A stretch of 64,000 bases of DNA, taken from NCBI GenBank assembly GCA_046483985.1, contig JAWOCD010000092.1, positions 38,455 to 102,454 of the forward strand, in the 5' to 3' direction. The stretch is from Promethearchaeia archaeon. Lineage in GTDB: Archaea; Asgardarchaeota; Lokiarchaeia; Sigyniarchaeales; SOKP01. Every line of letters starts with the position of its first letter. Position 1 is the first letter of the stretch. This document shows positions 1-64,000 of this stretch, in pieces. The notes below the pieces were generated by a model, which worked only from the letters and a program-made list of their open reading frames with translations, ran no database searches and was not told the origin of the DNA. The translations under genes were made by a program, and so were the position numbers.

Positions 1-1
1 A

Positions 2-1354
2 TTAGGAGGATTCAGGGAAGTGGGGCGTTCTTGTATCTTGCTTCAAACTAAAGATAGTAATATCATGTTGGATTGTGGTTTAAATGTGGGGAATCCTTAC
101 GAGAAATTCCCTTTTTTTTCTGTTCCAGAATTTTCTGTCAGAAATTTAGACGCTGTGGTTGTAACTCACGCCCATTTGGATCACTGCGGTCTTGTTCCAT
201 TTCTTTATAAATACGGATACCGGGGTCCGGTGTACACTACCCTGCCCACACGAAACCTATCAACCATGCTACAGCTCGATTATATTCAAATCTGCGAAAA
301 AGAAGGAACGCCTGGACCTTATTCAAAGGGAGATGTAAAAAAAACAGTTCTTCACACTATCCCTCTCTCCTGGGGAAAAGTTACAGATATTGCACCCGAT
401 GTCAAATTAACACTCCATAATTCAGGTCATATCTTGGGGTCCTCCATTGTCCATCTTCATTTTGGAAAAGGGGGATATAATTTTGTCTATAGCGGAGATT
501 TCAAATATCAAAAAACCCGATTATTGGAAAAAGCAAATGTCAAATTCCCACGGGTAGAGAGTTTGCTTATTGAATCTACTTACGGGGGACCACAAGATAG
601 GATTCCAAGCCGTCATGATTCTGAAAAAGAATTAAGACAAATTATCAACCATACCGTTAAAAATGGAGGAAAAGTTTTAATTCCAGTGCTTGCAGTAGGG
701 AGAGCTCAAGAAATAATAATCGTTTTGGAGGAATTCCTCTCTCGAGGGTTAATCGAGGAGGTCCCCATCTTTTTAGATGGTTTAATTTCAGAGGCAACGG
801 CGATACATACCGCGAATCCCGATTTCCTTAGTTCGGACTTAAGAGAAAAAATCCTCCATCAAGGAAAAAATCCATTTCTGTCGGAGTTTTTCACAACCGT
901 CGGTTCACATGAAGAACGGATGGATATTTTACAAGGTGGACCCGCTGTAATATTAGCAACCAGTGGAATGTTAATTGGAGGACCATCCGTGCAGTATTTG
1001 AAGGGTTTAGCACAAGACAAAAAAAGTTCGCTAATTTTTGTATCCTATCAAGTTTCTGGAACTCTTGGAAATAGAATTCAGAGAGGATTCAGAGAATTTC
1101 AATACGTTGACAATAAAGGGAGAACTCAATTGGTTAAGTTAAACCTTAAGACATTTACATTAGAAGGTTTTAGCGGTCATTCGTCTCGAAGTCAAATTTC
1201 ACAGTTTTTACGTAGAATTCAACCGCGTCCGAAACTTGTTATTACAAACCACGGAGAAGAATCAAAATGTGTGAGTTTATCCACAATGGTGCACAAAAAA
1301 CTACATAAAGCCACAAGAACTCCGCGTAATACTGAGACGGTTTTACTTAAATAG
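2..1354 (+). CDS. fttA: beta-CASP ribonuclease aCPSF1 / transcription termination factor FttA (5'-truncated by window edge)
   Basis: Frame is open from base 2 (LGGFREVGRSC). Metallo-beta-lactamase motifs THAHLDH, SGHILGS, YSGDF, ESTYG and beta-CASP GFSGHS/NHGE are present. Confidence 0.9.
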   Translation, partial: LGGFREVGRSCILLQTKDSNIMLDCGLNVGNPYEKFPFFSVPEFSVRNLDAVVVTHAHLDHCGLVPFLYKYGYRGPVYTTLPTRNLSTMLQLDYIQICEKEGTPGPYSKGDVKKTVLHTIPLSWGKVTDIAPDVKLTLHNSGHILGSSIVHLHFGKGGYNFVYSGDFKYQKTRLLEKANVKFPRVESLLIESTYGGPQDRIPSRHDSEKELRQIINHTVKNGGKVLIPVLAVGRAQEIIIVLEEFLSRGLIEEVPIFLDGLISEATAIHTANPDFLSSDLREKILHQGKNPFLSEFFTTVGSHEERMDILQGGPAVILATSGMLIGGPSVQYLKGLAQDKKSSLIFVSYQVSGTLGNRIQRGFREFQYVDNKGRTQLVKLNLKTFTLEGFSGHSSRSQISQFLRRIQPRPKLVITNHGEESKCVSLSTMVHKKLHKATRTPRNTETVLLK

Positions 1355-1485
1355 ATATTCCCTTCCTTTTCCTTTAATAGAGCTAATATCCCACTTAGGA
1401 AAAATTAATTTTTTTAACTAACAATTATTTAATAATGTAAATAATTTCTTCAAACTCATAAAAAACTAAATGAAAGTGGGAGTTC

Positions 1486-2427
1486 TTGTCCGATAAAAAA
1501 ATTAATTTAAAAGAAAAAAAGGTTACAATTGCCCGACGCATAGTACAAACTATCGCATTTCTCTTAATTAATTATGTGATCATTGAGTTAATCTTTTCTA
1601 TAAATCTGAAAGGATTTGAAGGATTTATAAAGATTTTACCGATTTTAAATTCACCGCGTAATCCATTATCGGACGGAGCTGGAATGCTGGAATACATTTA
1701 TTATTTCTTTATCGAGGGAGTATTTCCCTTTTTCATTAGTGGAGCGTTAATTCTCATCCTTCTATTTACCAATCGTTTTTTCTGTGGATGGGTTTGTCCG
1801 ATTGGATTTATCCAAGATCTTCTATGCAAGATTCCCAAGGAAACTAAACGGGTTAGCATAGAAAACCATAATTCCTTAGTTAAATTAAAATATTTAATAG
1901 TAATTCTTATCACAATTATTATTGTCCCTCTGGGCGTTACCAAACTTACGGATTTAGTCTTCTATTTTCAATATAAGCAAAATCTCGGTCAAATGGCACA
2001 AAAACCATTGGGATATTTTTCATTGTCGGAATTTATTTTTGTCTTTTTACCCGACCTCTTTGGGCAAATTTGGGAAGCTGCAGAGCTTAGTCCGCTTTTT
2101 TCTGATTGGTTCATTTTTCTTTATTTCGCATTTTATATAATCGTATTAATAATTACTGTTTATTATCCGCGCGCCTATTGTCGATATATTTGTCCTTTCG
2201 GAGGTGTCGCTTCTGCAGTGAGTGATTATTCATTTGTAACACTCTCCAGAAGTCCCGTAAAATGTGTTGGTAGGAAAAAATGCGGTGTGTGCGAGCGAGT
2301 CTGTCCTAAACAAATACGAATTCTAGATGAACCCTTCGAGTTCTTTACAGGATCTGGTGAATGTAATATGTGTTTAGAATGCTTAGAGAGTTGTCCGTAC
2401 GATGCAATTAAAATTAAGATGAAATAA
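1486..2427 (+). CDS. NapH/MauN-like membrane 4Fe-4S binding protein
   Basis: Two CxxxCP motifs after TM helices (FCGWVCP, YCRYICP) plus C-terminal ferredoxin motifs (CGVCERVCP, CNMCLECLESCP). Confidence 0.85.
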   Translation: MSDKKINLKEKKVTIARRIVQTIAFLLINYVIIELIFSINLKGFEGFIKILPILNSPRNPLSDGAGMLEYIYYFFIEGVFPFFISGALILILLFTNRFFCGWVCPIGFIQDLLCKIPKETKRVSIENHNSLVKLKYLIVILITIIIVPLGVTKLTDLVFYFQYKQNLGQMAQKPLGYFSLSEFIFVFLPDLFGQIWEAAELSPLFSDWFIFLYFAFYIIVLIITVYYPRAYCRYICPFGGVASAVSDYSFVTLSRSPVKCVGRKKCGVCERVCPKQIRILDEPFEFFTGSGECNMCLECLESCPYDAIKIKMK

Positions 2428-2592
2428 GAACTTTACCCTTTGAATTTCGAACGTTATTATGTTAATTTTAAGCCTATTGGGCACCTATATCAGCAAAAAA
2501 ATAAATAAAAGATTAACCTTAAATTGGGATTTTTTAATATATACAAATAAGAGATTATAATTGTCAATAAATAAAGAAAAAGATAATTCGTC

Positions 2593-3798
2593 ATGGATGA
2601 AAGGCGGCTCAAAAAAATTAGCAATAGATTAAATCGAGATTCAGAACTCGGTAAACTCGCAATCAAGAATTCTGACGCGGTAAGATATTATGAAGAAGAG
2701 AATAAGAAAAAATATCGAGATACGCGACCTCCTTTTTTTCGTGATGTAGATAGGATTGTTCATTCAAAGGCTTATTCACGCTACATTGACAAGACTCAAG
2801 TTTTTTATGAGATAAACAATGCGAATATCACACATCGATCATTGCATGTAATTCTGGTTTCACGAATCAGCCGGCATATTGGTCGTATACTAAAGCTCAA
2901 TACAGACCTTATAGAGGCAATTTCACTCGGACATGATGTGGGGCATTCTCCCTACGGGCACTTAGGTGAAGACATTTTAAGTGATATTAGTGCAGAAGAA
3001 GATATTGGAAGATTTCATCATAATGCACAAGGAATACGTTGGTTATTATATTTAGAGAAGAGATTCCCCAAAGAACCAGCTCAAGGACTCAATCTCACTT
3101 TACAGGTGTTAGACGGAATCCTATGCCATGATGGTGAGATTAATGAACGTGTTCTAAAGCCAGAGGAAATAAATGGAAAGAAATGGGATGACTTTTTTGA
3201 CGAATATAATAACTGTTTTAGGGAAGACGAAATGGATGTCATCCCGATGTCTTATGAAGGAATTGTTGTTCGGTTTGCCGACACCATCAGTTATATTGGA
3301 AGAGATATTGAAGATGCCATTCTCTTAAAACTGATTGATCGAGAGGAAATTCCAGAGTTTTGTCAAGACGCATTAGGTGATACCAACAGAAAAATCATTG
3401 ACACATTAGTCATGGATCTGATTGATTATAGTATGGATCATAGAGAAGTAGGATATAGCCAAGAGATATTTGAAGCTCTGAAAAAGCTTAAGGAATTTAA
3501 TTATGAGCGAATTTACAAGCGACGAGATCTTTACATCAGAGAGGGTTGCGATAAACCGTTCCATGAAGAATTAAAGGAAAAATTTCAAGTTATTTATAAT
3601 CAATCATTGAAAGACCTTCGGGAGGAAAATTTTCAAGCACCCGTCTTTGTTGATCATATTGAATATATTGATGATAAAAGCTATTCTACCTATTATTATC
3701 CTCTAAAAAGGACGGGAAAACTTGCACTTCTTGTTCGAGATTATATTGCAGGGATGTCTGATAACTATTTTATGGAGATTTACAATCGATATAAATAG
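2593..3798 (+). CDS. HD-domain dGTP triphosphohydrolase-like protein
   Basis: RDVDRIVHS..KTQV, HDVGHSPYGH, HHN, HD and DYIAGMSD motifs of the dGTPase family. Confidence 0.85.
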   Translation: MDERRLKKISNRLNRDSELGKLAIKNSDAVRYYEEENKKKYRDTRPPFFRDVDRIVHSKAYSRYIDKTQVFYEINNANITHRSLHVILVSRISRHIGRILKLNTDLIEAISLGHDVGHSPYGHLGEDILSDISAEEDIGRFHHNAQGIRWLLYLEKRFPKEPAQGLNLTLQVLDGILCHDGEINERVLKPEEINGKKWDDFFDEYNNCFREDEMDVIPMSYEGIVVRFADTISYIGRDIEDAILLKLIDREEIPEFCQDALGDTNRKIIDTLVMDLIDYSMDHREVGYSQEIFEALKKLKEFNYERIYKRRDLYIREGCDKPFHEELKEKFQVIYNQSLKDLREENFQAPVFVDHIEYIDDKSYSTYYYPLKRTGKLALLVRDYIAGMSDNYFMEIYNRYK

Positions 3799-3804
3799 AG
3801 ATCT

Positions 3805-3869
3805 GAAGCCCCCCTCCCTAAAGGAAAAAGAATCCTACGAGATCACTAAGTATTCCGCTATAAGTTAAA
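3805..3869. mobile_element. Degenerate IS200/IS605-like end remnant (copy 1)
   Basis: gaagcccccctccctaaagg...cactaag...cgctataagttaaa; shares blocks with 25778-25861. No transposase is present. Confidence 0.3.
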
Positions 3870-4191
3870 AATCTAGATGGAGTTCTTTTTTTGGGGAACA
3901 AAAAAAGAAGAAATTGCTGTAGATAAAAGTGTGGATTATCTAGAGAAGGATAGAAATAAGTTTTTTCAGTTTTCACGGGGTAAATTTTTTTTGACTTCGA
4001 TCATCTTTTTGGGGTTCCATTACTTTATGTTTTTAAAGAATGAAATATAATAACCGAAGTTATATTTTTTATCCTCTCTAGTATAATCCATGATATTAAT
4101 AGAAGGCTAACTATTTAAATGCTTTTGATATAGGAATCTTTTATATAAGTCCCACAACTATTAAGGGGAACATATGTTTTTGTCAATTTTC

Positions 4192-4227
4192 AAGAATTTC
4201 GGAAAGAATTTCGGAAAGAATTTCGGA
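4192..4227. repeat. Tandem repeat AAGAATTTCGGA x3
   Basis: Three perfect 12-bp copies read directly, about 140 bp upstream of the tRNA. Confidence 0.9.
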
Positions 4228-4369
4228 ATTAATGAACAACTCATGCCTAAAGGGTTTTTAATAAAATGATAGTGAGCATATTTAGAAATTTTTTAAAATT
4301 AGAATATGTTATATATAGATAGGAAAAACTAGTTTTTCATCATATTTCTTTTACATAATAAATATATAA

Positions 4370-4471
4370 AGCCCAGTAGTGTAGCGGTCAATCATTCGGG
4401 GCCCTGAAGGATTTCTTTTTGAAGAGGTCTGGCGAGACCCTGAAACCACGGTTCGAATCCGTGCTGGGCTA
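4370..4471 (+). tRNA. tRNA-Gln(CUG) with ~29-nt intron (4408-4436, position 37/38)
   Basis: Acceptor AGCCCAG/CTGGGCT+A, D arm GTGTAGCGGTCAATCAT, anticodon stem CGGGG/CCCTG, T arm CACGG-TTCGAAT-CCGTG. The intron forms a hairpin within a relaxed BHB motif. Confidence 0.85.
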
Positions 4472-4510
4472 CTTCTTTTATTCCTCTTGAATAAATCAAG
4501 CAAAATAAAC

Positions 4511-4939
4511 TTAATTAATAATCATATATCGAAAATTTCCAATCTCTGTTAAGCTGTTAATTTCTACTACAACTTCATGAAACAATGGAAGCGGGCCCTC
4601 ATAAACTAAAAAGATAATCAAATTTGGGTTTGAAAAATGTTGGGATTTGCTCACAATATTTTTCTTATATTTCAGTTCAATACTATTCAGACGCTTCTGG
4701 AATTTTTTAGTATTAGGGGCAACAAGAACCATATTTCCAGTGATATTCTCTTTCGGAATGAACAATCCAGATTTAGTTTCGTTTAGCGTATCGGAGATTT
4801 CCGCGCTCGACATAAGCCTCATCAACGCATCTCTTACCAACTTTGACCTATTATCATATTTATTTTTGGTTACAAGTTTATTAATGAATCGCTCAATGCT
4901 TTTGCTAATAGAAAAACTTACGACTGGGATAAATACCAC
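4511..4939 (-). CDS. CopG/NikR-like ribbon-helix-helix transcriptional regulator
   Basis: N-terminal PVVSFSI...YDNRSKLVRDAL RHH; C-terminal ACT-like domain resembling NikR-C but lacking most Ni ligands. Confidence 0.75.
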   Translation of the reverse strand: MVFIPVVSFSISKSIERFINKLVTKNKYDNRSKLVRDALMRLMSSAEISDTLNETKSGLFIPKENITGNMVLVAPNTKKFQKRLNSIELKYKKNIVSKSQHFSNPNLIIFLVYEGPLPLFHEVVVEINSLTEIGNFRYMIIN

Positions 4940-5042
4940 CTTATGAAATTAGTATATTCTATATTATTAGTTGGAAGAAGTTAATATTTATACTTTACTC
5001 AATTATAATATAGTTTATTAACCTTTCCCTAAAAGATTTATG

Positions 5043-5136
5043 GAGGGTTCCGAATCCGTTCTCTTTTCGTAAGTTGAACGGTTATGCGCCATTAAACGCT
5101 CTCATTCGGGAGAGCAAAATAGGTTTTGCACCCTTT
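5043..5136 (+). ncRNA. Candidate structured RNA (multi-stem junction)
   Basis: GC-rich patch in an AT-rich intergenic region. Stems ccgttc/gaacgg and gctctc/gagagc are enclosed by an imperfect agggt.../...accct stem, and both loops contain TTCG. Confidence 0.35.
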
Positions 5137-5216
5137 TTGCATTTTCCAAGAATTTAATTCCTAAGATCTTTTAAAATTAATGATAAATTTTCAATAAAAT
5201 GAGTCTAGGTAAAAAA

Positions 5217-7610
5217 TTATAACTTTATTGTCCGTTTGATGACATCCCTAAAGTTTTCAACATCGTTAACGAGTTTATCCGCATCCTCTTCGCTGATCTT
5301 CTCTTCCTTCTCGTATTTATTCAAACGGGTAAGCCAAAATTCGATCCGGTCTAAGACAGGGTTCTCATCTCCAAGCACCTTGCGAAGTCGAATAAAAGTG
5401 TCGTGCAATTTATTTCGAATATTCTGTGCTTTCCAATGTAGCATACAATAATCACTGACCTCTGCTAGATTTTGGGTAATTGCCATGATATCAATAGTTT
5501 TTTCTCTCTCTTCGCTTTTAATGTGTCTGATGATATTTATTTGTTCAAATAAAACTTCAATAACCTTAGCCAAAAATCCTGTTAATTGGCCAGGATTGTT
5601 GCACCATACTCTCACTTCTAAGGATTGGTTATTCTCAGAAACTAAAATTCGAGTAATAATTCGTCCACCAGACACTTTGGCTTCACTACAATACCATGCT
5701 TCTCCTTCATATGCTCCAGAGGAATCAGTCCCTTCATAGGAGGAAACTGAACTAGTTTCAAAATTCTTAAGTGCTCTAATTGCTGCTCGGAATGCTAACC
5801 GAGGGTCTAAGTCCGCGATCATAAAGGCTCGAGCATCGTTTGGGAGGCTTTGAATTGCAAGCTGACAATCCTCAATAGAGCTAAGAGAAGTGCAGACAAG
5901 CGGGCACTTAATTTGAACTTCTTTATTACGAATTATTATGGTACGTTTCTTTCCCTTGGCGTTTTTATAGATCACTGTCCCCCCAATGTTAGATATACCA
6001 CATTCTTTGGGTTCCAAATAAAAATCTACTCCATGGGATGTTTTTGCTTCAATAACTGGAATATTAATGAGGTATTCTTTCGATTTAAAGCTTGATGGGA
6101 CGTCTAATATTACTTTCACGTTATTAATGGCCATTTTACTATGATTTTTCACTACCACTTTAAAGCGAATTTGACCGCCAACAAAATCGTATTCTCGAAG
6201 AACTTCTACTTTGTCCTTATCGTCATGTTCTTCGGGTTCTTCAAATATTTCCTTCTCTTGATCAGATGGGGGTTGCCCTCGTGAACTCGCAGATGGAGCA
6301 TGAACTCGTTCTGCAACAAATATACGGTTTTGCATATCGATATATCCATCAATATCCCCTCTTCCAATCATAATAGCAAGATGCTCCTCAATACTGGATT
6401 TGGTAATCCCCAATTTATTTGATAATTCTCGTAAAGGCATTTTTCTGTAGGCTCGAGAGATCTCTCTGATCTTATTTTCCAAATAGGCTTCTGTCATAAA
6501 TTCCCGTCTTTGAGTGAACAATCCTTTAATTTTCTCGCTCTTAATCATCGCATGTAAATTCTTTCTTGCCAATTCTGGTGCAATTTTCAATTTTTCTGCT
6601 AATTTTGATAATTTGAATAACCCGGCTTGCTGTGCATAATTTTGGATCTCTTGTTTAATTTTAGATTCAGTGATTAATTCATTTCCCATGTCAGCAAAAA
6701 AGGCATCAATTTCGTTAGTTCTCATTAAGTTCGTGCAAAAATTTTTCGTTAAATCCACAGGTATCTGGAAAATGTTTGCAAGTTCTTTGAGTGTTGCTTT
6801 TCCTTTTTCATTTATCTCAGAAATAAGAGTATTTGTAATATACTCTTGAGTATAATAATGCTTTTTATCTTTAGAAAAGGAGCCTTTAATTTTATAGCGT
6901 CTTATTAGATTATATACCAATTTTAGAGCATTATCTGAATTCATATCGAGCATCATTGCAAGGTCTTGAACCTTAATTTTTCCCTTATCTTGAAATTTTG
7001 AGAGTAATTTCTCCCTCATCTCTTCTGAAATATAGTAGAACATTTGATTGGAGGAATCAATGATTCCGTATATCCTTTCCTCTTCAATATATTTCTGAAT
7101 AAATCTCACCATTTGTGATTCTGAAATATTGAATGAATTCATTATAGTTGAGAAATTTGTGATGGATGACCGTTCTAATAGGTCTAAAAAACATTTTGGG
7201 CAAACCTCTTTCCCCTCCAAATGTTTTAATTTTTTCCCACATAGCTTATAACTTTCAATTAAATTATAACGCTGGGCTTCTCGGGATAGTTTTTCTCTTG
7301 AAGGAAAAAACAACCCAGGTGTCTTTAAATAAGAATTCCAACCGCATTTTGGATTACTACATGCTAAATAGTAATGTCCTGACGTTAAGCGCTCTTCCAT
7401 TAGAAGGGATTCACATTCCGGACATTTTGAATCTCGTATGATAGGGCAACGGTAATTATGTTCGGCAGCTTTTGCTCTTGAAAAAGTATAATTATGTCTT
7501 TTACATAAAAATCGCTCAGTCGTTGCCATATGATCTACACAAAAGCTGGATTTGCAACGTTCACAAGTAAATTCTATATCTTCCGATTCACAGAATAAAC
7601 ATTTCTCCAT
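5217..7610 (-). CDS. Zn-finger + tandem winged-helix (DDRGK/UFL1/PCI-like) + adaptin-appendage-like (GAE+platform) protein
   Basis: N-terminal CxxC/CxxH clusters; repeated G-x-I/F...Y/F-I/T...G-K-x-x-L-x-E-L-A winged-helix units; Ig-like FKVVVKN..INNVKV..FYLEP..IGGTVIY; platform-like AWYCSEAK..LEVRVWCNN. Confidence 0.65.
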   Translation of the reverse strand: MEKCLFCESEDIEFTCERCKSSFCVDHMATTERFLCKRHNYTFSRAKAAEHNYRCPIIRDSKCPECESLLMEERLTSGHYYLACSNPKCGWNSYLKTPGLFFPSREKLSREAQRYNLIESYKLCGKKLKHLEGKEVCPKCFLDLLERSSITNFSTIMNSFNISESQMVRFIQKYIEEERIYGIIDSSNQMFYYISEEMREKLLSKFQDKGKIKVQDLAMMLDMNSDNALKLVYNLIRRYKIKGSFSKDKKHYYTQEYITNTLISEINEKGKATLKELANIFQIPVDLTKNFCTNLMRTNEIDAFFADMGNELITESKIKQEIQNYAQQAGLFKLSKLAEKLKIAPELARKNLHAMIKSEKIKGLFTQRREFMTEAYLENKIREISRAYRKMPLRELSNKLGITKSSIEEHLAIMIGRGDIDGYIDMQNRIFVAERVHAPSASSRGQPPSDQEKEIFEEPEEHDDKDKVEVLREYDFVGGQIRFKVVVKNHSKMAINNVKVILDVPSSFKSKEYLINIPVIEAKTSHGVDFYLEPKECGISNIGGTVIYKNAKGKKRTIIIRNKEVQIKCPLVCTSLSSIEDCQLAIQSLPNDARAFMIADLDPRLAFRAAIRALKNFETSSVSSYEGTDSSGAYEGEAWYCSEAKVSGGRIITRILVSENNQSLEVRVWCNNPGQLTGFLAKVIEVLFEQINIIRHIKSEEREKTIDIMAITQNLAEVSDYCMLHWKAQNIRNKLHDTFIRLRKVLGDENPVLDRIEFWLTRLNKYEKEEKISEEDADKLVNDVENFRDVIKRTIKL

Positions 7611-7765
7611 TTATTAACACCTATCTTATTCTAAATTTTAAGGAATAATAATCCTTTTAATAATATTATAGAAATTAAATTATAAAATTTTATATAGACC
7701 ATTTTTTAATGGAAATTCTTATTGATTAAAAGATAATCTGAATTTTTATTTGTTGCTATTATTTT

Positions 7766-8473
7766 TCAAATATTACTCACATTAAATAACTCTATTCTCA
7801 AGAAACTTAAAATCATAATGATAATGTTAAAGATTATAATTATTAAGAGCATTAGAAAGTATAATTTATTTCTCCTTTGTTCTTTTTTTTCACCTCGAAG
7901 TACTTTACTTGTTCCTTGCTTTGCCAATGCTAAAGGAAATAATCCAATAAATGTGCCGAGTGAAAAATAAAATACTGTAATTATTCCCTCTAAAGACCCA
8001 TAGCTTAAAGCACATGTGAAGCTCTGAGAATAAATAAACAATTCAAATACGCAAGGAGGATAACCAGCTAACATACCAAAGAAAAAAGGTGTTCTCTTTT
8101 TCTCCCAATTTAATTTTATTAATTCATCTTTATAGTAATTATGGGGAGCATAATCTCTTCGCATAATAAAAAAAAGAAGAAAAACTGCCGCAAACGTTGA
8201 AGAAAATGCACCAAAGAAATTGATTACATAAGGTTTTGGGATAGATCCCAACAACCGGGGAATAAAAGTTAAAATTACAGTAATAAAAGCAATACTCATA
8301 TTTGCTCCAATTAAACCTAAACCATACAGTATTAAGATTAATAAACTATTTTTTACATTCTTAGAAATTCCAAAACTCCAAAAGAAAAAAATAGCCTTAT
8401 CTTCACATGGCATCAAGGTATGAAGGATACCAATCACAAAAGCGGGAAAAAGAACAATGAAGTATTCTTGCAT
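7766..8473 (-). CDS. UreH/NicO/DsbD_2-like membrane protein (metal transport or cytochrome c biogenesis-like)
   Basis: About six TM helices; GILHTLMPC and GMLAGYPPC motifs. Confidence 0.6.
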   Translation of the reverse strand: MQEYFIVLFPAFVIGILHTLMPCEDKAIFFFWSFGISKNVKNSLLILILYGLGLIGANMSIAFITVILTFIPRLLGSIPKPYVINFFGAFSSTFAAVFLLFFIMRRDYAPHNYYKDELIKLNWEKKRTPFFFGMLAGYPPCVFELFIYSQSFTCALSYGSLEGIITVFYFSLGTFIGLFPLALAKQGTSKVLRGEKKEQRRNKLYFLMLLIIIIFNIIIMILSFLRIELFNVSNI

Positions 8474-8540
8474 TTTTTGGATTTAAGGAAAAATTCAATC
8501 CATGTTATGTTTTAATTAATTAAAGATAAGAGATTATTAA

Positions 8541-9257
8541 TTATTTTTGAATTATATCAAAAGGAAGTTGTTTTTCGTAAAAAGCTTTCCCAATTATAAC
8601 TCCTTGAAGATCTTTAATGTTGTTGAGCGTTTCGATATCGCGTTCATTGCGTACCCCTCCTGCTGCATAAACGGGTATGTTCACCGTTTTTACCATTTTT
8701 TTTATGTTCGGAATATCCGGGCCAGTAAAAGCTCCGTCAGCTTCAACACTTGAAAATAAAATAGCCCCCGCTCCTTTTTTTTCGATCTTCTTTCCAAATG
8801 TAAAGGGATTCAAATCAGTCTCTTTTGTCCAACCATGCGTAGCGATTTTTCCAGATTTATAATCCAATGCCACAATAACATGCTCAGAGCCCATTCTTTC
8901 TGATAATACTTGAATTTTATCTGGATTTTTAACTGCCATTGTACCTATAATGACCTTATCTGCCCCGATTTTTACCAACTCTACTGCCGCGTCTATAGAC
9001 CTGATCCCTCCTCCGATCTGTACCTTTGCACCAGATCGATCTGCTTTTTGAATCATCTGCTTCAGTAATTGTTTGTTCTTATCAGATCCCCAGGCTCCGT
9101 CTAAATCTACAAAATGCAATCGATTTGCCCCTTTTTCAATCCAAAAATCTAAAGCCCCAAGGGGGTCTTCGAAATATATCTTCTCTGTGCCTTTTTTTCC
9201 TTTAAAAAGGCGAACGCACCGATTATCTTGAATATCAATGGCAGGAATTATTTCCAT
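8541..9257 (-). CDS. hisA: ProFAR isomerase HisA
   Basis: IIPAID, LHFVDLDGA, QIGGGIR, ALD..GW, DG...GP and AAGGV motifs. Confidence 0.92.
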   Translation of the reverse strand: MEIIPAIDIQDNRCVRLFKGKKGTEKIYFEDPLGALDFWIEKGANRLHFVDLDGAWGSDKNKQLLKQMIQKADRSGAKVQIGGGIRSIDAAVELVKIGADKVIIGTMAVKNPDKIQVLSERMGSEHVIVALDYKSGKIATHGWTKETDLNPFTFGKKIEKKGAGAILFSSVEADGAFTGPDIPNIKKMVKTVNIPVYAAGGVRNERDIETLNNIKDLQGVIIGKAFYEKQLPFDIIQK

Positions 9258-9269
9258 TCTTAAGCATCA

Positions 9270-10553
9270 CTATTCCTTGGCATCATTTTTGTAGGTTTTA
9301 TTCTTTCTATTTACACCAAATTTACCAATTCCTATAAGAATTACTATTAAAAAAAATGTTGTTGTACAATGAAACGGAAAAACAGGATAAATAATAAACC
9401 ATATCCCCATAAATGCTAAATCCAAGAAGTTTAAAAAGAAAAAAGCGGGTTTAAAATAATTAGAAGAGATTTTTGAATTATGGGGTAATGTTAAAATCAA
9501 AATAATCAATAGGGGTAAAAAAGTGACAAGATGGTGGTTCCAAGAATCAAAATAAGATAACAATAATACAATCAACCCTAATAAATATCCGAAGATTAAT
9601 CTGTTCTTTCCAAAGTCACCAAATATATAAATTAAAAAAGCAATGCCCCCAACTACAAAAAGTATAGTAAGGAGGATAAGAAGAGAAGAATTAAATACGC
9701 CAAAAAGTAATAATACATTAATCACATTTCGAGTGATACTAAAAGAATGGTTCATTTCCACTAATGATGCTCTTGTGAGATTCATTCTGAGAAAGCCTTC
9801 CCAGAGTTCTGGAATAAGAATAAATAGAATTAAATTAGATAAAAGGGGAACAAGCGAGCCAAGAATGCGAATTAGACTAGTCTTTATATTAATGTTACAT
9901 TTCTTATTCCCCGAATTAAGCTTTATTACAGCGAGAAAGGGAACAATAAAAATTAGTGTAGGTTTAATAACAAAACTTGCCCCCAAGGTTAATGCTCCTT
10001 TTAGATTCCAGAGCATATCATCATACTTCAAGAAGATATAAAGTGAAAGCAGCATTAAAGTTGTAACGAATAAATTAATTTGCCCTAATACATAATTAAA
10101 CATCTGAGGCAACCCCATCAGGAAAAGAGAGATATATAAAATGAGTTGATCCCTCCGCTGTTCTTTATCTTGTTTTTTTACATACAAAATTATTTTATAC
10201 ATAAGAAGAACTGTGAGATAATTTAAGAATAGATTAGTAATATGAAAAACTATAAATCCCAATTCAAACCCTAAAAGATAATAGGGAATAAAAAAAACTG
10301 CAGCGAGTGGAAAATAACGGAACTGCCAGAGATAATGCTCTAAGTTATAGAGTTCGGTTATATTCTCTAAAAATAACCCCCCCGCTCTATAGTAGACAAT
10401 AAAATCATTGTTCTTTCGAAAGAATAGAAAAAGAAGAGTAATAGAGAGGAAAAAATAAAAAAGATGCACCAAAATTGCTGATTTAACGCTTTTTTTCTGC
10501 CATAAATTAGAGAAGATATGAGAGAGATTGGTGATCTTTTCTTTTATTTTCAT
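9270..10553 (-). CDS. GT87/DUF2029-like GT-C membrane glycosyltransferase
   Basis: NDFIVYY..G, FRYFP, GQIN, IKP and SWNHH motifs; polytopic membrane protein. Confidence 0.8.
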   Translation of the reverse strand: MKIKEKITNLSHIFSNLWQKKSVKSAILVHLFYFFLSITLLFLFFRKNNDFIVYYRAGGLFLENITELYNLEHYLWQFRYFPLAAVFFIPYYLLGFELGFIVFHITNLFLNYLTVLLMYKIILYVKKQDKEQRRDQLILYISLFLMGLPQMFNYVLGQINLFVTTLMLLSLYIFLKYDDMLWNLKGALTLGASFVIKPTLIFIVPFLAVIKLNSGNKKCNINIKTSLIRILGSLVPLLSNLILFILIPELWEGFLRMNLTRASLVEMNHSFSITRNVINVLLLFGVFNSSLLILLTILFVVGGIAFLIYIFGDFGKNRLIFGYLLGLIVLLLSYFDSWNHHLVTFLPLLIILILTLPHNSKISSNYFKPAFFFLNFLDLAFMGIWFIIYPVFPFHCTTTFFLIVILIGIGKFGVNRKNKTYKNDAKE

Positions 10554-10623
10554 TTTATCATCAATAAATATTTAATCTATCTTGTAAGATTTTTAAATAA
10601 AACAAAAAAATTAAACTTTTGAA

Positions 10624-12072
10624 ATGAGAAAAATGGCATTCATCAATAGAAAGCAGAAGGAAAAAACGACGTTTGGAGTAATCGTAGGAAATCGAGATGT
10701 GTTCCCGACTCAGCTTGCGAAGGAAGGGCGAGAAGATATTATTCGAGTCCTTGAAGATCTAAATTATAAATACATCATATTAGATGAGGGAGCAACAGAG
10801 TTCGGAGTGGTGGAAACTTATCAAGATTCAAAAACTTGTGCAGAACTTTTCAAGGAACATCAAGAAGAAATTGAAGGGATATTAGTTATATTGCCCAATT
10901 TCGGGGATGAAAAAGGGATATCTGATACTATTCGCTTAGCAAATTTAGATGTGCCTGTATTAATACAAGCTACATCCGATAAGATCGGGGAAATGGATAG
11001 AGTACATCGACGGGATGCTTTTTGCGGAAAAATCTCAGTTACCAGTGCTCTTCGGCAATACGATATCCCTTTTACGCTGACATCTCGTCATACATGTGAT
11101 ATCAATTCAGAAATCTTTAAAAAGGATATACAACGATTTGAAAAAGTATGTAAAATTGTAAATAAACTCAAAAATGCAAGATTAGGGCAGATTGGAACCC
11201 GGCCAGATGCATTTGAAACAGTAAGATACAGCGAGAAGATTTTGGAAAGAAATGGTATTACGGTTGAACCAATTGATCTTTCCGAAATTTTTGGACGCAT
11301 TCGCGCCTTGGATGAAGATGATCCGAGAATTGAAGAGAAAACCACCTTTATTAAAGATTATACCAATACTCAAGAATTTCCAGAGGAAGGAGTACTCAAA
11401 TTGGCAAAATTGGGAGTTGTTGTGGAAGAATGGGTAATCGAAAAAGAGTTAGATGGTTTTGCATTCCAATGTTGGCCCTCCCTTCAAGATAATTATGGTG
11501 TTGTGCCGTGCGCCGTTATGAGTATATTTAGCGAGGGGTTAGTTCCGGCAGCTTGCGAGGTTGATATTTCTGGATTATTATCGATGTTAATTCTACAACT
11601 CGCTTCTGATTCACCCTCCGCAATTTTAGATTGGAACAATAACTATGGAGATGACCCTAATAAGATGGTTTTATTCCATTGTTCTAATCTTCCTAACTCC
11701 TTTTTTAAAGATACTAAAATGACAGTTCACCCAATTATCTCAACTCAAAAAGGAGAAGAGGTTACTTTCGGTGCTATTCAAGGGCGAATAAAGGAGGAAC
11801 CGTGTACACTACTCAGAACGGATACAGAGGATTTCACCGGCGAGATGAAAGTCTTACTTTCGAAGGGAAAATACACAGATGATGAGTTAAACACTTTTGG
11901 TGGGTATGGGGTTGTTGAGATTCCAGACCTCCAAGATCTTATGAAAAAACTGTGTAGAGGAGGATTTGCCCATCATGTGGCGGCAACACTTAATGAAGTC
12001 GGAGATATCGTGTATGAAGCACTCAATACGTATTTAGGTTGGGATATCGAATTCCATAATCCAGAAGCCTAA
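10624..12072 (+). CDS. L-fucose/L-arabinose isomerase family protein
   Basis: NFGDE, DAFCGK, QCWP, ACEVD, FHCSN and HHVA motifs. Confidence 0.85.
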   Translation: MRKMAFINRKQKEKTTFGVIVGNRDVFPTQLAKEGREDIIRVLEDLNYKYIILDEGATEFGVVETYQDSKTCAELFKEHQEEIEGILVILPNFGDEKGISDTIRLANLDVPVLIQATSDKIGEMDRVHRRDAFCGKISVTSALRQYDIPFTLTSRHTCDINSEIFKKDIQRFEKVCKIVNKLKNARLGQIGTRPDAFETVRYSEKILERNGITVEPIDLSEIFGRIRALDEDDPRIEEKTTFIKDYTNTQEFPEEGVLKLAKLGVVVEEWVIEKELDGFAFQCWPSLQDNYGVVPCAVMSIFSEGLVPAACEVDISGLLSMLILQLASDSPSAILDWNNNYGDDPNKMVLFHCSNLPNSFFKDTKMTVHPIISTQKGEEVTFGAIQGRIKEEPCTLLRTDTEDFTGEMKVLLSKGKYTDDELNTFGGYGVVEIPDLQDLMKKLCRGGFAHHVAATLNEVGDIVYEALNTYLGWDIEFHNPEA

Positions 12073-12079
12073 TTTTTTT

Positions 12080-13180
12080 TTACTTTTTTCTTTTTATTTT
12101 TATTCTCTTTTCAAAAAATCCCGAGTCAATAATTTTTTGTTTCTCATCGCTCATTTCGACGAAGAACTCAAACGGCAAGTGGACAAGTGCATCATTTTTA
12201 TGTCGTTTCTGGAAGTCTAAGACGCGTTTTTTAGTAAGATAAATTGAATACTGGGAGACGTCTGTCCCTATCCATCGCCGATTTAATTTTTCTGCGGTAT
12301 ATATAGTAGTTCCAGAGCCACAAAAGAAGTCTGCGATTAGATCTTGTTCATTTGAGCCCAATTTCAAAATGCGTTCCAATAGTTTATGGTGTTTTTGAGT
12401 TGGATATCCCGTCCATTGACGGGAAGCAGGTTGCATACACGGGATTTTCCAGACGTCATCTAACTTTTTATCTTTCACGAACCGATATTTAACATGTCCA
12501 TCTTTATCCTTTATGTTTTTTAAAACGCCGTCTACCATTTTTCTTTTTAGTTGCTTTTTTGGTTTTTCCCGGGGAATCCGAACTTCGTTTAATTCATAAT
12601 CTTGTGTTTTCGAATATAGGAGTATATCATCATGGGCACGCGGTAAATTCGATTTACTCGCAGAATATTTATTATAATAATACCAGATAATAGTGTTAAT
12701 AAAATTATCCCTCCCGAAGATCTCGTCCATAATTAGCTTGGCATAGTGACTTGCGTGCCAATCCAAATGAATGAACATTAGCCCTGAGTCCTTTAGGAGC
12801 TTTTTCATAAGGAATAAACGTTCATATAACATCTGTAAATAAGAGTCGAGATTTTGGTGCCATTTGTCTTGATACGCCTCATCTATATAGGTCTTCTTTC
12901 CATTCTCTATTTTCAATTCATAATTCACACCAGAATAAAAAGGAGGATCTATATAAATCAGATCAATTTTTTCCTCACATTCCTGTAAAAGAAAACGCAA
13001 TACTTCAAAATTATTCCCCCAAAATAATTTATTCTTCCATTTGGTAGGAAATAGTTGAGTTTGTTTCCTCTTTTGCGTGATTTGATATTTTTTTACTTTT
13101 TTAATCTGGCAAGAATACCCAGAGTTCAAATCATCCAAATTATTTTGCAAGTCCTTCTTATCCCAGTTTAAATTGACCAT
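12080..13180 (-). CDS. Site-specific DNA methyltransferase (N6-A/N4-C, beta class), orphan
   Basis: IYIDPPF (motif IV) precedes YPTQK and DFFCGSGTT (motif I). No restriction gene is adjacent. Confidence 0.88.
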   Translation of the reverse strand: MVNLNWDKKDLQNNLDDLNSGYSCQIKKVKKYQITQKRKQTQLFPTKWKNKLFWGNNFEVLRFLLQECEEKIDLIYIDPPFYSGVNYELKIENGKKTYIDEAYQDKWHQNLDSYLQMLYERLFLMKKLLKDSGLMFIHLDWHASHYAKLIMDEIFGRDNFINTIIWYYYNKYSASKSNLPRAHDDILLYSKTQDYELNEVRIPREKPKKQLKRKMVDGVLKNIKDKDGHVKYRFVKDKKLDDVWKIPCMQPASRQWTGYPTQKHHKLLERILKLGSNEQDLIADFFCGSGTTIYTAEKLNRRWIGTDVSQYSIYLTKKRVLDFQKRHKNDALVHLPFEFFVEMSDEKQKIIDSGFFEKRIKIKRKK

Positions 13181-13223
13181 CTTATCTATGTTATGTTTAG
13201 AACTTAGACTATTTAAATTCTCT

Positions 13224-14480
13224 TTACCAATAATTTTTCGAATTTACTAAAAAGCCCTTAGAATCAAATTTTAATGATTCAGGATCTGAAGAAAAGCTTA
13301 AAGTATCCTTTTCCCTAACTTCTTCAAAAAAAGCCTCTGAAACAAGCATTTTATTTAGTTTAAGAGTATTCTTAATCCAAACCATCTTTAGACCTTTTAT
13401 GTAATTTTTTCCCTTCAATTTCACAATAGATTCCATTACAGCTCGATCTGAGTCTAAAAAAACCGGAAGTTTAGGGGAGTCCGTTCTGAAGGCGGTTAAA
13501 GCATTCATATATGTTTGCTCAAAATCAATTTTGTTAACCAATCGTTTCGTAGTAAAGTCCGCTAAACCAATACCTTGAGCATTTCCATGTGTTTGTTCTG
13601 TAAGATCTCGTACAAATAGCCATAGAACTTTATTGGGAGAATTGGGTTTTCTGCCTGTTATCATGGAATTCATTCCTGTTCCAAATATTTCCTTTCCCAT
13701 TTCATCCACGATTAATAATTCAATCTCTCGAAATGGAAGATGTGCCATAAGGTGTTTAGATTTCTTAAAAAGATCTGGTTCCTTAGTTGCAAACTCATGA
13801 GGAGCAAGAGCAATAATATCGGCAATTCCGTGATTTGCATTTTGAATAATTCCTAAACCACACCGTATGGGAGCATTTTCCAACACTTGTTCTCGAATTG
13901 AATTAACTATCGTAGACCAAGAATATTGGTTGATTAACCGATGATATAATTGTGCTCCCTTATGTTTTCCTAAACCAATTAAAGCCATTTTGCTTAAACC
14001 GCTTTCAACCTTGCCAACAAACTTAGAATGGGATTTAACGCTATTGACGAGAATAATATGGTCTGCTCCAGCAGCATATTGATCTATGTATATCGGAGTT
14101 CCAAATTCACTTGTCCCGATTATTTCTACTTCCATTGTAGTTCTAATCGGACATCCAATCGATTCTTCCGTGATTCCATAATCTGCTAAAATTCGGCGTT
14201 GACCCACTGCAGTACCTCCTCCATGGCTTCCCATTGCTGGAAAAATAAATGGACGGGCATTTAATCTTTTAATATAATCGACAATTGTTTTTAAAATTAG
14301 GGCTTGATGTTTGATTCCACGGGAACTTCCCGTAATGGCAACTTGTTGATGGGAATGAATCGTCTCTTTTAAGCCACATTTGGTGAGTTCTGATTGAACC
14401 GAATGCTCAATTTTTTCCAAGGTGGGAGAATTAAATTTTTGGTGAATGCACCGAATGTTGGGAAGAGATAGAGGATTCAT
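13224..14480 (-). CDS. LarA-like (DUF2088) nickel-pincer racemase/epimerase family protein
   Basis: SRGI, PAMGSHGG, VKSH, ESGLSKM..IGLGKHKGA..H motifs. Confidence 0.75.
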   Translation of the reverse strand: MNPLSLPNIRCIHQKFNSPTLEKIEHSVQSELTKCGLKETIHSHQQVAITGSSRGIKHQALILKTIVDYIKRLNARPFIFPAMGSHGGGTAVGQRRILADYGITEESIGCPIRTTMEVEIIGTSEFGTPIYIDQYAAGADHIILVNSVKSHSKFVGKVESGLSKMALIGLGKHKGAQLYHRLINQYSWSTIVNSIREQVLENAPIRCGLGIIQNANHGIADIIALAPHEFATKEPDLFKKSKHLMAHLPFREIELLIVDEMGKEIFGTGMNSMITGRKPNSPNKVLWLFVRDLTEQTHGNAQGIGLADFTTKRLVNKIDFEQTYMNALTAFRTDSPKLPVFLDSDRAVMESIVKLKGKNYIKGLKMVWIKNTLKLNKMLVSEAFFEEVREKDTLSFSSDPESLKFDSKGFLVNSKNYW

Positions 14481-14482
14481 AA

Positions 14483-16306
14483 TTACATATCAATAAGATC
14501 ATTTAAATCTAATTCGGTTAATTTCTGATCAGTGGGAATCCCATTTGAACTCCAACCCATAATATCATAATATTGATCTAAAAGAGCATCCAATTCCACT
14601 TTCTGACCCTTGGAGGGTCCTTTTGGCATAGGTTCTTCGAGAAAGCGCTTGGGTAATGTGTCATCTTTTCTATCCAATCCCAATTTGACATTATACATAC
14701 GTTCCAAATTAATAATGCGTTCTGCCGCCCTATTAAGATAATCTACATCCACTTGCATCCCAGTCACCGCCGAGTATGCTTCAGCTTGATCAGCAAGAGT
14801 AAATCCAGCTCTCATAGTGGAACATAAAGCAATCGAGTCAACCACCGCCATACTGAACTGATGCTCCCGTTCTAACTGTCCTTTACCTTTTATTTCAAAT
14901 CGATTACCCATCGCAAGTTCATTCCCAAATGTGGTTGCTAACATATGATGCGCCCCTTTGGGGGATGTTGCATAGGTAAGAGCCATTGCCTTTGCCCCGC
15001 GAGGGTCATAGACAGGAAATGATTGGCCTTTCGAATGAATGGCCAATTCTTCAGTTCCCAGCTTTTCAGCGGCAGCAGCTACTCCTTCTGCTAAAATATC
15101 ACCTAATCCCTCTCGGTGGCAGATCTGAGTAAGCAAGGTAAGCAATGCTTTTTTATTACCAAATTCTAATTTTAGCCCTCCAGTATCTTTATCGGTGATT
15201 TTACCTTTCTCGTAAGCTTCCATTGCCATAGACACGCAAGCTCCTCCATTGATGGTATCGAATCCACATCTATCACAGATATCTGTTGCCTTTAATAAAG
15301 TTTCCCAGTCGCTTATCCCACAATTTGAACCTAACATACCAATAGTCTCGAATTCTGGCCCCTCCATGAGATATTTCTTTCCCTCTTGAGTCGTAATTGC
15401 TGTTCGTTTTCCGCATGCTATGGGACATCCAAAACATGAAGCATCTCCCACTACAATCTGTTCCCTCATAATTTCTGCTTCTAATTTATCTCCGTCCTCA
15501 AAAAAACCTTCTTGGAAGTTACGAGTCACCCAGAAGCCCGCACCATTGATCCGCTCAACAAGTTCAGGAGTGCCATATTGACGTCGAACCTTTCCGCCTC
15601 CAGAATTTCGTAAATTGTTAATTAATCGTTTTGATAATTCGACTACTTTATCTGGTTTGGCAACACGAACATCTTGGGTTCCTCGTATGGCAATTGCTTT
15701 AAGATTCTTTGAACCCATAACCGCTCCACTTCCTCCTCGACCAAACTCTCGATACCTAGAAGATGTAATACAAGCGTAGCGAACTAACTTTTCTCCTGCG
15801 GGTCCTATACACGCAGTTTTGATGGATTTATCTCCCCCCAACTCATCTCTTATTTTTTCCTCAGCACTGGGAATATTATCACCCCAAATCTTATTTGCTG
15901 GGAGAATTTGAATATCTTCATCATCAATCCATAAAAACACAGGCTGTGTTGCCTTTTCCTCAATTATTAATCCATCATATCCCGCAAATTTCAAGGCAGG
16001 TCCATAATGCCCTCCACATAATGAATAAGAATAAGTATGGGTAAGGGGAGATTTAAAACTTAAGCAGAATTTATTATTACCCGGTATAAGAGTGCCTGCA
16101 AGCGGGCCATTCATAAATATGAGCTTATTCTGCAAACTTAGACCCCCTACCTTTGGGGGTACCTCCCGAAAAAGATAGTATGCACCTAAACCTCGTCCGC
16201 CTAAAAAATTTTCATATAAATCGGGCTGAATTGCTTCCACAACTGTTTCTTGAGTTGATAAATTTACACGCAATAATTTACCAGTCATTCCTTTGTAGGG
16301 AGTCAT
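14483..16306 (-). CDS. Tungsten aldehyde:ferredoxin oxidoreductase family protein
   Basis: FLGGRGLG, KSPLT, GPAGE, GRGG.GAVMGSKNLKA, C..CPIAC, EGPEFET, DPRG. The start is placed at the second ATG after an SD-like GAGGTTGA (ORF track starts at 16324). Confidence 0.92.
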   Translation of the reverse strand: MTPYKGMTGKLLRVNLSTQETVVEAIQPDLYENFLGGRGLGAYYLFREVPPKVGGLSLQNKLIFMNGPLAGTLIPGNNKFCLSFKSPLTHTYSYSLCGGHYGPALKFAGYDGLIIEEKATQPVFLWIDDEDIQILPANKIWGDNIPSAEEKIRDELGGDKSIKTACIGPAGEKLVRYACITSSRYREFGRGGSGAVMGSKNLKAIAIRGTQDVRVAKPDKVVELSKRLINNLRNSGGGKVRRQYGTPELVERINGAGFWVTRNFQEGFFEDGDKLEAEIMREQIVVGDASCFGCPIACGKRTAITTQEGKKYLMEGPEFETIGMLGSNCGISDWETLLKATDICDRCGFDTINGGACVSMAMEAYEKGKITDKDTGGLKLEFGNKKALLTLLTQICHREGLGDILAEGVAAAAEKLGTEELAIHSKGQSFPVYDPRGAKAMALTYATSPKGAHHMLATTFGNELAMGNRFEIKGKGQLEREHQFSMAVVDSIALCSTMRAGFTLADQAEAYSAVTGMQVDVDYLNRAAERIINLERMYNVKLGLDRKDDTLPKRFLEEPMPKGPSKGQKVELDALLDQYYDIMGWSSNGIPTDQKLTELDLNDLIDM

Positions 16307-16307
16307 C

Positions 16308-16796
16308 TTATTTCTCAACCTCATGAGACATTTTTTTTGCTAATTCATCGGTATAAACAGATTTATATATATTTGCAGCTTTCCCTGGTTCTAAATACTG
16401 AATTGCATGTTCCGGACAATTTTCTACACACTCCGGTGATCCACCACAGAGATCACATATTAAAATATGATTTTCAGTAGGATATATAGAAGGAGCTGCA
16501 TATGGACATTCCTCGATACATTTACGGCAGCCTATACAGTTCTCTTTCTTAACTCGAATAGATCCCTTTTTTTTATCATGAACCAACGCATCAAACTCGC
16601 ACGCTTGAATACATGGTGCATCAGAACATTGATGACAATATACAGCGAAATCCATTTGGGCGGCATCGTCACGAAAGATTCGAATACGCGATTTTGCGGG
16701 GTTTGTTATCCCAAAATGAGCCATAGAACAGATCTGTTCGCATATCCGGCATCCTATACACTTTTTTGGTTCAAATACTAAGACTTTTTGAGTCAT
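16308..16796 (-). CDS. 4Fe-4S dicluster protein (AOR electron-transfer subunit)
   Basis: Four Cys clusters (CIGCRICEQIC, CHQC..APC...C, CIGCRKCIEECP, CDLC..P.CVENCP); directly upstream of AOR. Confidence 0.9.
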   Translation of the reverse strand: MTQKVLVFEPKKCIGCRICEQICSMAHFGITNPAKSRIRIFRDDAAQMDFAVYCHQCSDAPCIQACEFDALVHDKKKGSIRVKKENCIGCRKCIEECPYAAPSIYPTENHILICDLCGGSPECVENCPEHAIQYLEPGKAANIYKSVYTDELAKKMSHEVEK

Positions 16797-17049
16797 TTAA
16801 ATCAATATGGCAATTATAATTAATTCAAATGAATAAATAATACGAGGTATTTAAAATATAGGAAGTTTTAAAAAAATAAAAAGTATACTTGATTTTAGCA
16901 GAAACCTAAAATGATTATAGAAAGTAAATAACAAAAATTTAAAAAGGAAATCAAGATCTTCTTTACTAGATTAATATTGGAATTAAATTATAATAATGAC
17001 CAAAGAAAATTTTCTATCCTTTAATTTTTTATAAGGAGGGTCTAACTGA

Positions 17050-18600
17050 ATACAATCCATAAATGATGCTGAGGAGTTAAAAAAAAAACGGCAAGAAGTA
17101 GAAAAAGAATATAGATCCTTCCTAGAAAATTTTGAGGGTATTGCCTTCAAGGGTTATAAAGATTCTTCAGTAGACTTTCTAACGGGGAATGTAGAAGAAA
17201 TTACGGGATATACAGAGGAAGATTTTCTTTCAAGAGAAATCAGCTTCCCCCAGTTGATTGTACCAGAAGATCGTAATCGGGTCCAAGAAGATATTAATAA
17301 ATTTATGTCATCCTCAAGGAAAACTGATAAACGAGAATTTAGAATTCGTGATAAATATGGGGATATTCACCACATTCGTGAGCGGGTTAGTAAAAAATAT
17401 GAAAAAGAACAACAAAAGAAATATGTATATGGGACAATCCAAGATATCACCCAATATACAGAAGTCAAAAGAGAATTGGAAACGCATAAGAAATATTTGC
17501 AAAGATTAGTTGATGAGAAAACTAAAGATTTAAAAATTAAAAATCAGGCACTCGATGCCTCATTGAATGCAATTGCTATTACAGATATGGAGGGAGATAT
17601 AACCTATGTTAATTCGGCTTTTTTAAGTCTATGGGGATACCAAAATAAGGAAGAAGTAATTGGAAAATCCGGAATTGAATTTTGGGGTAACAAAGAGAAG
17701 ACTATAAGCGTATTTAGGAAGACCCTTAAGGAAGGAAAGTATAAAGGAGATTTTTTGGCTCTCAAGAAAGATGGAACCAAAATGTCAGTGGATTTAAAAA
17801 CAAGCTTAATTTTAGACGATGAGGGAAAAAAGATGGGGATAGTCGGTTCATTTAATGACATTACAAAACATATAAAAATGCAACAAAAGCTGAAAAAGGA
17901 AAAAAATCATTCTGAATTTTATAAAGATTTGCTTGCCCATGACATGGGAAATATCCTCAATAATATAAAATCCTCTTTAGATCTTATGGAGTTATATAAA
18001 AATAAATCCAAAAACGGGAAGAAAACAGAAGAATTCATGGAAATCCTCCAAAAACAAGTAAAAAGAGGGATAAATCTTATTAGAAACGTAAGAAAACTTT
18101 CTGAAATTGAACAACAGGGACAGAAGATACAAGATATTAATGTGGTCGAAATCCTTCAAGAGGTAATTGAGAATATCCCAAGACAATTTCATGGCAAAAA
18201 TGTTGAAATTCAAACTAACATACCCGACAAGGATTTAATGGTCAAGGGGGGCACCTTACTGATAGAAGCCTTTGAGAATATTTTAAATAACGGAATTGTA
18301 CACAATGACAAGGAAAAAATAAAACTCTGGGTTGAGGTATCAGAAGTGCAGAGAAATCAAGAAAAATTCGTAAAAATGGAATTCAAGGACAATGGAAGGG
18401 GGATAAATGATCAAAGAAAAGAATATATTTTTCAAAAGAATTACAAACAAGCCAAAAGGAAAGGAGGAATGGGCATAGGATTATCCTTGGTAAGAAGAAT
18501 TGTGGAAGGATCTGGAGGGGAAATCGCTATTGAGAATCGAGTCAATGATACCATCCAGAAAGGAAGTAATTTCATTCTTCTTCTAAAAAAGAGTAACTAA
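17050..18600 (+). CDS. PAS-PAS sensor histidine kinase
   Basis: H-box LAHDMGN, N-box ENILNN, DNGRG, GMGIGL. The frame is open upstream of the ORF-track start (17254) to ATA 17050 and encodes the first half of the PAS domain. The start codon is uncertain. Confidence 0.85.
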   Translation: MQSINDAEELKKKRQEVEKEYRSFLENFEGIAFKGYKDSSVDFLTGNVEEITGYTEEDFLSREISFPQLIVPEDRNRVQEDINKFMSSSRKTDKREFRIRDKYGDIHHIRERVSKKYEKEQQKKYVYGTIQDITQYTEVKRELETHKKYLQRLVDEKTKDLKIKNQALDASLNAIAITDMEGDITYVNSAFLSLWGYQNKEEVIGKSGIEFWGNKEKTISVFRKTLKEGKYKGDFLALKKDGTKMSVDLKTSLILDDEGKKMGIVGSFNDITKHIKMQQKLKKEKNHSEFYKDLLAHDMGNILNNIKSSLDLMELYKNKSKNGKKTEEFMEILQKQVKRGINLIRNVRKLSEIEQQGQKIQDINVVEILQEVIENIPRQFHGKNVEIQTNIPDKDLMVKGGTLLIEAFENILNNGIVHNDKEKIKLWVEVSEVQRNQEKFVKMEFKDNGRGINDQRKEYIFQKNYKQAKRKGGMGIGLSLVRRIVEGSGGEIAIENRVNDTIQKGSNFILLLKKSN

Positions 18601-18858
18601 AAGCCAATTTTCACTCATGAAATAAAATTCCCGACATTCATTAGTCAATTTCTCTAAAAATTCTAGTTCTTGCGATATTTCCGCTTTTAGAATTTTAAAA
18701 ATTATCGTTTATTGTAATCGCCTACCTTGTTATTTTATTATTTTCTTCATAGATTCTGAGACCAATTCCTTGGTGATTAAATGATTTATGTTTGGTATTA
18801 AGGGAATAATAAGTAAAATTTAATAGGATCTAAAATTGGAAATAGAAACACAATATTT

Positions 18859-19416
18859 TTGTCGGTGATGGAAGAAATGAGTAATGATAAAACCACCAAA
18901 GAGAGTATAAAAAAGGAACTATTTCTTGAAAATTTTGAAGAACTTTCACTTAAAATCGAGCAATTGACTGATGAGGTCACTCAAATCAAGCACAAACTGG
19001 ATAAGAAGAATAAAATTAACCGCTCATTTGGGTTAAAGGCTTTACGGAACTCTGAACCATTAGAATTTGTGAGGGATGTCCCTGGAATTGGGAGTCCCAC
19101 TAAAAATTATTATTTATCTTTTCGGGCAATTACCGAACAATGGAAAGGGCGGAAAAATGATATATTGATTACCATTAGACAAGAAGATAAACAGTCTCAA
19201 AAGGATATTAAAGCATTGGGAATTCGAATGCCGATCAAAGATATAAAAAATATCAGAATATTAACCCGAGAAATCATCTCGTTATTATACGTGGCATGTC
19301 AACTGAAGGGTATTGAAATTAATGAGTTTCTACGGGAAATTCTTCAGCAAATCAACGAAGAAGGGGAGAGTATGGTTAGGGAGATAAAGAATAAGATGAA
19401 TTTTGGGGGGTATTAG
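18859..19416 (+). CDS. Hypothetical protein: coiled coil + possible PC4/whirly-like ssDNA-binding domain
   Basis: N-terminal heptads; ILITIRQ...KALGIRM..KDI..I pattern resembles PC4 (IDIR...KGISL). Confidence 0.5.
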   Translation: MSVMEEMSNDKTTKESIKKELFLENFEELSLKIEQLTDEVTQIKHKLDKKNKINRSFGLKALRNSEPLEFVRDVPGIGSPTKNYYLSFRAITEQWKGRKNDILITIRQEDKQSQKDIKALGIRMPIKDIKNIRILTREIISLLYVACQLKGIEINEFLREILQQINEEGESMVREIKNKMNFGGY

Positions 19417-19524
19417 ATTTTTGGAGCTTTTCATGCAATACTAAATTTCAAAATTAAGAAATTTCTCAATTTTTAAAAATTATAATCATATTCATTTATT
19501 ATTGAGATTCAATAAATTAAAAAA

Positions 19525-19917
19525 ATGCAAGGCACCTATATCCTTGTTTTATTCGCAAAGAAAAGTTTTACGAAGACTATCGGTGCTCTCGGAGATGTAG
19601 TTTTTAAAAGAGGTTTCTACTGCTATGTGGGATCGGCAATGGCCAAAAGGGGGTCAGCTACCTTGGAAAATAGATTGAGGCGACATGTAAGAGCGACAAA
19701 TGAAAAGGGAATCCACTGGCATATTGATTATCTGCTGACTAATAAATACATTATAGTCTATAAGATTTTTGTTATCCCCAATCCAGAGAGATTAGAATGT
19801 AGGATTGCTGAAGAATTAAGAGAAAAGGCAAAAGGATTTGTAAAGAATTTTGGTTCTTCTGATTGTGCGTGTCCGTCCCATCTCCTCTATTTTCAAAAGT
19901 TACCTATCTTGAGATAA
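19525..19917 (+). CDS. GIY-YIG (DUF123/Uri) endonuclease family protein
   Basis: GTY...YCYVGSA, RLRRH, HWHIDYL, FGSSDC.C.SHL. Confidence 0.88.
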   Translation: MQGTYILVLFAKKSFTKTIGALGDVVFKRGFYCYVGSAMAKRGSATLENRLRRHVRATNEKGIHWHIDYLLTNKYIIVYKIFVIPNPERLECRIAEELREKAKGFVKNFGSSDCACPSHLLYFQKLPILR

Positions 19918-19970
19918 TGTATATAATTCATTATCAGATCTTTTTTCTTAAATATAATATTCTATAATCC

Positions 19971-20702
19971 ATGCCTTCCATTGGTCATGCTATTCTTGGC
20001 GGTGCGCTTGCTTTGATTTTGTATACGATAACCAATTCTGAGCACTGGAAAAGTGAAAAGCGTTTCAATGAGCGAATGGTTGTTCTAGTTGCATTTAACA
20101 GTTTTATCGGTCCCGATATATTTACTATGTTTTATGCTTTTAATCTGGACCCCAGCGTCATTCCGATCAGACCATTTGTGCATTCGGTAATCGGTTGGGT
20201 TATCTGGAGCGGTGGGATCATGTGGTTATGGTATTATATCATCAATTACAAGGCAAAAGGAGAAGAAAGAATTTCTTTCCTGGCGACATTTGTACTATTA
20301 GTTGCCGCAGGGGAAGCGCACTTTTTCTTGGATTTTTTCGATAACGGAGTTGATTTAATCGGGTTTGGGGGGTTCCATCTGCATTTAACCTTGCAAGAGA
20401 ATTTCCTCATCGCATTCGACTATCCGTACGGTCCGCTACACACCCTCTTTCCGTGGTTCTCGATGACGGAGTTATTTTTCATCGGCTTAGGCTTTATGAT
20501 CCTTCTGATCTATTCCCTTTTTCATTGGAAACTAAGATATACCTATTTTATCGCCATAATCTTCTTGACAACCTTAGTCATCCTCTATCTGCTGTTTGGT
20601 TCCTACATTGTGAGCTTTGAGAATGATTTCGGCATTATAATCCTTTTCGGGGGCTTTTTATTGGTCCCCATCTATCTCATGGTGGCTGCAATAGAACTGT
20701 AA
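19971..20702 (+). CDS. Membrane-bound metal-dependent hydrolase (YdjM/DUF457-like)
   Basis: MPSIGH, GPD, FVHS and HFFLD motifs on TM helices. Confidence 0.7.
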   Translation: MPSIGHAILGGALALILYTITNSEHWKSEKRFNERMVVLVAFNSFIGPDIFTMFYAFNLDPSVIPIRPFVHSVIGWVIWSGGIMWLWYYIINYKAKGEERISFLATFVLLVAAGEAHFFLDFFDNGVDLIGFGGFHLHLTLQENFLIAFDYPYGPLHTLFPWFSMTELFFIGLGFMILLIYSLFHWKLRYTYFIAIIFLTTLVILYLLFGSYIVSFENDFGIIILFGGFLLVPIYLMVAAIEL

Positions 20703-20712
20703 ATTTCATCTC

Positions 20713-21213
20713 TTAAAGAAGGAGAATAACAACGGTCCAGAGAATAACGATCGTAATGATCTCGGTGATAACTCCCTTCTTTTCCTCATTTAGGTTGGGA
20801 AGCCACGAGAACGGAGGGACCTTTTCGCGGATAATATTGACCGCCCGATGAAAAAAAAACGGTTGTTTCTCGTTTTCATCTGCTAAATACGGGCGATAAA
20901 TCCCCCAATCCCAAAAATCGACCAAATTCGCAAAGATCCCTCCCAATAGAAAGAAGAGGAACTTTCCAATGACGATCCCCCAGATGATCAAAGCCACTAA
21001 GAGGGTTGGCGTGATAAGATGCCATACGACCCAGAATTTATCATCCTTATGCGGTTCGGGGGTGTGATAGGTAAATTTTGCCAATGCATCAATGAGAAAA
21101 TGAGAAAGAAAAGCAAACACCATGGTAAAGATGATATCCAATGGGAAGATAAAGTACATGAAACATAAAAGCTGCACGAGAATCCCCGTCAACACATGCG
21201 TAATTGCTTCCAT
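20713..21213 (-). CDS. Membrane protein, metal-dependent hydrolase-like
   Basis: TH, SHFLID, NLVD and FH motifs; about four TM helices. Confidence 0.55.
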   Translation of the reverse strand: MEAITHVLTGILVQLLCFMYFIFPLDIIFTMVFAFLSHFLIDALAKFTYHTPEPHKDDKFWVVWHLITPTLLVALIIWGIVIGKFLFFLLGGIFANLVDFWDWGIYRPYLADENEKQPFFFHRAVNIIREKVPPFSWLPNLNEEKKGVITEIITIVILWTVVILLL

Positions 21214-21332
21214 ATTTTTTTTGCAAATCCAAATTGGTTAAATCAAATTAATATTAATTGTAAATATACCGAAAGACATAAAAATTTTGTACGAAAATCG
21301 AGCAATCTTCGGGACAAAAAAAGAAATAGAAA

Positions 21333-24087
21333 TTAATTTTGAAATCTTCTTCTCCTAAAAGACTTTCGCATAAGAACGACCACGGCGAGGAGTGCAAAGC
21401 CCATGATAAAAAGACAGTCATATCCGGAAATCTCAGCGGGTCCCCCCTCCCTTGCCTTAACTGTTATTTCAATCCATATCGATTGTGTTCTCCCGTTGGT
21501 ATCATTCACCGATATCATGAGCCCGTAGGTTTTCACTTGCAAGACGGTGGCGTTGGTAATCACACCGTCCTCGTTGATTTGAAACTCATTTAAATTCACC
21601 CAATATTGGTCTATTCCGACATTATCAGTGGCATTTACATCGTACCGGAAGGGTTCTCCGAACATAATCGTTTGATCTTCGGGAATAGGGTCAAATATGG
21701 GATTTTCCCCATCTTCTTGCACGGAAATGTCGATCGAGGCCGAAATTTCATTTCCGCTGGTATCATTCACATGAATGACCAATGTATATACCATCCATTT
21801 GGGAAGAGCTGTTATATTGGTAATAACGCCCTCATTGTCAATGTGGAAGGTATCCTCTAAATTAATCCAATATTGATCTATTGCCAAATTATCTGAAGCG
21901 TTCACATCGTAGCGAAAAGATTGACCAACATATACAATTTGATTTGTAAGTGGCTCCTCCCAGAAGGGATCAGCATTTTCTAATACAGTAATTGTAATTG
22001 TAGTAATATTATGACTTATCCCATCCGATGCATTTAACACAAGAACATAATTGCCTACGGCTAATAAGGTATCATTTGTTAATAAGCCGCTGGAATCTAT
22101 GGTGAAATCTGAACCATTTACATCATAGAGCACGGGCTGAAAATCCGTTGCGTTTAAATCATAATTAAGGGGCTCTCCTAACTCAAGATCTTGATCTTCG
22201 GGCATTGGGTCCCATTGAGGTGCTTGTGTATTTTCCACGAGAATCGAAATTTCTGTAATATTGTCATTAGTCCCATCCGATGCATTTAACACAAGAACAT
22301 AATTGCCTACGGCTAATAAGGTATCATTTGTTAATAAGCCGCTGGAATCTATGGTGAAATCCGTCCCATTTACATCATAGAGCACGGGCTGAAAATCCGT
22401 TGCGTTTAAATCATAATTAAGGGGCTCTCCTAACTCAAGATCTTGATCTTCGGGCATTGGGTCCCATTGAGGTGCGACCGTATCTTCTATGGTTTTTTTA
22501 CACATGGGATATTCATCATAAGTGTTTATAGTGCCGTTGATTTTATAAGGGATGTCCCAAACAACGCTGTTATTAGTAGCATCGGGGTGACGTTCCGTGT
22601 AATCGTCCCAGTAATTTCCAATTATCCCATTATCCCAGTTATTTTCATCGGCATCAGAACAATAGGCTTGATATTGACTATTCTCAGCAACAATATTTTT
22701 CCACATGGTATTGTTGCTTGAAGAATCCAAGTAAATTCCGGTATCCCCGTTGTTGGAACAATTATTCTCCGAAATAAGTGTGTTGTTGCTTGATTTTAAA
22801 GATATTCCATATTTATCATTATTTGAGCAATCATTTCCCAAAACCGTGTTATTCTTTGAGGAATCCAAGTAAATTCCTTCTCCGTCGTTATTTTGTAAGT
22901 TTTTTATATTCGAGCAGTTATTGTCCAAAATAAACGTATGGTTGCTTGAAGATAAGTAGATACCATATTTATCATTATTTGAGCAATCGTTTTCCAAAAC
23001 CGTGTTATTACCCATCCAAGCCAACCCCGTAGCGGTTCTTAGAGCAGTTATTAGCTGAAATGGTATTATAAAAACTTGGAGAATATAAGAAAATCCCATA
23101 AACATTGTTATTTGAACAGTTGTTGCCCGAAATAAGTGTACCATTGCTTGAAGATAGGTGAATACCATCATCACCATTATTTGAGCAGTTATTGCCTAAG
23201 ATCGTGTTATTATTTGAAGAGTCCAAATGAAGACCATCACCATTGTAAGAACAATTATTACCTAAAACGGTGTTATTAATTGCGGAATCCAAAATAATTC
23301 CATTAAGATCGTTGTGTGAGCAGTTATTTCTAAAGATCGTATTATTGCTTGAAGATACTAGCCCAATTCCAGCATATGAATTATTGGAACAATTATTCCA
23401 AGAAATGGTGTTATTGATGGAGCTGTCTAATGAGATGCCCCAATCATTTTCCGAACAAGTGTTGTTTATAATTTCATTATTATTGCTCGAGGAACACAAC
23501 TCAATTCCCGGATCATCTTCATTTTTTGAGCAATTATTCCGCACGATGGAATTATTGCACGACGACCCTACCAGATAGATTCCACTCCCACTATTGTTAA
23601 AGCACACATTACTTGAGATCATATTATTGCTTGAAGACGAAAGTAAAATTCCATAAGCGTTAATCATCAAAGTGTTGTTCATAATGTTGACATTTTTACA
23701 GTTGTAAAAATGCATTCCATTATTAGAATTTGCCGACCCGTTTTCGACCGTACAGTTCCGAATGATGAGGTATGCATCAGTATTTCGAATGTAGATACCG
23801 TGAGCATCGGAAGCATTAATCACATAGTCTTCAATAACATAGGGATCGTCATATGTGCCATTCCCTGTCGTATAGGATGATTCATTCAATTGGTCATTTC
23901 CGTCAATAGAAATCGGAGAGATGACTTCAGAGGTAGTCGGACTAGTAGGCGAGTCATCCGTCAAATTCTCTGACGGTGCTAAACGGATGAAATTGCCTCC
24001 GAGCAAGGGAAAAACTGAAGAAAAAGTCATGCAGAAGAAGAACAGAATCGGAAAAAGTTTCTCAAATTTTTTCAAGTAAATCCTCAT
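21333..24087 (-). pseudogene. Cell-surface NosD-type beta-helix + Ig/cadherin-like repeat protein with Loki-CTERM-like anchor, split by a frameshift near 23010
   Basis: Signal peptide and GIxLxxSxNNxIxxNxC repeats in 23008-24087 continue in another frame (GVGLDG*/NNTVLENDCS). Four Ig-like repeats follow, and the C-terminus is ISGY-TM-RKSFRRRR. Confidence 0.75.
22019..22475. repeat. Near-identical intragenic duplication (22019-22223 and 22271-22475; 252-bp period)
   Basis: About 205 bp with 3 mismatches seen by eye; encodes two copies of an 84-aa Ig-like unit. Confidence 0.88.
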
Positions 24088-24696
24088 TCATAAAATGGAT
24101 TTAATTTTTTTAATACATAGATGAGGTAGAGATAGTTTAAAAATCTTGATCTAATCCGTGCTGCTGCTAAATACGAATCTGAATGGATGCGGCGAGAAAA
24201 TTAGAGGAGATTCCCAATTTTAATATATATTTCTCAGAACGGAGAAAGAAGGATTGACCGGAAAATGGTCCAAAAATTTTTTAAGAGCACTTTCTCTAAT
24301 TTCCAAAAATTAGAGAAATTACAAAAATCTCAGGAAACCCGTTTAGAGAGCCGCTCCGTACGATTTAGAAAGGATGTCATATTATAAACCCCGGTTAATA
24401 CATGCATGATGGCTTCCATGATATATGCAAATCTTAGTTATATTTTAAGTTGAATTCTATCAACAGTGTGTAATTTGATATATATCTAGACAAACTTGGA
24501 CATTATTTAAACCTATTTATTATTTGCATAACTTAGCGCGTTAAATCTCACTTTCATAAGAGATTATTCTCAAAATTTCTAATGACACTCCTCACAAAGA
24601 AATATTTAATTATATAGGAATTAGATAGTTATATAATATAGGTAAAATTTCAATTATTTATACAAAAGAGATATATAAAATTTAGAGTGATATGAA

Positions 24697-25638
24697 ATGG
24701 GAATGTTAGATGGAAAAGTAGCAATCGTTACGGGAGCTGGAAGAGGATTAGGTAAACAAGAGGCGTTAGCAATGGCGAGAGAAGGGTGTAATTTAGTTAT
24801 CAATGATCTCGGGGCTTCCTTTGACGGAACTGGGAAAGAAACAAAGGTTGCCGATGAGGTCGCACAAGAATGTAGAGACCTCGGAGTTGAAGCCGTAGGA
24901 AATTACGATTCCGTGACAGATTTTGATAAAACAAAAGAAATGATTGATCAAGCTGTAGAAGAATTCGGACACTTAGATATTATAATGAATAATGCCGGAA
25001 TCCTTCGAGATAGGATGAGTTATAATATGAGCGAAGAGGAATTTGATGCTGTAATTGATGTACATTTAAAAGGTACATTTAATTTGTGCAGACACGGTGG
25101 AGCTTATTTTCGAAATCAAGTGAAAGAAGGAAACAAAAAAAAGAAATTTGGGCGAATCATTAATACTGCAAGCGATGCTGGACTTTTAGGAAATGTGGGT
25201 CAAGTGAACTACGGCGCTGCAAAAGCGGGAATCGCCGCAATGACCCTAATCTTATCGCAAGAATTAAAGAAATATGCAACTGTGAACTGCATAGTGCCAA
25301 TGGCTCGGACTCGATTGACCACCGACGCAACCCCGAAATTTGCTGCTGTTATGAAAAAGAAGACAGAAGAAGGGTTTGATATTTTTAATCCAGCAAACAT
25401 GGCACCACTCGTGGTGTTTTTGAGCTCTAAAAAGGCAAAAAGAATTTCGGGAGAGGTTTTTCGATTAGTTGGCGATAAGTTATGGGTGTTACGTGGATGG
25501 CACTCTGTCAACAAAATAGAAAATGATGGCAAACCCTTTACTCCACAAGATTTAGCTGATAGGGTTAAAAAAGAATTGTTGAAAGATATTCCACAAAAGG
25601 AAACAATGATGGAAATAACAGGCAAAGTTATTCAATGA
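24697..25638 (+). CDS. SDR oxidoreductase (MFE-2/HSD17B4-like 3-hydroxyacyl-CoA dehydrogenase type)
   Basis: TGAGRGLG, VINDLG, NNAGILRD, GNVGQVNYGAAK. Confidence 0.88.
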   Translation: MGMLDGKVAIVTGAGRGLGKQEALAMAREGCNLVINDLGASFDGTGKETKVADEVAQECRDLGVEAVGNYDSVTDFDKTKEMIDQAVEEFGHLDIIMNNAGILRDRMSYNMSEEEFDAVIDVHLKGTFNLCRHGGAYFRNQVKEGNKKKKFGRIINTASDAGLLGNVGQVNYGAAKAGIAAMTLILSQELKKYATVNCIVPMARTRLTTDATPKFAAVMKKKTEEGFDIFNPANMAPLVVFLSSKKAKRISGEVFRLVGDKLWVLRGWHSVNKIENDGKPFTPQDLADRVKKELLKDIPQKETMMEITGKVIQ

Positions 25639-25777
25639 TTCTCTTTATAACTCAATTTAAAATTTTATTTTTTTCTTTTCTTTTATTCCAGGCTCTAAAT
25701 TTTATACTTTAAGCAAATTAAAATTTTGCGAATAATCTCCTTGCTAGACCGGGCATTAAAAAAGGAGAACAACAATT

Positions 25778-25861
25778 GAAGGGGGGCTTCTAAAGGGAGG
25801 GAAATTCCATAAGTCCACTAAGCTTTTTCATTAAGGAAGATTTCTTTCGCTATAAGTTAAA
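25778..25861. mobile_element. Degenerate IS200/IS605-like end remnant (copy 2)
   Basis: gaaggggggcttctaaagggaggg...cactaag...cgctataagttaaa; related to 3805-3869. Confidence 0.3.
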
Positions 25862-25873
25862 CCTTTTTACAAA

Positions 25874-26452
25874 TTATTTTTCTAATTCCTTTAACAAAGA
25901 AGAAAGCTCATCTTTCATACTTGTTTCCTTTTCCTCCACCTTAGCTTCAATATCTCCACTTTGTTGTTTGATCCATTCCTTTCGGTCCTTCATAAGTAAA
26001 TCTCTTACAATTGGAAGCGTATTAAAATAGGGATATTCTTCATATTTGCTCCTATAATCTTCGACAAGCTCATGGGCTTCCTTCATTTTGTCAGCGTTAA
26101 CCAGTTTTCCATACAAATTGCTAATTGATTCACCGTATTCTATAATCTTTGAAATCATATGATCCTTTTTTACCTCCTTCGCCATTTCTTTTAGGAATTC
26201 GTCTTGCTCTTTGATATAGGATGGCATATTCCCTCTGATGGCGAGGTCGGTAATTTTATTCACGATCTTTATAGCTTCCTTTAAATTTCCTTCTCTTTTA
26301 TACCGTTGGGCGGCGCTACTCAAATCGTCAATCTTAGAAATGATATCGAGGCGATTTAATTTGGGCGGTGTTTCCTTTTCATCCCCCTCATGTTTTTTCT
26401 TTTTCTTTCTCTTCATTCTTTTAATGACCTTTGAATTAATTAGATTAATCAA
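25874..26452 (-). CDS. Hypothetical helical (TPR/MIT-like) protein
   Basis: A..Y..EGNLKEAI helical-hairpin pattern with a Lys-rich N-terminus; start uncertain. Confidence 0.55.
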   Translation of the reverse strand: MINLINSKVIKRMKRKKKKKHEGDEKETPPKLNRLDIISKIDDLSSAAQRYKREGNLKEAIKIVNKITDLAIRGNMPSYIKEQDEFLKEMAKEVKKDHMISKIIEYGESISNLYGKLVNADKMKEAHELVEDYRSKYEEYPYFNTLPIVRDLLMKDRKEWIKQQSGDIEAKVEEKETSMKDELSSLLKELEK

Positions 26453-26642
26453 TCTAATAAAAAATATTCTCCTTATTTAAAATTTTATTTATAATTCTGG
26501 ATAAAATGAAAATTGGAATTTTCCAGTATTTTAAAACCGTTTTTAAATAGTCTTCTGATGGAGTTTAGTAGACAAAAGGAGTATGCCAATCCCGAAAAGG
26601 TCTATTATTGTAAACTTTTTTTATAATTACGAACTATATTAA

Positions 26643-26690
26643 AATTCATCTCCATTCCAAAGGATGGAGGTTTCTTTTATTTTTTTGATA
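26643..26690. mobile_element. IS200/IS605-like subterminal palindrome remnant
   Basis: aattcatCTCCATtccaaaggATGGAGgtttctt...gata: a hairpin in the aattcatc-stem-aaag-stem-tt context recalled for IS605-group ends. Confidence 0.35.
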
Positions 26691-26700
26691 AATTGAAAGA

Positions 26701-27504
26701 TCAAATAAAATATTTACTTTTTGCTTTAGTTGAGATATTTTCAATTTTCTTTAGATTTTTAAAGATATGGCTCAGATCTGGCAAAGTAACCGCATCTTCT
26801 GGACAGTATTTCACACATCTCAGACAACGGATACAATCAGACTGATTTATGGATTGGGTTTGGAGGTCAATAGCAGCATTTGGGCATTTTTCATTGCATA
26901 CGCCACATTGTTTACATATTTCCTTATTTATCTTGGGAGGGGGAACAAACTTTCTTGGTCTATTTTCGATTTTCTTTAATTTCTTATTGGAAATATGTGG
27001 TTTACTGAAAGGATCTAATGCAGAATTTTTACTATGAAACTTTCTATAGGTTAATCTTGTATATTGCTCTGCAACGTGAAAATCAGAGGTATTTGGACGA
27101 TTTACCGCAACCTCCCATCCTGCTAAATTAAAAGTATGTCTCCCTAAGAACTCTGCAGTTGAAAAAAGATGAAATTCTTGGCGATTCAAAATTTGTTGGA
27201 TATCATAATGAACAATCCCGGGATTAATTCCCCCATAAGTAATGAATGTAGAGCATTTAAGCCCGGACCCTTTTATTGTTTTAAACCATTCCCTAAGAAT
27301 CTTAGGCACTCTCCAGCCATGGACGGGGAATCCAAAGAAACAAGCATTGAAACGGGAAAACCTTATTCTATCTTTTCGATCTTGATAACTTGTAATATCA
27401 AATTCAAATATATCTGCCTCCAATTCTAAAAGTGTCGTCCTTATTTTTTCTGCTATCTTTTTTGTATTGCCAGTGGGCGAGAAATAGATTAATGCAATTT
27501 TCAT
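26701..27504 (-). CDS. EFR1-family flavodoxin-ferredoxin fusion
   Basis: YFSPTGNT, FGFPV, TYGG plus CKQCGVC..KCP and CIRCLRCVKYCP. Confidence 0.88.
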   Translation of the reverse strand: MKIALIYFSPTGNTKKIAEKIRTTLLELEADIFEFDITSYQDRKDRIRFSRFNACFFGFPVHGWRVPKILREWFKTIKGSGLKCSTFITYGGINPGIVHYDIQQILNRQEFHLFSTAEFLGRHTFNLAGWEVAVNRPNTSDFHVAEQYTRLTYRKFHSKNSALDPFSKPHISNKKLKKIENRPRKFVPPPKINKEICKQCGVCNEKCPNAAIDLQTQSINQSDCIRCLRCVKYCPEDAVTLPDLSHIFKNLKKIENISTKAKSKYFI

Positions 27505-27525
27505 ATCTGTATATACCTATACTTT

Positions 27526-28380
27526 TTATAAATAGAGAGAAAGAGGTTTGGATTTCTTTTTAAAATAATCAAAAATCTCATTAAAGAAGGTTTTAGCAGT
27601 TTCGTTATTTTCTAAAGTAAAGTACTTTCCCACCTTCATTTCCTCCCCTTTATTAAGAAAGAACTGTATCGTTTCGTTGTATTTGATAAGTGTATAGGGG
27701 AAATTCTCAACCTCTTCATATACATAGATTTTTTCATTAATATCCGTCTTCTCAACAATATTTTTCAGCTTTTCGTTGCTATGAATCTCTTTCAGAACCC
27801 CTTTGTCGGAAATTAACTTAAAATTGGTATTTTCAAGAAATTGCTGAATAGAATAACGCTCTAAGGTAACTTTATTAAAATAATTTTGAATAATATTCAA
27901 ACTCAGCGTTAAACTCCTCCATCCTAAAACTTTTAACTTTATTCCCTCTTGTCCCATATCATTTTGTATTTGATTGATCAGCTTATTACTTACGTTCATA
28001 AATTGCCATTGATCTGATTTGATTTCAATTTCTTGGATAATTGGATCGAGAATCTCAATAAAATTAGTAGGAATTGCTCCAGCGCTGATATTTCCTAAAA
28101 TATCTCTAAGTATATTGTAATTTTTCATTTTTTTCAGATAATCTAAAATTAATGAGCCAAAATTAGATAAATAATAATCTTTGTTAATACGATAAATACA
28201 TTTCACATCTAATAATCGATTAAGGTAATCTCTTACTGTTGAGGTCTTTTCATCAATTAATTGGGCTGTGTTTGTAAGGTTTATCCCTTCTTGTTGTTCC
28301 GAATAAAGAACTAAAATTTTATATGAAATCTCGGTGGAAAGAGAATTTAATAATTCAAAAAAATTGGTTGAATTTGTCAT
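27526..28380 (-). CDS. Winged-HTH transcriptional regulator (DUF1724/ArsR-like N-terminus)
   Basis: N-terminal HTH (LTNTAQLIDEKTSTVRDYLNRL) and wing (YYLSNFG); divergent from the epimerase gene. Confidence 0.7.
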   Translation of the reverse strand: MTNSTNFFELLNSLSTEISYKILVLYSEQQEGINLTNTAQLIDEKTSTVRDYLNRLLDVKCIYRINKDYYLSNFGSLILDYLKKMKNYNILRDILGNISAGAIPTNFIEILDPIIQEIEIKSDQWQFMNVSNKLINQIQNDMGQEGIKLKVLGWRSLTLSLNIIQNYFNKVTLERYSIQQFLENTNFKLISDKGVLKEIHSNEKLKNIVEKTDINEKIYVYEEVENFPYTLIKYNETIQFFLNKGEEMKVGKYFTLENNETAKTFFNEIFDYFKKKSKPLSLYL

Positions 28381-28656
28381 TTCCTTAAGTTGTATGAAAC
28401 GGTTTTCCTAATTTCGATTTCTTTATTATTAATTTCACTTAATTTAATATAATAATTCTTAAGAGTTATTTTTTTTTAATCATTTTTCATGAAATTTCGC
28501 TATATGTTAAAATCGAAATTTGGGAAAAATTCGCAAAAATTATAAATTATGCAAAAGGCGAAATATTCCACGTTTTTGAATATCATGTTGGTTTGAAAAG
28601 TACCATAAGCCAAATGCTTATTTTAATAAAGGTTTTCAATTTTTATAACCTTAAGT

Positions 28657-29679
28657 ATGAATAAATTGAAGGTTAGAAAAATGAATAAAAAAATCTTATT
28701 AACGGGAGGTTTCGGTCTCTGTGGCAGGGCAACCCTCGATGAGTTATTGAAAAAAGATTATGATATTACCGTATTTGAGATCAATACTACGGAAAATAGA
28801 GATATAGCGAAAAAATATCAAGAGAAAGTTGAAATCGTTTGGGGAGATATACGAAATTTTGACGATGTAAAAAAATCCGTAAAGGGAAAAGATTTTGTAA
28901 TTCATATGGCTGCAATCCTCCCTCCCCTCGCCGATGAGAACCCGAAATTGGCACGGGGAGTGAATGTGGAGGGTACCAAAAATATAATTAAATCTATGGA
29001 AAAGGCGGATCAGGAGGCGAAATTAATCTATACCTCATCTATAGCAATTTATGGTGATAGAAGGCAAAATCCCTATATCCATGTTTCCGATGACCCAAAC
29101 CCTGGGGATGATATATATGCACAACAAAAACTGGAATGTGAAGAATTAATTAAGGGTTCTAAATTAAATTGGACAATTCTGCGGCTGACATATATTGTTT
29201 CCATGGAAAAATTGGATTTGAACCCGCTCATGTATCATATGCCATTAGAAACATGCATTGAAATCTGTCATGCAAACGATGTCGGGCTCGCACTCGCAAA
29301 CGCAATCGAAAGTAAGGAGGTTTGGGGCAAAATTCTGAATATTGCTGGAGGAACTAAGTGTAGAATTATTTATGGTGATTATATTCACAGGATGTTAGAG
29401 ATTTTTGGTTTAGGCGGTGATTTATTACCAAAGGATGCCTTTAGTGATAAAGCTTTTCACTGTGGTTTTATGGATACCAAAAAAAGTCAAAAGTTGTTGC
29501 AATACCAGCGATACACGTTGGATAACTTTTTTGAAGATGTAAAGGAAACAGTAAAGGTTTCGCGATTTTTTATTAAAATATTCCAGTTGATCGTTCGTCC
29601 GATTGCCAAAAAGTATCTTTTGGATAAATCTCCCTTCTACGATGGCGGTAAGGGAGAACAAATTAAAGCCGCTCCTTAA
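28657..29679 (+). CDS. NAD-dependent epimerase/dehydratase (extended SDR)
   Basis: LLTGGFG..G, GDI, IHMAA, NVEGT, YTSS, YAQQK. The start may be the second ATG at 28681. Confidence 0.88.
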   Translation: MNKLKVRKMNKKILLTGGFGLCGRATLDELLKKDYDITVFEINTTENRDIAKKYQEKVEIVWGDIRNFDDVKKSVKGKDFVIHMAAILPPLADENPKLARGVNVEGTKNIIKSMEKADQEAKLIYTSSIAIYGDRRQNPYIHVSDDPNPGDDIYAQQKLECEELIKGSKLNWTILRLTYIVSMEKLDLNPLMYHMPLETCIEICHANDVGLALANAIESKEVWGKILNIAGGTKCRIIYGDYIHRMLEIFGLGGDLLPKDAFSDKAFHCGFMDTKKSQKLLQYQRYTLDNFFEDVKETVKVSRFFIKIFQLIVRPIAKKYLLDKSPFYDGGKGEQIKAAP

Positions 29680-29777
29680 AACTTCTTTCTTTTAAATAGC
29701 ATAATCACGGAGTGGTTTGGATAAATAAATATGAGGAATATTGCAAATACTATCCAATAGAGAATGGAGAGGATTTA

Positions 29778-29815
29778 TTTTTATTACTGATATATGACAC
29801 TTTTTTATTACTGAT
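29778..29815. promoter_or_regulatory. 14-bp direct repeat TTTTTATTACTGAT x2 upstream of adh-aor
   Basis: Perfect copies at 29778-29791 and 29802-29815; function inferred. Confidence 0.35.
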
Positions 29816-29936
29816 CACAACTTTTACTTAATTTGATAAAAGATAGTTTCATATTAAAATCAATTTTTAAAAGGAAAATTAATTTAGAAATCTATATTTA
29901 GAGATTTAAGAATATCTAAGAGATATGTGAAAGATT

Positions 29937-31229
29937 ATGGGTTCCCGAAAATCAGTCTGGTATGAGTTGGATATGGCCAAGGATATGATGTCCCTCATGG
30001 GTGGGAAGGCTCTAAGAGGGATTATGAACAATTTTATCTCGGGTCGTATTTATTCTGGGACCGCTTCATTATTCATGGTAAAAAATTTACTAAAAGCTAC
30101 AATAAATAAAGAACAGAGAAGAGCATTAATTATTACCGACGAGTTCACCAAAAAATTCTCTCAGAAAGTAACGAAACATCTTAAATTGATTGATTTTGAA
30201 TACCAAATTTGGTCAGGAGTGAAACCAGAAGTTCCACTTCCAACCATAAAGGAAGGAGTTAAAGTATGTAAACGATTCAAACCGACGGTAATCATCGCAA
30301 TTGGGGGTGGCAGTGTATTAGATACTTCTAAGATCGTATTAATTAAGTACGAAAAACCCAAGATGAATCTTCATATGCTCTTCCCATTTGTATCTGAAAT
30401 AGGATTACGAAAAAAAACTAAATATCTGATAGCCATCCCCACGACGTCAGGGACTGGTTCTGAGGTGACTCAAGCCGCGGTAGCCACCGATATATCGAGA
30501 GAACCTCCAAAAAAGCTGGAAGTGGTGAATAGTGAGATTGTCCCCGATATGGTGGTATTGGATACTTATTTTGTAAAAGATTTACCTCCATTCTTGACAA
30601 TGGCAACGGGAATTGATGCTTTATCCCATGCCATCGGGTCCTATGTTTCAAACTGGGATAATCCAATTATAGACGCTCTAAATATAAAGACGATTAAATT
30701 GATTTTGAAATTCCTTCCGAGAGCGTATAAATATGGAGCAAATGATCTGGAAGCTAGACGGAAAATGCAATGGGCAGCAACAATGTCGGGGTTAGCATTT
30801 AGCAATACGGTTGCTGGGATAGATCATGCACTCGGGCACTCCTTCGGGAAACTCTTTGGGGTACATCACGGACTGGCAGTCGGATTATTTACTCCTTATG
30901 CAGTGGAATATCAAGGAAAAATTACGGATACATGGAAAGATCTATGTCCCCTTTTTGGCATAGATCCTCAAGGCAAGCGGAGAGAGCAACTCTTAACTGA
31001 CTTAACCAATAATATGAAGGAATTTATTCGGTCAATTAATGGTGCGACAGCCATTAATGAAATTGAGAGGGCACAGATAAAAAAGGATGAGTATATGGCA
31101 AAGCTAGATCTCCTAGCTGAATATGCCGATAACGATGTCGCATCCCTTTCATCCTACAGATCCATTGATGTAAAAGGATATAGAAAGATTTTTGAGTATG
31201 CATGGGATGGAAAAAATATCGATTTTTAA
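29937..31229 (+). CDS. Iron-containing alcohol dehydrogenase
   Basis: GGGSVLD, PTTSGTGSE, DALSH, HALGH..HHG. Confidence 0.92.
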   Translation: MGSRKSVWYELDMAKDMMSLMGGKALRGIMNNFISGRIYSGTASLFMVKNLLKATINKEQRRALIITDEFTKKFSQKVTKHLKLIDFEYQIWSGVKPEVPLPTIKEGVKVCKRFKPTVIIAIGGGSVLDTSKIVLIKYEKPKMNLHMLFPFVSEIGLRKKTKYLIAIPTTSGTGSEVTQAAVATDISREPPKKLEVVNSEIVPDMVVLDTYFVKDLPPFLTMATGIDALSHAIGSYVSNWDNPIIDALNIKTIKLILKFLPRAYKYGANDLEARRKMQWAATMSGLAFSNTVAGIDHALGHSFGKLFGVHHGLAVGLFTPYAVEYQGKITDTWKDLCPLFGIDPQGKRREQLLTDLTNNMKEFIRSINGATAINEIERAQIKKDEYMAKLDLLAEYADNDVASLSSYRSIDVKGYRKIFEYAWDGKNIDF

Positions 31230-31248
31230 ATGTGAGGGAACAGTTAAA

Positions 31249-33141
31249 ATGAATTCACTTATAGGATATAATGGAAAGATTGCCTACGTAAATTTAACCA
31301 CAAAGGAATATACGGTCAATAAATTAGAGGAGGAAATTGCAAGGCATTATTTAGGGGGAACTGGGTTAAGTGCGAAACTGCTTTATGATTTATTGAATGA
31401 GGAGGATTATGCACGTTTGCAAGAGAACCCCTTTGATGGATGTAATCCGCTTATATTCGCAACTGGCCCTATTACGGGGACTCTCAGACCCTCATCGGGC
31501 AGGTATTCCGTATCGGGGATATCCCCCTTAACAGGTATATGGGGCGAAGGAACATCGGGAGGATATTTTTGTCTCTCTCTGCGAAACAGCGGATATGATG
31601 CCATAATAATTACCGGAAAGGCAAAAAACCCCATATATATTTATATTAAAAAAGGTGAGATTAAATTTCGAGATGCGAGCCCTTTATGGGGAAAGAATAC
31701 GTATAAAACTCAAGAAAGTATTAAACAACTAGTAAATGATCAGAGAGTCCGAATCGCAACAATTGGAACGGCAAGTGAGAATCTCGTACGATATGGTTGT
31801 ATTTTAAATGATCAAGGACGTGTTATCGGAAGATGTGGAATGGGAACATTAATGGGTTCTAAAAGGCTGAAGGCCTTAGCTATTCGAGGGGATGGAAGAG
31901 TCAGTCTTGAAGACCCTAAAAAGATGAGCATGTTAAGAACGCAAGCTAAAAAAAGCGTGCAAGGGGACTTTCTGAAATCGAATCTACCAAACATCTTCAG
32001 ATTATACGGTACCAACTCCTATATGGATATTGGAATGATGCAAGGAGATGTACCGGTAAATTATTTTACTGGTAATGAATTCATCGCGGAAAAATTAACT
32101 GAAAAACAGATTATGGAAGAATATCCAGTAAAAAGTTATGGTTGTGCGGGGTGCACTCTCCAATGTGGAAAATCAACAATAGTAGGAAAGAAAAAAGGAA
32201 GAAAAGATGAGAAAATGGAGGTCGACGGACCAGAGTATGAATCATTTGCTGCACTTGGACCCTTATGTGGCCTTTTTGAACCCGAGAGAATCATTAGAGC
32301 GGCCCATAAATGCAATATTTATGGGATAGATACAATTTCAGCGGGGGTAAGCATTGCCTTCTTAATTTATCTGGTTGAAAATAACATAAATCTTGAGAAT
32401 ATAAAAGCAAATTTAGATACTTTAACAATAAAGCAAATTTCTTGGGGGAATAGTGAATTAATATTAGAACTTATTGATAAGCTCGCAAACAGAGAAGGAA
32501 TAGGAGCCTTATTGGCGAACGGAGTAAAACGGATGGCAGAGAAATTAGAGGTTGATCCCGATTTAGCAGCCCATGTCAAGGGCTTAGAAATTCCCATGCA
32601 CGATCCACGGGCATTTGCTAGCCAAGCCTTGAGTTATATCACTTGTTGTGTAGGCGCAAACCATGAAAAATGTGATTGGTTCGGTGTAGAAATTGGTAAT
32701 TTCGCATATCCCTCCATAAAAGTAAGAAAAAGTCTAGATCGGTATTCTGCACGGCGAAGAGAAAAGGGAGTCATTAATCTGCAAGATTTAAGAGCAATAG
32801 ATGATTCTGCAGTTAATTGTAATTTCATTAATCCTTCATTAGACCATATTATTGGCTATATTAATGCTGCTACTGGATTTGGATACGATAAGGACGAATT
32901 ATTACAGGTTGGTGAACGCATTAATAATCTAAAGCGACTGATTAATTGTAATCTCGGCATTACCCGAAACGATGACAAACTCCCCACTCATGTTCTTAAG
33001 CCATTAAAAAGCGGAAAGACGAAAGGAGTGAAATTAGATTTAGAAAAAAGTCTAAAACGGTATTATAAATATCGGGGATGGGATTGGGATACTGGATGCC
33101 CTACAAAAGCGAAGCTTGACGAACTCAATATAAATACGTAG
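31249..33141 (+). CDS. Tungsten aldehyde:ferredoxin oxidoreductase family protein (second copy)
   Basis: YLGG.GL, SPLTG, GRCGMG..MGSKRLKA, C..C...C, GPEYE, HDPR. The start is placed at ATG 31249 after SD GAGGGA. Confidence 0.92.
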   Translation: MNSLIGYNGKIAYVNLTTKEYTVNKLEEEIARHYLGGTGLSAKLLYDLLNEEDYARLQENPFDGCNPLIFATGPITGTLRPSSGRYSVSGISPLTGIWGEGTSGGYFCLSLRNSGYDAIIITGKAKNPIYIYIKKGEIKFRDASPLWGKNTYKTQESIKQLVNDQRVRIATIGTASENLVRYGCILNDQGRVIGRCGMGTLMGSKRLKALAIRGDGRVSLEDPKKMSMLRTQAKKSVQGDFLKSNLPNIFRLYGTNSYMDIGMMQGDVPVNYFTGNEFIAEKLTEKQIMEEYPVKSYGCAGCTLQCGKSTIVGKKKGRKDEKMEVDGPEYESFAALGPLCGLFEPERIIRAAHKCNIYGIDTISAGVSIAFLIYLVENNINLENIKANLDTLTIKQISWGNSELILELIDKLANREGIGALLANGVKRMAEKLEVDPDLAAHVKGLEIPMHDPRAFASQALSYITCCVGANHEKCDWFGVEIGNFAYPSIKVRKSLDRYSARRREKGVINLQDLRAIDDSAVNCNFINPSLDHIIGYINAATGFGYDKDELLQVGERINNLKRLINCNLGITRNDDKLPTHVLKPLKSGKTKGVKLDLEKSLKRYYKYRGWDWDTGCPTKAKLDELNINT

Positions 33142-33292
33142 ATGGGGTCAAATAAGAACAAAAAATAAGGAAAATTACTTTTCATATCACTTTCCCTGCC
33201 ATTTGTGTTGATTTGACAAAATCAGCCAATTCATGACTTGGTGGTTAGGCTGCCTTTTCCATCATATTTCCAGAGATTATCAGTCCTTTTTA

Positions 33293-34453
33293 TTATGGGA
33301 TGCCCATAGATACATGGGTAGGGATGTAGAACGGCTTTTTAGAGGAAGGGATGGATAAAGACGGTTTTAACACCTTAAGCATTAAAGCTCCTCCTTTTAT
33401 TTTGAGGAAACAAGATCCTCGAAAGGCTCTATGTAGATCTTTTCGTTTAGAATGGGAAAGACAAAATAAGACATTTATATTTCTCTTGCGTGCTGCCTGA
33501 ATTAGTTCAGTAAGCATGACAATATAGGCAAAGTACACAGTTCGCCGATTGTTAAATTCGGAGTTATCTAGAAAAAGGTCATGGATCGAACCAATTTTTA
33601 GTGAAAAGTAATATTTCCAAGATCGGATAATCTGGGCCGATAACACTCCGGCACCGACTGTACGAGAATCTTGCTTTAAAAATACATAAGTAGGTTCATA
33701 CAGGCTTAAGGGGACATTTTCTCTCTGCCATCGCAACGTCTGAGAATCAAATGACGGAGCTCCGGTATAAATCTGGGGGATAATGTGTCGAACGGCAGCA
33801 TAATATTTTTCGTGGTTGTTGTTATGGTGGATTTCTACTTGTAGGTCATTTTTCGCCAAAAAATTATTTTTGTTTATTCTGAACTTATTGATATATGCGG
33901 GGATATATGTATTGACAAAAAATAGCGGAATAAGCGGTAATAAGGCGGGAAAACCTTCAAGAAATCCAGCGGGATACGGAAAATTAGCAAATACTCTCAT
34001 TCGATCGATATCCTTATATCCTAATTTGAGATACATCCTTTTCCTCGCAAACCCGTGATAATCCGCTGTCAAAAGAGAGTAGTCGCATTCTTTGGATTTC
34101 ATATATTCAATGGCTTTTTTCATTAAAAATTGTGCAATCCCTCGTCGGGTATAGTTAGGATGGCACGATACATCGTTAATTTGTCCGATTTTATATTTTT
34201 GACCCTCTATCAGAACATCTTCGATCATGTTTGCATAGACTGCCCCCACGATTTTCTGATTATGGATATCTTCCGCAATGTGGCACATTTTGGGTTCAAA
34301 GCCAGGAGATTCCAAGTATCTCCATCTCCAAGATCGGGTGGTTCTCAGAAAACTTGCTCCATTCTGTTGAAAAGCTATGTTAAATAAATGAGCTAATTGT
34401 TGGGCATCGCCTTCTTGATAATTTCGGTATTTTATCCCATCGGTGATTACCAT
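33293..34453 (-). CDS. GNAT family N-acetyltransferase (tandem GNAT)
   Basis: VSCHPNYTRRGIA motif A and YLKLGY. Confidence 0.82.
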   Translation of the reverse strand: MVITDGIKYRNYQEGDAQQLAHLFNIAFQQNGASFLRTTRSWRWRYLESPGFEPKMCHIAEDIHNQKIVGAVYANMIEDVLIEGQKYKIGQINDVSCHPNYTRRGIAQFLMKKAIEYMKSKECDYSLLTADYHGFARKRMYLKLGYKDIDRMRVFANFPYPAGFLEGFPALLPLIPLFFVNTYIPAYINKFRINKNNFLAKNDLQVEIHHNNNHEKYYAAVRHIIPQIYTGAPSFDSQTLRWQRENVPLSLYEPTYVFLKQDSRTVGAGVLSAQIIRSWKYYFSLKIGSIHDLFLDNSEFNNRRTVYFAYIVMLTELIQAARKRNINVLFCLSHSKRKDLHRAFRGSCFLKIKGGALMLKVLKPSLSIPSSKKPFYIPTHVSMGIP

Positions 34454-34554
34454 AATATATTTGATATAAGCATTGACAAATTAAAAAGATGAATAAAGAA
34501 TTTCGAACTAAGGAGATAAATAAATATAAAAAATTAAGGAAATTAAATCTGAAG

Positions 34555-34908
34555 CTACGCGAAGTTTTTAATTTTATTGGCCGCTGCTTTAAGTTTTAGG
34601 TCAATTATGCCGAGTTTAGCGTCCGTGGTAGTAATTATCGTAATTATATTGCCTCCAACTTCAGAGAACAAGATTTTCCCATTTGCAGATTCAATAATTG
34701 CATTATTAAATTGACCTTGTTCCAATTCTTTCGTAGCTCGCTGACTAGCCTTCAGAATTAAGGTTACCATAGCCGCCACAGCCTCTTCATCGACCCATCC
34801 CGGTAAAGCACTCCCTTTTATAAGGCCAAATTTCTCGATAATCGCTGCACCGTGGACGCCTTTAATGGCCTTCAAATTTTCCAAAATTTCAGTTATCTGT
34901 TCACTCAT
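34555..34908 (-). CDS. Roadblock/LC7 domain protein
   Basis: GV.GAAII..FGL..S, AAM..I...S.R...EL.QG...IIES.NG.I, LG.I roadblock pattern. Confidence 0.88.
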   Translation of the reverse strand: MSEQITEILENLKAIKGVHGAAIIEKFGLIKGSALPGWVDEEAVAAMVTLILKASQRATKELEQGQFNNAIIESANGKILFSEVGGNIITIITTTDAKLGIIDLKLKAAANKIKNFA

Positions 34909-35040
34909 AACGTCTCATTTACAATTATATTTTTGAGATAATATATTCAATTCTAATTATTAATAAATAAATCTTAATTCTATTTAAGTCTAAATTAAGA
35001 ATCATAAAATAATAAAAGTTATGTAGAAAAATAGAAAATT

Positions 35041-36498
35041 TTACTCTTCGAGGTAGTCTAGCATCAAATCCTTCGTTTTCAAGGGATCTGCTTGACCGCG
35101 CGTCTTTTTCATAACTCGCCCGATTAATGCCTGAAGTGCTTTCGGATTTTTTCGATAATCCTTCACGATATCTTCATTTTCCTCGATAACTTCTTGGACA
35201 ATATGGGAGAGTTTATCTTCATCGGCGATCCGCTTTTTTCCAGTGTCTTCAATAATCTTATCAACGGTTTTGCCCTTCATTAAATCAGCAACAAATGTTT
35301 TGGCAATTTTTCCAGTAATTTTACCGCTATTGATATACTTAATAAGTTTTGCAAGCTCGTTCGGCTTCAGTTCTGTATTCTGTATCGATGTATCATGCTC
35401 ATTCAGCCAACGGGATATATCACTCATTAACCAGTTACAAAACTGTTTATATTCTTCTTTCCCAAAGGAGGGTTCCTTTTGCACGCCTTTCTCGTAAAAA
35501 TCTGCAATATGTTTATCAATAACTAATAATTCCGCATCGAATTCGGATAATGAATATTCCTCTTGAAGACGGTTCATCCGCTGATTAGGCAACTCAGGTA
35601 AATTTTTTTCTACGGTATCAATAAAATCATCATCAATCTCAATGGGTACCAAATCTTGCTCTGGAAAATAGCGATAATCTTTTTCAAATTCCTTAGTTCT
35701 CAAAGCGATGGTAATACGATTCACATCATCCCAATGGCGTGTTTCTTGCTTGATTTCTTTCCCACGTTTAATCAAATTTCGCTGTCTTTGTATTTCCCAT
35801 TTGAGGGCTCGTTCTACTTCCTTAAAACTGCTTATATTTTTTACTTCAGATCGTTTATACCCTTTGATTGATATATTTGCATCCACCCTGCACGAGCCTT
35901 CAAGATCTAAGTCTGCAATTTCAATGTATTGCACTATTGATTTAAGTTGGTTCAGAAATTCTCGAGCTTCTTCCGGGGATCTCATGACGGGTTTCGTTAC
36001 AATCTCGATTAAAGTTATCCCAGAGCGATTGTAATCAACTAAAGTATAAGGAGAAGTGGCAATGCTTCCTTTATGAATTAACCTGCCTGGATCTTCTTCC
36101 AAGTGGATACGATCTAGGGGTAAATCTCGTTTTTTTCCGTCAATTTTTATGGTAATTTTTCCCCCATCCGCAAAAGCTTTGCCCCCTGCTTTATTGTATT
36201 GGGTTATCTGAAAATTCTTGGGAAGATCTGGATAAAAATAATGTTTTCGGAAAAAATACATCCGTCTATTTATTTTTCCCTCTAAAGCTAATGCAAGCCG
36301 AGTTGCAAATTCCAAAGCTTTTTCATTGATTACGGGAAGTGCCCCCGGTAAACCGAGACAAATGGGACAGGTATGAGAGTTCGGTTCTGCATCCCGATAA
36401 TTACTACTACAACTACAAAATAATTTTGTATTTAAATTCGTTAATTGAATATGAATCTCCAAACCTATAACAACATCATTCTCTTGACTTTGGCTCAT
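35041..36498 (-). CDS. gatB: Asp/Glu-tRNA amidotransferase subunit B
   Basis: IGLEIH, GLPGALP, RKHYFYPD, HLEED, DYRYFPE. Confidence 0.95.
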   Translation of the reverse strand: MSQSQENDVVIGLEIHIQLTNLNTKLFCSCSSNYRDAEPNSHTCPICLGLPGALPVINEKALEFATRLALALEGKINRRMYFFRKHYFYPDLPKNFQITQYNKAGGKAFADGGKITIKIDGKKRDLPLDRIHLEEDPGRLIHKGSIATSPYTLVDYNRSGITLIEIVTKPVMRSPEEAREFLNQLKSIVQYIEIADLDLEGSCRVDANISIKGYKRSEVKNISSFKEVERALKWEIQRQRNLIKRGKEIKQETRHWDDVNRITIALRTKEFEKDYRYFPEQDLVPIEIDDDFIDTVEKNLPELPNQRMNRLQEEYSLSEFDAELLVIDKHIADFYEKGVQKEPSFGKEEYKQFCNWLMSDISRWLNEHDTSIQNTELKPNELAKLIKYINSGKITGKIAKTFVADLMKGKTVDKIIEDTGKKRIADEDKLSHIVQEVIEENEDIVKDYRKNPKALQALIGRVMKKTRGQADPLKTKDLMLDYLEE

Positions 36499-37979
36499 TA
36501 ATCAGCACCTCCGTGAATTTTTGGTAGTTGTCTGTAGATATTAAGTTTTTGTTCTAATTGATACCCGACATTTAAGATTTGTTTTTCGTCAAAATAATCC
36601 CCAATAATTTGAAATCCAATAGGAAGATCGTTCCCATCGAATCCACAAGGAATAGATAAAGCAGGTAATCCTGCAAGATTGACAGGACATGTTAAAATAT
36701 CCATTAAATACATCTCTAATGGATCATCAACTAATTCGCCAATTTTGAACGCGGTAGTCGGCATTGTGGGACATACAAGTGCATCGCACTGCTTGAAGGC
36801 ATTTTGAAAATCTTGTTTAATCAAAGTTCTTACTTTCAAGGCTTTCATATAAAACATATCAAAATAACCTGCAGATAACGCATATGTTCCTAAGATTATC
36901 CTTCTTCGCACCTCTGAGCCGAATCCTCTTCCCCGGGTTTTTCCATAGATCTCAAAAATATCTCCTCTTTCCACCTCTTCCATCTTTCCATAACGTAATC
37001 CATCATATCGTGCCAAATTCGAACTCGCTTCGCTCATTGCAATTAAATAATAGGTAGGTATTGCATATTCTAAGTGTGGTAAAGAAATTTCTACTGTAGA
37101 GGCACCTAGATTCTCCAAAATATCAATAGATTCCTCCACTTTATTCTTCACAGACTTATCTAATCCTTCACCAAAAAATTCTTGCGGAATTCCCAAGACT
37201 TTATCATCAAGAGGAGTATCTAAATGTTCACTGTAATTATCTACCTTCGTTTCAACTGTTGTTGAATCTAATTCATCATAGCCAGCCATCAGTTCAAGTA
37301 AAAGTGCAGAATCCTTTACACAGCGGGTAATTGGTCCGATTTGATCTAAGGAATTGGCATAAGCAATTAATCCATACCGCGAAACGCGACCATAGGTAGG
37401 TTTTAATCCTACTGTACCGCAATATGCGGCAGGACAGCGAATACTTCCTCCCGTGTCACTTCCTAAAGAAAAAATCGTCTGGCCCGAGGCGACACATGCA
37501 CCAGAGCCTCCGCTAGATCCTCCCGGAACACGTTCTAAATCCCACGGGTTATAGGTGGGGCCGTAACAACTATTTTCCGTGGAGGACCCCATTGCGAATT
37601 CATCCATATTGGTTCTTCCCACGCAAATCGCATCCCCATCTTCGACCAGTTTATTTATTACCGTTGCATTATAGGGTGGTTTATATTCCTCAAGAATTCG
37701 TGAACAACAAGTGGTGGGACTATTTTTTATGCAAATGAGGTCTTTTATGCCGATCGGGAGTCCATAAAGCGAGCCAACATCCTTTCCACTTTTCAGCCTT
37801 TTATCTAACCGTTTGGCCTTTTTTAAAGCCTTCACTTTTGATAAATGGACAAAAGAGTGGAGTTGATCTTCAGTTTGCTCTATTCGATCAAATGTTTGCA
37901 GAATAACATCTTCAATCGAAATCTCCCTAGCTTTAATTTTCTCAATTAATTCGTACCCCATGAAATCGGTTAAGTTCAT
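36498..37979 (-). CDS. gatA: Asp/Glu-tRNA amidotransferase subunit A
   Basis: Amidase signature GGSSGGS, SDTGGSIR, plus SNLARYDG and RRRIILGTY. ATG at 37979. Confidence 0.95.
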   Translation of the reverse strand: MNLTDFMGYELIEKIKAREISIEDVILQTFDRIEQTEDQLHSFVHLSKVKALKKAKRLDKRLKSGKDVGSLYGLPIGIKDLICIKNSPTTCCSRILEEYKPPYNATVINKLVEDGDAICVGRTNMDEFAMGSSTENSCYGPTYNPWDLERVPGGSSGGSGACVASGQTIFSLGSDTGGSIRCPAAYCGTVGLKPTYGRVSRYGLIAYANSLDQIGPITRCVKDSALLLELMAGYDELDSTTVETKVDNYSEHLDTPLDDKVLGIPQEFFGEGLDKSVKNKVEESIDILENLGASTVEISLPHLEYAIPTYYLIAMSEASSNLARYDGLRYGKMEEVERGDIFEIYGKTRGRGFGSEVRRRIILGTYALSAGYFDMFYMKALKVRTLIKQDFQNAFKQCDALVCPTMPTTAFKIGELVDDPLEMYLMDILTCPVNLAGLPALSIPCGFDGNDLPIGFQIIGDYFDEKQILNVGYQLEQKLNIYRQLPKIHGGAD

Positions 37980-38097
37980 AAAATTTACCACATAGTTTTG
38001 CTACTTGTATTGTCAATATAAAAATTTCAAATTATATCAATTATAGGTTTTATTTTCTAAAAAATTTGACTAATTAAGGACTCAAGACCGTCAAAAT

Positions 38098-38889
38098 TTA
38101 ATCCTTGCTCTTTCGTTTTTCGAGTAAATATTTTGAAAAGATATTCATGTATAAGCACTTTTCTGGGGGAAGTTCTGTTGTCATGTTCGGATTTTCTGTG
38201 AATTCCACTTGTGCGCCTCGTAATACGGCAATTGGGGTTTGCTGGTCACCCTCATTTAAAAGAAATTGGGCGGCACTGGTTAAATCATCGGCGACTGCCC
38301 GCATGGTAATTTCGAGAGGACGGCCAAACAGATCTGGGGTTCCTCGTAGGTCCTCAACGGGTTCAAACCCTGCGGTGGCGATTGCTACACCTATAGTTCC
38401 CTTTCTAAGCGGTTGTACCCGTGAATCTGAGATAATAACGCCTAAATCTTTCAAATGAAATTCATCTTTTAATTCTTTCCAATAGTCCCATACAAGTTGT
38501 TGGGGATTTTTCGGAAGTAAGACCACATTACCCGGTCCTCCCGCATTTGATTGGTCTATCCCGGCATTGGCAATCATTAATCCGTCCATTTTTGCCAAAA
38601 TCACATGGTTCATTCCACCAAGGATCGAGGATGCCTCATCAAGAATGATTTGGACATATCGTTCATCCATATCATATTTTTTTGCTAATTTTTGGGCTTT
38701 TGGAGAGATATCTTTAATATCGTTTAGATTCAATATGCGTCCTTGCTCAGTTGCCACTATTTTTTCGGAAATAACAATAATATCGCCATCCTTTATCTCT
38801 TGATCATTTTTTCTGATTTCTCGGACAATTATTTCGATTAACGGGTCGTCTTTCCGAATGATCGGTAGTTTTACTGAGAATACATGCAT
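38098..38889 (-). CDS. cofE: CofE-family gamma-glutamyl ligase
   Basis: ISEKIV, ANAGIDQSN, IISDS..PLR.G, DLFGR.L, AVADDL. Confidence 0.82.
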   Translation of the reverse strand: MHVFSVKLPIIRKDDPLIEIIVREIRKNDQEIKDGDIIVISEKIVATEQGRILNLNDIKDISPKAQKLAKKYDMDERYVQIILDEASSILGGMNHVILAKMDGLMIANAGIDQSNAGGPGNVVLLPKNPQQLVWDYWKELKDEFHLKDLGVIISDSRVQPLRKGTIGVAIATAGFEPVEDLRGTPDLFGRPLEITMRAVADDLTSAAQFLLNEGDQQTPIAVLRGAQVEFTENPNMTTELPPEKCLYMNIFSKYLLEKRKSKD

Positions 38890-38890
38890 T

Positions 38891-38968
38891 ATATTAGTAA
38901 ATATTAGTAAAGGTTTTAATATCTATATTAGTAAATATTAGTAAAGATTCTAGTAAAAATATTAGTAA
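38891..38968. repeat. ATATTAGTAA x5 (plus one partial) in the cofE/folP divergent promoter
   Basis: Copies start at 38891, 38901, 38925, 38935 and 38959; partial TAGTAA at 38951. Confidence 0.85.
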
Positions 38969-38993
38969 AATTAAACATTCTTCAATAGTACTC

Positions 38994-39857
38994 ATGCCAA
39001 TCTATTCCAAATTGTTCGATTTTTTAGAAATTGGCGATAAAGTTGACCATGTAATTATGGGGGTTTTGAATTTAAGCCCCGAATCCTTCTATAAAGGTTC
39101 AGTATATACAAACCTTAAAAGATTAGAGAAAACCGCCAAACATATGATTGAAAACGGGGCAAAAATACTGGATTTAGGTGCTCGCTCCACTGCACCTTGG
39201 TCTCAAAAGATTTCAGTCGAAGAAGAATTGAAACGAATAACCCCTGCATTATCTCATCTTTGTAGCCGTATTCCCGGAGAATGCGCGATTTCAATAGACA
39301 CCCAATATAAAAAAATTGCCCAAAAAGCCTATGAGATTACTCAAAAGTACAACAAACACATGATTGTGAACGATGTTAGCTGTTTAAAAACCGATCCCGG
39401 ACTTATTGATTTCGTGGTGGAATATGATATTCCTTTGATTATAATGGCTTCAGAAAAGGTGCCAGGAGATTTATGCAAAATGGAAGAAATTATCAATGTT
39501 TTTCAAAACACCATTCAAAATTTAAGGAAAAAAGGATACAATCTCGATAATCTTATTTTAGATCCCGGGATTGGACATTGGGTGGAAGAAAAGACCTATA
39601 AATATGATTTAGGTTTAATTAAAGATCTCAATAGATTGCAAACATTAGAAATACCCATATTAGTTGCTATATCTCGAAAATCATTCATAGGAGAAACACT
39701 TAATAAACCAGAACCTGAAAATAGGTTAAATGGCACCTTATCAGCGACAGCAATTGCAGTTTTCAACGGAGCTCATATTGTTCGGACCCACGACGTTACA
39801 AACCAATTACTTGAAATAACAAAGATGGCTAAAGAGATCAGAGAAAGAGGAAAATGA
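38994..39857 (+). CDS. folP: Dihydropteroate synthase
   Basis: MGVLNLSPESF, DLGARST.P, SIDT, NDV, DPGIG, SRKSF, RTHDV. Confidence 0.92.
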   Translation: MPIYSKLFDFLEIGDKVDHVIMGVLNLSPESFYKGSVYTNLKRLEKTAKHMIENGAKILDLGARSTAPWSQKISVEEELKRITPALSHLCSRIPGECAISIDTQYKKIAQKAYEITQKYNKHMIVNDVSCLKTDPGLIDFVVEYDIPLIIMASEKVPGDLCKMEEIINVFQNTIQNLRKKGYNLDNLILDPGIGHWVEEKTYKYDLGLIKDLNRLQTLEIPILVAISRKSFIGETLNKPEPENRLNGTLSATAIAVFNGAHIVRTHDVTNQLLEITKMAKEIRERGK

Positions 39858-40234
39858 ACTAACATTACTAAACTAAAAAATTTAGATCGAATGATTATCA
39901 AAAAATTAGATTTAATTGATGCTGGAACGAGTTCCATCTAAATATATTATAGTTTGGATATGTTTCCGTAGTTAAGTTAAGTTTGTTCTCAATTAATGAA
40001 AAATCGTCAAGTATTTTCCCAAAGCAAGATACAATTTGATCATTAGTAAAGTCAGAAATTATTTATCAAGAATAGGAGAATTTAAATCCTTTTTATAGAA
40101 TTGAAGAATACGTTTTTTTCGCATGTCCTTTTCCGCATTTTTTTTATTTCAGTTAACTTTATGGGGTTACTAACTGAACAAAGTTAATAAAAATTAATAA
40201 GTCAAAAATACCTTATATATATTGTAATTGTTAA

Positions 40235-42277
<2,043 letters not shown>

Positions 42278-42382
42278 AGCAGACCTTAACCTTTATACAT
42301 AATTTTCATTATAATTTTTTAAAATAATAGAATTAATATTGAAAAGGGAAGTATAAGAAATTTTTACATAAAAGGGATTTAA

Positions 42383-45300
42383 ATGACTTCGAAAAATGTA
42401 AGAAAAATTTTATTAAAAAAAGAAATGAAGGACAACTACATCGATTACGCCATGTCTGTAGTTGTCGGAAGGGCCATTCCTGATGTCCGGGATGGATTAA
42501 AACCCGTGCATAGACGAATCATTTATGCAATGGAAGATAATAATTATACCTATGGTAATCCTCATGTAAAATGCGCAAGAATCGTGGGAGATGCAATGGG
42601 TAAGTATCACCCTCATGGAGACCAAGCTGTATACAATGCATTAGTGCGAATGGCACAAGATTTTTCTATGCGATATCCATTGATTGACCCCCAGGGGAAC
42701 TTCGGTTCCATCGATGGTGACCCTCCTGCCGCGATGCGCTATTGTGTGACGGGTGATTCTCTTGTCCTAACTGGAGAGGGATTAGTGCCTATAAAAGATC
42801 TTTCAAAAAAAACTAAGAACAAGATATCCTCCATTACGGGTAAAAGAATTGGTATTCAACAAGGTAATAATATTATTGAAGTTGAGAATAATCAAGCAGT
42901 ACAATCTATTGTATCGAGGGGGTATGAAGGAGATTTAGATATTAAAATCCTTTCAAAGAAGGGTTTTGTTAATAATGCTTCCAAATTTTTTGATTCCGGA
43001 ATTCATAAAATCATTCAGATAACCACGAAACAAGGTTATTCAATTAAGGGAACAAAAAACCATCCAGTTTTATGTTGGGTAAAGAATTTAAATGGTAAGC
43101 CTACAACTACTTGGAAAACTTTAGGAGAAATTTCCAAGCAAGATATTGTTGTTCTTAATCGAAAAGGATTATTCCCTAAAAAAAATTATAATACAAAACC
43201 CCATATTCCGGAGAGTTCGGAGAGGAGATCTGAAATTGAATTTCCAACTGAGATCACCGAAGAATTGGCATTTTCTCTTGGAGCTCTCGTGGCAGAAGGG
43301 AGTATATCTGATACCGTTCAACAAAGGCTTTCCTTTAATAATAAAAATTATAATTATTATGAGAAAGTTAAGAAAGGACTATTGAAATCTTTCCCGGGAA
43401 TCTCCCTATATGAGAGAGATGAATATAAGGGATGGAAAGAATTTTCTTTACATTATAGGGAACTACTTGATTTTCTCTATAGTATTGGGCTTAATCCTGT
43501 TAAATCGGATATGAAAGAAATACCATTCTCGGTTTTGAGATCAAGTAAATCTGTAGTAGCTTCTTTTTTAAAAGCTTTGTTTGAGGGTGATGGATCGGTC
43601 CAAATCAATATAGATAAAAGACATGGGGGCAAATCTTGCAATATAACCTATATCTCGAAGAGTACTAAATTATTAAACCAATTAAAATATATTTTGCTAT
43701 GTTTTGGTATCATGACTAGTCATCTTATCCCAGATCCTAGAAATGATACTTATCGGATTACAATACTTGGTATGGAATCTAAATTAACTTTTCTCGATGA
43801 GATTGGATTCTTTTCGTCCAGAAAATCAGAAAAACTTGAAAAGCTTCGAGAAATGGATCATACAAGGATTAGCAAAACTGATTTTATTCCATATTTAACT
43901 GATTACTTTAGGTCTAAATATAATTATCGTTTTAATGAATATTTTCAAAAACAAAATATCGATCGATATAATTCTCTTAAAAAGAAGATTAATCATATTA
44001 AAACATTAGTTGGAGAAAACGATGCCGCATATCTTCAAGAACTTATAGAGAATAACTATGTTTTCCAAGAGATTGATTCAATTAGCCATCTCCCCGAGGA
44101 ACATGTATATTCTATTAGAGTAGATTCGGATTGTCATTCATTTACAGCGAATGGATTTATTAACCATAATACGGAGGCGAGATTAGCGCGCATTTCAGAT
44201 GAGTTAATCGAAGATATGGATAAAGATACGGTAGATTTTATCCCAAACTTCGATGATAGTTTGCAAGAGCCAAGTTATCTACCTGCAAAAATACCCAACA
44301 CTTTATTGAATGGAACTAAAGGTATTGCCGTAGGGATGGCAACTTCAATGGCTCCACATAATCTCACGGAGGTTTGTCAAGGAATTATTAAAGTAATTGA
44401 TAACCCTAATATCTCAATTGAAGAGTTAATGAAAATTGTTAAAGGGCCTGATTTTCCCACAGGAGGAATTATCAGTAATACAACGGGAATCTATAATGCA
44501 TATAAGACAGGAAAAGGTAGAGTACCAATTCGAGGCGTGGTAGATGTTGAAAAATCTGATAGTGAATTTAATTTAGTTATAACCGAAATTCCTTACTTAG
44601 TAAATAAGAATAAATTAGTTAAATCAATTGCCAATTTAATTAAAAATAATGAGCTCAAGGATGTAAAGGATTTAAGAGACGAATCCGACCGGGAAGGAAT
44701 GCGCATTGTTTTAGAATTAAAGCAAAAAGCACAAGTTCCAATAATAAAAAATATCCTTTATAAGCGCACCAGATTAATGAAAAACTTTTATATTAAAAAT
44801 TTAGTATTGGTCAATGACGGAAAGCAACCGAAAATTCTCAATTTAAAAGAATTAATGCAAGAATACATAAAACATCGGTTAACCGTTATCCTCCGACGGA
44901 CAAAATATGATTTAGAAAAAGCAGAATCAAAATTACATAAACTGGAAGGAATAATAATTGCTTTAAATGATATTGACAACGTGGTACAACTAATTAAGAA
45001 AGCAAAAGACACCACCCAAGCCAGAGCAGAATTAATAAAGAAATACGATCTAACAAAAGTGCAAGCAAATGCCATCTTACGTATGACACTTTCTCGTTTA
45101 ACAAATCTTGAACAACAAAAACTTAAGAATAAAAAAGATGAGTTAGAAGAAGCAATCAACAATTATAAAGGTATTATTAAAAGCCGGAACAAACGGCTTG
45201 AGATTATTAAGCAAGAACTTACCGAACTAATCGAAAAGTATGGCGATGATCGATGGACGAAAATAGTTCAAAAAGAACTCAATTTGAATATTAAAAGAAA

Positions 45301-46297
45301 AGATCTCATTAAAAATGTACCGACCATAGTCCTCCTTACGAAAAACCATTACATTAAGCGTATATCAGTGGCAGAGTATCGTACGCAGCATAGAGGAGGG
45401 CGAGGAAAACGGGGAATGACAGTTAGAGAAGAGGATTTCATTAATGATCTATTTGTATGTTCTACACACGACACTATTTTATTTTTCACATCAAATGGGA
45501 GGGTCTATTCCATAAAAGCCTTTGAAATTCCCAAACAAACGCGTACAGCAAAAGGAAAACCTATTGTTAATATTATCCCGTTAAGGAATAATGAAACTAT
45601 CTCGGAAATGGTCCCAATTAATAATTTCAACAAAAACGAGTACCTGATAATGACAACAAAAAGGGGACGGGTCAAGAAAATAAGACTTAATCAATTTAAT
45701 AAGGTAAGAAGTACAGGTATTAGAGCGCAGCGAATTAAAAAGGGTGATAAATTGGTGAGTGTAAAAAAACTGACCAATGAATTACAAGACGTATTTATCG
45801 CCACTAAAAAAGGATATGCCATCCGGTTTGACGAATCCGAACTACGAGAACTAGGGAGAAATACAATGGGAGTAAAGGGAGTAGATTTACGTGAGGGAGA
45901 TAAAGTTATTGATGCTGTCTTGGTTACCGATGACACAATAGTTTTAACGCTTACGAAAAACGGGTACGGACAAAGGACGATAATTAAAGAATACAGAAAA
46001 ACTGCCCGAGGAGCGAAAGGAGTAAGAAATATAAATCTTAATGAGGAGGAGAATGATGAAGTCGTTGCTTTACGAATAGGAGAAAAGGAAGATATATTGG
46101 TAGGGACGGAACAAGGACAAGTTATTCGAGTACCAGTCGATTCTGTGCGTATCACACATCGAAGAGCCAAGGGCGTCCGAGTAATTAATTTATATGAAGA
46201 CGATTCGGTGATTGGAGTTGGGAAATGTGCAACTGAAACTTGTGCAGAGGGAGAAGAAGAGAATGAAGAAGAAAAGAATGTTGATAAGGAAGAATAA
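42383..46297 (+). CDS. gyrA: DNA gyrase subunit A (intein-containing)
   Basis: DGLKPVHRR, YHPHGD, AAMRY|intein|TEAR, GyrA-box QHRGGRG, beta-pinwheel repeats and an acidic tail. Confidence 0.96.
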   Translation: MTSKNVRKILLKKEMKDNYIDYAMSVVVGRAIPDVRDGLKPVHRRIIYAMEDNNYTYGNPHVKCARIVGDAMGKYHPHGDQAVYNALVRMAQDFSMRYPLIDPQGNFGSIDGDPPAAMRYCVTGDSLVLTGEGLVPIKDLSKKTKNKISSITGKRIGIQQGNNIIEVENNQAVQSIVSRGYEGDLDIKILSKKGFVNNASKFFDSGIHKIIQITTKQGYSIKGTKNHPVLCWVKNLNGKPTTTWKTLGEISKQDIVVLNRKGLFPKKNYNTKPHIPESSERRSEIEFPTEITEELAFSLGALVAEGSISDTVQQRLSFNNKNYNYYEKVKKGLLKSFPGISLYERDEYKGWKEFSLHYRELLDFLYSIGLNPVKSDMKEIPFSVLRSSKSVVASFLKALFEGDGSVQINIDKRHGGKSCNITYISKSTKLLNQLKYILLCFGIMTSHLIPDPRNDTYRITILGMESKLTFLDEIGFFSSRKSEKLEKLREMDHTRISKTDFIPYLTDYFRSKYNYRFNEYFQKQNIDRYNSLKKKINHIKTLVGENDAAYLQELIENNYVFQEIDSISHLPEEHVYSIRVDSDCHSFTANGFINHNTEARLARISDELIEDMDKDTVDFIPNFDDSLQEPSYLPAKIPNTLLNGTKGIAVGMATSMAPHNLTEVCQGIIKVIDNPNISIEELMKIVKGPDFPTGGIISNTTGIYNAYKTGKGRVPIRGVVDVEKSDSEFNLVITEIPYLVNKNKLVKSIANLIKNNELKDVKDLRDESDREGMRIVLELKQKAQVPIIKNILYKRTRLMKNFYIKNLVLVNDGKQPKILNLKELMQEYIKHRLTVILRRTKYDLEKAESKLHKLEGIIIALNDIDNVVQLIKKAKDTTQARAELIKKYDLTKVQANAILRMTLSRLTNLEQQKLKNKKDELEEAINNYKGIIKSRNKRLEIIKQELTELIEKYGDDRWTKIVQKELNLNIKRKDLIKNVPTIVLLTKNHYIKRISVAEYRTQHRGGRGKRGMTVREEDFINDLFVCSTHDTILFFTSNGRVYSIKAFEIPKQTRTAKGKPIVNIIPLRNNETISEMVPINNFNKNEYLIMTTKRGRVKKIRLNQFNKVRSTGIRAQRIKKGDKLVSVKKLTNELQDVFIATKKGYAIRFDESELRELGRNTMGVKGVDLREGDKVIDAVLVTDDTIVLTLTKNGYGQRTIIKEYRKTARGAKGVRNINLNEEENDEVVALRIGEKEDILVGTEQGQVIRVPVDSVRITHRRAKGVRVINLYEDDSVIGVGKCATETCAEGEEENEEEKNVDKEE
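42743..44170 (+). mobile_element. Intein (476 aa) with LAGLIDADG homing endonuclease in GyrA
   Basis: Starts CVTGDSLV; block B GTKNHP; LGALVAEG and FLKALFEGDG; ends HSFTANGFINHN with +1 Thr. Confidence 0.93.
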
Positions 46298-46380
46298 GTC
46301 TTTAGAAACAAAAATAATTCTATTTTATTATCATCTCTTTGATGAATAAATTTAAAAAATAATTATAACGATTAATTTTT

Positions 46381-46920
46381 ATGAGTATGAGAGAAATAAA
46401 GACCGAAAAAAAAGAACTATTGATTGGATTAATTTCCGATACCCATTGTCCGTCTAAGGGGGAGGTTCCACCTGAAATAATTAAGGAATTCAAGGAGAAA
46501 GAGATTGATTATCTATTTCATCTCGGAGATTACTGTAATTGGGAAACGTATAAATTATTTATCGATGAGTTTGGAAAAGATAAATTTATTGGAATTAGTG
46601 GGAACATGGATAACGATAAACAATTGAAGAAAGAAGTGCCTGAAACGCAAGAGTTAGAAATTTTTGGACATAAAATTTTCATGACTCATGGAATGGGAGG
46701 TCCCAATATGATCATCAGACGATTAAATAAGAATTTTGATCTAAAAGGATATGATATCGTCATTTTTGGACATGTTCACCGGCCTTATAATGAAAAAAAG
46801 GACGGGCGGCTATATCTTAGCCCAGGTACACCCAGTGATAAGCGTTTTACAGACATCAATTCTTATGGATATTTAAAGATCTCAAAGGACAAAATTGACC
46901 CAACAATTATTCAGATATAA
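46381..46920 (+). CDS. YfcE/MJ0936/Vps29-like metallophosphoesterase
   Basis: ISDTH, HLGD, GNMD, THG, FGHVH, SPG. Confidence 0.88.
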   Translation: MSMREIKTEKKELLIGLISDTHCPSKGEVPPEIIKEFKEKEIDYLFHLGDYCNWETYKLFIDEFGKDKFIGISGNMDNDKQLKKEVPETQELEIFGHKIFMTHGMGGPNMIIRRLNKNFDLKGYDIVIFGHVHRPYNEKKDGRLYLSPGTPSDKRFTDINSYGYLKISKDKIDPTIIQI

Positions 46921-47076
46921 ATTCTGTTAGTTACCTTGGCCTTTTTTCCGATCATGAAAATATTCAGGTGCTTGATAACCCATTGGAGGGATATAAAACA
47001 CCCTTTAAAATTAATAATGGTTTTGTTGTATACATATAAAAAAAGAGAGAAGATTAATTTTTTTATGGTTTGAATT

Positions 47077-48762
47077 TTACACTTGAGCGAAGAGAGAAAT
47101 TAGCGAGAATATAAATCCATAGGGCGATAATGTACTCAATATGCACAACAAAATGAAAGTATCAATGATCACTCCTGGAACGATACTCCCTGTCTTTTTA
47201 TATAATATCGCAGCAACGCATACCGCAAGGACATTAATTGGGATTGATACCATTAGAATGAGAGTCAAAAAATAATTACCCATGATAATGGACGGAATTA
47301 AAATGATCGCAGAGAGATAGATCAGTAGGATCGCAAGTGCTATTCCGATTGATTTAGACAGCGAATTTTGTTCCCCTTTAATCTTCGGATACAGAACCAT
47401 ATTTAACAGCAGTTGGAATATAATGAAAATCACGAAGAGCGGTACAAAATAAATCAGCATCCACGGAATTTTCACTATTGAGGGAATAATCCCAAGATAA
47501 TTCAAGCCGATGGAGAGATATAACACCACATAGAGAATGACTGCCAATAGGATTCCCACTATACTCTCCTTTACTATTTTTTTCCGTGTACCATGAAAGG
47601 GTTCTTTAAGTAAGGATAATATCGAAGCCTCCTCACGATTAGAAGATTTCCAAAGATACATCAAAAACCCGAATGCTTGACCAAAAAGAACCATAATAAG
47701 CACACCAGCCAATACTAAGGGGAGCAATAAAAGTAACGGTATCATAAGGATCATCCCAGGAATGAAAAATACCAATGTATATAACAGAGATCTTTTGGTG
47801 ATTTGTGTCCATGTCTCATCGGCGAACTCAAACGTTGGTAATTCATCTTCGTCCTCCCTAAATTTCAAGACAAATTTGGAAACTGGTCCACAAATGGAGA
47901 AAAAGAAGCCCATTCCTCCCAACAATTGTAAAATGAGGATTAAAAAACGCAAATTCACATAGAAATTTGGATCTGCGGGGTTCACTTCATCAAACGTATT
48001 TAAAACCCAATCCCTTGCCTCTCTGATAAAATCTTGGTCCCAAGCAGTCATGAGGTGATCCGAATTATCATCTAAAAAGACTTTAGCGGCATCGCCATCT
48101 TGAAAACTGCCATATAACCGATTTACTGCTATTTCATCCGTATCTTTGCCGATATAATCTCCAAATTGCTCCTTTACTTCATTCAGCGAAAAGGCTTGAT
48201 CAAACTGGGCTAATATCATTAGAATATTAAGGGTCCGATTTGCGGCTATATCATCCTTCTTTATTGCAAGTGAAGTACCAACACCGATAAATGCTTTAAA
48301 ATCCTCATCGTTCTTCACAATTTCGTTTCCGGGCCATCCGCCCATGGAATAGCCGATATATCCTAAATTGTGAATATCTATATCATCCCTCTCCGCCAAG
48401 TATCCCTTAACTGCTTCCACATCATTAACTAATTTCTCGTGATTAAGATCTCCCGAGCTTTGCCCGTGCCCCCGAAAATCGATGGGAACTGCCACATAGC
48501 CTGCAGCGGCCAATTCAATGGCATACCCTTTCATCATCTCTTTATTAACCATGACTCCGTGTCCGATAATTACTGCTTTCTTCTTTTTCTCGTCCGAGGT
48601 TTTTGGTTCAAAGACATTAAACGAAATTGTTTCTCCGTCATCAGTTTGGACTGAATTCCCATATGTAATCTTAATAGTCATAGGAACGTGAAATATCAAG
48701 ACCGTCCCCACGATAAACATACCTAAGAAAAGCAACACGAATGTTATCTGCTTTTTCTTCAT
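47077..48762 (-). CDS. Membrane-anchored alpha/beta hydrolase with C-terminal TM bundle
   Basis: HG, DFRGHG, GYSMGG nucleophile elbow, DH; about 8 C-terminal TM helices. Confidence 0.82.
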   Translation of the reverse strand: MKKKQITFVLLFLGMFIVGTVLIFHVPMTIKITYGNSVQTDDGETISFNVFEPKTSDEKKKKAVIIGHGVMVNKEMMKGYAIELAAAGYVAVPIDFRGHGQSSGDLNHEKLVNDVEAVKGYLAERDDIDIHNLGYIGYSMGGWPGNEIVKNDEDFKAFIGVGTSLAIKKDDIAANRTLNILMILAQFDQAFSLNEVKEQFGDYIGKDTDEIAVNRLYGSFQDGDAAKVFLDDNSDHLMTAWDQDFIREARDWVLNTFDEVNPADPNFYVNLRFLILILQLLGGMGFFFSICGPVSKFVLKFREDEDELPTFEFADETWTQITKRSLLYTLVFFIPGMILMIPLLLLLPLVLAGVLIMVLFGQAFGFLMYLWKSSNREEASILSLLKEPFHGTRKKIVKESIVGILLAVILYVVLYLSIGLNYLGIIPSIVKIPWMLIYFVPLFVIFIIFQLLLNMVLYPKIKGEQNSLSKSIGIALAILLIYLSAIILIPSIIMGNYFLTLILMVSIPINVLAVCVAAILYKKTGSIVPGVIIDTFILLCILSTLSPYGFIFSLISLFAQV

Positions 48763-48974
48763 AAAAATTGGTCTCGTTTTATTGATATAATTATTTATTT
48801 ATTTATTTATCTATATTTTATATCCCAATTTTGATAAATATTTTTCAGGTATTAAGAAGAATGAAACATTCCAACTGAAAGAAAGAGAACAAAAACAGAT
48901 GTTTAAAATTAACTTAATGGTGAAAATATCAAGTTTCTGAGTCACAAGATAAAAATAGATAAGAAAAAAATATA

Positions 48975-49592
48975 TTAGGTACTCTCCATCGATTGGCCAG
49001 AAAGCTTTTTGTAATGGTTTAAAACTGCTTGGCGCGCTCCGTAGACAAACCCTTTCTTTACATTGACTCCAGTAATCGCGATTGTCTCATAAATCATAAC
49101 ATGATTCAATTTTGCTGTATCCAGCACTTTTCTAATCTTCGAAACCTCCACAATATCTTCTAAATCTCTTTTATTTGCTAAAACAACCATAGGAATTTCA
49201 GGAGGATCTCCAATATTTTTGGGAATTAATTTATCACCGTAAAATTTCAGAAGCTCCTTAAGGGACCAGATGTTTTCACCCCATTGATCCACTAACGAGT
49301 CCCAAACAAAAATAACCGCATCAGTTCCTTTAAGTACAGTTTGTCTCTGGAATTTGTGTCTTCTTTGGCCTGCAACGGTATAGACTTGGAACACGACATT
49401 AGAAACACGGGCAACAACTCTATCAAAAAATAAAGTTCTCCCCGTCGGATCTTGAATTTGTTGCATGTCCCCAGAAGCAAGACCTTCTTTATCATAGACC
49501 CATTCCAAGGCTGTAGTTTTACCCCCTAAAGACGGGCCATAAAAGCAAATCTTGAACACGAGCGTACCGTCTCCTCGTCGACTTGGACTCAT
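48975..49592 (-). CDS. MglA-like small Ras-superfamily GTPase
   Basis: KICFYGPSLGGKTT, RTLFFD, YTVAGQ, NKRD, AITG. Confidence 0.88.
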   Translation of the reverse strand: MSPSRRGDGTLVFKICFYGPSLGGKTTALEWVYDKEGLASGDMQQIQDPTGRTLFFDRVVARVSNVVFQVYTVAGQRRHKFQRQTVLKGTDAVIFVWDSLVDQWGENIWSLKELLKFYGDKLIPKNIGDPPEIPMVVLANKRDLEDIVEVSKIRKVLDTAKLNHVMIYETIAITGVNVKKGFVYGARQAVLNHYKKLSGQSMEST

Positions 49593-49988
49593 TTATTCTT
49601 CTACCTCGCTGTTAATTGACATATTTAACTCATCGAGAAGTTTTGTACAAATATTCATTATAATGTTCAACATTTCTGTTAATTATATTCTTTAAATAAG
49701 AAACTTATAAATGTATATAATAGTTATTCAATTTAAGCTTTTTCTACTTTCGAGCAATTTTCAAATTATAAAAAATATCCTTATAAAAACATAATAGTTA
49801 TGTAAATTAAAATTTTTCCGTATTCCTATAATTCAAGTTCTCTTTCCCATCTTTTAAAAAAATTCTTTGAAATGTAATAAAGAAGAATGGTCTTAGTTTA
49901 CAATTTGTTTAAATACTTGATTGAATTCTATTTAATTGAAATGCATTTAAATTATTAAATAGAAGCGTTTAAAATCTAATCTCAAAAT

Positions 49989-51782
49989 GTGAAAATAATG
50001 AAATATGTGAACTTAAAAAACGTAAGCTATGCATCACTTTTCCTAAATCTTGGTTCAGTAATTTTCGGAATCTTATATCTTGCTTTAATCAAAATAACGG
50101 GAAACATGCTCTTCTGGGAAGTATATGGAGCACTTCTGTTATTGACGATTTTCGGGAATTTCCTCCTTGTGTATTTAACGGACCAGAATCTATATAAAAA
50201 GACAAAATTGGGGAATAAACTAAGCATTCTGAGTTACATTTACTTAATTTTCGTTATTTTTGGTATGATCTTTGTCCCAGTAAGTAACTTTATTATTTCT
50301 GTTACGTATTCCAATCAAATAGCAGACAGTCTGATATTCTATGCAATGGAAATCGGCTTTTACTTTGGATTTTTTATTTTTGGAGGGATTTTAGGGGTCT
50401 TAAATATAAAGAATCTTCAAAATCAGAGAATTTGGCTATCAGAAGAAGAATCCGCCTCAGAGCTAACGAATAAAACCTTGAAAATCAATAAGATTCTAAA
50501 GTTAATTTTAGGTATTATCTGCGTAGTTGCCCTTATAATCGGAATATTTCTGAGCGCATCTTTAATATTCGGTCGATGGATAGACGGTTTGTTGTGGGTG
50601 ATAAATATGTTCGTTCCCGAGTTTGCATTGGCTTTTTCCTTTATCTTTTTCAGTATTACGGTAATTCTTTTAAAGATAATCCCCCGGGAAAGGCGAAAAA
50701 AAATACATTATGCGGTAGCTCTCATTGGGCTCATACTTACCGGGATTATGATGCTCCCTTATTTTATGTCTCCGTATAATTCTTATTCGGCCGAAGCTCA
50801 GTTTTCTGGCGCATTTGGGGAAGATTGGCAGAACAATATCGATGCTGATCTCGAATCCAAATACTTAATGAAGTCAACCTTTACTACTCCAGGATATTTC
50901 CTTCGAATCCCACCAAAAGATTGCAATTATGAAGCTGATGTCTTGTATTTTGATGGCGCTAAAAGCAATTTTTCTGAAGATAACGAGATAAAACTTTATT
51001 TCGATGTATTTTGGCCCAAGGAGATAAAAGAAGAGATGCCAGGCGTGGAGGACGGAAAGTCTGCAGTTCTGATAAAGATTCACGGTGGAAGCTGGCGCTA
51101 CGGAGACAAAGGGAGTGGTCATGTAATGCAAGTTAATAAACATTTTGCCGCCCAAGGATATATTGTCTATGATATTCAATACGGGTTGAAAGAAACCGAA
51201 GAAGAGGGGACATTAAGTTCTCTAACTCCTGAAAATGTGCTCGGAGACTTTGATATTGACGATATGATTCGTCATATTGGTAACTTTACAAAATACATTT
51301 CCAACTCCAACAAGGACTATAATGCTGTAGAATTAGGAGGAAATTTAGAACATACTTTTATAAGCGGAGGATCTGCGGGAGGGCATCTTTCTTGTACAAC
51401 TGCCTTAGCCATACACAGTGGAAATTATACCTCCATTTTTGGAGACGCTGTGCAAATTATTGGGTATATTCCCTTTTATCCTGCCAATGGCTTATCTGGT
51501 CTTGAGGGAAAAGAAGAGTTTAAAAACCCAGAGGATCATTTAATTGACAAGAACGCCCCGGCGTGTTTGATTTATCAAGGGACCAATGATCTTATATGCA
51601 GAAAAGTCTCCGAAACAATTAAAAAAAGATATATGAATGCAGAAAATGATAAATGCGGCATAATTTGGCTTGAATTTTCTGGGCATGCGAATGATATGTA
51701 CTATTCTGGATACTATAATCAGATCTTCCTCTATTACTTCGAAAGATTTACTTATCTCTGCGTAAAAGGGGAAATTATTTAA
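49989..51782 (+). CDS. Membrane-bound alpha/beta hydrolase (HSL/carboxylesterase family)
   Basis: About 7 N-terminal TM helices; IHGGSW, GGSAGG, GTND and GH catalytic motifs. Confidence 0.82.
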   Translation: MKIMKYVNLKNVSYASLFLNLGSVIFGILYLALIKITGNMLFWEVYGALLLLTIFGNFLLVYLTDQNLYKKTKLGNKLSILSYIYLIFVIFGMIFVPVSNFIISVTYSNQIADSLIFYAMEIGFYFGFFIFGGILGVLNIKNLQNQRIWLSEEESASELTNKTLKINKILKLILGIICVVALIIGIFLSASLIFGRWIDGLLWVINMFVPEFALAFSFIFFSITVILLKIIPRERRKKIHYAVALIGLILTGIMMLPYFMSPYNSYSAEAQFSGAFGEDWQNNIDADLESKYLMKSTFTTPGYFLRIPPKDCNYEADVLYFDGAKSNFSEDNEIKLYFDVFWPKEIKEEMPGVEDGKSAVLIKIHGGSWRYGDKGSGHVMQVNKHFAAQGYIVYDIQYGLKETEEEGTLSSLTPENVLGDFDIDDMIRHIGNFTKYISNSNKDYNAVELGGNLEHTFISGGSAGGHLSCTTALAIHSGNYTSIFGDAVQIIGYIPFYPANGLSGLEGKEEFKNPEDHLIDKNAPACLIYQGTNDLICRKVSETIKKRYMNAENDKCGIIWLEFSGHANDMYYSGYYNQIFLYYFERFTYLCVKGEII

Positions 51783-51810
51783 AATCTTTTTGTTTTCGTT
51801 TTTTTTTTTT

Positions 51811-53163
51811 TTAGAAATCCATCCTCTTTATATGTGTCCAATCTCTATCAAAGATGAAGTCTAATTGTTCATCCTTCTTAGCATCATTGATGAGATCTAC
51901 TACTAATGTTGACCAAGCAAATTGTTTTGCTCCCATACCCTCTCCCGTGGTGGGTGAGTAAAATTCCCGAAAGGAATATCCATTTTTTTTAATTAAATCC
52001 AAGGTTTTGATCATCAGTTCACTTGCTACATTTGAAAAACCATGTTTTTCCAATCCATTAATGATAAACCAATTGATGTTGATCCAAGTGGGTCCACGCC
52101 ATAAAAGGGTTTCTGATTTCGAATAAGCTGGCTCATCCAATGCCACAGAAGGAACTGGATAGCTCGGCCAAAACTCCTTTTCATTTAATAAATGATCATG
52201 AACTAACTGAGATGCAATATTTTGCGGCAGATTATCCAGAATCAAAGGAATAAACCCCAAACATGCCTTAACCTTATCTTGCTCCCCATCTTTGCCATAA
52301 ATTCCAAAAAACATTTTTTCTTCAGGATCCCAACAGTGTTCCAGTAAAACTTCTTCAAGCTGATCGGCTCTTTGGTTTAATTCCTCCTTGGGGTGTGGTT
52401 GTTCTGTTACATAATAAAGTTGGGCTAAATCCCGACAACCTTGGATATAGGCACAATTAAACAACAGATCTTTATAGAGAAAATAACCTCGCTCTGCGAT
52501 TTTCTCCATATTCCAATTACATTTGCTTAAAACGCGTACTTGTTTGATTAAACGATGCATCCACTTCAATAATAAAAAACGACCTTGAATCCCTAAAGCC
52601 GAATCATAAACTGGAGAATTATCTATACCGCTCTCCCATGAATGGATGATATTTAATAGTGGAACTGCGTCATCTTCTATAATTCGTGTAGAATACAGAT
52701 AATCATAGTATTGTTTCACTTTTGGTATGTAACGCTTGACAAAATCGAGATCGTTGGAATGGTAATATATTGCTTTCAAGGCTTGCGGAACAAGCGGCGT
52801 TTGAGTTATATTACTAGACTGCTCATAGGTATAAAAACTCTGAAAAAGCCAATCAATAATTGAAAATTTATTTTTCCAATAATACATATGACTAATCAAA
52901 CCATTCGAATGTTGGCGGACCAACAATGTTTCAAATTCTTTCTTCGCATAATCCAAATCAATATGAGTATTAACTAGAATATGAAAACAAGAATCCCACA
53001 TCCATTGATGAGAATAGGTTTCTGGAGAAGGACAAGTATAAAAATAGGATTTGTTACTCTTATCTGAAATACGACCAGTCCGCCTATTTTCATCCAATAG
53101 AGTTCTGGCTGTTTCAAGTATTTTGTCAAAAACATCTTGTGAGTTAGTATTATTTTCGCTCAA
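51811..53163 (-). CDS. GH63/MGH1-like (alpha/alpha)6 glycoside hydrolase
   Basis: QWMWDSCF, TQTP, WESGIDNSP, WRGPTW, FREFY..TGEG.GA..FAWS. Confidence 0.85.
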   Translation of the reverse strand: MSENNTNSQDVFDKILETARTLLDENRRTGRISDKSNKSYFYTCPSPETYSHQWMWDSCFHILVNTHIDLDYAKKEFETLLVRQHSNGLISHMYYWKNKFSIIDWLFQSFYTYEQSSNITQTPLVPQALKAIYYHSNDLDFVKRYIPKVKQYYDYLYSTRIIEDDAVPLLNIIHSWESGIDNSPVYDSALGIQGRFLLLKWMHRLIKQVRVLSKCNWNMEKIAERGYFLYKDLLFNCAYIQGCRDLAQLYYVTEQPHPKEELNQRADQLEEVLLEHCWDPEEKMFFGIYGKDGEQDKVKACLGFIPLILDNLPQNIASQLVHDHLLNEKEFWPSYPVPSVALDEPAYSKSETLLWRGPTWININWFIINGLEKHGFSNVASELMIKTLDLIKKNGYSFREFYSPTTGEGMGAKQFAWSTLVVDLINDAKKDEQLDFIFDRDWTHIKRMDF

Positions 53164-53334
53164 ACGAGATCAACTTTTTATTATATTCTTTTACTAAGAA
53201 GAGAAATATCCAATTCTAATTATTTTTTAAGATAGGGAATGATTCGATTCCAAATTATAAAATTATAAATATGTAAATCTAATAATATTTAAAGAATTAT
53301 TTCGAATGAAAAAATCATTATAAGACGAGAGAAG

Positions 53335-56322
53335 ATGACAGAGAATATTCCAGACGTTGAAGGAAATATTGACCATAAAAAGGCATTAGAACGTTTAGGA
53401 TTAAGTTCCGGCGAGATTAATGCGTATTTTTCTGTAGCGGGAAAAGGAGTATGTTTAATGAGCGAAATCGCAAAACACGCTCATGTTGAAATGGATGAGG
53501 CGAAAACAATCGTTTCTAAGTTAATTGAAAAAGGATTATTAAAGGAGATTCCCGGAAGAACTATAAGGTTTCAGGCATTACCTCCTTATTCAGCTCTACT
53601 TAATCAATTAGAGGCTTTCCGCGATTATGTTGCAGAGTTAAGAGATGAAGTCCCTCAACAGTTGGAGAATGAATTTTCACGCTTTGAAGAGGGGTTTGCT
53701 AGAGTGAGTGGATTAGAGGATTTCAAAAGATTCGTGACGGATGTAAAAGATAAAATTCCTCAAAGATTAAACAAAAAGTTTACAGAACTTGCCCAAGAGT
53801 TTGAGAAGTTTGAACAAATAAAAGATTTTGAGAAATATATTGGGGAAATTAAGAATTCAGCTCCAATGGAACTAAGTCAAAAATTCGAGGAGTTTAGTAA
53901 GGAATTCGACAATTTGAAAAGTATCGAAGAATTTAAAAACTTCGTTTCTAGAATCAGAGAAAAGGCAAGAACCGAGTTAAAGGATCGATTTGATTCATTG
54001 GAAACAGAATTTACAGAACTAAGAGCATTGGAGGACCTAAAGGGTAAATTTACAGAAATAAAGACCACGGTCCCTCAAAAATTAAGGGGAAGCTTCTCAA
54101 AATTTCAAGAAGATTTTAAGGATGTAGCGGAATTAACATCGTTTAAAGATTTTGTAGGTGATGTGAAGAAATCTCTCCCCAGAAAAATTAATGCAGAGTT
54201 CACGCAAATCGAAAATCAATTTAATCAACTCCAACAGCTTCAAGATTTCGAAAACTTTGTAAGAGATATCACAGCACAAGTTCCGAAAGAGATGGTCCAA
54301 AAATTTGAGGGATTTGAAAATAAATTTCGAAGTGTGTCGGGACTTGAGGAATTTAAGGATTTTCTTACTAATTTAAAAAGAAATGTCCCACAAGAATTAG
54401 AAGATGAGTTTCAAGATTTCGAAACCGCAATTAAGGGAATAAAGTCAGATATTTTAAACACAGAAACCCAACTAATGGGGAATTACCAAAAAATAATGGG
54501 AGATATCTTTAATGAATTTATCGATGCTTTTGTTTCCGAGGTTGTAATGGAGAGAGTAGAAAGCCTAAAAGAGATGTTTCAAGAAGAAGTGATTAAAGGC
54601 GTGGAAGAAATATTGGGAAAGGTCTTACTTAAAACCCAAACAATGAGCAATGAAGTACTCGATTCTTTTGATCAATTAAGGAAGTGGTTAATGGAAGAAG
54701 TTATCTCGGGCTTAAAATCCAGCCTTGAAGCCGTAAACCAAAAAGTAATTGAAGCATCAAAAGGCGTGACCGATGGATTTAATCGGCTAAAGAAATGGAT
54801 CACCCAACAAGTTACCCAAGATTTGGAAAAAACCCTTTCAGAAGTCGAATCTGGAGCAATGGAAGCATCTCAAAGAGTTATTGGCGCAATCGATACATTA
54901 CAGAATTGGTTCGATGAAAAAGTGATCGCAGGACTTGAAAAAATTCTTACCAATATGGAAAAAAAACTAGGAGATGTAGCTCAGAAAGCTTCGGAGAGCT
55001 TACAAGATGTTGAAGGATGGTTCGTTGATGACGCTATCGAAGGAATAGAAGCAACATTAGAAGAAACACAAAATTCTGTAGAACAAGTAACTGTCGAAGT
55101 CCAGAATTCATTGGATGAATTAGAAAGTTGGTTTAGAGGAGAAGCCGTTAATCAATTAGAAGAGGTACTTGAGAATATCGAAGGACGAATTCACGGAGCT
55201 ACCAAAGAAGTTTTAACGGGTTTTGATGAAATGAAATCATGGGTTAGTGAGGACGTCATCATAACCATAAAAGATACATTAGATGATGTAACCCAAAAAG
55301 TAAGGGCTGCAAGTTCTGAAATTGATAAGGAAGTTCAAAAATTAAAAACAATGTTCCAAGGAAGAGTGGTCGAGAACACCTTTAACATGCTAAGCGGTAT
55401 TGAAGATAGATTGTGGGAATCAGAAGCCACAATGAAGGCCTTTTGGGATAAAGCCTTAAGTGAGGTCGCGTTTAGATTTCAAGAGGTTTGGTTTGTACAA
55501 GGAGCAGACGCAATGGTTGGTGAAATCAGTCAGATCGTTGGACGGGTTAAATCCAAATTATTCATAGTTGCACCCCGATTAGAAGATATAGACTTTGTTC
55601 CGATTCGCAACCTAAGTCATCGAATTAATGTTCGAATCGCAGCTAATATTGATCCCAACTCAACTGAGGAAATGAATATCCTTAAGGAATTCATAGAACG
55701 AACAAATTTTGCTTTCCGACATTATCCAGATGAAAATATTTGGGGAGTATCAAAGGATATGGAAGAAATAATTTTAGGTGCGGTTTCTGGGTTTGATGTT
55801 GCTGGTATCGGATCGGTTATCAATGAACATATTAAGAACTTTAATCCAGTGTTAGAAAGGGCGTGGATGAAAGGAACACCAATAAAAAGCATGGATGATG
55901 CCCAAATGATACAAGCAAAACGAGCACCAAGAAAAATTGAAAGAGATATTGCAGTTACAGATACCAATATTCCTGCTCCCTCTACAACAACGCAACCCTC
56001 TGGAGAAGGAGATACCGAATCTATATCCCCACAATACATCTCGGAAGCTTTTTCAGAACAGAAAAAAGAAGCAGCTAAAGAGATAAAGGCGAAACTTGAA
56101 AATTTGAACTCCTTTATTAAAAAAAATCCTACCAAAGGAGAATTAGGCTCAAAATTAAATGAACTCAAGGAAAATATTATTAATAGTTATGGTTTTTCTC
56201 GATTGGTTTTTGATATAAGTAAAATCTCACGAGATTTACTACGTGATCCTAAGAATGTTCTTTCAGATTCTGAAATTGTTAAACTCAAGAACTCAATAAA
56301 AGAATGGAAAGAAAAATTATAA
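53335..56322 (+). CDS. TrmB-family protein with a very long helical-repeat insertion
   Basis: N-terminal LGLS..E..AY wHTH..L.EKGL..F.ALPP; central 8x35-aa and 8x37-aa repeats; C-terminal TrmB effector/PLD-like fold (VWFVQG..KLFIVAP..VRIA..DMEEIILG). Confidence 0.75.
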   Translation: MTENIPDVEGNIDHKKALERLGLSSGEINAYFSVAGKGVCLMSEIAKHAHVEMDEAKTIVSKLIEKGLLKEIPGRTIRFQALPPYSALLNQLEAFRDYVAELRDEVPQQLENEFSRFEEGFARVSGLEDFKRFVTDVKDKIPQRLNKKFTELAQEFEKFEQIKDFEKYIGEIKNSAPMELSQKFEEFSKEFDNLKSIEEFKNFVSRIREKARTELKDRFDSLETEFTELRALEDLKGKFTEIKTTVPQKLRGSFSKFQEDFKDVAELTSFKDFVGDVKKSLPRKINAEFTQIENQFNQLQQLQDFENFVRDITAQVPKEMVQKFEGFENKFRSVSGLEEFKDFLTNLKRNVPQELEDEFQDFETAIKGIKSDILNTETQLMGNYQKIMGDIFNEFIDAFVSEVVMERVESLKEMFQEEVIKGVEEILGKVLLKTQTMSNEVLDSFDQLRKWLMEEVISGLKSSLEAVNQKVIEASKGVTDGFNRLKKWITQQVTQDLEKTLSEVESGAMEASQRVIGAIDTLQNWFDEKVIAGLEKILTNMEKKLGDVAQKASESLQDVEGWFVDDAIEGIEATLEETQNSVEQVTVEVQNSLDELESWFRGEAVNQLEEVLENIEGRIHGATKEVLTGFDEMKSWVSEDVIITIKDTLDDVTQKVRAASSEIDKEVQKLKTMFQGRVVENTFNMLSGIEDRLWESEATMKAFWDKALSEVAFRFQEVWFVQGADAMVGEISQIVGRVKSKLFIVAPRLEDIDFVPIRNLSHRINVRIAANIDPNSTEEMNILKEFIERTNFAFRHYPDENIWGVSKDMEEIILGAVSGFDVAGIGSVINEHIKNFNPVLERAWMKGTPIKSMDDAQMIQAKRAPRKIERDIAVTDTNIPAPSTTTQPSGEGDTESISPQYISEAFSEQKKEAAKEIKAKLENLNSFIKKNPTKGELGSKLNELKENIINSYGFSRLVFDISKISRDLLRDPKNVLSDSEIVKLKNSIKEWKEKL

Positions 56323-56355
56323 AAGAGTATTTATTATTTATTTTTAATATTTTTT

Positions 56356-56889
56356 TTATCGCATAAATGAGGGAAGCATATTACTAAAAATTTCAGCAAT
56401 TTTTGTGAGTTTTGACTTTTCTTTTACATAAGTTGCTATAAGTATTGATTTGTTAAGTTCTTTTTTATCTAAAGATCCTCCAGAATAAACTGCTTCTTGC
56501 GAATTGAACACTAATAGATATCGCACATTTGGATTACTTATCACCGTCACGTTACTCTTGTTTTTAAGCTGATCGTAATATTTTTTATATCCCTCTTGGT
56601 AAAGCCTTCTATCGTTGGTTACCAATAGAACGGGTATATCCTTCTCAGCAATTCTCAGAATCTCAGTTGTATAGAATTTATCTACTTTGGGAGAGACTAT
56701 ATTTAACTGATCATCTGTTTCATTCATAATTCTTATTATTTCATCATTTACTTTGCCTTTTTTATGAGAGCCTTTAGAATCATCAATAGTTAACATTCCC
56801 ACTAAGGAGAGCACTTTCTGTTCGAGCTCTTTAATGCGTTTTTTTAATTTTCTGTTTTCGAATCTGAGTTCTTTGATCCTATCTTTCAT
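56356..56889 (-). CDS. Coiled coil + degenerate PLD-like (TrmB-C-like) domain protein
   Basis: N-terminal heptads; LNIVSP..VLLVT..NVRYLLVFN..EAVYSGGSL where HxKxxxxD..GSxN would lie. Confidence 0.6.
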   Translation of the reverse strand: MKDRIKELRFENRKLKKRIKELEQKVLSLVGMLTIDDSKGSHKKGKVNDEIIRIMNETDDQLNIVSPKVDKFYTTEILRIAEKDIPVLLVTNDRRLYQEGYKKYYDQLKNKSNVTVISNPNVRYLLVFNSQEAVYSGGSLDKKELNKSILIATYVKEKSKLTKIAEIFSNMLPSFMR

Positions 56890-56955
56890 AGTCTATCATG
56901 TTTTGCACTAATTTAATAATTACTTTTATCTTACATCCTTAAAAATTTATTTTAT

Positions 56956-59487
56956 TCAAAAAATCTTCCACGGATTACCAAACAAAGTGAAAGAACAAAT
57001 CGTTAGAATTTGTTCTGTATTTAATCCTTCAGTCCCTTCTTTTTGTGAGTCGGAAAGTAATGCTTTTCTTGCTTTTAATAAAGCTATGCCTTGGGGGTTC
57101 TCTTGAATTAATAGATTATAAAAATTGAGTAGTAGATTCTTGGTTAAATTATTAAAGATCGGAAAATTTCTAACTAACACACCCGAAAAGGGATTAGTAT
57201 CAAAAGATTGAGCTATTTGGGAAAAGGGTTTAAGCATATCAAAAATCTGTTCCCCTTCAGAATCATACATTTTGATATCAAAAACTAAAAATGGCTTGAT
57301 AGATTTATTATTTTTCAAACTAGCGAGGATCTCTTTAATAGTAATTAATTGATCATCATTTGTTAAGATGTAACTTTGTTGAGGTGCCTTCTCAGAAAAG
57401 AAAAAGTTTCCTATAAATGTAATTATTCGGAAAGAGTGTTGAGAAAGATTTGACAATATATTTTCTCTTGTGGAGTTTAAACCCTTCAAAATTGTCATTT
57501 TATCTACTTGCGGTATGTTATGATGTAAATCCGTAAGAAAATCCAATTCTTCTTGCCCTTCGATAAATGGATACAATAATTCTTTCTTTTTTGATTGTTC
57601 GTTCCATTTTACGGGTTTTTGTGAATTTATCGACTCAATTATTAATGTTTTTTTATCTCCAACAGAAGGATTGTGAGAGGTTGTTTTTGAAGAAACCCCA
57701 GTCAACAAGGTCAATGATGAATCATAGGAGAGCGAAAATTGATGTCCTAAAAAGTTAGTTTGATAAATAAGTTCTAAAGGAATGATCAAATCCTTGTAAA
57801 CAAAATAAATGTGAGTTATTTGACTAGTTTCAGAATTTGATACTGTTTTAAATAACCTTCGGATCCCAAGGGGTAAAAAGGCATATAATAATTTCCCAAA
57901 TTCCCTTAAGTTGAAGCCATAGGTTTCAGAATTATTTAAAAAGATATCTTGATAGATTTTAACTACTTGCGAGTCGTTCCAGTATTCATGATTAAATTGA
58001 CCGTCAAGAGTTTGTAGATTGTCCAAGACAATATGGTATGAGATTTTGGCCTTATCATCAACATATAAAATAACTTTCTGAATGTTTGAATTATACTGGT
58101 TCAGAGTATTAAATAATTCATCATCTCTTGGATATTGATAAATATCTTCCTTAAGTGATTGACCTATCTTATAAAGAGAACCTAAATCATCCAAATTTGC
58201 CCTTAAATCTTCTTCAAAATAAGTAGAAATCTTTAATGCTAACCCAATCTCTCCCATCTCAAATAGGATTCTATAAAACGACATCTTCCAAAAATGTTGA
58301 GTTTCCAATGAGAAAAATTTGGTTTTTAATTCCCAAATATAATTCCATGTATAAAAATAATGAAATATTTCGGATTTACTCTGTGGTAAAGAAAGATGAT
58401 GTCGTAATTTTTCCAATGATTTAAGTAAATATCCTTTTTCATACATCTGTGAGAAATTTGTTGTCGCTTCAACCCATAATTCAATTAATATTAAATCATA
58501 TCCTAAATCTCCTTGATACATGAGCTCATCTTCAATCAAATCATAGACCTCAAAAGCAACCTGAAAATGATTATGTTTTATTAACGATTGAATCACTTTT
58601 TTAATCTTTTTGGTTGCATTCTCAAGCGATTCAAACTTCTTAAATTTCTGGAATAAATTCCTGTTTAATGGAATTAACCATTGTTTTTCCCCGATTTCAT
58701 TAAGGTAATTAATTAGGTAAAGAATATCTTCACAGATCGATTGATAGTTCCGTTCATTTATTGAAATTCGCCCCAAGTTAGAAAACTCTGCTCTTAAATT
58801 AGTGGGAATTCGGTTGATTAGCATTTTCTGTACTTTTTGGACAAATTTATTTGAATCCTCTTTTAAATGATACTTCATATTAACATTTTCAATTAGAATA
58901 TAGAGAAACAGTGCACGCCTTCCGGGTTCTATTTGGATCACAATATCCTCTAATTTTTGAAAGCTCAACTGAAAAATATTGGTCGGTTTTACTGTTTTTC
59001 TAAGGATCATTAATATTATTTGGTATTCAATTAATTTATCATAATTATCTCCAGATTTTACCTTACCCGATAGTGAATTGATAAACTTTGTAATTCCGCC
59101 TACGGAGAGGTTCTCCATTTGAATAAATCGCTGTAATAAATTTTCAGCAAAGGTCTCAAAGAGATACATATCATTTAACTTTTCAAGAAAAATAAAAAAC
59201 CGTTTAAGACCATCTACATATCTAATTATATCATAATCTAAACCCTTTTCTTTGTATTTCGCAGAAAGAGAATTTAGATACCTCCACCATGTATTTGAAA
59301 TCATATGGGCAAGCTGTCGCTTTTTATCTAAATCTAGCCATTCAGATTTCTCAATATCAAAATATAAGTTCGTAAGTAATTTGTCTCCCCAACGATGGTT
59401 CCGATCATTTAATAATTTATTTGCTTGAATTATATTCTGTCTGAAATTCGAAAGAAATTCATGCTTCTTTTTAGAGGTAACGACCAT
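56956..59487 (-). CDS. Helical-solenoid + CHAT (caspase/separase-fold) domain protein, catalytic dyad degenerate
   Basis: LREFGKLLY.FLP, IPLEL, STRENI, IITFIGN (cf. IIHFAGH), LVFDIK (cf. VFLNAC), FY..L....G.AL..AR, SFTLFGNP. Confidence 0.75.
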   Translation of the reverse strand: MVVTSKKKHEFLSNFRQNIIQANKLLNDRNHRWGDKLLTNLYFDIEKSEWLDLDKKRQLAHMISNTWWRYLNSLSAKYKEKGLDYDIIRYVDGLKRFFIFLEKLNDMYLFETFAENLLQRFIQMENLSVGGITKFINSLSGKVKSGDNYDKLIEYQIILMILRKTVKPTNIFQLSFQKLEDIVIQIEPGRRALFLYILIENVNMKYHLKEDSNKFVQKVQKMLINRIPTNLRAEFSNLGRISINERNYQSICEDILYLINYLNEIGEKQWLIPLNRNLFQKFKKFESLENATKKIKKVIQSLIKHNHFQVAFEVYDLIEDELMYQGDLGYDLILIELWVEATTNFSQMYEKGYLLKSLEKLRHHLSLPQSKSEIFHYFYTWNYIWELKTKFFSLETQHFWKMSFYRILFEMGEIGLALKISTYFEEDLRANLDDLGSLYKIGQSLKEDIYQYPRDDELFNTLNQYNSNIQKVILYVDDKAKISYHIVLDNLQTLDGQFNHEYWNDSQVVKIYQDIFLNNSETYGFNLREFGKLLYAFLPLGIRRLFKTVSNSETSQITHIYFVYKDLIIPLELIYQTNFLGHQFSLSYDSSLTLLTGVSSKTTSHNPSVGDKKTLIIESINSQKPVKWNEQSKKKELLYPFIEGQEELDFLTDLHHNIPQVDKMTILKGLNSTRENILSNLSQHSFRIITFIGNFFFSEKAPQQSYILTNDDQLITIKEILASLKNNKSIKPFLVFDIKMYDSEGEQIFDMLKPFSQIAQSFDTNPFSGVLVRNFPIFNNLTKNLLLNFYNLLIQENPQGIALLKARKALLSDSQKEGTEGLNTEQILTICSFTLFGNPWKIF

Positions 59488-59574
59488 TTATATCCTCTTT
59501 TTGCATTTAATTTAGTATTTATAAGTTAATTTAACTATTCTTTATTCTTTGAGTAATATTTTGTTCCCTCATAT

Positions 59575-60726
59575 TTATTGTTGATTCACACCAGAGGGAT
59601 TTTCCATCCAACCTTCTGTGAGCTTTCCTTGTGAGCTTAGAATCGAAGCTCCAATCCACGCCATATTCTCTCTTCCTTTTGGAGCAATTACCTTTATCTT
59701 TTCTTGTAACATCTCTGAAAAATAATCGGTTAATTCAAGTTTAATTCTTTCCTTTAAACCCGGAATTAAACTTGAGCCTCCCGCAATAATAATATTGGAC
59801 AATAATTCCTCCCAATTTTCACGATCCCAGTTTTTTACAATCGTGGCAATTGCCTCGGGTAATCCCATATAATCCACATGGACAAGGGACGGGTCAAATA
59901 ATGGTTCAGATATCAAAAACCGGATTTTATTTATTAGAAGTTCAGACGCATCAGGGAATTGAATGATTTGATCATAATCCTTCTTATCTTTTTCTATTTT
60001 TTCGATTTCTGCTTCAGGATTCACGACACATAAAGAGACTTCCTCTTTCAGATTTTTCGCTATCCATTTATCTATATAAAAACTTTTATCGCTGCTTTTT
60101 CCTCTCTCTGTAATGATTTTATTCAGAAAGTATTTAGTTAAATCTTGGCCTGAAATTGGAAATAAGTCTCTTGCCATTATATTTGAAAATCCATGAAAAA
60201 TTGAAGAAATAAATGAATTTGATTCTCCCAAGTTTATAATTAATCCGGTAGATTTTTGTAAAGATGATATAATTGCTTGACTCTCCGAAAGAAATTGAAG
60301 TTTAGGAAATTTAAATCCTTTAAAAAATATCTTTTTCATTTGTTCTTTCTCCAAATCCGTCATGAAAAAGGGAGATATAATAATAAGAGGCTGTTTATAT
60401 TTATGTTCTGACTCAATATCCAATTTTTCATAAAAATAATGAAAATATTGCCAAAAAATAGATAAATTATTTTCCTTTTTAAATTCATGAACGTTCAATA
60501 TATTTTGGTAATTGAGGGCGTCATTCCCGTATTTATACCGATTTACCTTTTCTTCTTTGACGAAAATATCTTCTAACCCTTTTATATTTTCAGACTGGAC
60601 AATCGAGTCCTTAATATCTACATAGATACTTGGTTCAATATACTCTGGAAAATCTTCACCAGCCCATCCCAAGCGAAAATTATCACATCCAATATCTATT
60701 ATTATTGGTCTTTCAGTTTCAGTCAT
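59575..60726 (-). CDS. Actin-related protein (Asgard Arp)
   Basis: IIIDIG...RLGWAGEDFP, SGQDLT..F, LKE..C.V, FPD, RF..SEPLFDP, NIIIAGGSSLIPGLKERI, AWIGASIL. Confidence 0.92.
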   Translation of the reverse strand: MTETERPIIIDIGCDNFRLGWAGEDFPEYIEPSIYVDIKDSIVQSENIKGLEDIFVKEEKVNRYKYGNDALNYQNILNVHEFKKENNLSIFWQYFHYFYEKLDIESEHKYKQPLIIISPFFMTDLEKEQMKKIFFKGFKFPKLQFLSESQAIISSLQKSTGLIINLGESNSFISSIFHGFSNIMARDLFPISGQDLTKYFLNKIITERGKSSDKSFYIDKWIAKNLKEEVSLCVVNPEAEIEKIEKDKKDYDQIIQFPDASELLINKIRFLISEPLFDPSLVHVDYMGLPEAIATIVKNWDRENWEELLSNIIIAGGSSLIPGLKERIKLELTDYFSEMLQEKIKVIAPKGRENMAWIGASILSSQGKLTEGWMENPSGVNQQ

Positions 60727-60791
60727 TATTGAAAACCATTCATAATTGAGTTTTTAAATGTAAAGTTAGTAGCCAATTTACAAAAAGAGAA

Positions 60792-61541
60792 TTATTGAAG
60801 CTCTAACAGGGGCAATAATTCATCAGTCATGCGTTTCATCTGGTATTCCTTTATTTGAAGGCTTAAGAGACCAAGCACTTTTTTAAATTCCGCGCCCATC
60901 TCGTCTAGATTCACATCCGCTATACGTTCCACTTCTCTTCTCTTTACTTTAAACTGGTCTATCCCTTTTAAAATTTTGTCATAAAGATTATTGATGGTTT
61001 CTACTAATTCTTCAGTATTCTTTTTCGTGATTTTTCTCATCTTTCTAAGAATAGACAAAATATTAGAGATTGAGTTCTCCCAGCGTTCATACCGATTCTT
61101 ATAAGATTTTAGATAATTTTCAAAAAAAGTCGTTAGATTCCTATATAATTCTAGTCTTCCACTCTCGTAGGATTGTTCCGTTGGAGGTGGAGAAGAGGGG
61201 ATTTGAGTCTCCTCTACAGTTGGAGCAGGTGATTTCTCTTCTTCCTTTACAAAACTGGGTTTTTCTTTTATAGTACTAAGTTCTCCCTCCACAGGAACGG
61301 ATTCTTCTTTGGCTTCATATTGATAATCTTCTTGCATTTCTGTATCTTCCTCTTTTGATTCATAATAGAGGTGAGGTGTTTTAACTTCTTCTTCTTGTTT
61401 TGTATCTCGCTTATAAAATTGTCCTTCTTCAGATTCTTTTTCCAGGATACCTTTCAATGCAGTTTTTGTTTTTTTTGCTGATTTAAGAGCTCGTTCAAGG
61501 AAACTAGCTCCAGTATTGTCACGGTTTTCTTTTTCTGGCAT
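60792..61541 (-). CDS. Hypothetical protein: acidic disordered N-half, amphipathic helical C-half
   Basis: E/K/P-rich residues ~30-125 followed by ~115 aa of continuous helix; co-directional with the Arp gene. Confidence 0.7.
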   Translation of the reverse strand: MPEKENRDNTGASFLERALKSAKKTKTALKGILEKESEEGQFYKRDTKQEEEVKTPHLYYESKEEDTEMQEDYQYEAKEESVPVEGELSTIKEKPSFVKEEEKSPAPTVEETQIPSSPPPTEQSYESGRLELYRNLTTFFENYLKSYKNRYERWENSISNILSILRKMRKITKKNTEELVETINNLYDKILKGIDQFKVKRREVERIADVNLDEMGAEFKKVLGLLSLQIKEYQMKRMTDELLPLLELQ

Positions 61542-61602
61542 ATTATCTATTTTTTATAGTTCTTTTTTTATATTATTTTAGTAATAATAATGGTATAATA
61601 AT

Positions 61603-62010
61603 TTATCGTAAAACTTCGGATTCAATATTAATAGCTTCTCCTTCAGAGATAAGACGCTGTTTTATCTCGTCCAAGGTGAGATCTGGGGGTTTTGGTCCGA
61701 TCACCGTCCAGACTGCTGTTTTATCCTTCTCAATAATTACGGCTTCTCCATAGACCAATGATACCCCAATATCTCCAAAGGTGGTTGCTATTTTTCCTAA
61801 AGACCCCGGAGAGTCTTTTATCGTAATTTTATATTTTATTTGTTCGTGCTCCCTATCAATTCCCGCGGGAGTTATACGAATTTCCTTCTTTTCAGAGTCT
61901 CCAATAAGCATTAACTGAGAATTAGTAGTAATTCCTAAGCTTTTACGCATAATAGAAGGAATAACAATTCTCCCACGCTTGTCTAATGATACTATACGTA
62001 CTTCTTTCAT
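61603..62010 (-). CDS. AbrB/MazE/SpoVT DNA-binding + ACT domain regulator
   Basis: LDKRGRIVIP..MRKSLGI (AbrB) and DSPGSLGKIA (ACT). Confidence 0.85.
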   Translation of the reverse strand: MKEVRIVSLDKRGRIVIPSIMRKSLGITTNSQLMLIGDSEKKEIRITPAGIDREHEQIKYKITIKDSPGSLGKIATTFGDIGVSLVYGEAVIIEKDKTAVWTVIGPKPPDLTLDEIKQRLISEGEAINIESEVLR

Positions 62011-62226
62011 ATTACATTACTTCTTTCATTATCATTTAGAAAGGAAAAATATCCTTTTTTGTTTCCAAAAAATAAATTATTCTAGTTATATAATTTATTG
62101 AGATAATTTAATATATATATCTTAATAATTTATTGAGGTGATTTAATGTTCCCTTATCCTTCTCAACTGCCAAGAAAGTTTCGCTTTAAAAAAAATCAAA
62201 AATGGGAAAGAAGAAAATTTAGTACT

Positions 62227-64000
62227 TTATTTGTCAGATTTTAATTTAACGGTGAGATCTCTAGCCCGTTTGGAGTACCATACTAAGAGCTCTCCCGCAT
62301 CTTCTGGTTTAAAGTATTCTCCGCCACAAAGCTGAGCCGCTCTTTTCATGAGTTTATCGTCTGGATTGCCTAACCCAAGAATATAAATTACCACGTTCGG
62401 ATTTTGGGAGAACATCTTTATCGCATCCAAAAATTCATCGGGGTCGGTCGGAATTCCATCAGTGAGCAAGATAATCATCGTAGGTTGGTCAGGATTCATT
62501 TTTTCGAATTCAAATAGCACTTCTTGAGCTGATAACATAGCCATACCCATATTAGTCGCTTGTCCGTATGCATTTCCAATCCTATCCACAATCATTCGTG
62601 CTGCATCTTCAAGCACACCTTTTTTCCCGCTGGCACTATCCATATAGAAGGAGTCCCCAAACGGAAGGACTTGCGCTTCATCGGCAAATCGAATAACGGA
62701 TACCTTCTCACCGAAGCCTCTTCCAACTTTTTCACTCAAAAAGAGCACGGCCGCAAATGCGGCAGAGATACGTCGTGGAACATTAACTCCGTCCTTGAAG
62801 TTTTTCAAGAATTCTTGAATCTCTTTCGACTGCATCGCCGCTTTAATTCCTTCAATAGCCGGAGCAATATTCGTCACGAGCACATCCCTTGCCATCATTG
62901 ATCGGCTAATATCAATTATCAAGATTGCATTAAACGGAACTAGACCAGTCGGTTTCAAGGAAATGGTGGTATTAGGAGTTACTTGAGCGAGCACATCACC
63001 CGTTAGATCTGGGACAGTATCTAAAATCGAACATGCAATATTCACAGACTTCCAGCGTAATTTGATGCCTTTAAAGATAATATAATTTGAGATCCAACCT
63101 TTTAAGGATTCAATATTCTCTCTTGCGACTTTGATAATTTCCCACATATTTTCTCCACTAATAGGAGAGATTCCTAAAGAAATGCTTTGGAGGGGCAATA
63201 TTTTCCTTTGATTTTTAGAGACAGTAACTTCAAAACTTCCAATTCCCGATGCATCTAAGATTTCTTGATCTATCACGATCACATTGTCCGGGAGAGATTC
63301 ATCAATCTTCACTTTACTTGCGCCGACTGCACCCGTCAATTCATCCTCAAACGCCAGCACATTATCTGCTTGGATATCCAATGTGTGTTGAGTCCGGGGA
63401 GCTACTTTACAATATCCATTTAATCCAGGTTGGCCTTGAACTTCGAGTGATACTTCTGAGGCTTTCTCAATTGGAGGTTCCGTCGAATATACAACGATTT
63501 GATCCGCCTCAATATTCGTATCTTCTTTCGTATCTTCACTCATTCGAATTTCTTGATCGTTAATCGGGGCTTGCGTAATTCGCGCCGAACCTTCTGATCT
63601 TGTCAAAGGACATTCCCACCCGATTAACATTCCCTGTCCTAACCCAAGCTTTTGAAGGTTTGCGGGACTAATTTTTATCCGACCCCCCTCGATTTTATTA
63701 TCAACAACCGGCTTTAAGACTATCCCATTTTTTTGATCTGCCAAAATATTCGCGTCAATTTTATTCGGATAGGGTTCAGCAGGTGCTACCGAGGATGGGG
63801 TTGATGATAATTGACCAGGTTGTTGCGTACCTGGTTGTGAGTGTTTTCTCTGACCCAATTGTTGGGGACTTGGCTGTGGTTGGGGACTTGGCTGTGGTTG
63901 GGGACTTGGCTGTGGTTGGGGACTTGGCTGTGGTTGGGGACTTGGCTGTGGTTGGGGACTTGGCTGTGGTTGGGGACTTGGCTGTGGTTGGGGACTTGGC
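62227..64000 (-). CDS. Pro/Gln-repeat + CDC48/NSF N-domain-like + vWA domain protein (5'-truncated by window edge)
   Basis: Frame is open to the window end through (QPSPQP)n. Two double-psi-barrel-like units and a CDC48_2-like subdomain; MIDAS DISRS...ATNMG...LLTDG. Confidence 0.75.
   Translation of the reverse strand, partial: PSPQPQPSPQPQPSPQPQPSPQPQPSPQPQPSPQPQPSPQPQPSPQQLGQRKHSQPGTQQPGQLSSTPSSVAPAEPYPNKIDANILADQKNGIVLKPVVDNKIEGGRIKISPANLQKLGLGQGMLIGWECPLTRSEGSARITQAPINDQEIRMSEDTKEDTNIEADQIVVYSTEPPIEKASEVSLEVQGQPGLNGYCKVAPRTQHTLDIQADNVLAFEDELTGAVGASKVKIDESLPDNVIVIDQEILDASGIGSFEVTVSKNQRKILPLQSISLGISPISGENMWEIIKVARENIESLKGWISNYIIFKGIKLRWKSVNIACSILDTVPDLTGDVLAQVTPNTTISLKPTGLVPFNAILIIDISRSMMARDVLVTNIAPAIEGIKAAMQSKEIQEFLKNFKDGVNVPRRISAAFAAVLFLSEKVGRGFGEKVSVIRFADEAQVLPFGDSFYMDSASGKKGVLEDAARMIVDRIGNAYGQATNMGMAMLSAQEVLFEFEKMNPDQPTMIILLTDGIPTDPDEFLDAIKMFSQNPNVVIYILGLGNPDDKLMKRAAQLCGGEYFKPEDAGELLVWYSKRARDLTVKLKSDK
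63861..64000 (-). repeat. Perfect 18-bp coding tandem repeat (QPSPQP) x at least 7.8
   Basis: gttggggacttggctgtg repeated to the window edge. Confidence 0.95.

Follow-up and report, generated by a model that had tools for sequence, protein, structure and literature searches.

A TrmB-like Asgard archaeal protein with a predicted fold-back rod of two length-matched repeat arrays

The gene and its two repeat arrays

The window analysed here, a 64-kb stretch of DNA, carries on its forward strand (+) a TrmB-like rod gene at 53335..56322, which encodes 995 aa with no internal stops; all features below are given on this strand. Rfam and tRNA scans of the 64-kb window gave no match. Between the two head domains of the product lies a rod of 612 residues (aa 92-703), made of two repeat arrays around a short central region. 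The outgoing arm (53608..54447; aa 92-371) consists of eight 35-aa helical units in exact register, with the consensus LEDFKxFVxxIKxxVPQELxxxFxxFExxF, a Pro at position 16 in seven of the eight, and ten hydrophobic layers per unit at a mean period of 3.5. Mean pairwise identity among these units is 28.6%, against 7-8% for shuffled sequences (z = 35), and the signal appears at period 35 only. The returning arm (54556..55443; aa 408-703) consists of eight 37-aa helical units, likewise in exact register, with the consensus xDxLKxWFxExVIxGLExxLxxVExK and ten hydrophobic layers at a period of 3.70; here mean pairwise identity is 22.5% against 7-8% shuffled (z = 28), with signal at period 37 only. 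Trp occupies position 7 in units 2-7, that is, in six of the eight (W451, W488, W525, W562, W599 and W636). The 36-aa apex, or turn region, between the arms (54448..54555; aa 372-407) carries the motif YQKIMGDIFNEFIDAFV and a net charge of -5, and its glycine G389 (nt 54499-54501) is invariant in nine close orthologs (A1 alignment).

A first-pass annotation, made from the letters alone, had described eight units of each length, a central Trp in six of the longer ones, and repeats diverged as DNA. All three descriptions hold, the last with identities of just 45-48% between units at the DNA level and no array detected in the gene DNA by Tandem Repeats Finder. The duplication history of the units is erased: there is no mirrored similarity pattern between the arrays, and a Mantel test on the unit-similarity matrices under parallel and antiparallel mapping gave r = -0.14 and -0.25.

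Terminal domains

The N-terminal head (53335..53607; aa 1-91) is a TrmB-type winged helix-turn-helix (wHTH), whose residues 18-84 match PF01978 (TrmB wHTH) at 35.9 bits in a Pfam scan of the 995-aa protein, above the cut-off of 25.6; orthologs P0006 (42.9 bits) and P0011 (27.6 bits) pass it as well. The head aligns with residues 12-90 of TrmBL2 (5BQT), from which it differs in the recognition helix: the R, Y, D and R of TrmBL2 (R..Y D..R) are E, K, T and S here (E55..K57 T58..S61), and the helix starts with E52-M-D54-E55 rather than P-A-P-R. In Pyrococcus furiosus TrmB and in TrmBL2, Y50/D51 are recognition-helix DNA contacts (PMC4158304); this Tyr-Asp pair is absent from the 995-aa protein, which has K57 and T58 in its place, and R-I-Y-D is retained in the canonical short relative P0137. 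In the wing, the basic residues R75 and R78 are conserved with TrmBL2, and the whole protein has a net charge of -48. That the wHTH has a net charge of +1 we do not count against DNA binding, since the aligned TrmBL2 span has the same value (hand count). Together, the E-M-D-E start, the loss of the Tyr-Asp pair and the protein charge of -48 make DNA binding by the head doubtful; we give roughly even odds that the head still binds DNA through its wing arginines, presumably without sequence preference.

Beyond the rod lies a PLD-like C-domain (55444..55884; aa 704-850), in which the HKD catalytic histidine is not conserved and which gives no direct Pfam match in the 995-aa protein itself. Positions 714-840 of the A1 profile match the short relative P0137 (E 6.7e-13), and P0087 is matched too; both relatives pass PF11495 (22.6-22.7 bits against 22.2, positions 2-134 of 233) and match the PDB entries 3QPH (TrmB) and 5BOX (TrmBL2), and hhalign of A1 against A2 returned a probability of 100%. 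Furthermore, the C-domain in an AlphaFold2 model of P0011 matches residues 110-242 of TrmB 2F5T with Z 15.4 and an rmsd of 2.3 A over 128 residues. Transitively, through these relatives and through fold, we identify the domain as the N-subdomain of the TrmB effector-binding domain. The effector-like domain noted in the first pass is thus borne out by way of short relatives, and the TrmB-like character of both termini stands, at the N terminus by a PF01978 score above cut-off and at the C-domain by the HMM matches of relatives and by fold. The sugar-binding beta-barrel, the second half of PF11495, was not found: the relatives match positions 2-134 only, the structural match of the P0011 model ends at 2F5T residue 242, and the chain continues past aa 850 as a disordered linker followed by a helical tail.

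The low-complexity linker (55885..56046; aa 851-904) is probably disordered, with pLDDT <50 and no secondary structure in either AlphaFold model (full-length or P0011), and both its length and its sequence differ among orthologs. The C-terminal tail domain (56047..56322, including the stop codon; aa 905-995) is predicted as a basic four-helix domain (pI 9.6, net charge +6; pLDDT 76-83 in the full-length model) with a conserved motif, GFSRLVFDISKISR...W, that is kept across the rod family, and the tail is missing from the 8+8 orthologs of one taxonomic family. It matches no Pfam family, and an ESM Atlas search returned as its sole match a Promethearchaeota hypothetical cluster (0.76).

Among known proteins, a close counterpart is TrmBL2 of Thermococcales (TK0471/PF0496; 5BOX, 5BPD, 5BPI, 5BQT), a chromatin protein that is abundant and non-specific and in which a TrmB-type wHTH and a PLD-like domain follow in the same order, also without a sugar-binding barrel. 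It is the top Foldseek and VIA match of the P0011 model and the top PDB match by sequence. TrmBL2 has 264 aa and one short pairing helix (PMC4158304), whereas the protein described here has a 612-residue repeat rod in that place, plus linker and tail. With the sugar-sensing regulator TrmB (Pyrococcus furiosus/Thermococcus litoralis; 3QPH, 2F5T) the common ground is the wHTH and the N-subdomain of the effector domain; the differences are the missing sugar-binding barrel and Tyr50-Asp51 contacts and a coiled-coil helix expanded ~15-fold.

Matched arms and the fold of the rod

A family profile search recovered 463 representatives at E up to 1e-3, and the 995-aa protein has the architecture of this rod family, a wHTH and a PLD-like domain split by two length-matched helical arms with a conserved midpoint. 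Rods with a midpoint apex motif span 98 to 724 aa. Across 43 representatives in 16 length classes, with arms from (45,52) to (353,370) residues around the apex motif, arm lengths follow arm2 = 1.027 x arm1 + 7.1 with r = 0.9998, the classes not being phylogenetically independent; a second HMM set of 155 proteins gave a slope of 1.01 and r = 0.995 over classes. The arms here, 296 and 311 residues about G389, fall on the family regression line. In the alignment, YQKIMGDIFNEFIDAFV falls on the apex motif KLRLGV of relatives, which sits at the rod midpoint in all 43, and in the alignment paired insert blocks flank the apex on both sides. On a head-domain tree, long and 240-aa rods require ~6 changes of length, at least 2 of them forced by strongly supported branches, and arm matching has therefore been re-established repeatedly. 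The same tree places 8+8 and 3+3 genes in separate lineages, and we accordingly rejected the idea that the former is an orthologous replacement of the latter.

Within the 8+8 clade, neither the unit count nor the rod length of 612 aa varies across 11 genomes from 10 genera and six families, down to 33% identity. The sole exception, P0002, carries two insertions, one of 57 aa following aa ~331 and another of 59 aa following aa 455; their mirror point, at aa ~393, lies within the apex. Co-variation of the two arrays in relatives, set beforehand as a check on fold-back pairing, is thereby observed twice over, in the regression and in the mirrored insertions. Mutual information in the 3+3 alignment, which at 38 effective sequences has low power, yielded a few antidiagonal pairs (p = 0.048 overall) that are not significant away from the apex.

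Structure prediction points the same way for a shorter relative. The AlphaFold2 model of the 3+3 relative P0011 (135 sequences; rod pLDDT ~80) shows a helical hairpin, with a helix at 70-192, a two-residue turn and a second helix at 195-330; the only break in the rod, R193-I194, falls just before G195 and is equivalent to the apex. This hairpin is modelled in P0011 (29% identity) and is carried to the 995-aa protein by homology. The monomer modelling proposed in the first pass is thus answered in part: the hairpin of P0011 is confident, but the full-length model of the 995-aa protein itself, built from 9 sequences, has a mean pLDDT of 50.8, with a helical rod broken at 376-383. A complex prediction of aa 267-389 against aa 390-518 gave a score of 0.17 (mark 0.32) and counts neither way.

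The best structural matches to the P0011 rod are the hairpins of methyl-accepting chemotaxis proteins (2CH7, 3G67), which are likewise long, antiparallel, two-helix structures with a conserved tip; both P0011 arms together align with 2CH7 (Z 11.6, 267 residues). Chemoreceptor length classes arise by symmetric insertions and deletions in both arms (PMC5907407), and the rod family would be a second natural example of hairpin length classes maintained by paired insertions. The increments differ: instead of single heptads, rods change by ~22 aa in each arm within one clade and by whole 35/37-aa units here. Because the Pfam scan found no PF00015 (MCPsignal) match in the 995-aa protein, we take the resemblance to be structural only; the rod protein also lacks the membrane anchor and the chemotaxis context of chemoreceptors. 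The P0011 rod further matches Smc coiled coils (5XG2, 5NNV; Z ~11 over ~235 residues), and the SMC/Rad50/MukB arms offer a parallel in that an intramolecular antiparallel coiled coil of ~45-50 nm unites the N- and C-terminal parts of a chain in a head. Neither SMC_N nor SMC_hinge was matched in Pfam and NCBIfam scans at E up to 1, and unlike those proteins the rod protein has neither an ABC ATPase head nor a hinge dimerisation domain, and its arms are regular 35/37-residue repeats.

Taken together, these sequence comparisons and models make it likely that the gene encodes a TrmBL2-type protein in which the pairing helix has been replaced by a 612-residue fold-back rod serving as a fixed-length arm or spacer. 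The winged-helix head and the PLD-like C-domain, with the sugar-binding barrel absent, would be joined by an all-helical rod that runs outward through eight 35-residue units (aa 92-371), turns at the apex (aa 372-407, around G389) and comes back through eight 37-residue units (aa 408-703). With runs outward and back around the apex, unit i of the first array would lie against unit 9-i of the second, with ten hydrophobic layers common to each pair, and the two head domains would be brought side by side, as in TrmBL2. The two arrays very probably do fold back on each other, and arms of ~300 residues each would make a rod of ~45 nm. The antiparallel, SMC-like fold-back that the first-pass annotation put forward as one of two options therefore gains from both the arm co-variation and the modelled hairpin of the shorter relative. 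The protein is probably a dimer, and we infer that it functions as a structural arm or spacer of fixed length projecting from a TrmBL2-like head, with the conserved tip and the small basic helical tail domain, tethered by the disordered linker, offered to partners.

Other readings, distribution and neighbourhood

The reading that comes closest, which we nonetheless consider unlikely, is an intermolecular antiparallel dimer of extended ~90-nm chains, in which each arm 1 pairs with arm 2 of the partner chain, the apex motifs meet centrally, and each end carries a composite head of one chain's wHTH and the other's C-domain. Matched arms and mirrored insertions are predicted equally by such a two-ended bridging rod, and domain swapping via the coiled-coil helix has been described for the TrmB dimer (PMC4158304). 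It would amount to an enlarged version of Sso10a/Sul10a of Sulfolobales, which likewise combine a wHTH with an antiparallel coiled coil; Sso10a has an architectural DNA-binding role (PMC4941522) and is thus a precedent among chromatin proteins, though by architecture, the basis of this comparison, it is small, with an inter-chain coiled coil, no PLD-like domain and no repeats. Against the dimer stand the conserved apex glycine at the sole helix break of the P0011 monomer model (a monomer prediction cannot sample the dimer) and the conserved, sequence-specific midpoint, which suits a turn or tip better than the middle of a coiled coil.

Very unlikely, in our estimate, is a sequence-specific TrmB-type regulator of the adjacent, divergently transcribed glycoside-hydrolase gene, with the rod as its dimerisation or sensing module. 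The TrmB-family head fits such a role, and so does the mannosylglycerate-hydrolase-like gene next door, a pairing kept in the close relative G291. However, the DNA-reading residues Y50/D51 of TrmB are replaced, there is no sugar-binding subdomain, the hydrolase is not a conserved neighbour in the other five families with the gene, and an exact 612-residue rod at 33% identity is hard to square with a local regulator.

We would set an equally small chance on a more specific role for the fold-back rod, that of a fixed-length molecular ruler or tether in the Asgard cell, either with a chromatin-bound head and a 45-nm arm whose tip or tail docks on a different structure of the cell or with the eight 5.5-nm units laid along a periodic filament. 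By arithmetic, 37 helical residues span ~5.5 nm, the same distance that separates successive subunits of an actin strand and that tropomyosin and nebulin exploit. If true, the closest relatives of eukaryotes would possess a prokaryotic device for measuring filaments or for linking chromatin to the cytoskeleton. The DNA-to-membrane or cytoskeleton tether suggested in the first pass fares poorly in general, with the TrmB/TrmBL2 contact residues absent, no membrane segment seen in the 995-aa sequence, and the neighbouring actin-relative module not conserved beside the gene in other families; on the same synteny we rejected a functional link with that actin-relative/CHAT module.

Least probable of all are unpaired arrays, whether as an extended single or parallel-dimer helical spacer or as an apolipoprotein-like lipid-binding tether between DNA and membrane (the lipid binding also being a first-pass suggestion): Pro does punctuate the 35-mers and there are sub-threshold matches to apolipoprotein A1/A4/E (PF01442, 29.3 bits) and Baculo_PEP_C (36.5 bits against a cut-off of 38), but the former lies far under its cut-off of 90, the apex is acidic rather than greasy and basic, the hairpin model of P0011 speaks against it, and neither length-matched arms about a conserved midpoint over 16 classes nor the paired +57/+59 insertion of P0002 would be accounted for.

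No known prokaryotes are closer to eukaryotes than the Asgard archaea, whose structural proteins are, to our knowledge, mostly uncharacterised. The rod family occurs in 123 of 301 sampled Asgard genomes and in nearly every genome of the source organism's own family. In it, a small chromatin-type regulator appears to have been turned into fold-back rods whose lengths, from ~7 nm to >50 nm, are discrete and tightly conserved; construction from countable modules is seen most clearly in the 8+8 lineage. That its count and 612-residue length are frozen over six families at 33% identity suggests that length itself is under selection. The 8+8 lineage of discrete 35/37-aa repeats is the new part; a full-text literature search found no description of this architecture. 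The family also presents an expressible target for studying spacing and scaffolding of Asgard chromatin or cytoplasm. By synteny, no neighbouring gene is conserved across the families that carry the rod gene. A sequencing-run search listed no RNA run as containing the gene, and part of it is present in one freshwater-sediment DNA sequencing run.

TrmB-like ends and the repeats between them

The open reading frame at 53335-56322 (+) encodes 995 aa with TrmB-like termini, as the first-pass annotation had proposed: a TrmB-type winged helix stands above the Pfam threshold at aa 18-84, and the C-terminal domain (aa 704-850), which Pfam does not recognise in the rod protein itself, is tied to TrmB and TrmBL2 through relatives and a modelled fold. 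An NCBIfam scan of the protein gave nothing beyond the Pfam result. Searching 1.84 billion representatives with a profile of nine orthologs returned 463 relatives, short proteins of canonical size included; two of these, P0137 (250 aa) and P0087, pass Pfam PF11495 across positions 2-134, and P0137 matches the sequences of solved TrmB and TrmBL2 at E about 2e-12. The profile of the long-rod (8+8) lineage aligns to that of its shorter-rod (3+3) relatives with a probability of 100%, and in the model of one 3+3 protein, P0011, the C-terminal domain matches the N-subdomain of the TrmB effector domain (2F5T, Z 15.4, rmsd 2.3 Å, 128 residues) as well as PLD-fold proteins. Canonical TrmB consists of a winged helix, a single amphipathic coiled-coil helix that forms the dimer, and then the effector domain (PMC4158304); its sugar-binding barrel is missing from the rod protein, as it is from TrmBL2.

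Two matched arrays, also reported by that annotation, occupy the middle: eight 35-aa units run in gapless register from aa 92 and eight 37-aa units from aa 408. Mean pairwise identity between units is 28.6% and 22.5%, respectively, against 7-8% after shuffling (z = 35 and 28), and the signal is lost once the period is set one residue longer or shorter. The DNA of the units is only 45-48% identical and Tandem Repeats Finder detected no array in the gene, so the expansion is old, again as first read. Proline occupies position 16 in seven of the eight 35-mers, and tryptophan position 7 in six of the eight 37-mers. Averaged over orthologs, the 35-mer core has ten hydrophobic positions with a mean period of 3.5 and a 4-4-4 stutter around the proline, and the 37-mer core likewise has ten with a period of 3.70; the count of core layers in each unit is therefore the same in both arrays. 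Over this middle region Pfam returned sub-threshold helical-repeat noise only (Baculo_PEP_C, apolipoprotein, prominin).

Matched arms and the modelled hairpin

Across family members the rod between the two head domains spans 13 to 1,226 residues, with strongly quantised lengths (98, 240-242, about 284, 328, 372 and 608). A conserved apex motif, KLRLGV in most and KIMGDIF in the rod protein, with G389 invariant among nine close orthologs, could be located in 43 representatives and always lies at the rod midpoint. Co-variation of the two arrays in relatives, the check that the first reading had set for fold-back, is indeed found: arm pairs run from (45,52) through (114,125), (136,147), (158,169), (180,191) and (296,311) up to (353,370), fitting arm2 = 1.027 x arm1 + 7.1 with r = 0.9998. 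The matching recurs with independent HMMs applied to 155 proteins, one of them an in-genome paralog whose arms measure 206 and 215, and alignment places the extra residues in paired blocks of about 22 aa, one on each side of the apex. The matching is not one inherited accident, since the head-domain tree demands about six changes between long and 240-aa rods, at least two of them forced by strongly supported branches. Within the 8+8 clade the sole deviating protein, P0002, has two insertions, one of 57 aa following position ~331 and one of 59 aa following position 455, that mirror each other about residue 393, within the apex. Symmetric length classes have a known precedent in chemoreceptor signalling hairpins (PMC5907407). 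Five giants sharing the family's head domains (P0126, P0139, P0144, P0138 and P0150) have rods of 850-1,226 aa and strong apolipoprotein-like Pfam matches; the apex HMM found no midpoint motif in them.

The full-length model of the rod protein, built from nine sequences, is too poor to use (mean pLDDT 50.8); it renders the rod all-helical with a break at 376-383. P0011, modelled from 135 sequences, has a rod pLDDT of about 80. In its prediction one helix spans 70-192 and another 195-330, and the chain turns between them at two residues, R193-I194, that immediately precede the apex glycine. Taken together, the arms of P0011 align structurally with the chemoreceptor hairpin of Thermotoga (2CH7) over 267 residues at Z 11.6, a value that between long helices denotes shared arrangement, which is what we claim here, and not kinship; they also superpose on the Smc coiled-coil fragments 5XG2 and 5NNV. 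The best whole-protein match of the model is TrmBL2; the head domains match, but not as a single rigid unit (rmsd about 30 Å). Our literature searches found no paper describing a TrmB-headed fold-back rod family. What the rod gene adds is a lineage that builds its rod from countable 35/37-aa modules, with a frozen 8+8 count and equal core layers per unit in both arrays, and its clade adds the paired insertion of P0002.

Possible roles of head, apex and tail

TrmBL2 is a non-specific chromatin protein. The homologous head of the rod protein retains wing arginines R75 and R78, and its aligned span has a net charge of +1, equal to TrmBL2 by hand count on the alignment, all of which favours DNA binding. 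Against it, the recognition helix starts E-M-D-E, K57/T58 replace the Tyr-Asp contact pair of TrmB and TrmBL2, even the wing lacks basic character in the 3+3 type, and the whole protein, at net charge -48, ranks in the top tenth of the window's ORFs for acidity. Anchoring of DNA by the head is about as likely as not. As a working model, the protein may be a structural arm of fixed length carried by a TrmBL2-like head, in which the apex tip and the tethered basic tail would serve as docking sites; the apex is acidic (net -5).

Distribution and genomic setting

The host is an Asgard (Lokiarchaeia/Promethearchaeia) genome; an actin relative, an Arf-like GTPase and an intein-bearing GyrA are encoded near the rod gene, and homologs of its product are assigned by their sources to Promethearchaeota or Lokiarchaeia. 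Of the 301 genomes sampled in the phylum, 123 encode members of this protein family, as do 66 of 68 from the window's own taxonomic family; two or three paralogs per genome are usual, and the proteins are annotated only as 'helix-turn-helix domain-containing' or 'TrmB'. The 3+3 type (279 matches) is highly conserved, with arms of 118 and 129 in 122/122 scored copies, and comes from MAGs labelled Thor-, Loki-, Odin-, Hod-, Hermod- and Heimdallarchaeota. Less common is the 8+8 lineage, present in 11/161 genomes of the class (10 genera, 6 families); in all copies the unit count (eight plus eight) and the rod length (612 residues) are unchanged, down to identities of 33-35%.

The window's genome (G000) has two paralogs: one of 925 aa (L002:385-3162, contig C57), which is extended at its N terminus, has a rod of 416 aa (arms of 206/215 flanking KLRLGV) and shares the tail of the rod protein, and a more diverged one of 708 aa (L004:910-3036, contig C126). 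In a small sample, a close 3+3 (P0011-type) gene is absent from 4/5 genomes with the 8+8 gene (G000, G291, G237, G305) and present, at 66-69% identity, in 3/5 without it (G276, G204, G040). Because the sample is small and the head-domain tree separates the two lineages, this amounts at most to functional replacement of the 3+3 gene. Two orthologs from one family (L009:8129-10702 in G237 and L025:8900-11455 in G303; 851-857 aa) end right after the C-terminal domain, without the probably disordered linker and the basic tail domain; other lineages keep both.

Synteny comparison found no neighbour kept across all six families carrying the 8+8 gene; the adjacent glycoside hydrolase gene is kept only in a close relative (G291), and the actin-relative/CHAT module is not retained next to the gene at the other orthologous loci compared. 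A 177-aa ORF without a Pfam family (56356-56889, -) converges on the 3' end of the rod gene; its counterpart adjoins the G291 ortholog (L007:104-640, 55% identity) and is absent there in other families. Upstream, TTTAAA at 53288-53293, 47 nt from the ATG, is a possible archaeal TATA box, one of many such strings in a very AT-rich, 171-bp divergent intergenic region. Inside the gene lies an antisense ORF of 148 aa (55722-56168, -); orthologous copies at L024, L025 and L008 also contain internal antisense ORFs, of 120-147 aa. The antisense frame is probably a by-product of the GA-rich coding strand and not a gene.
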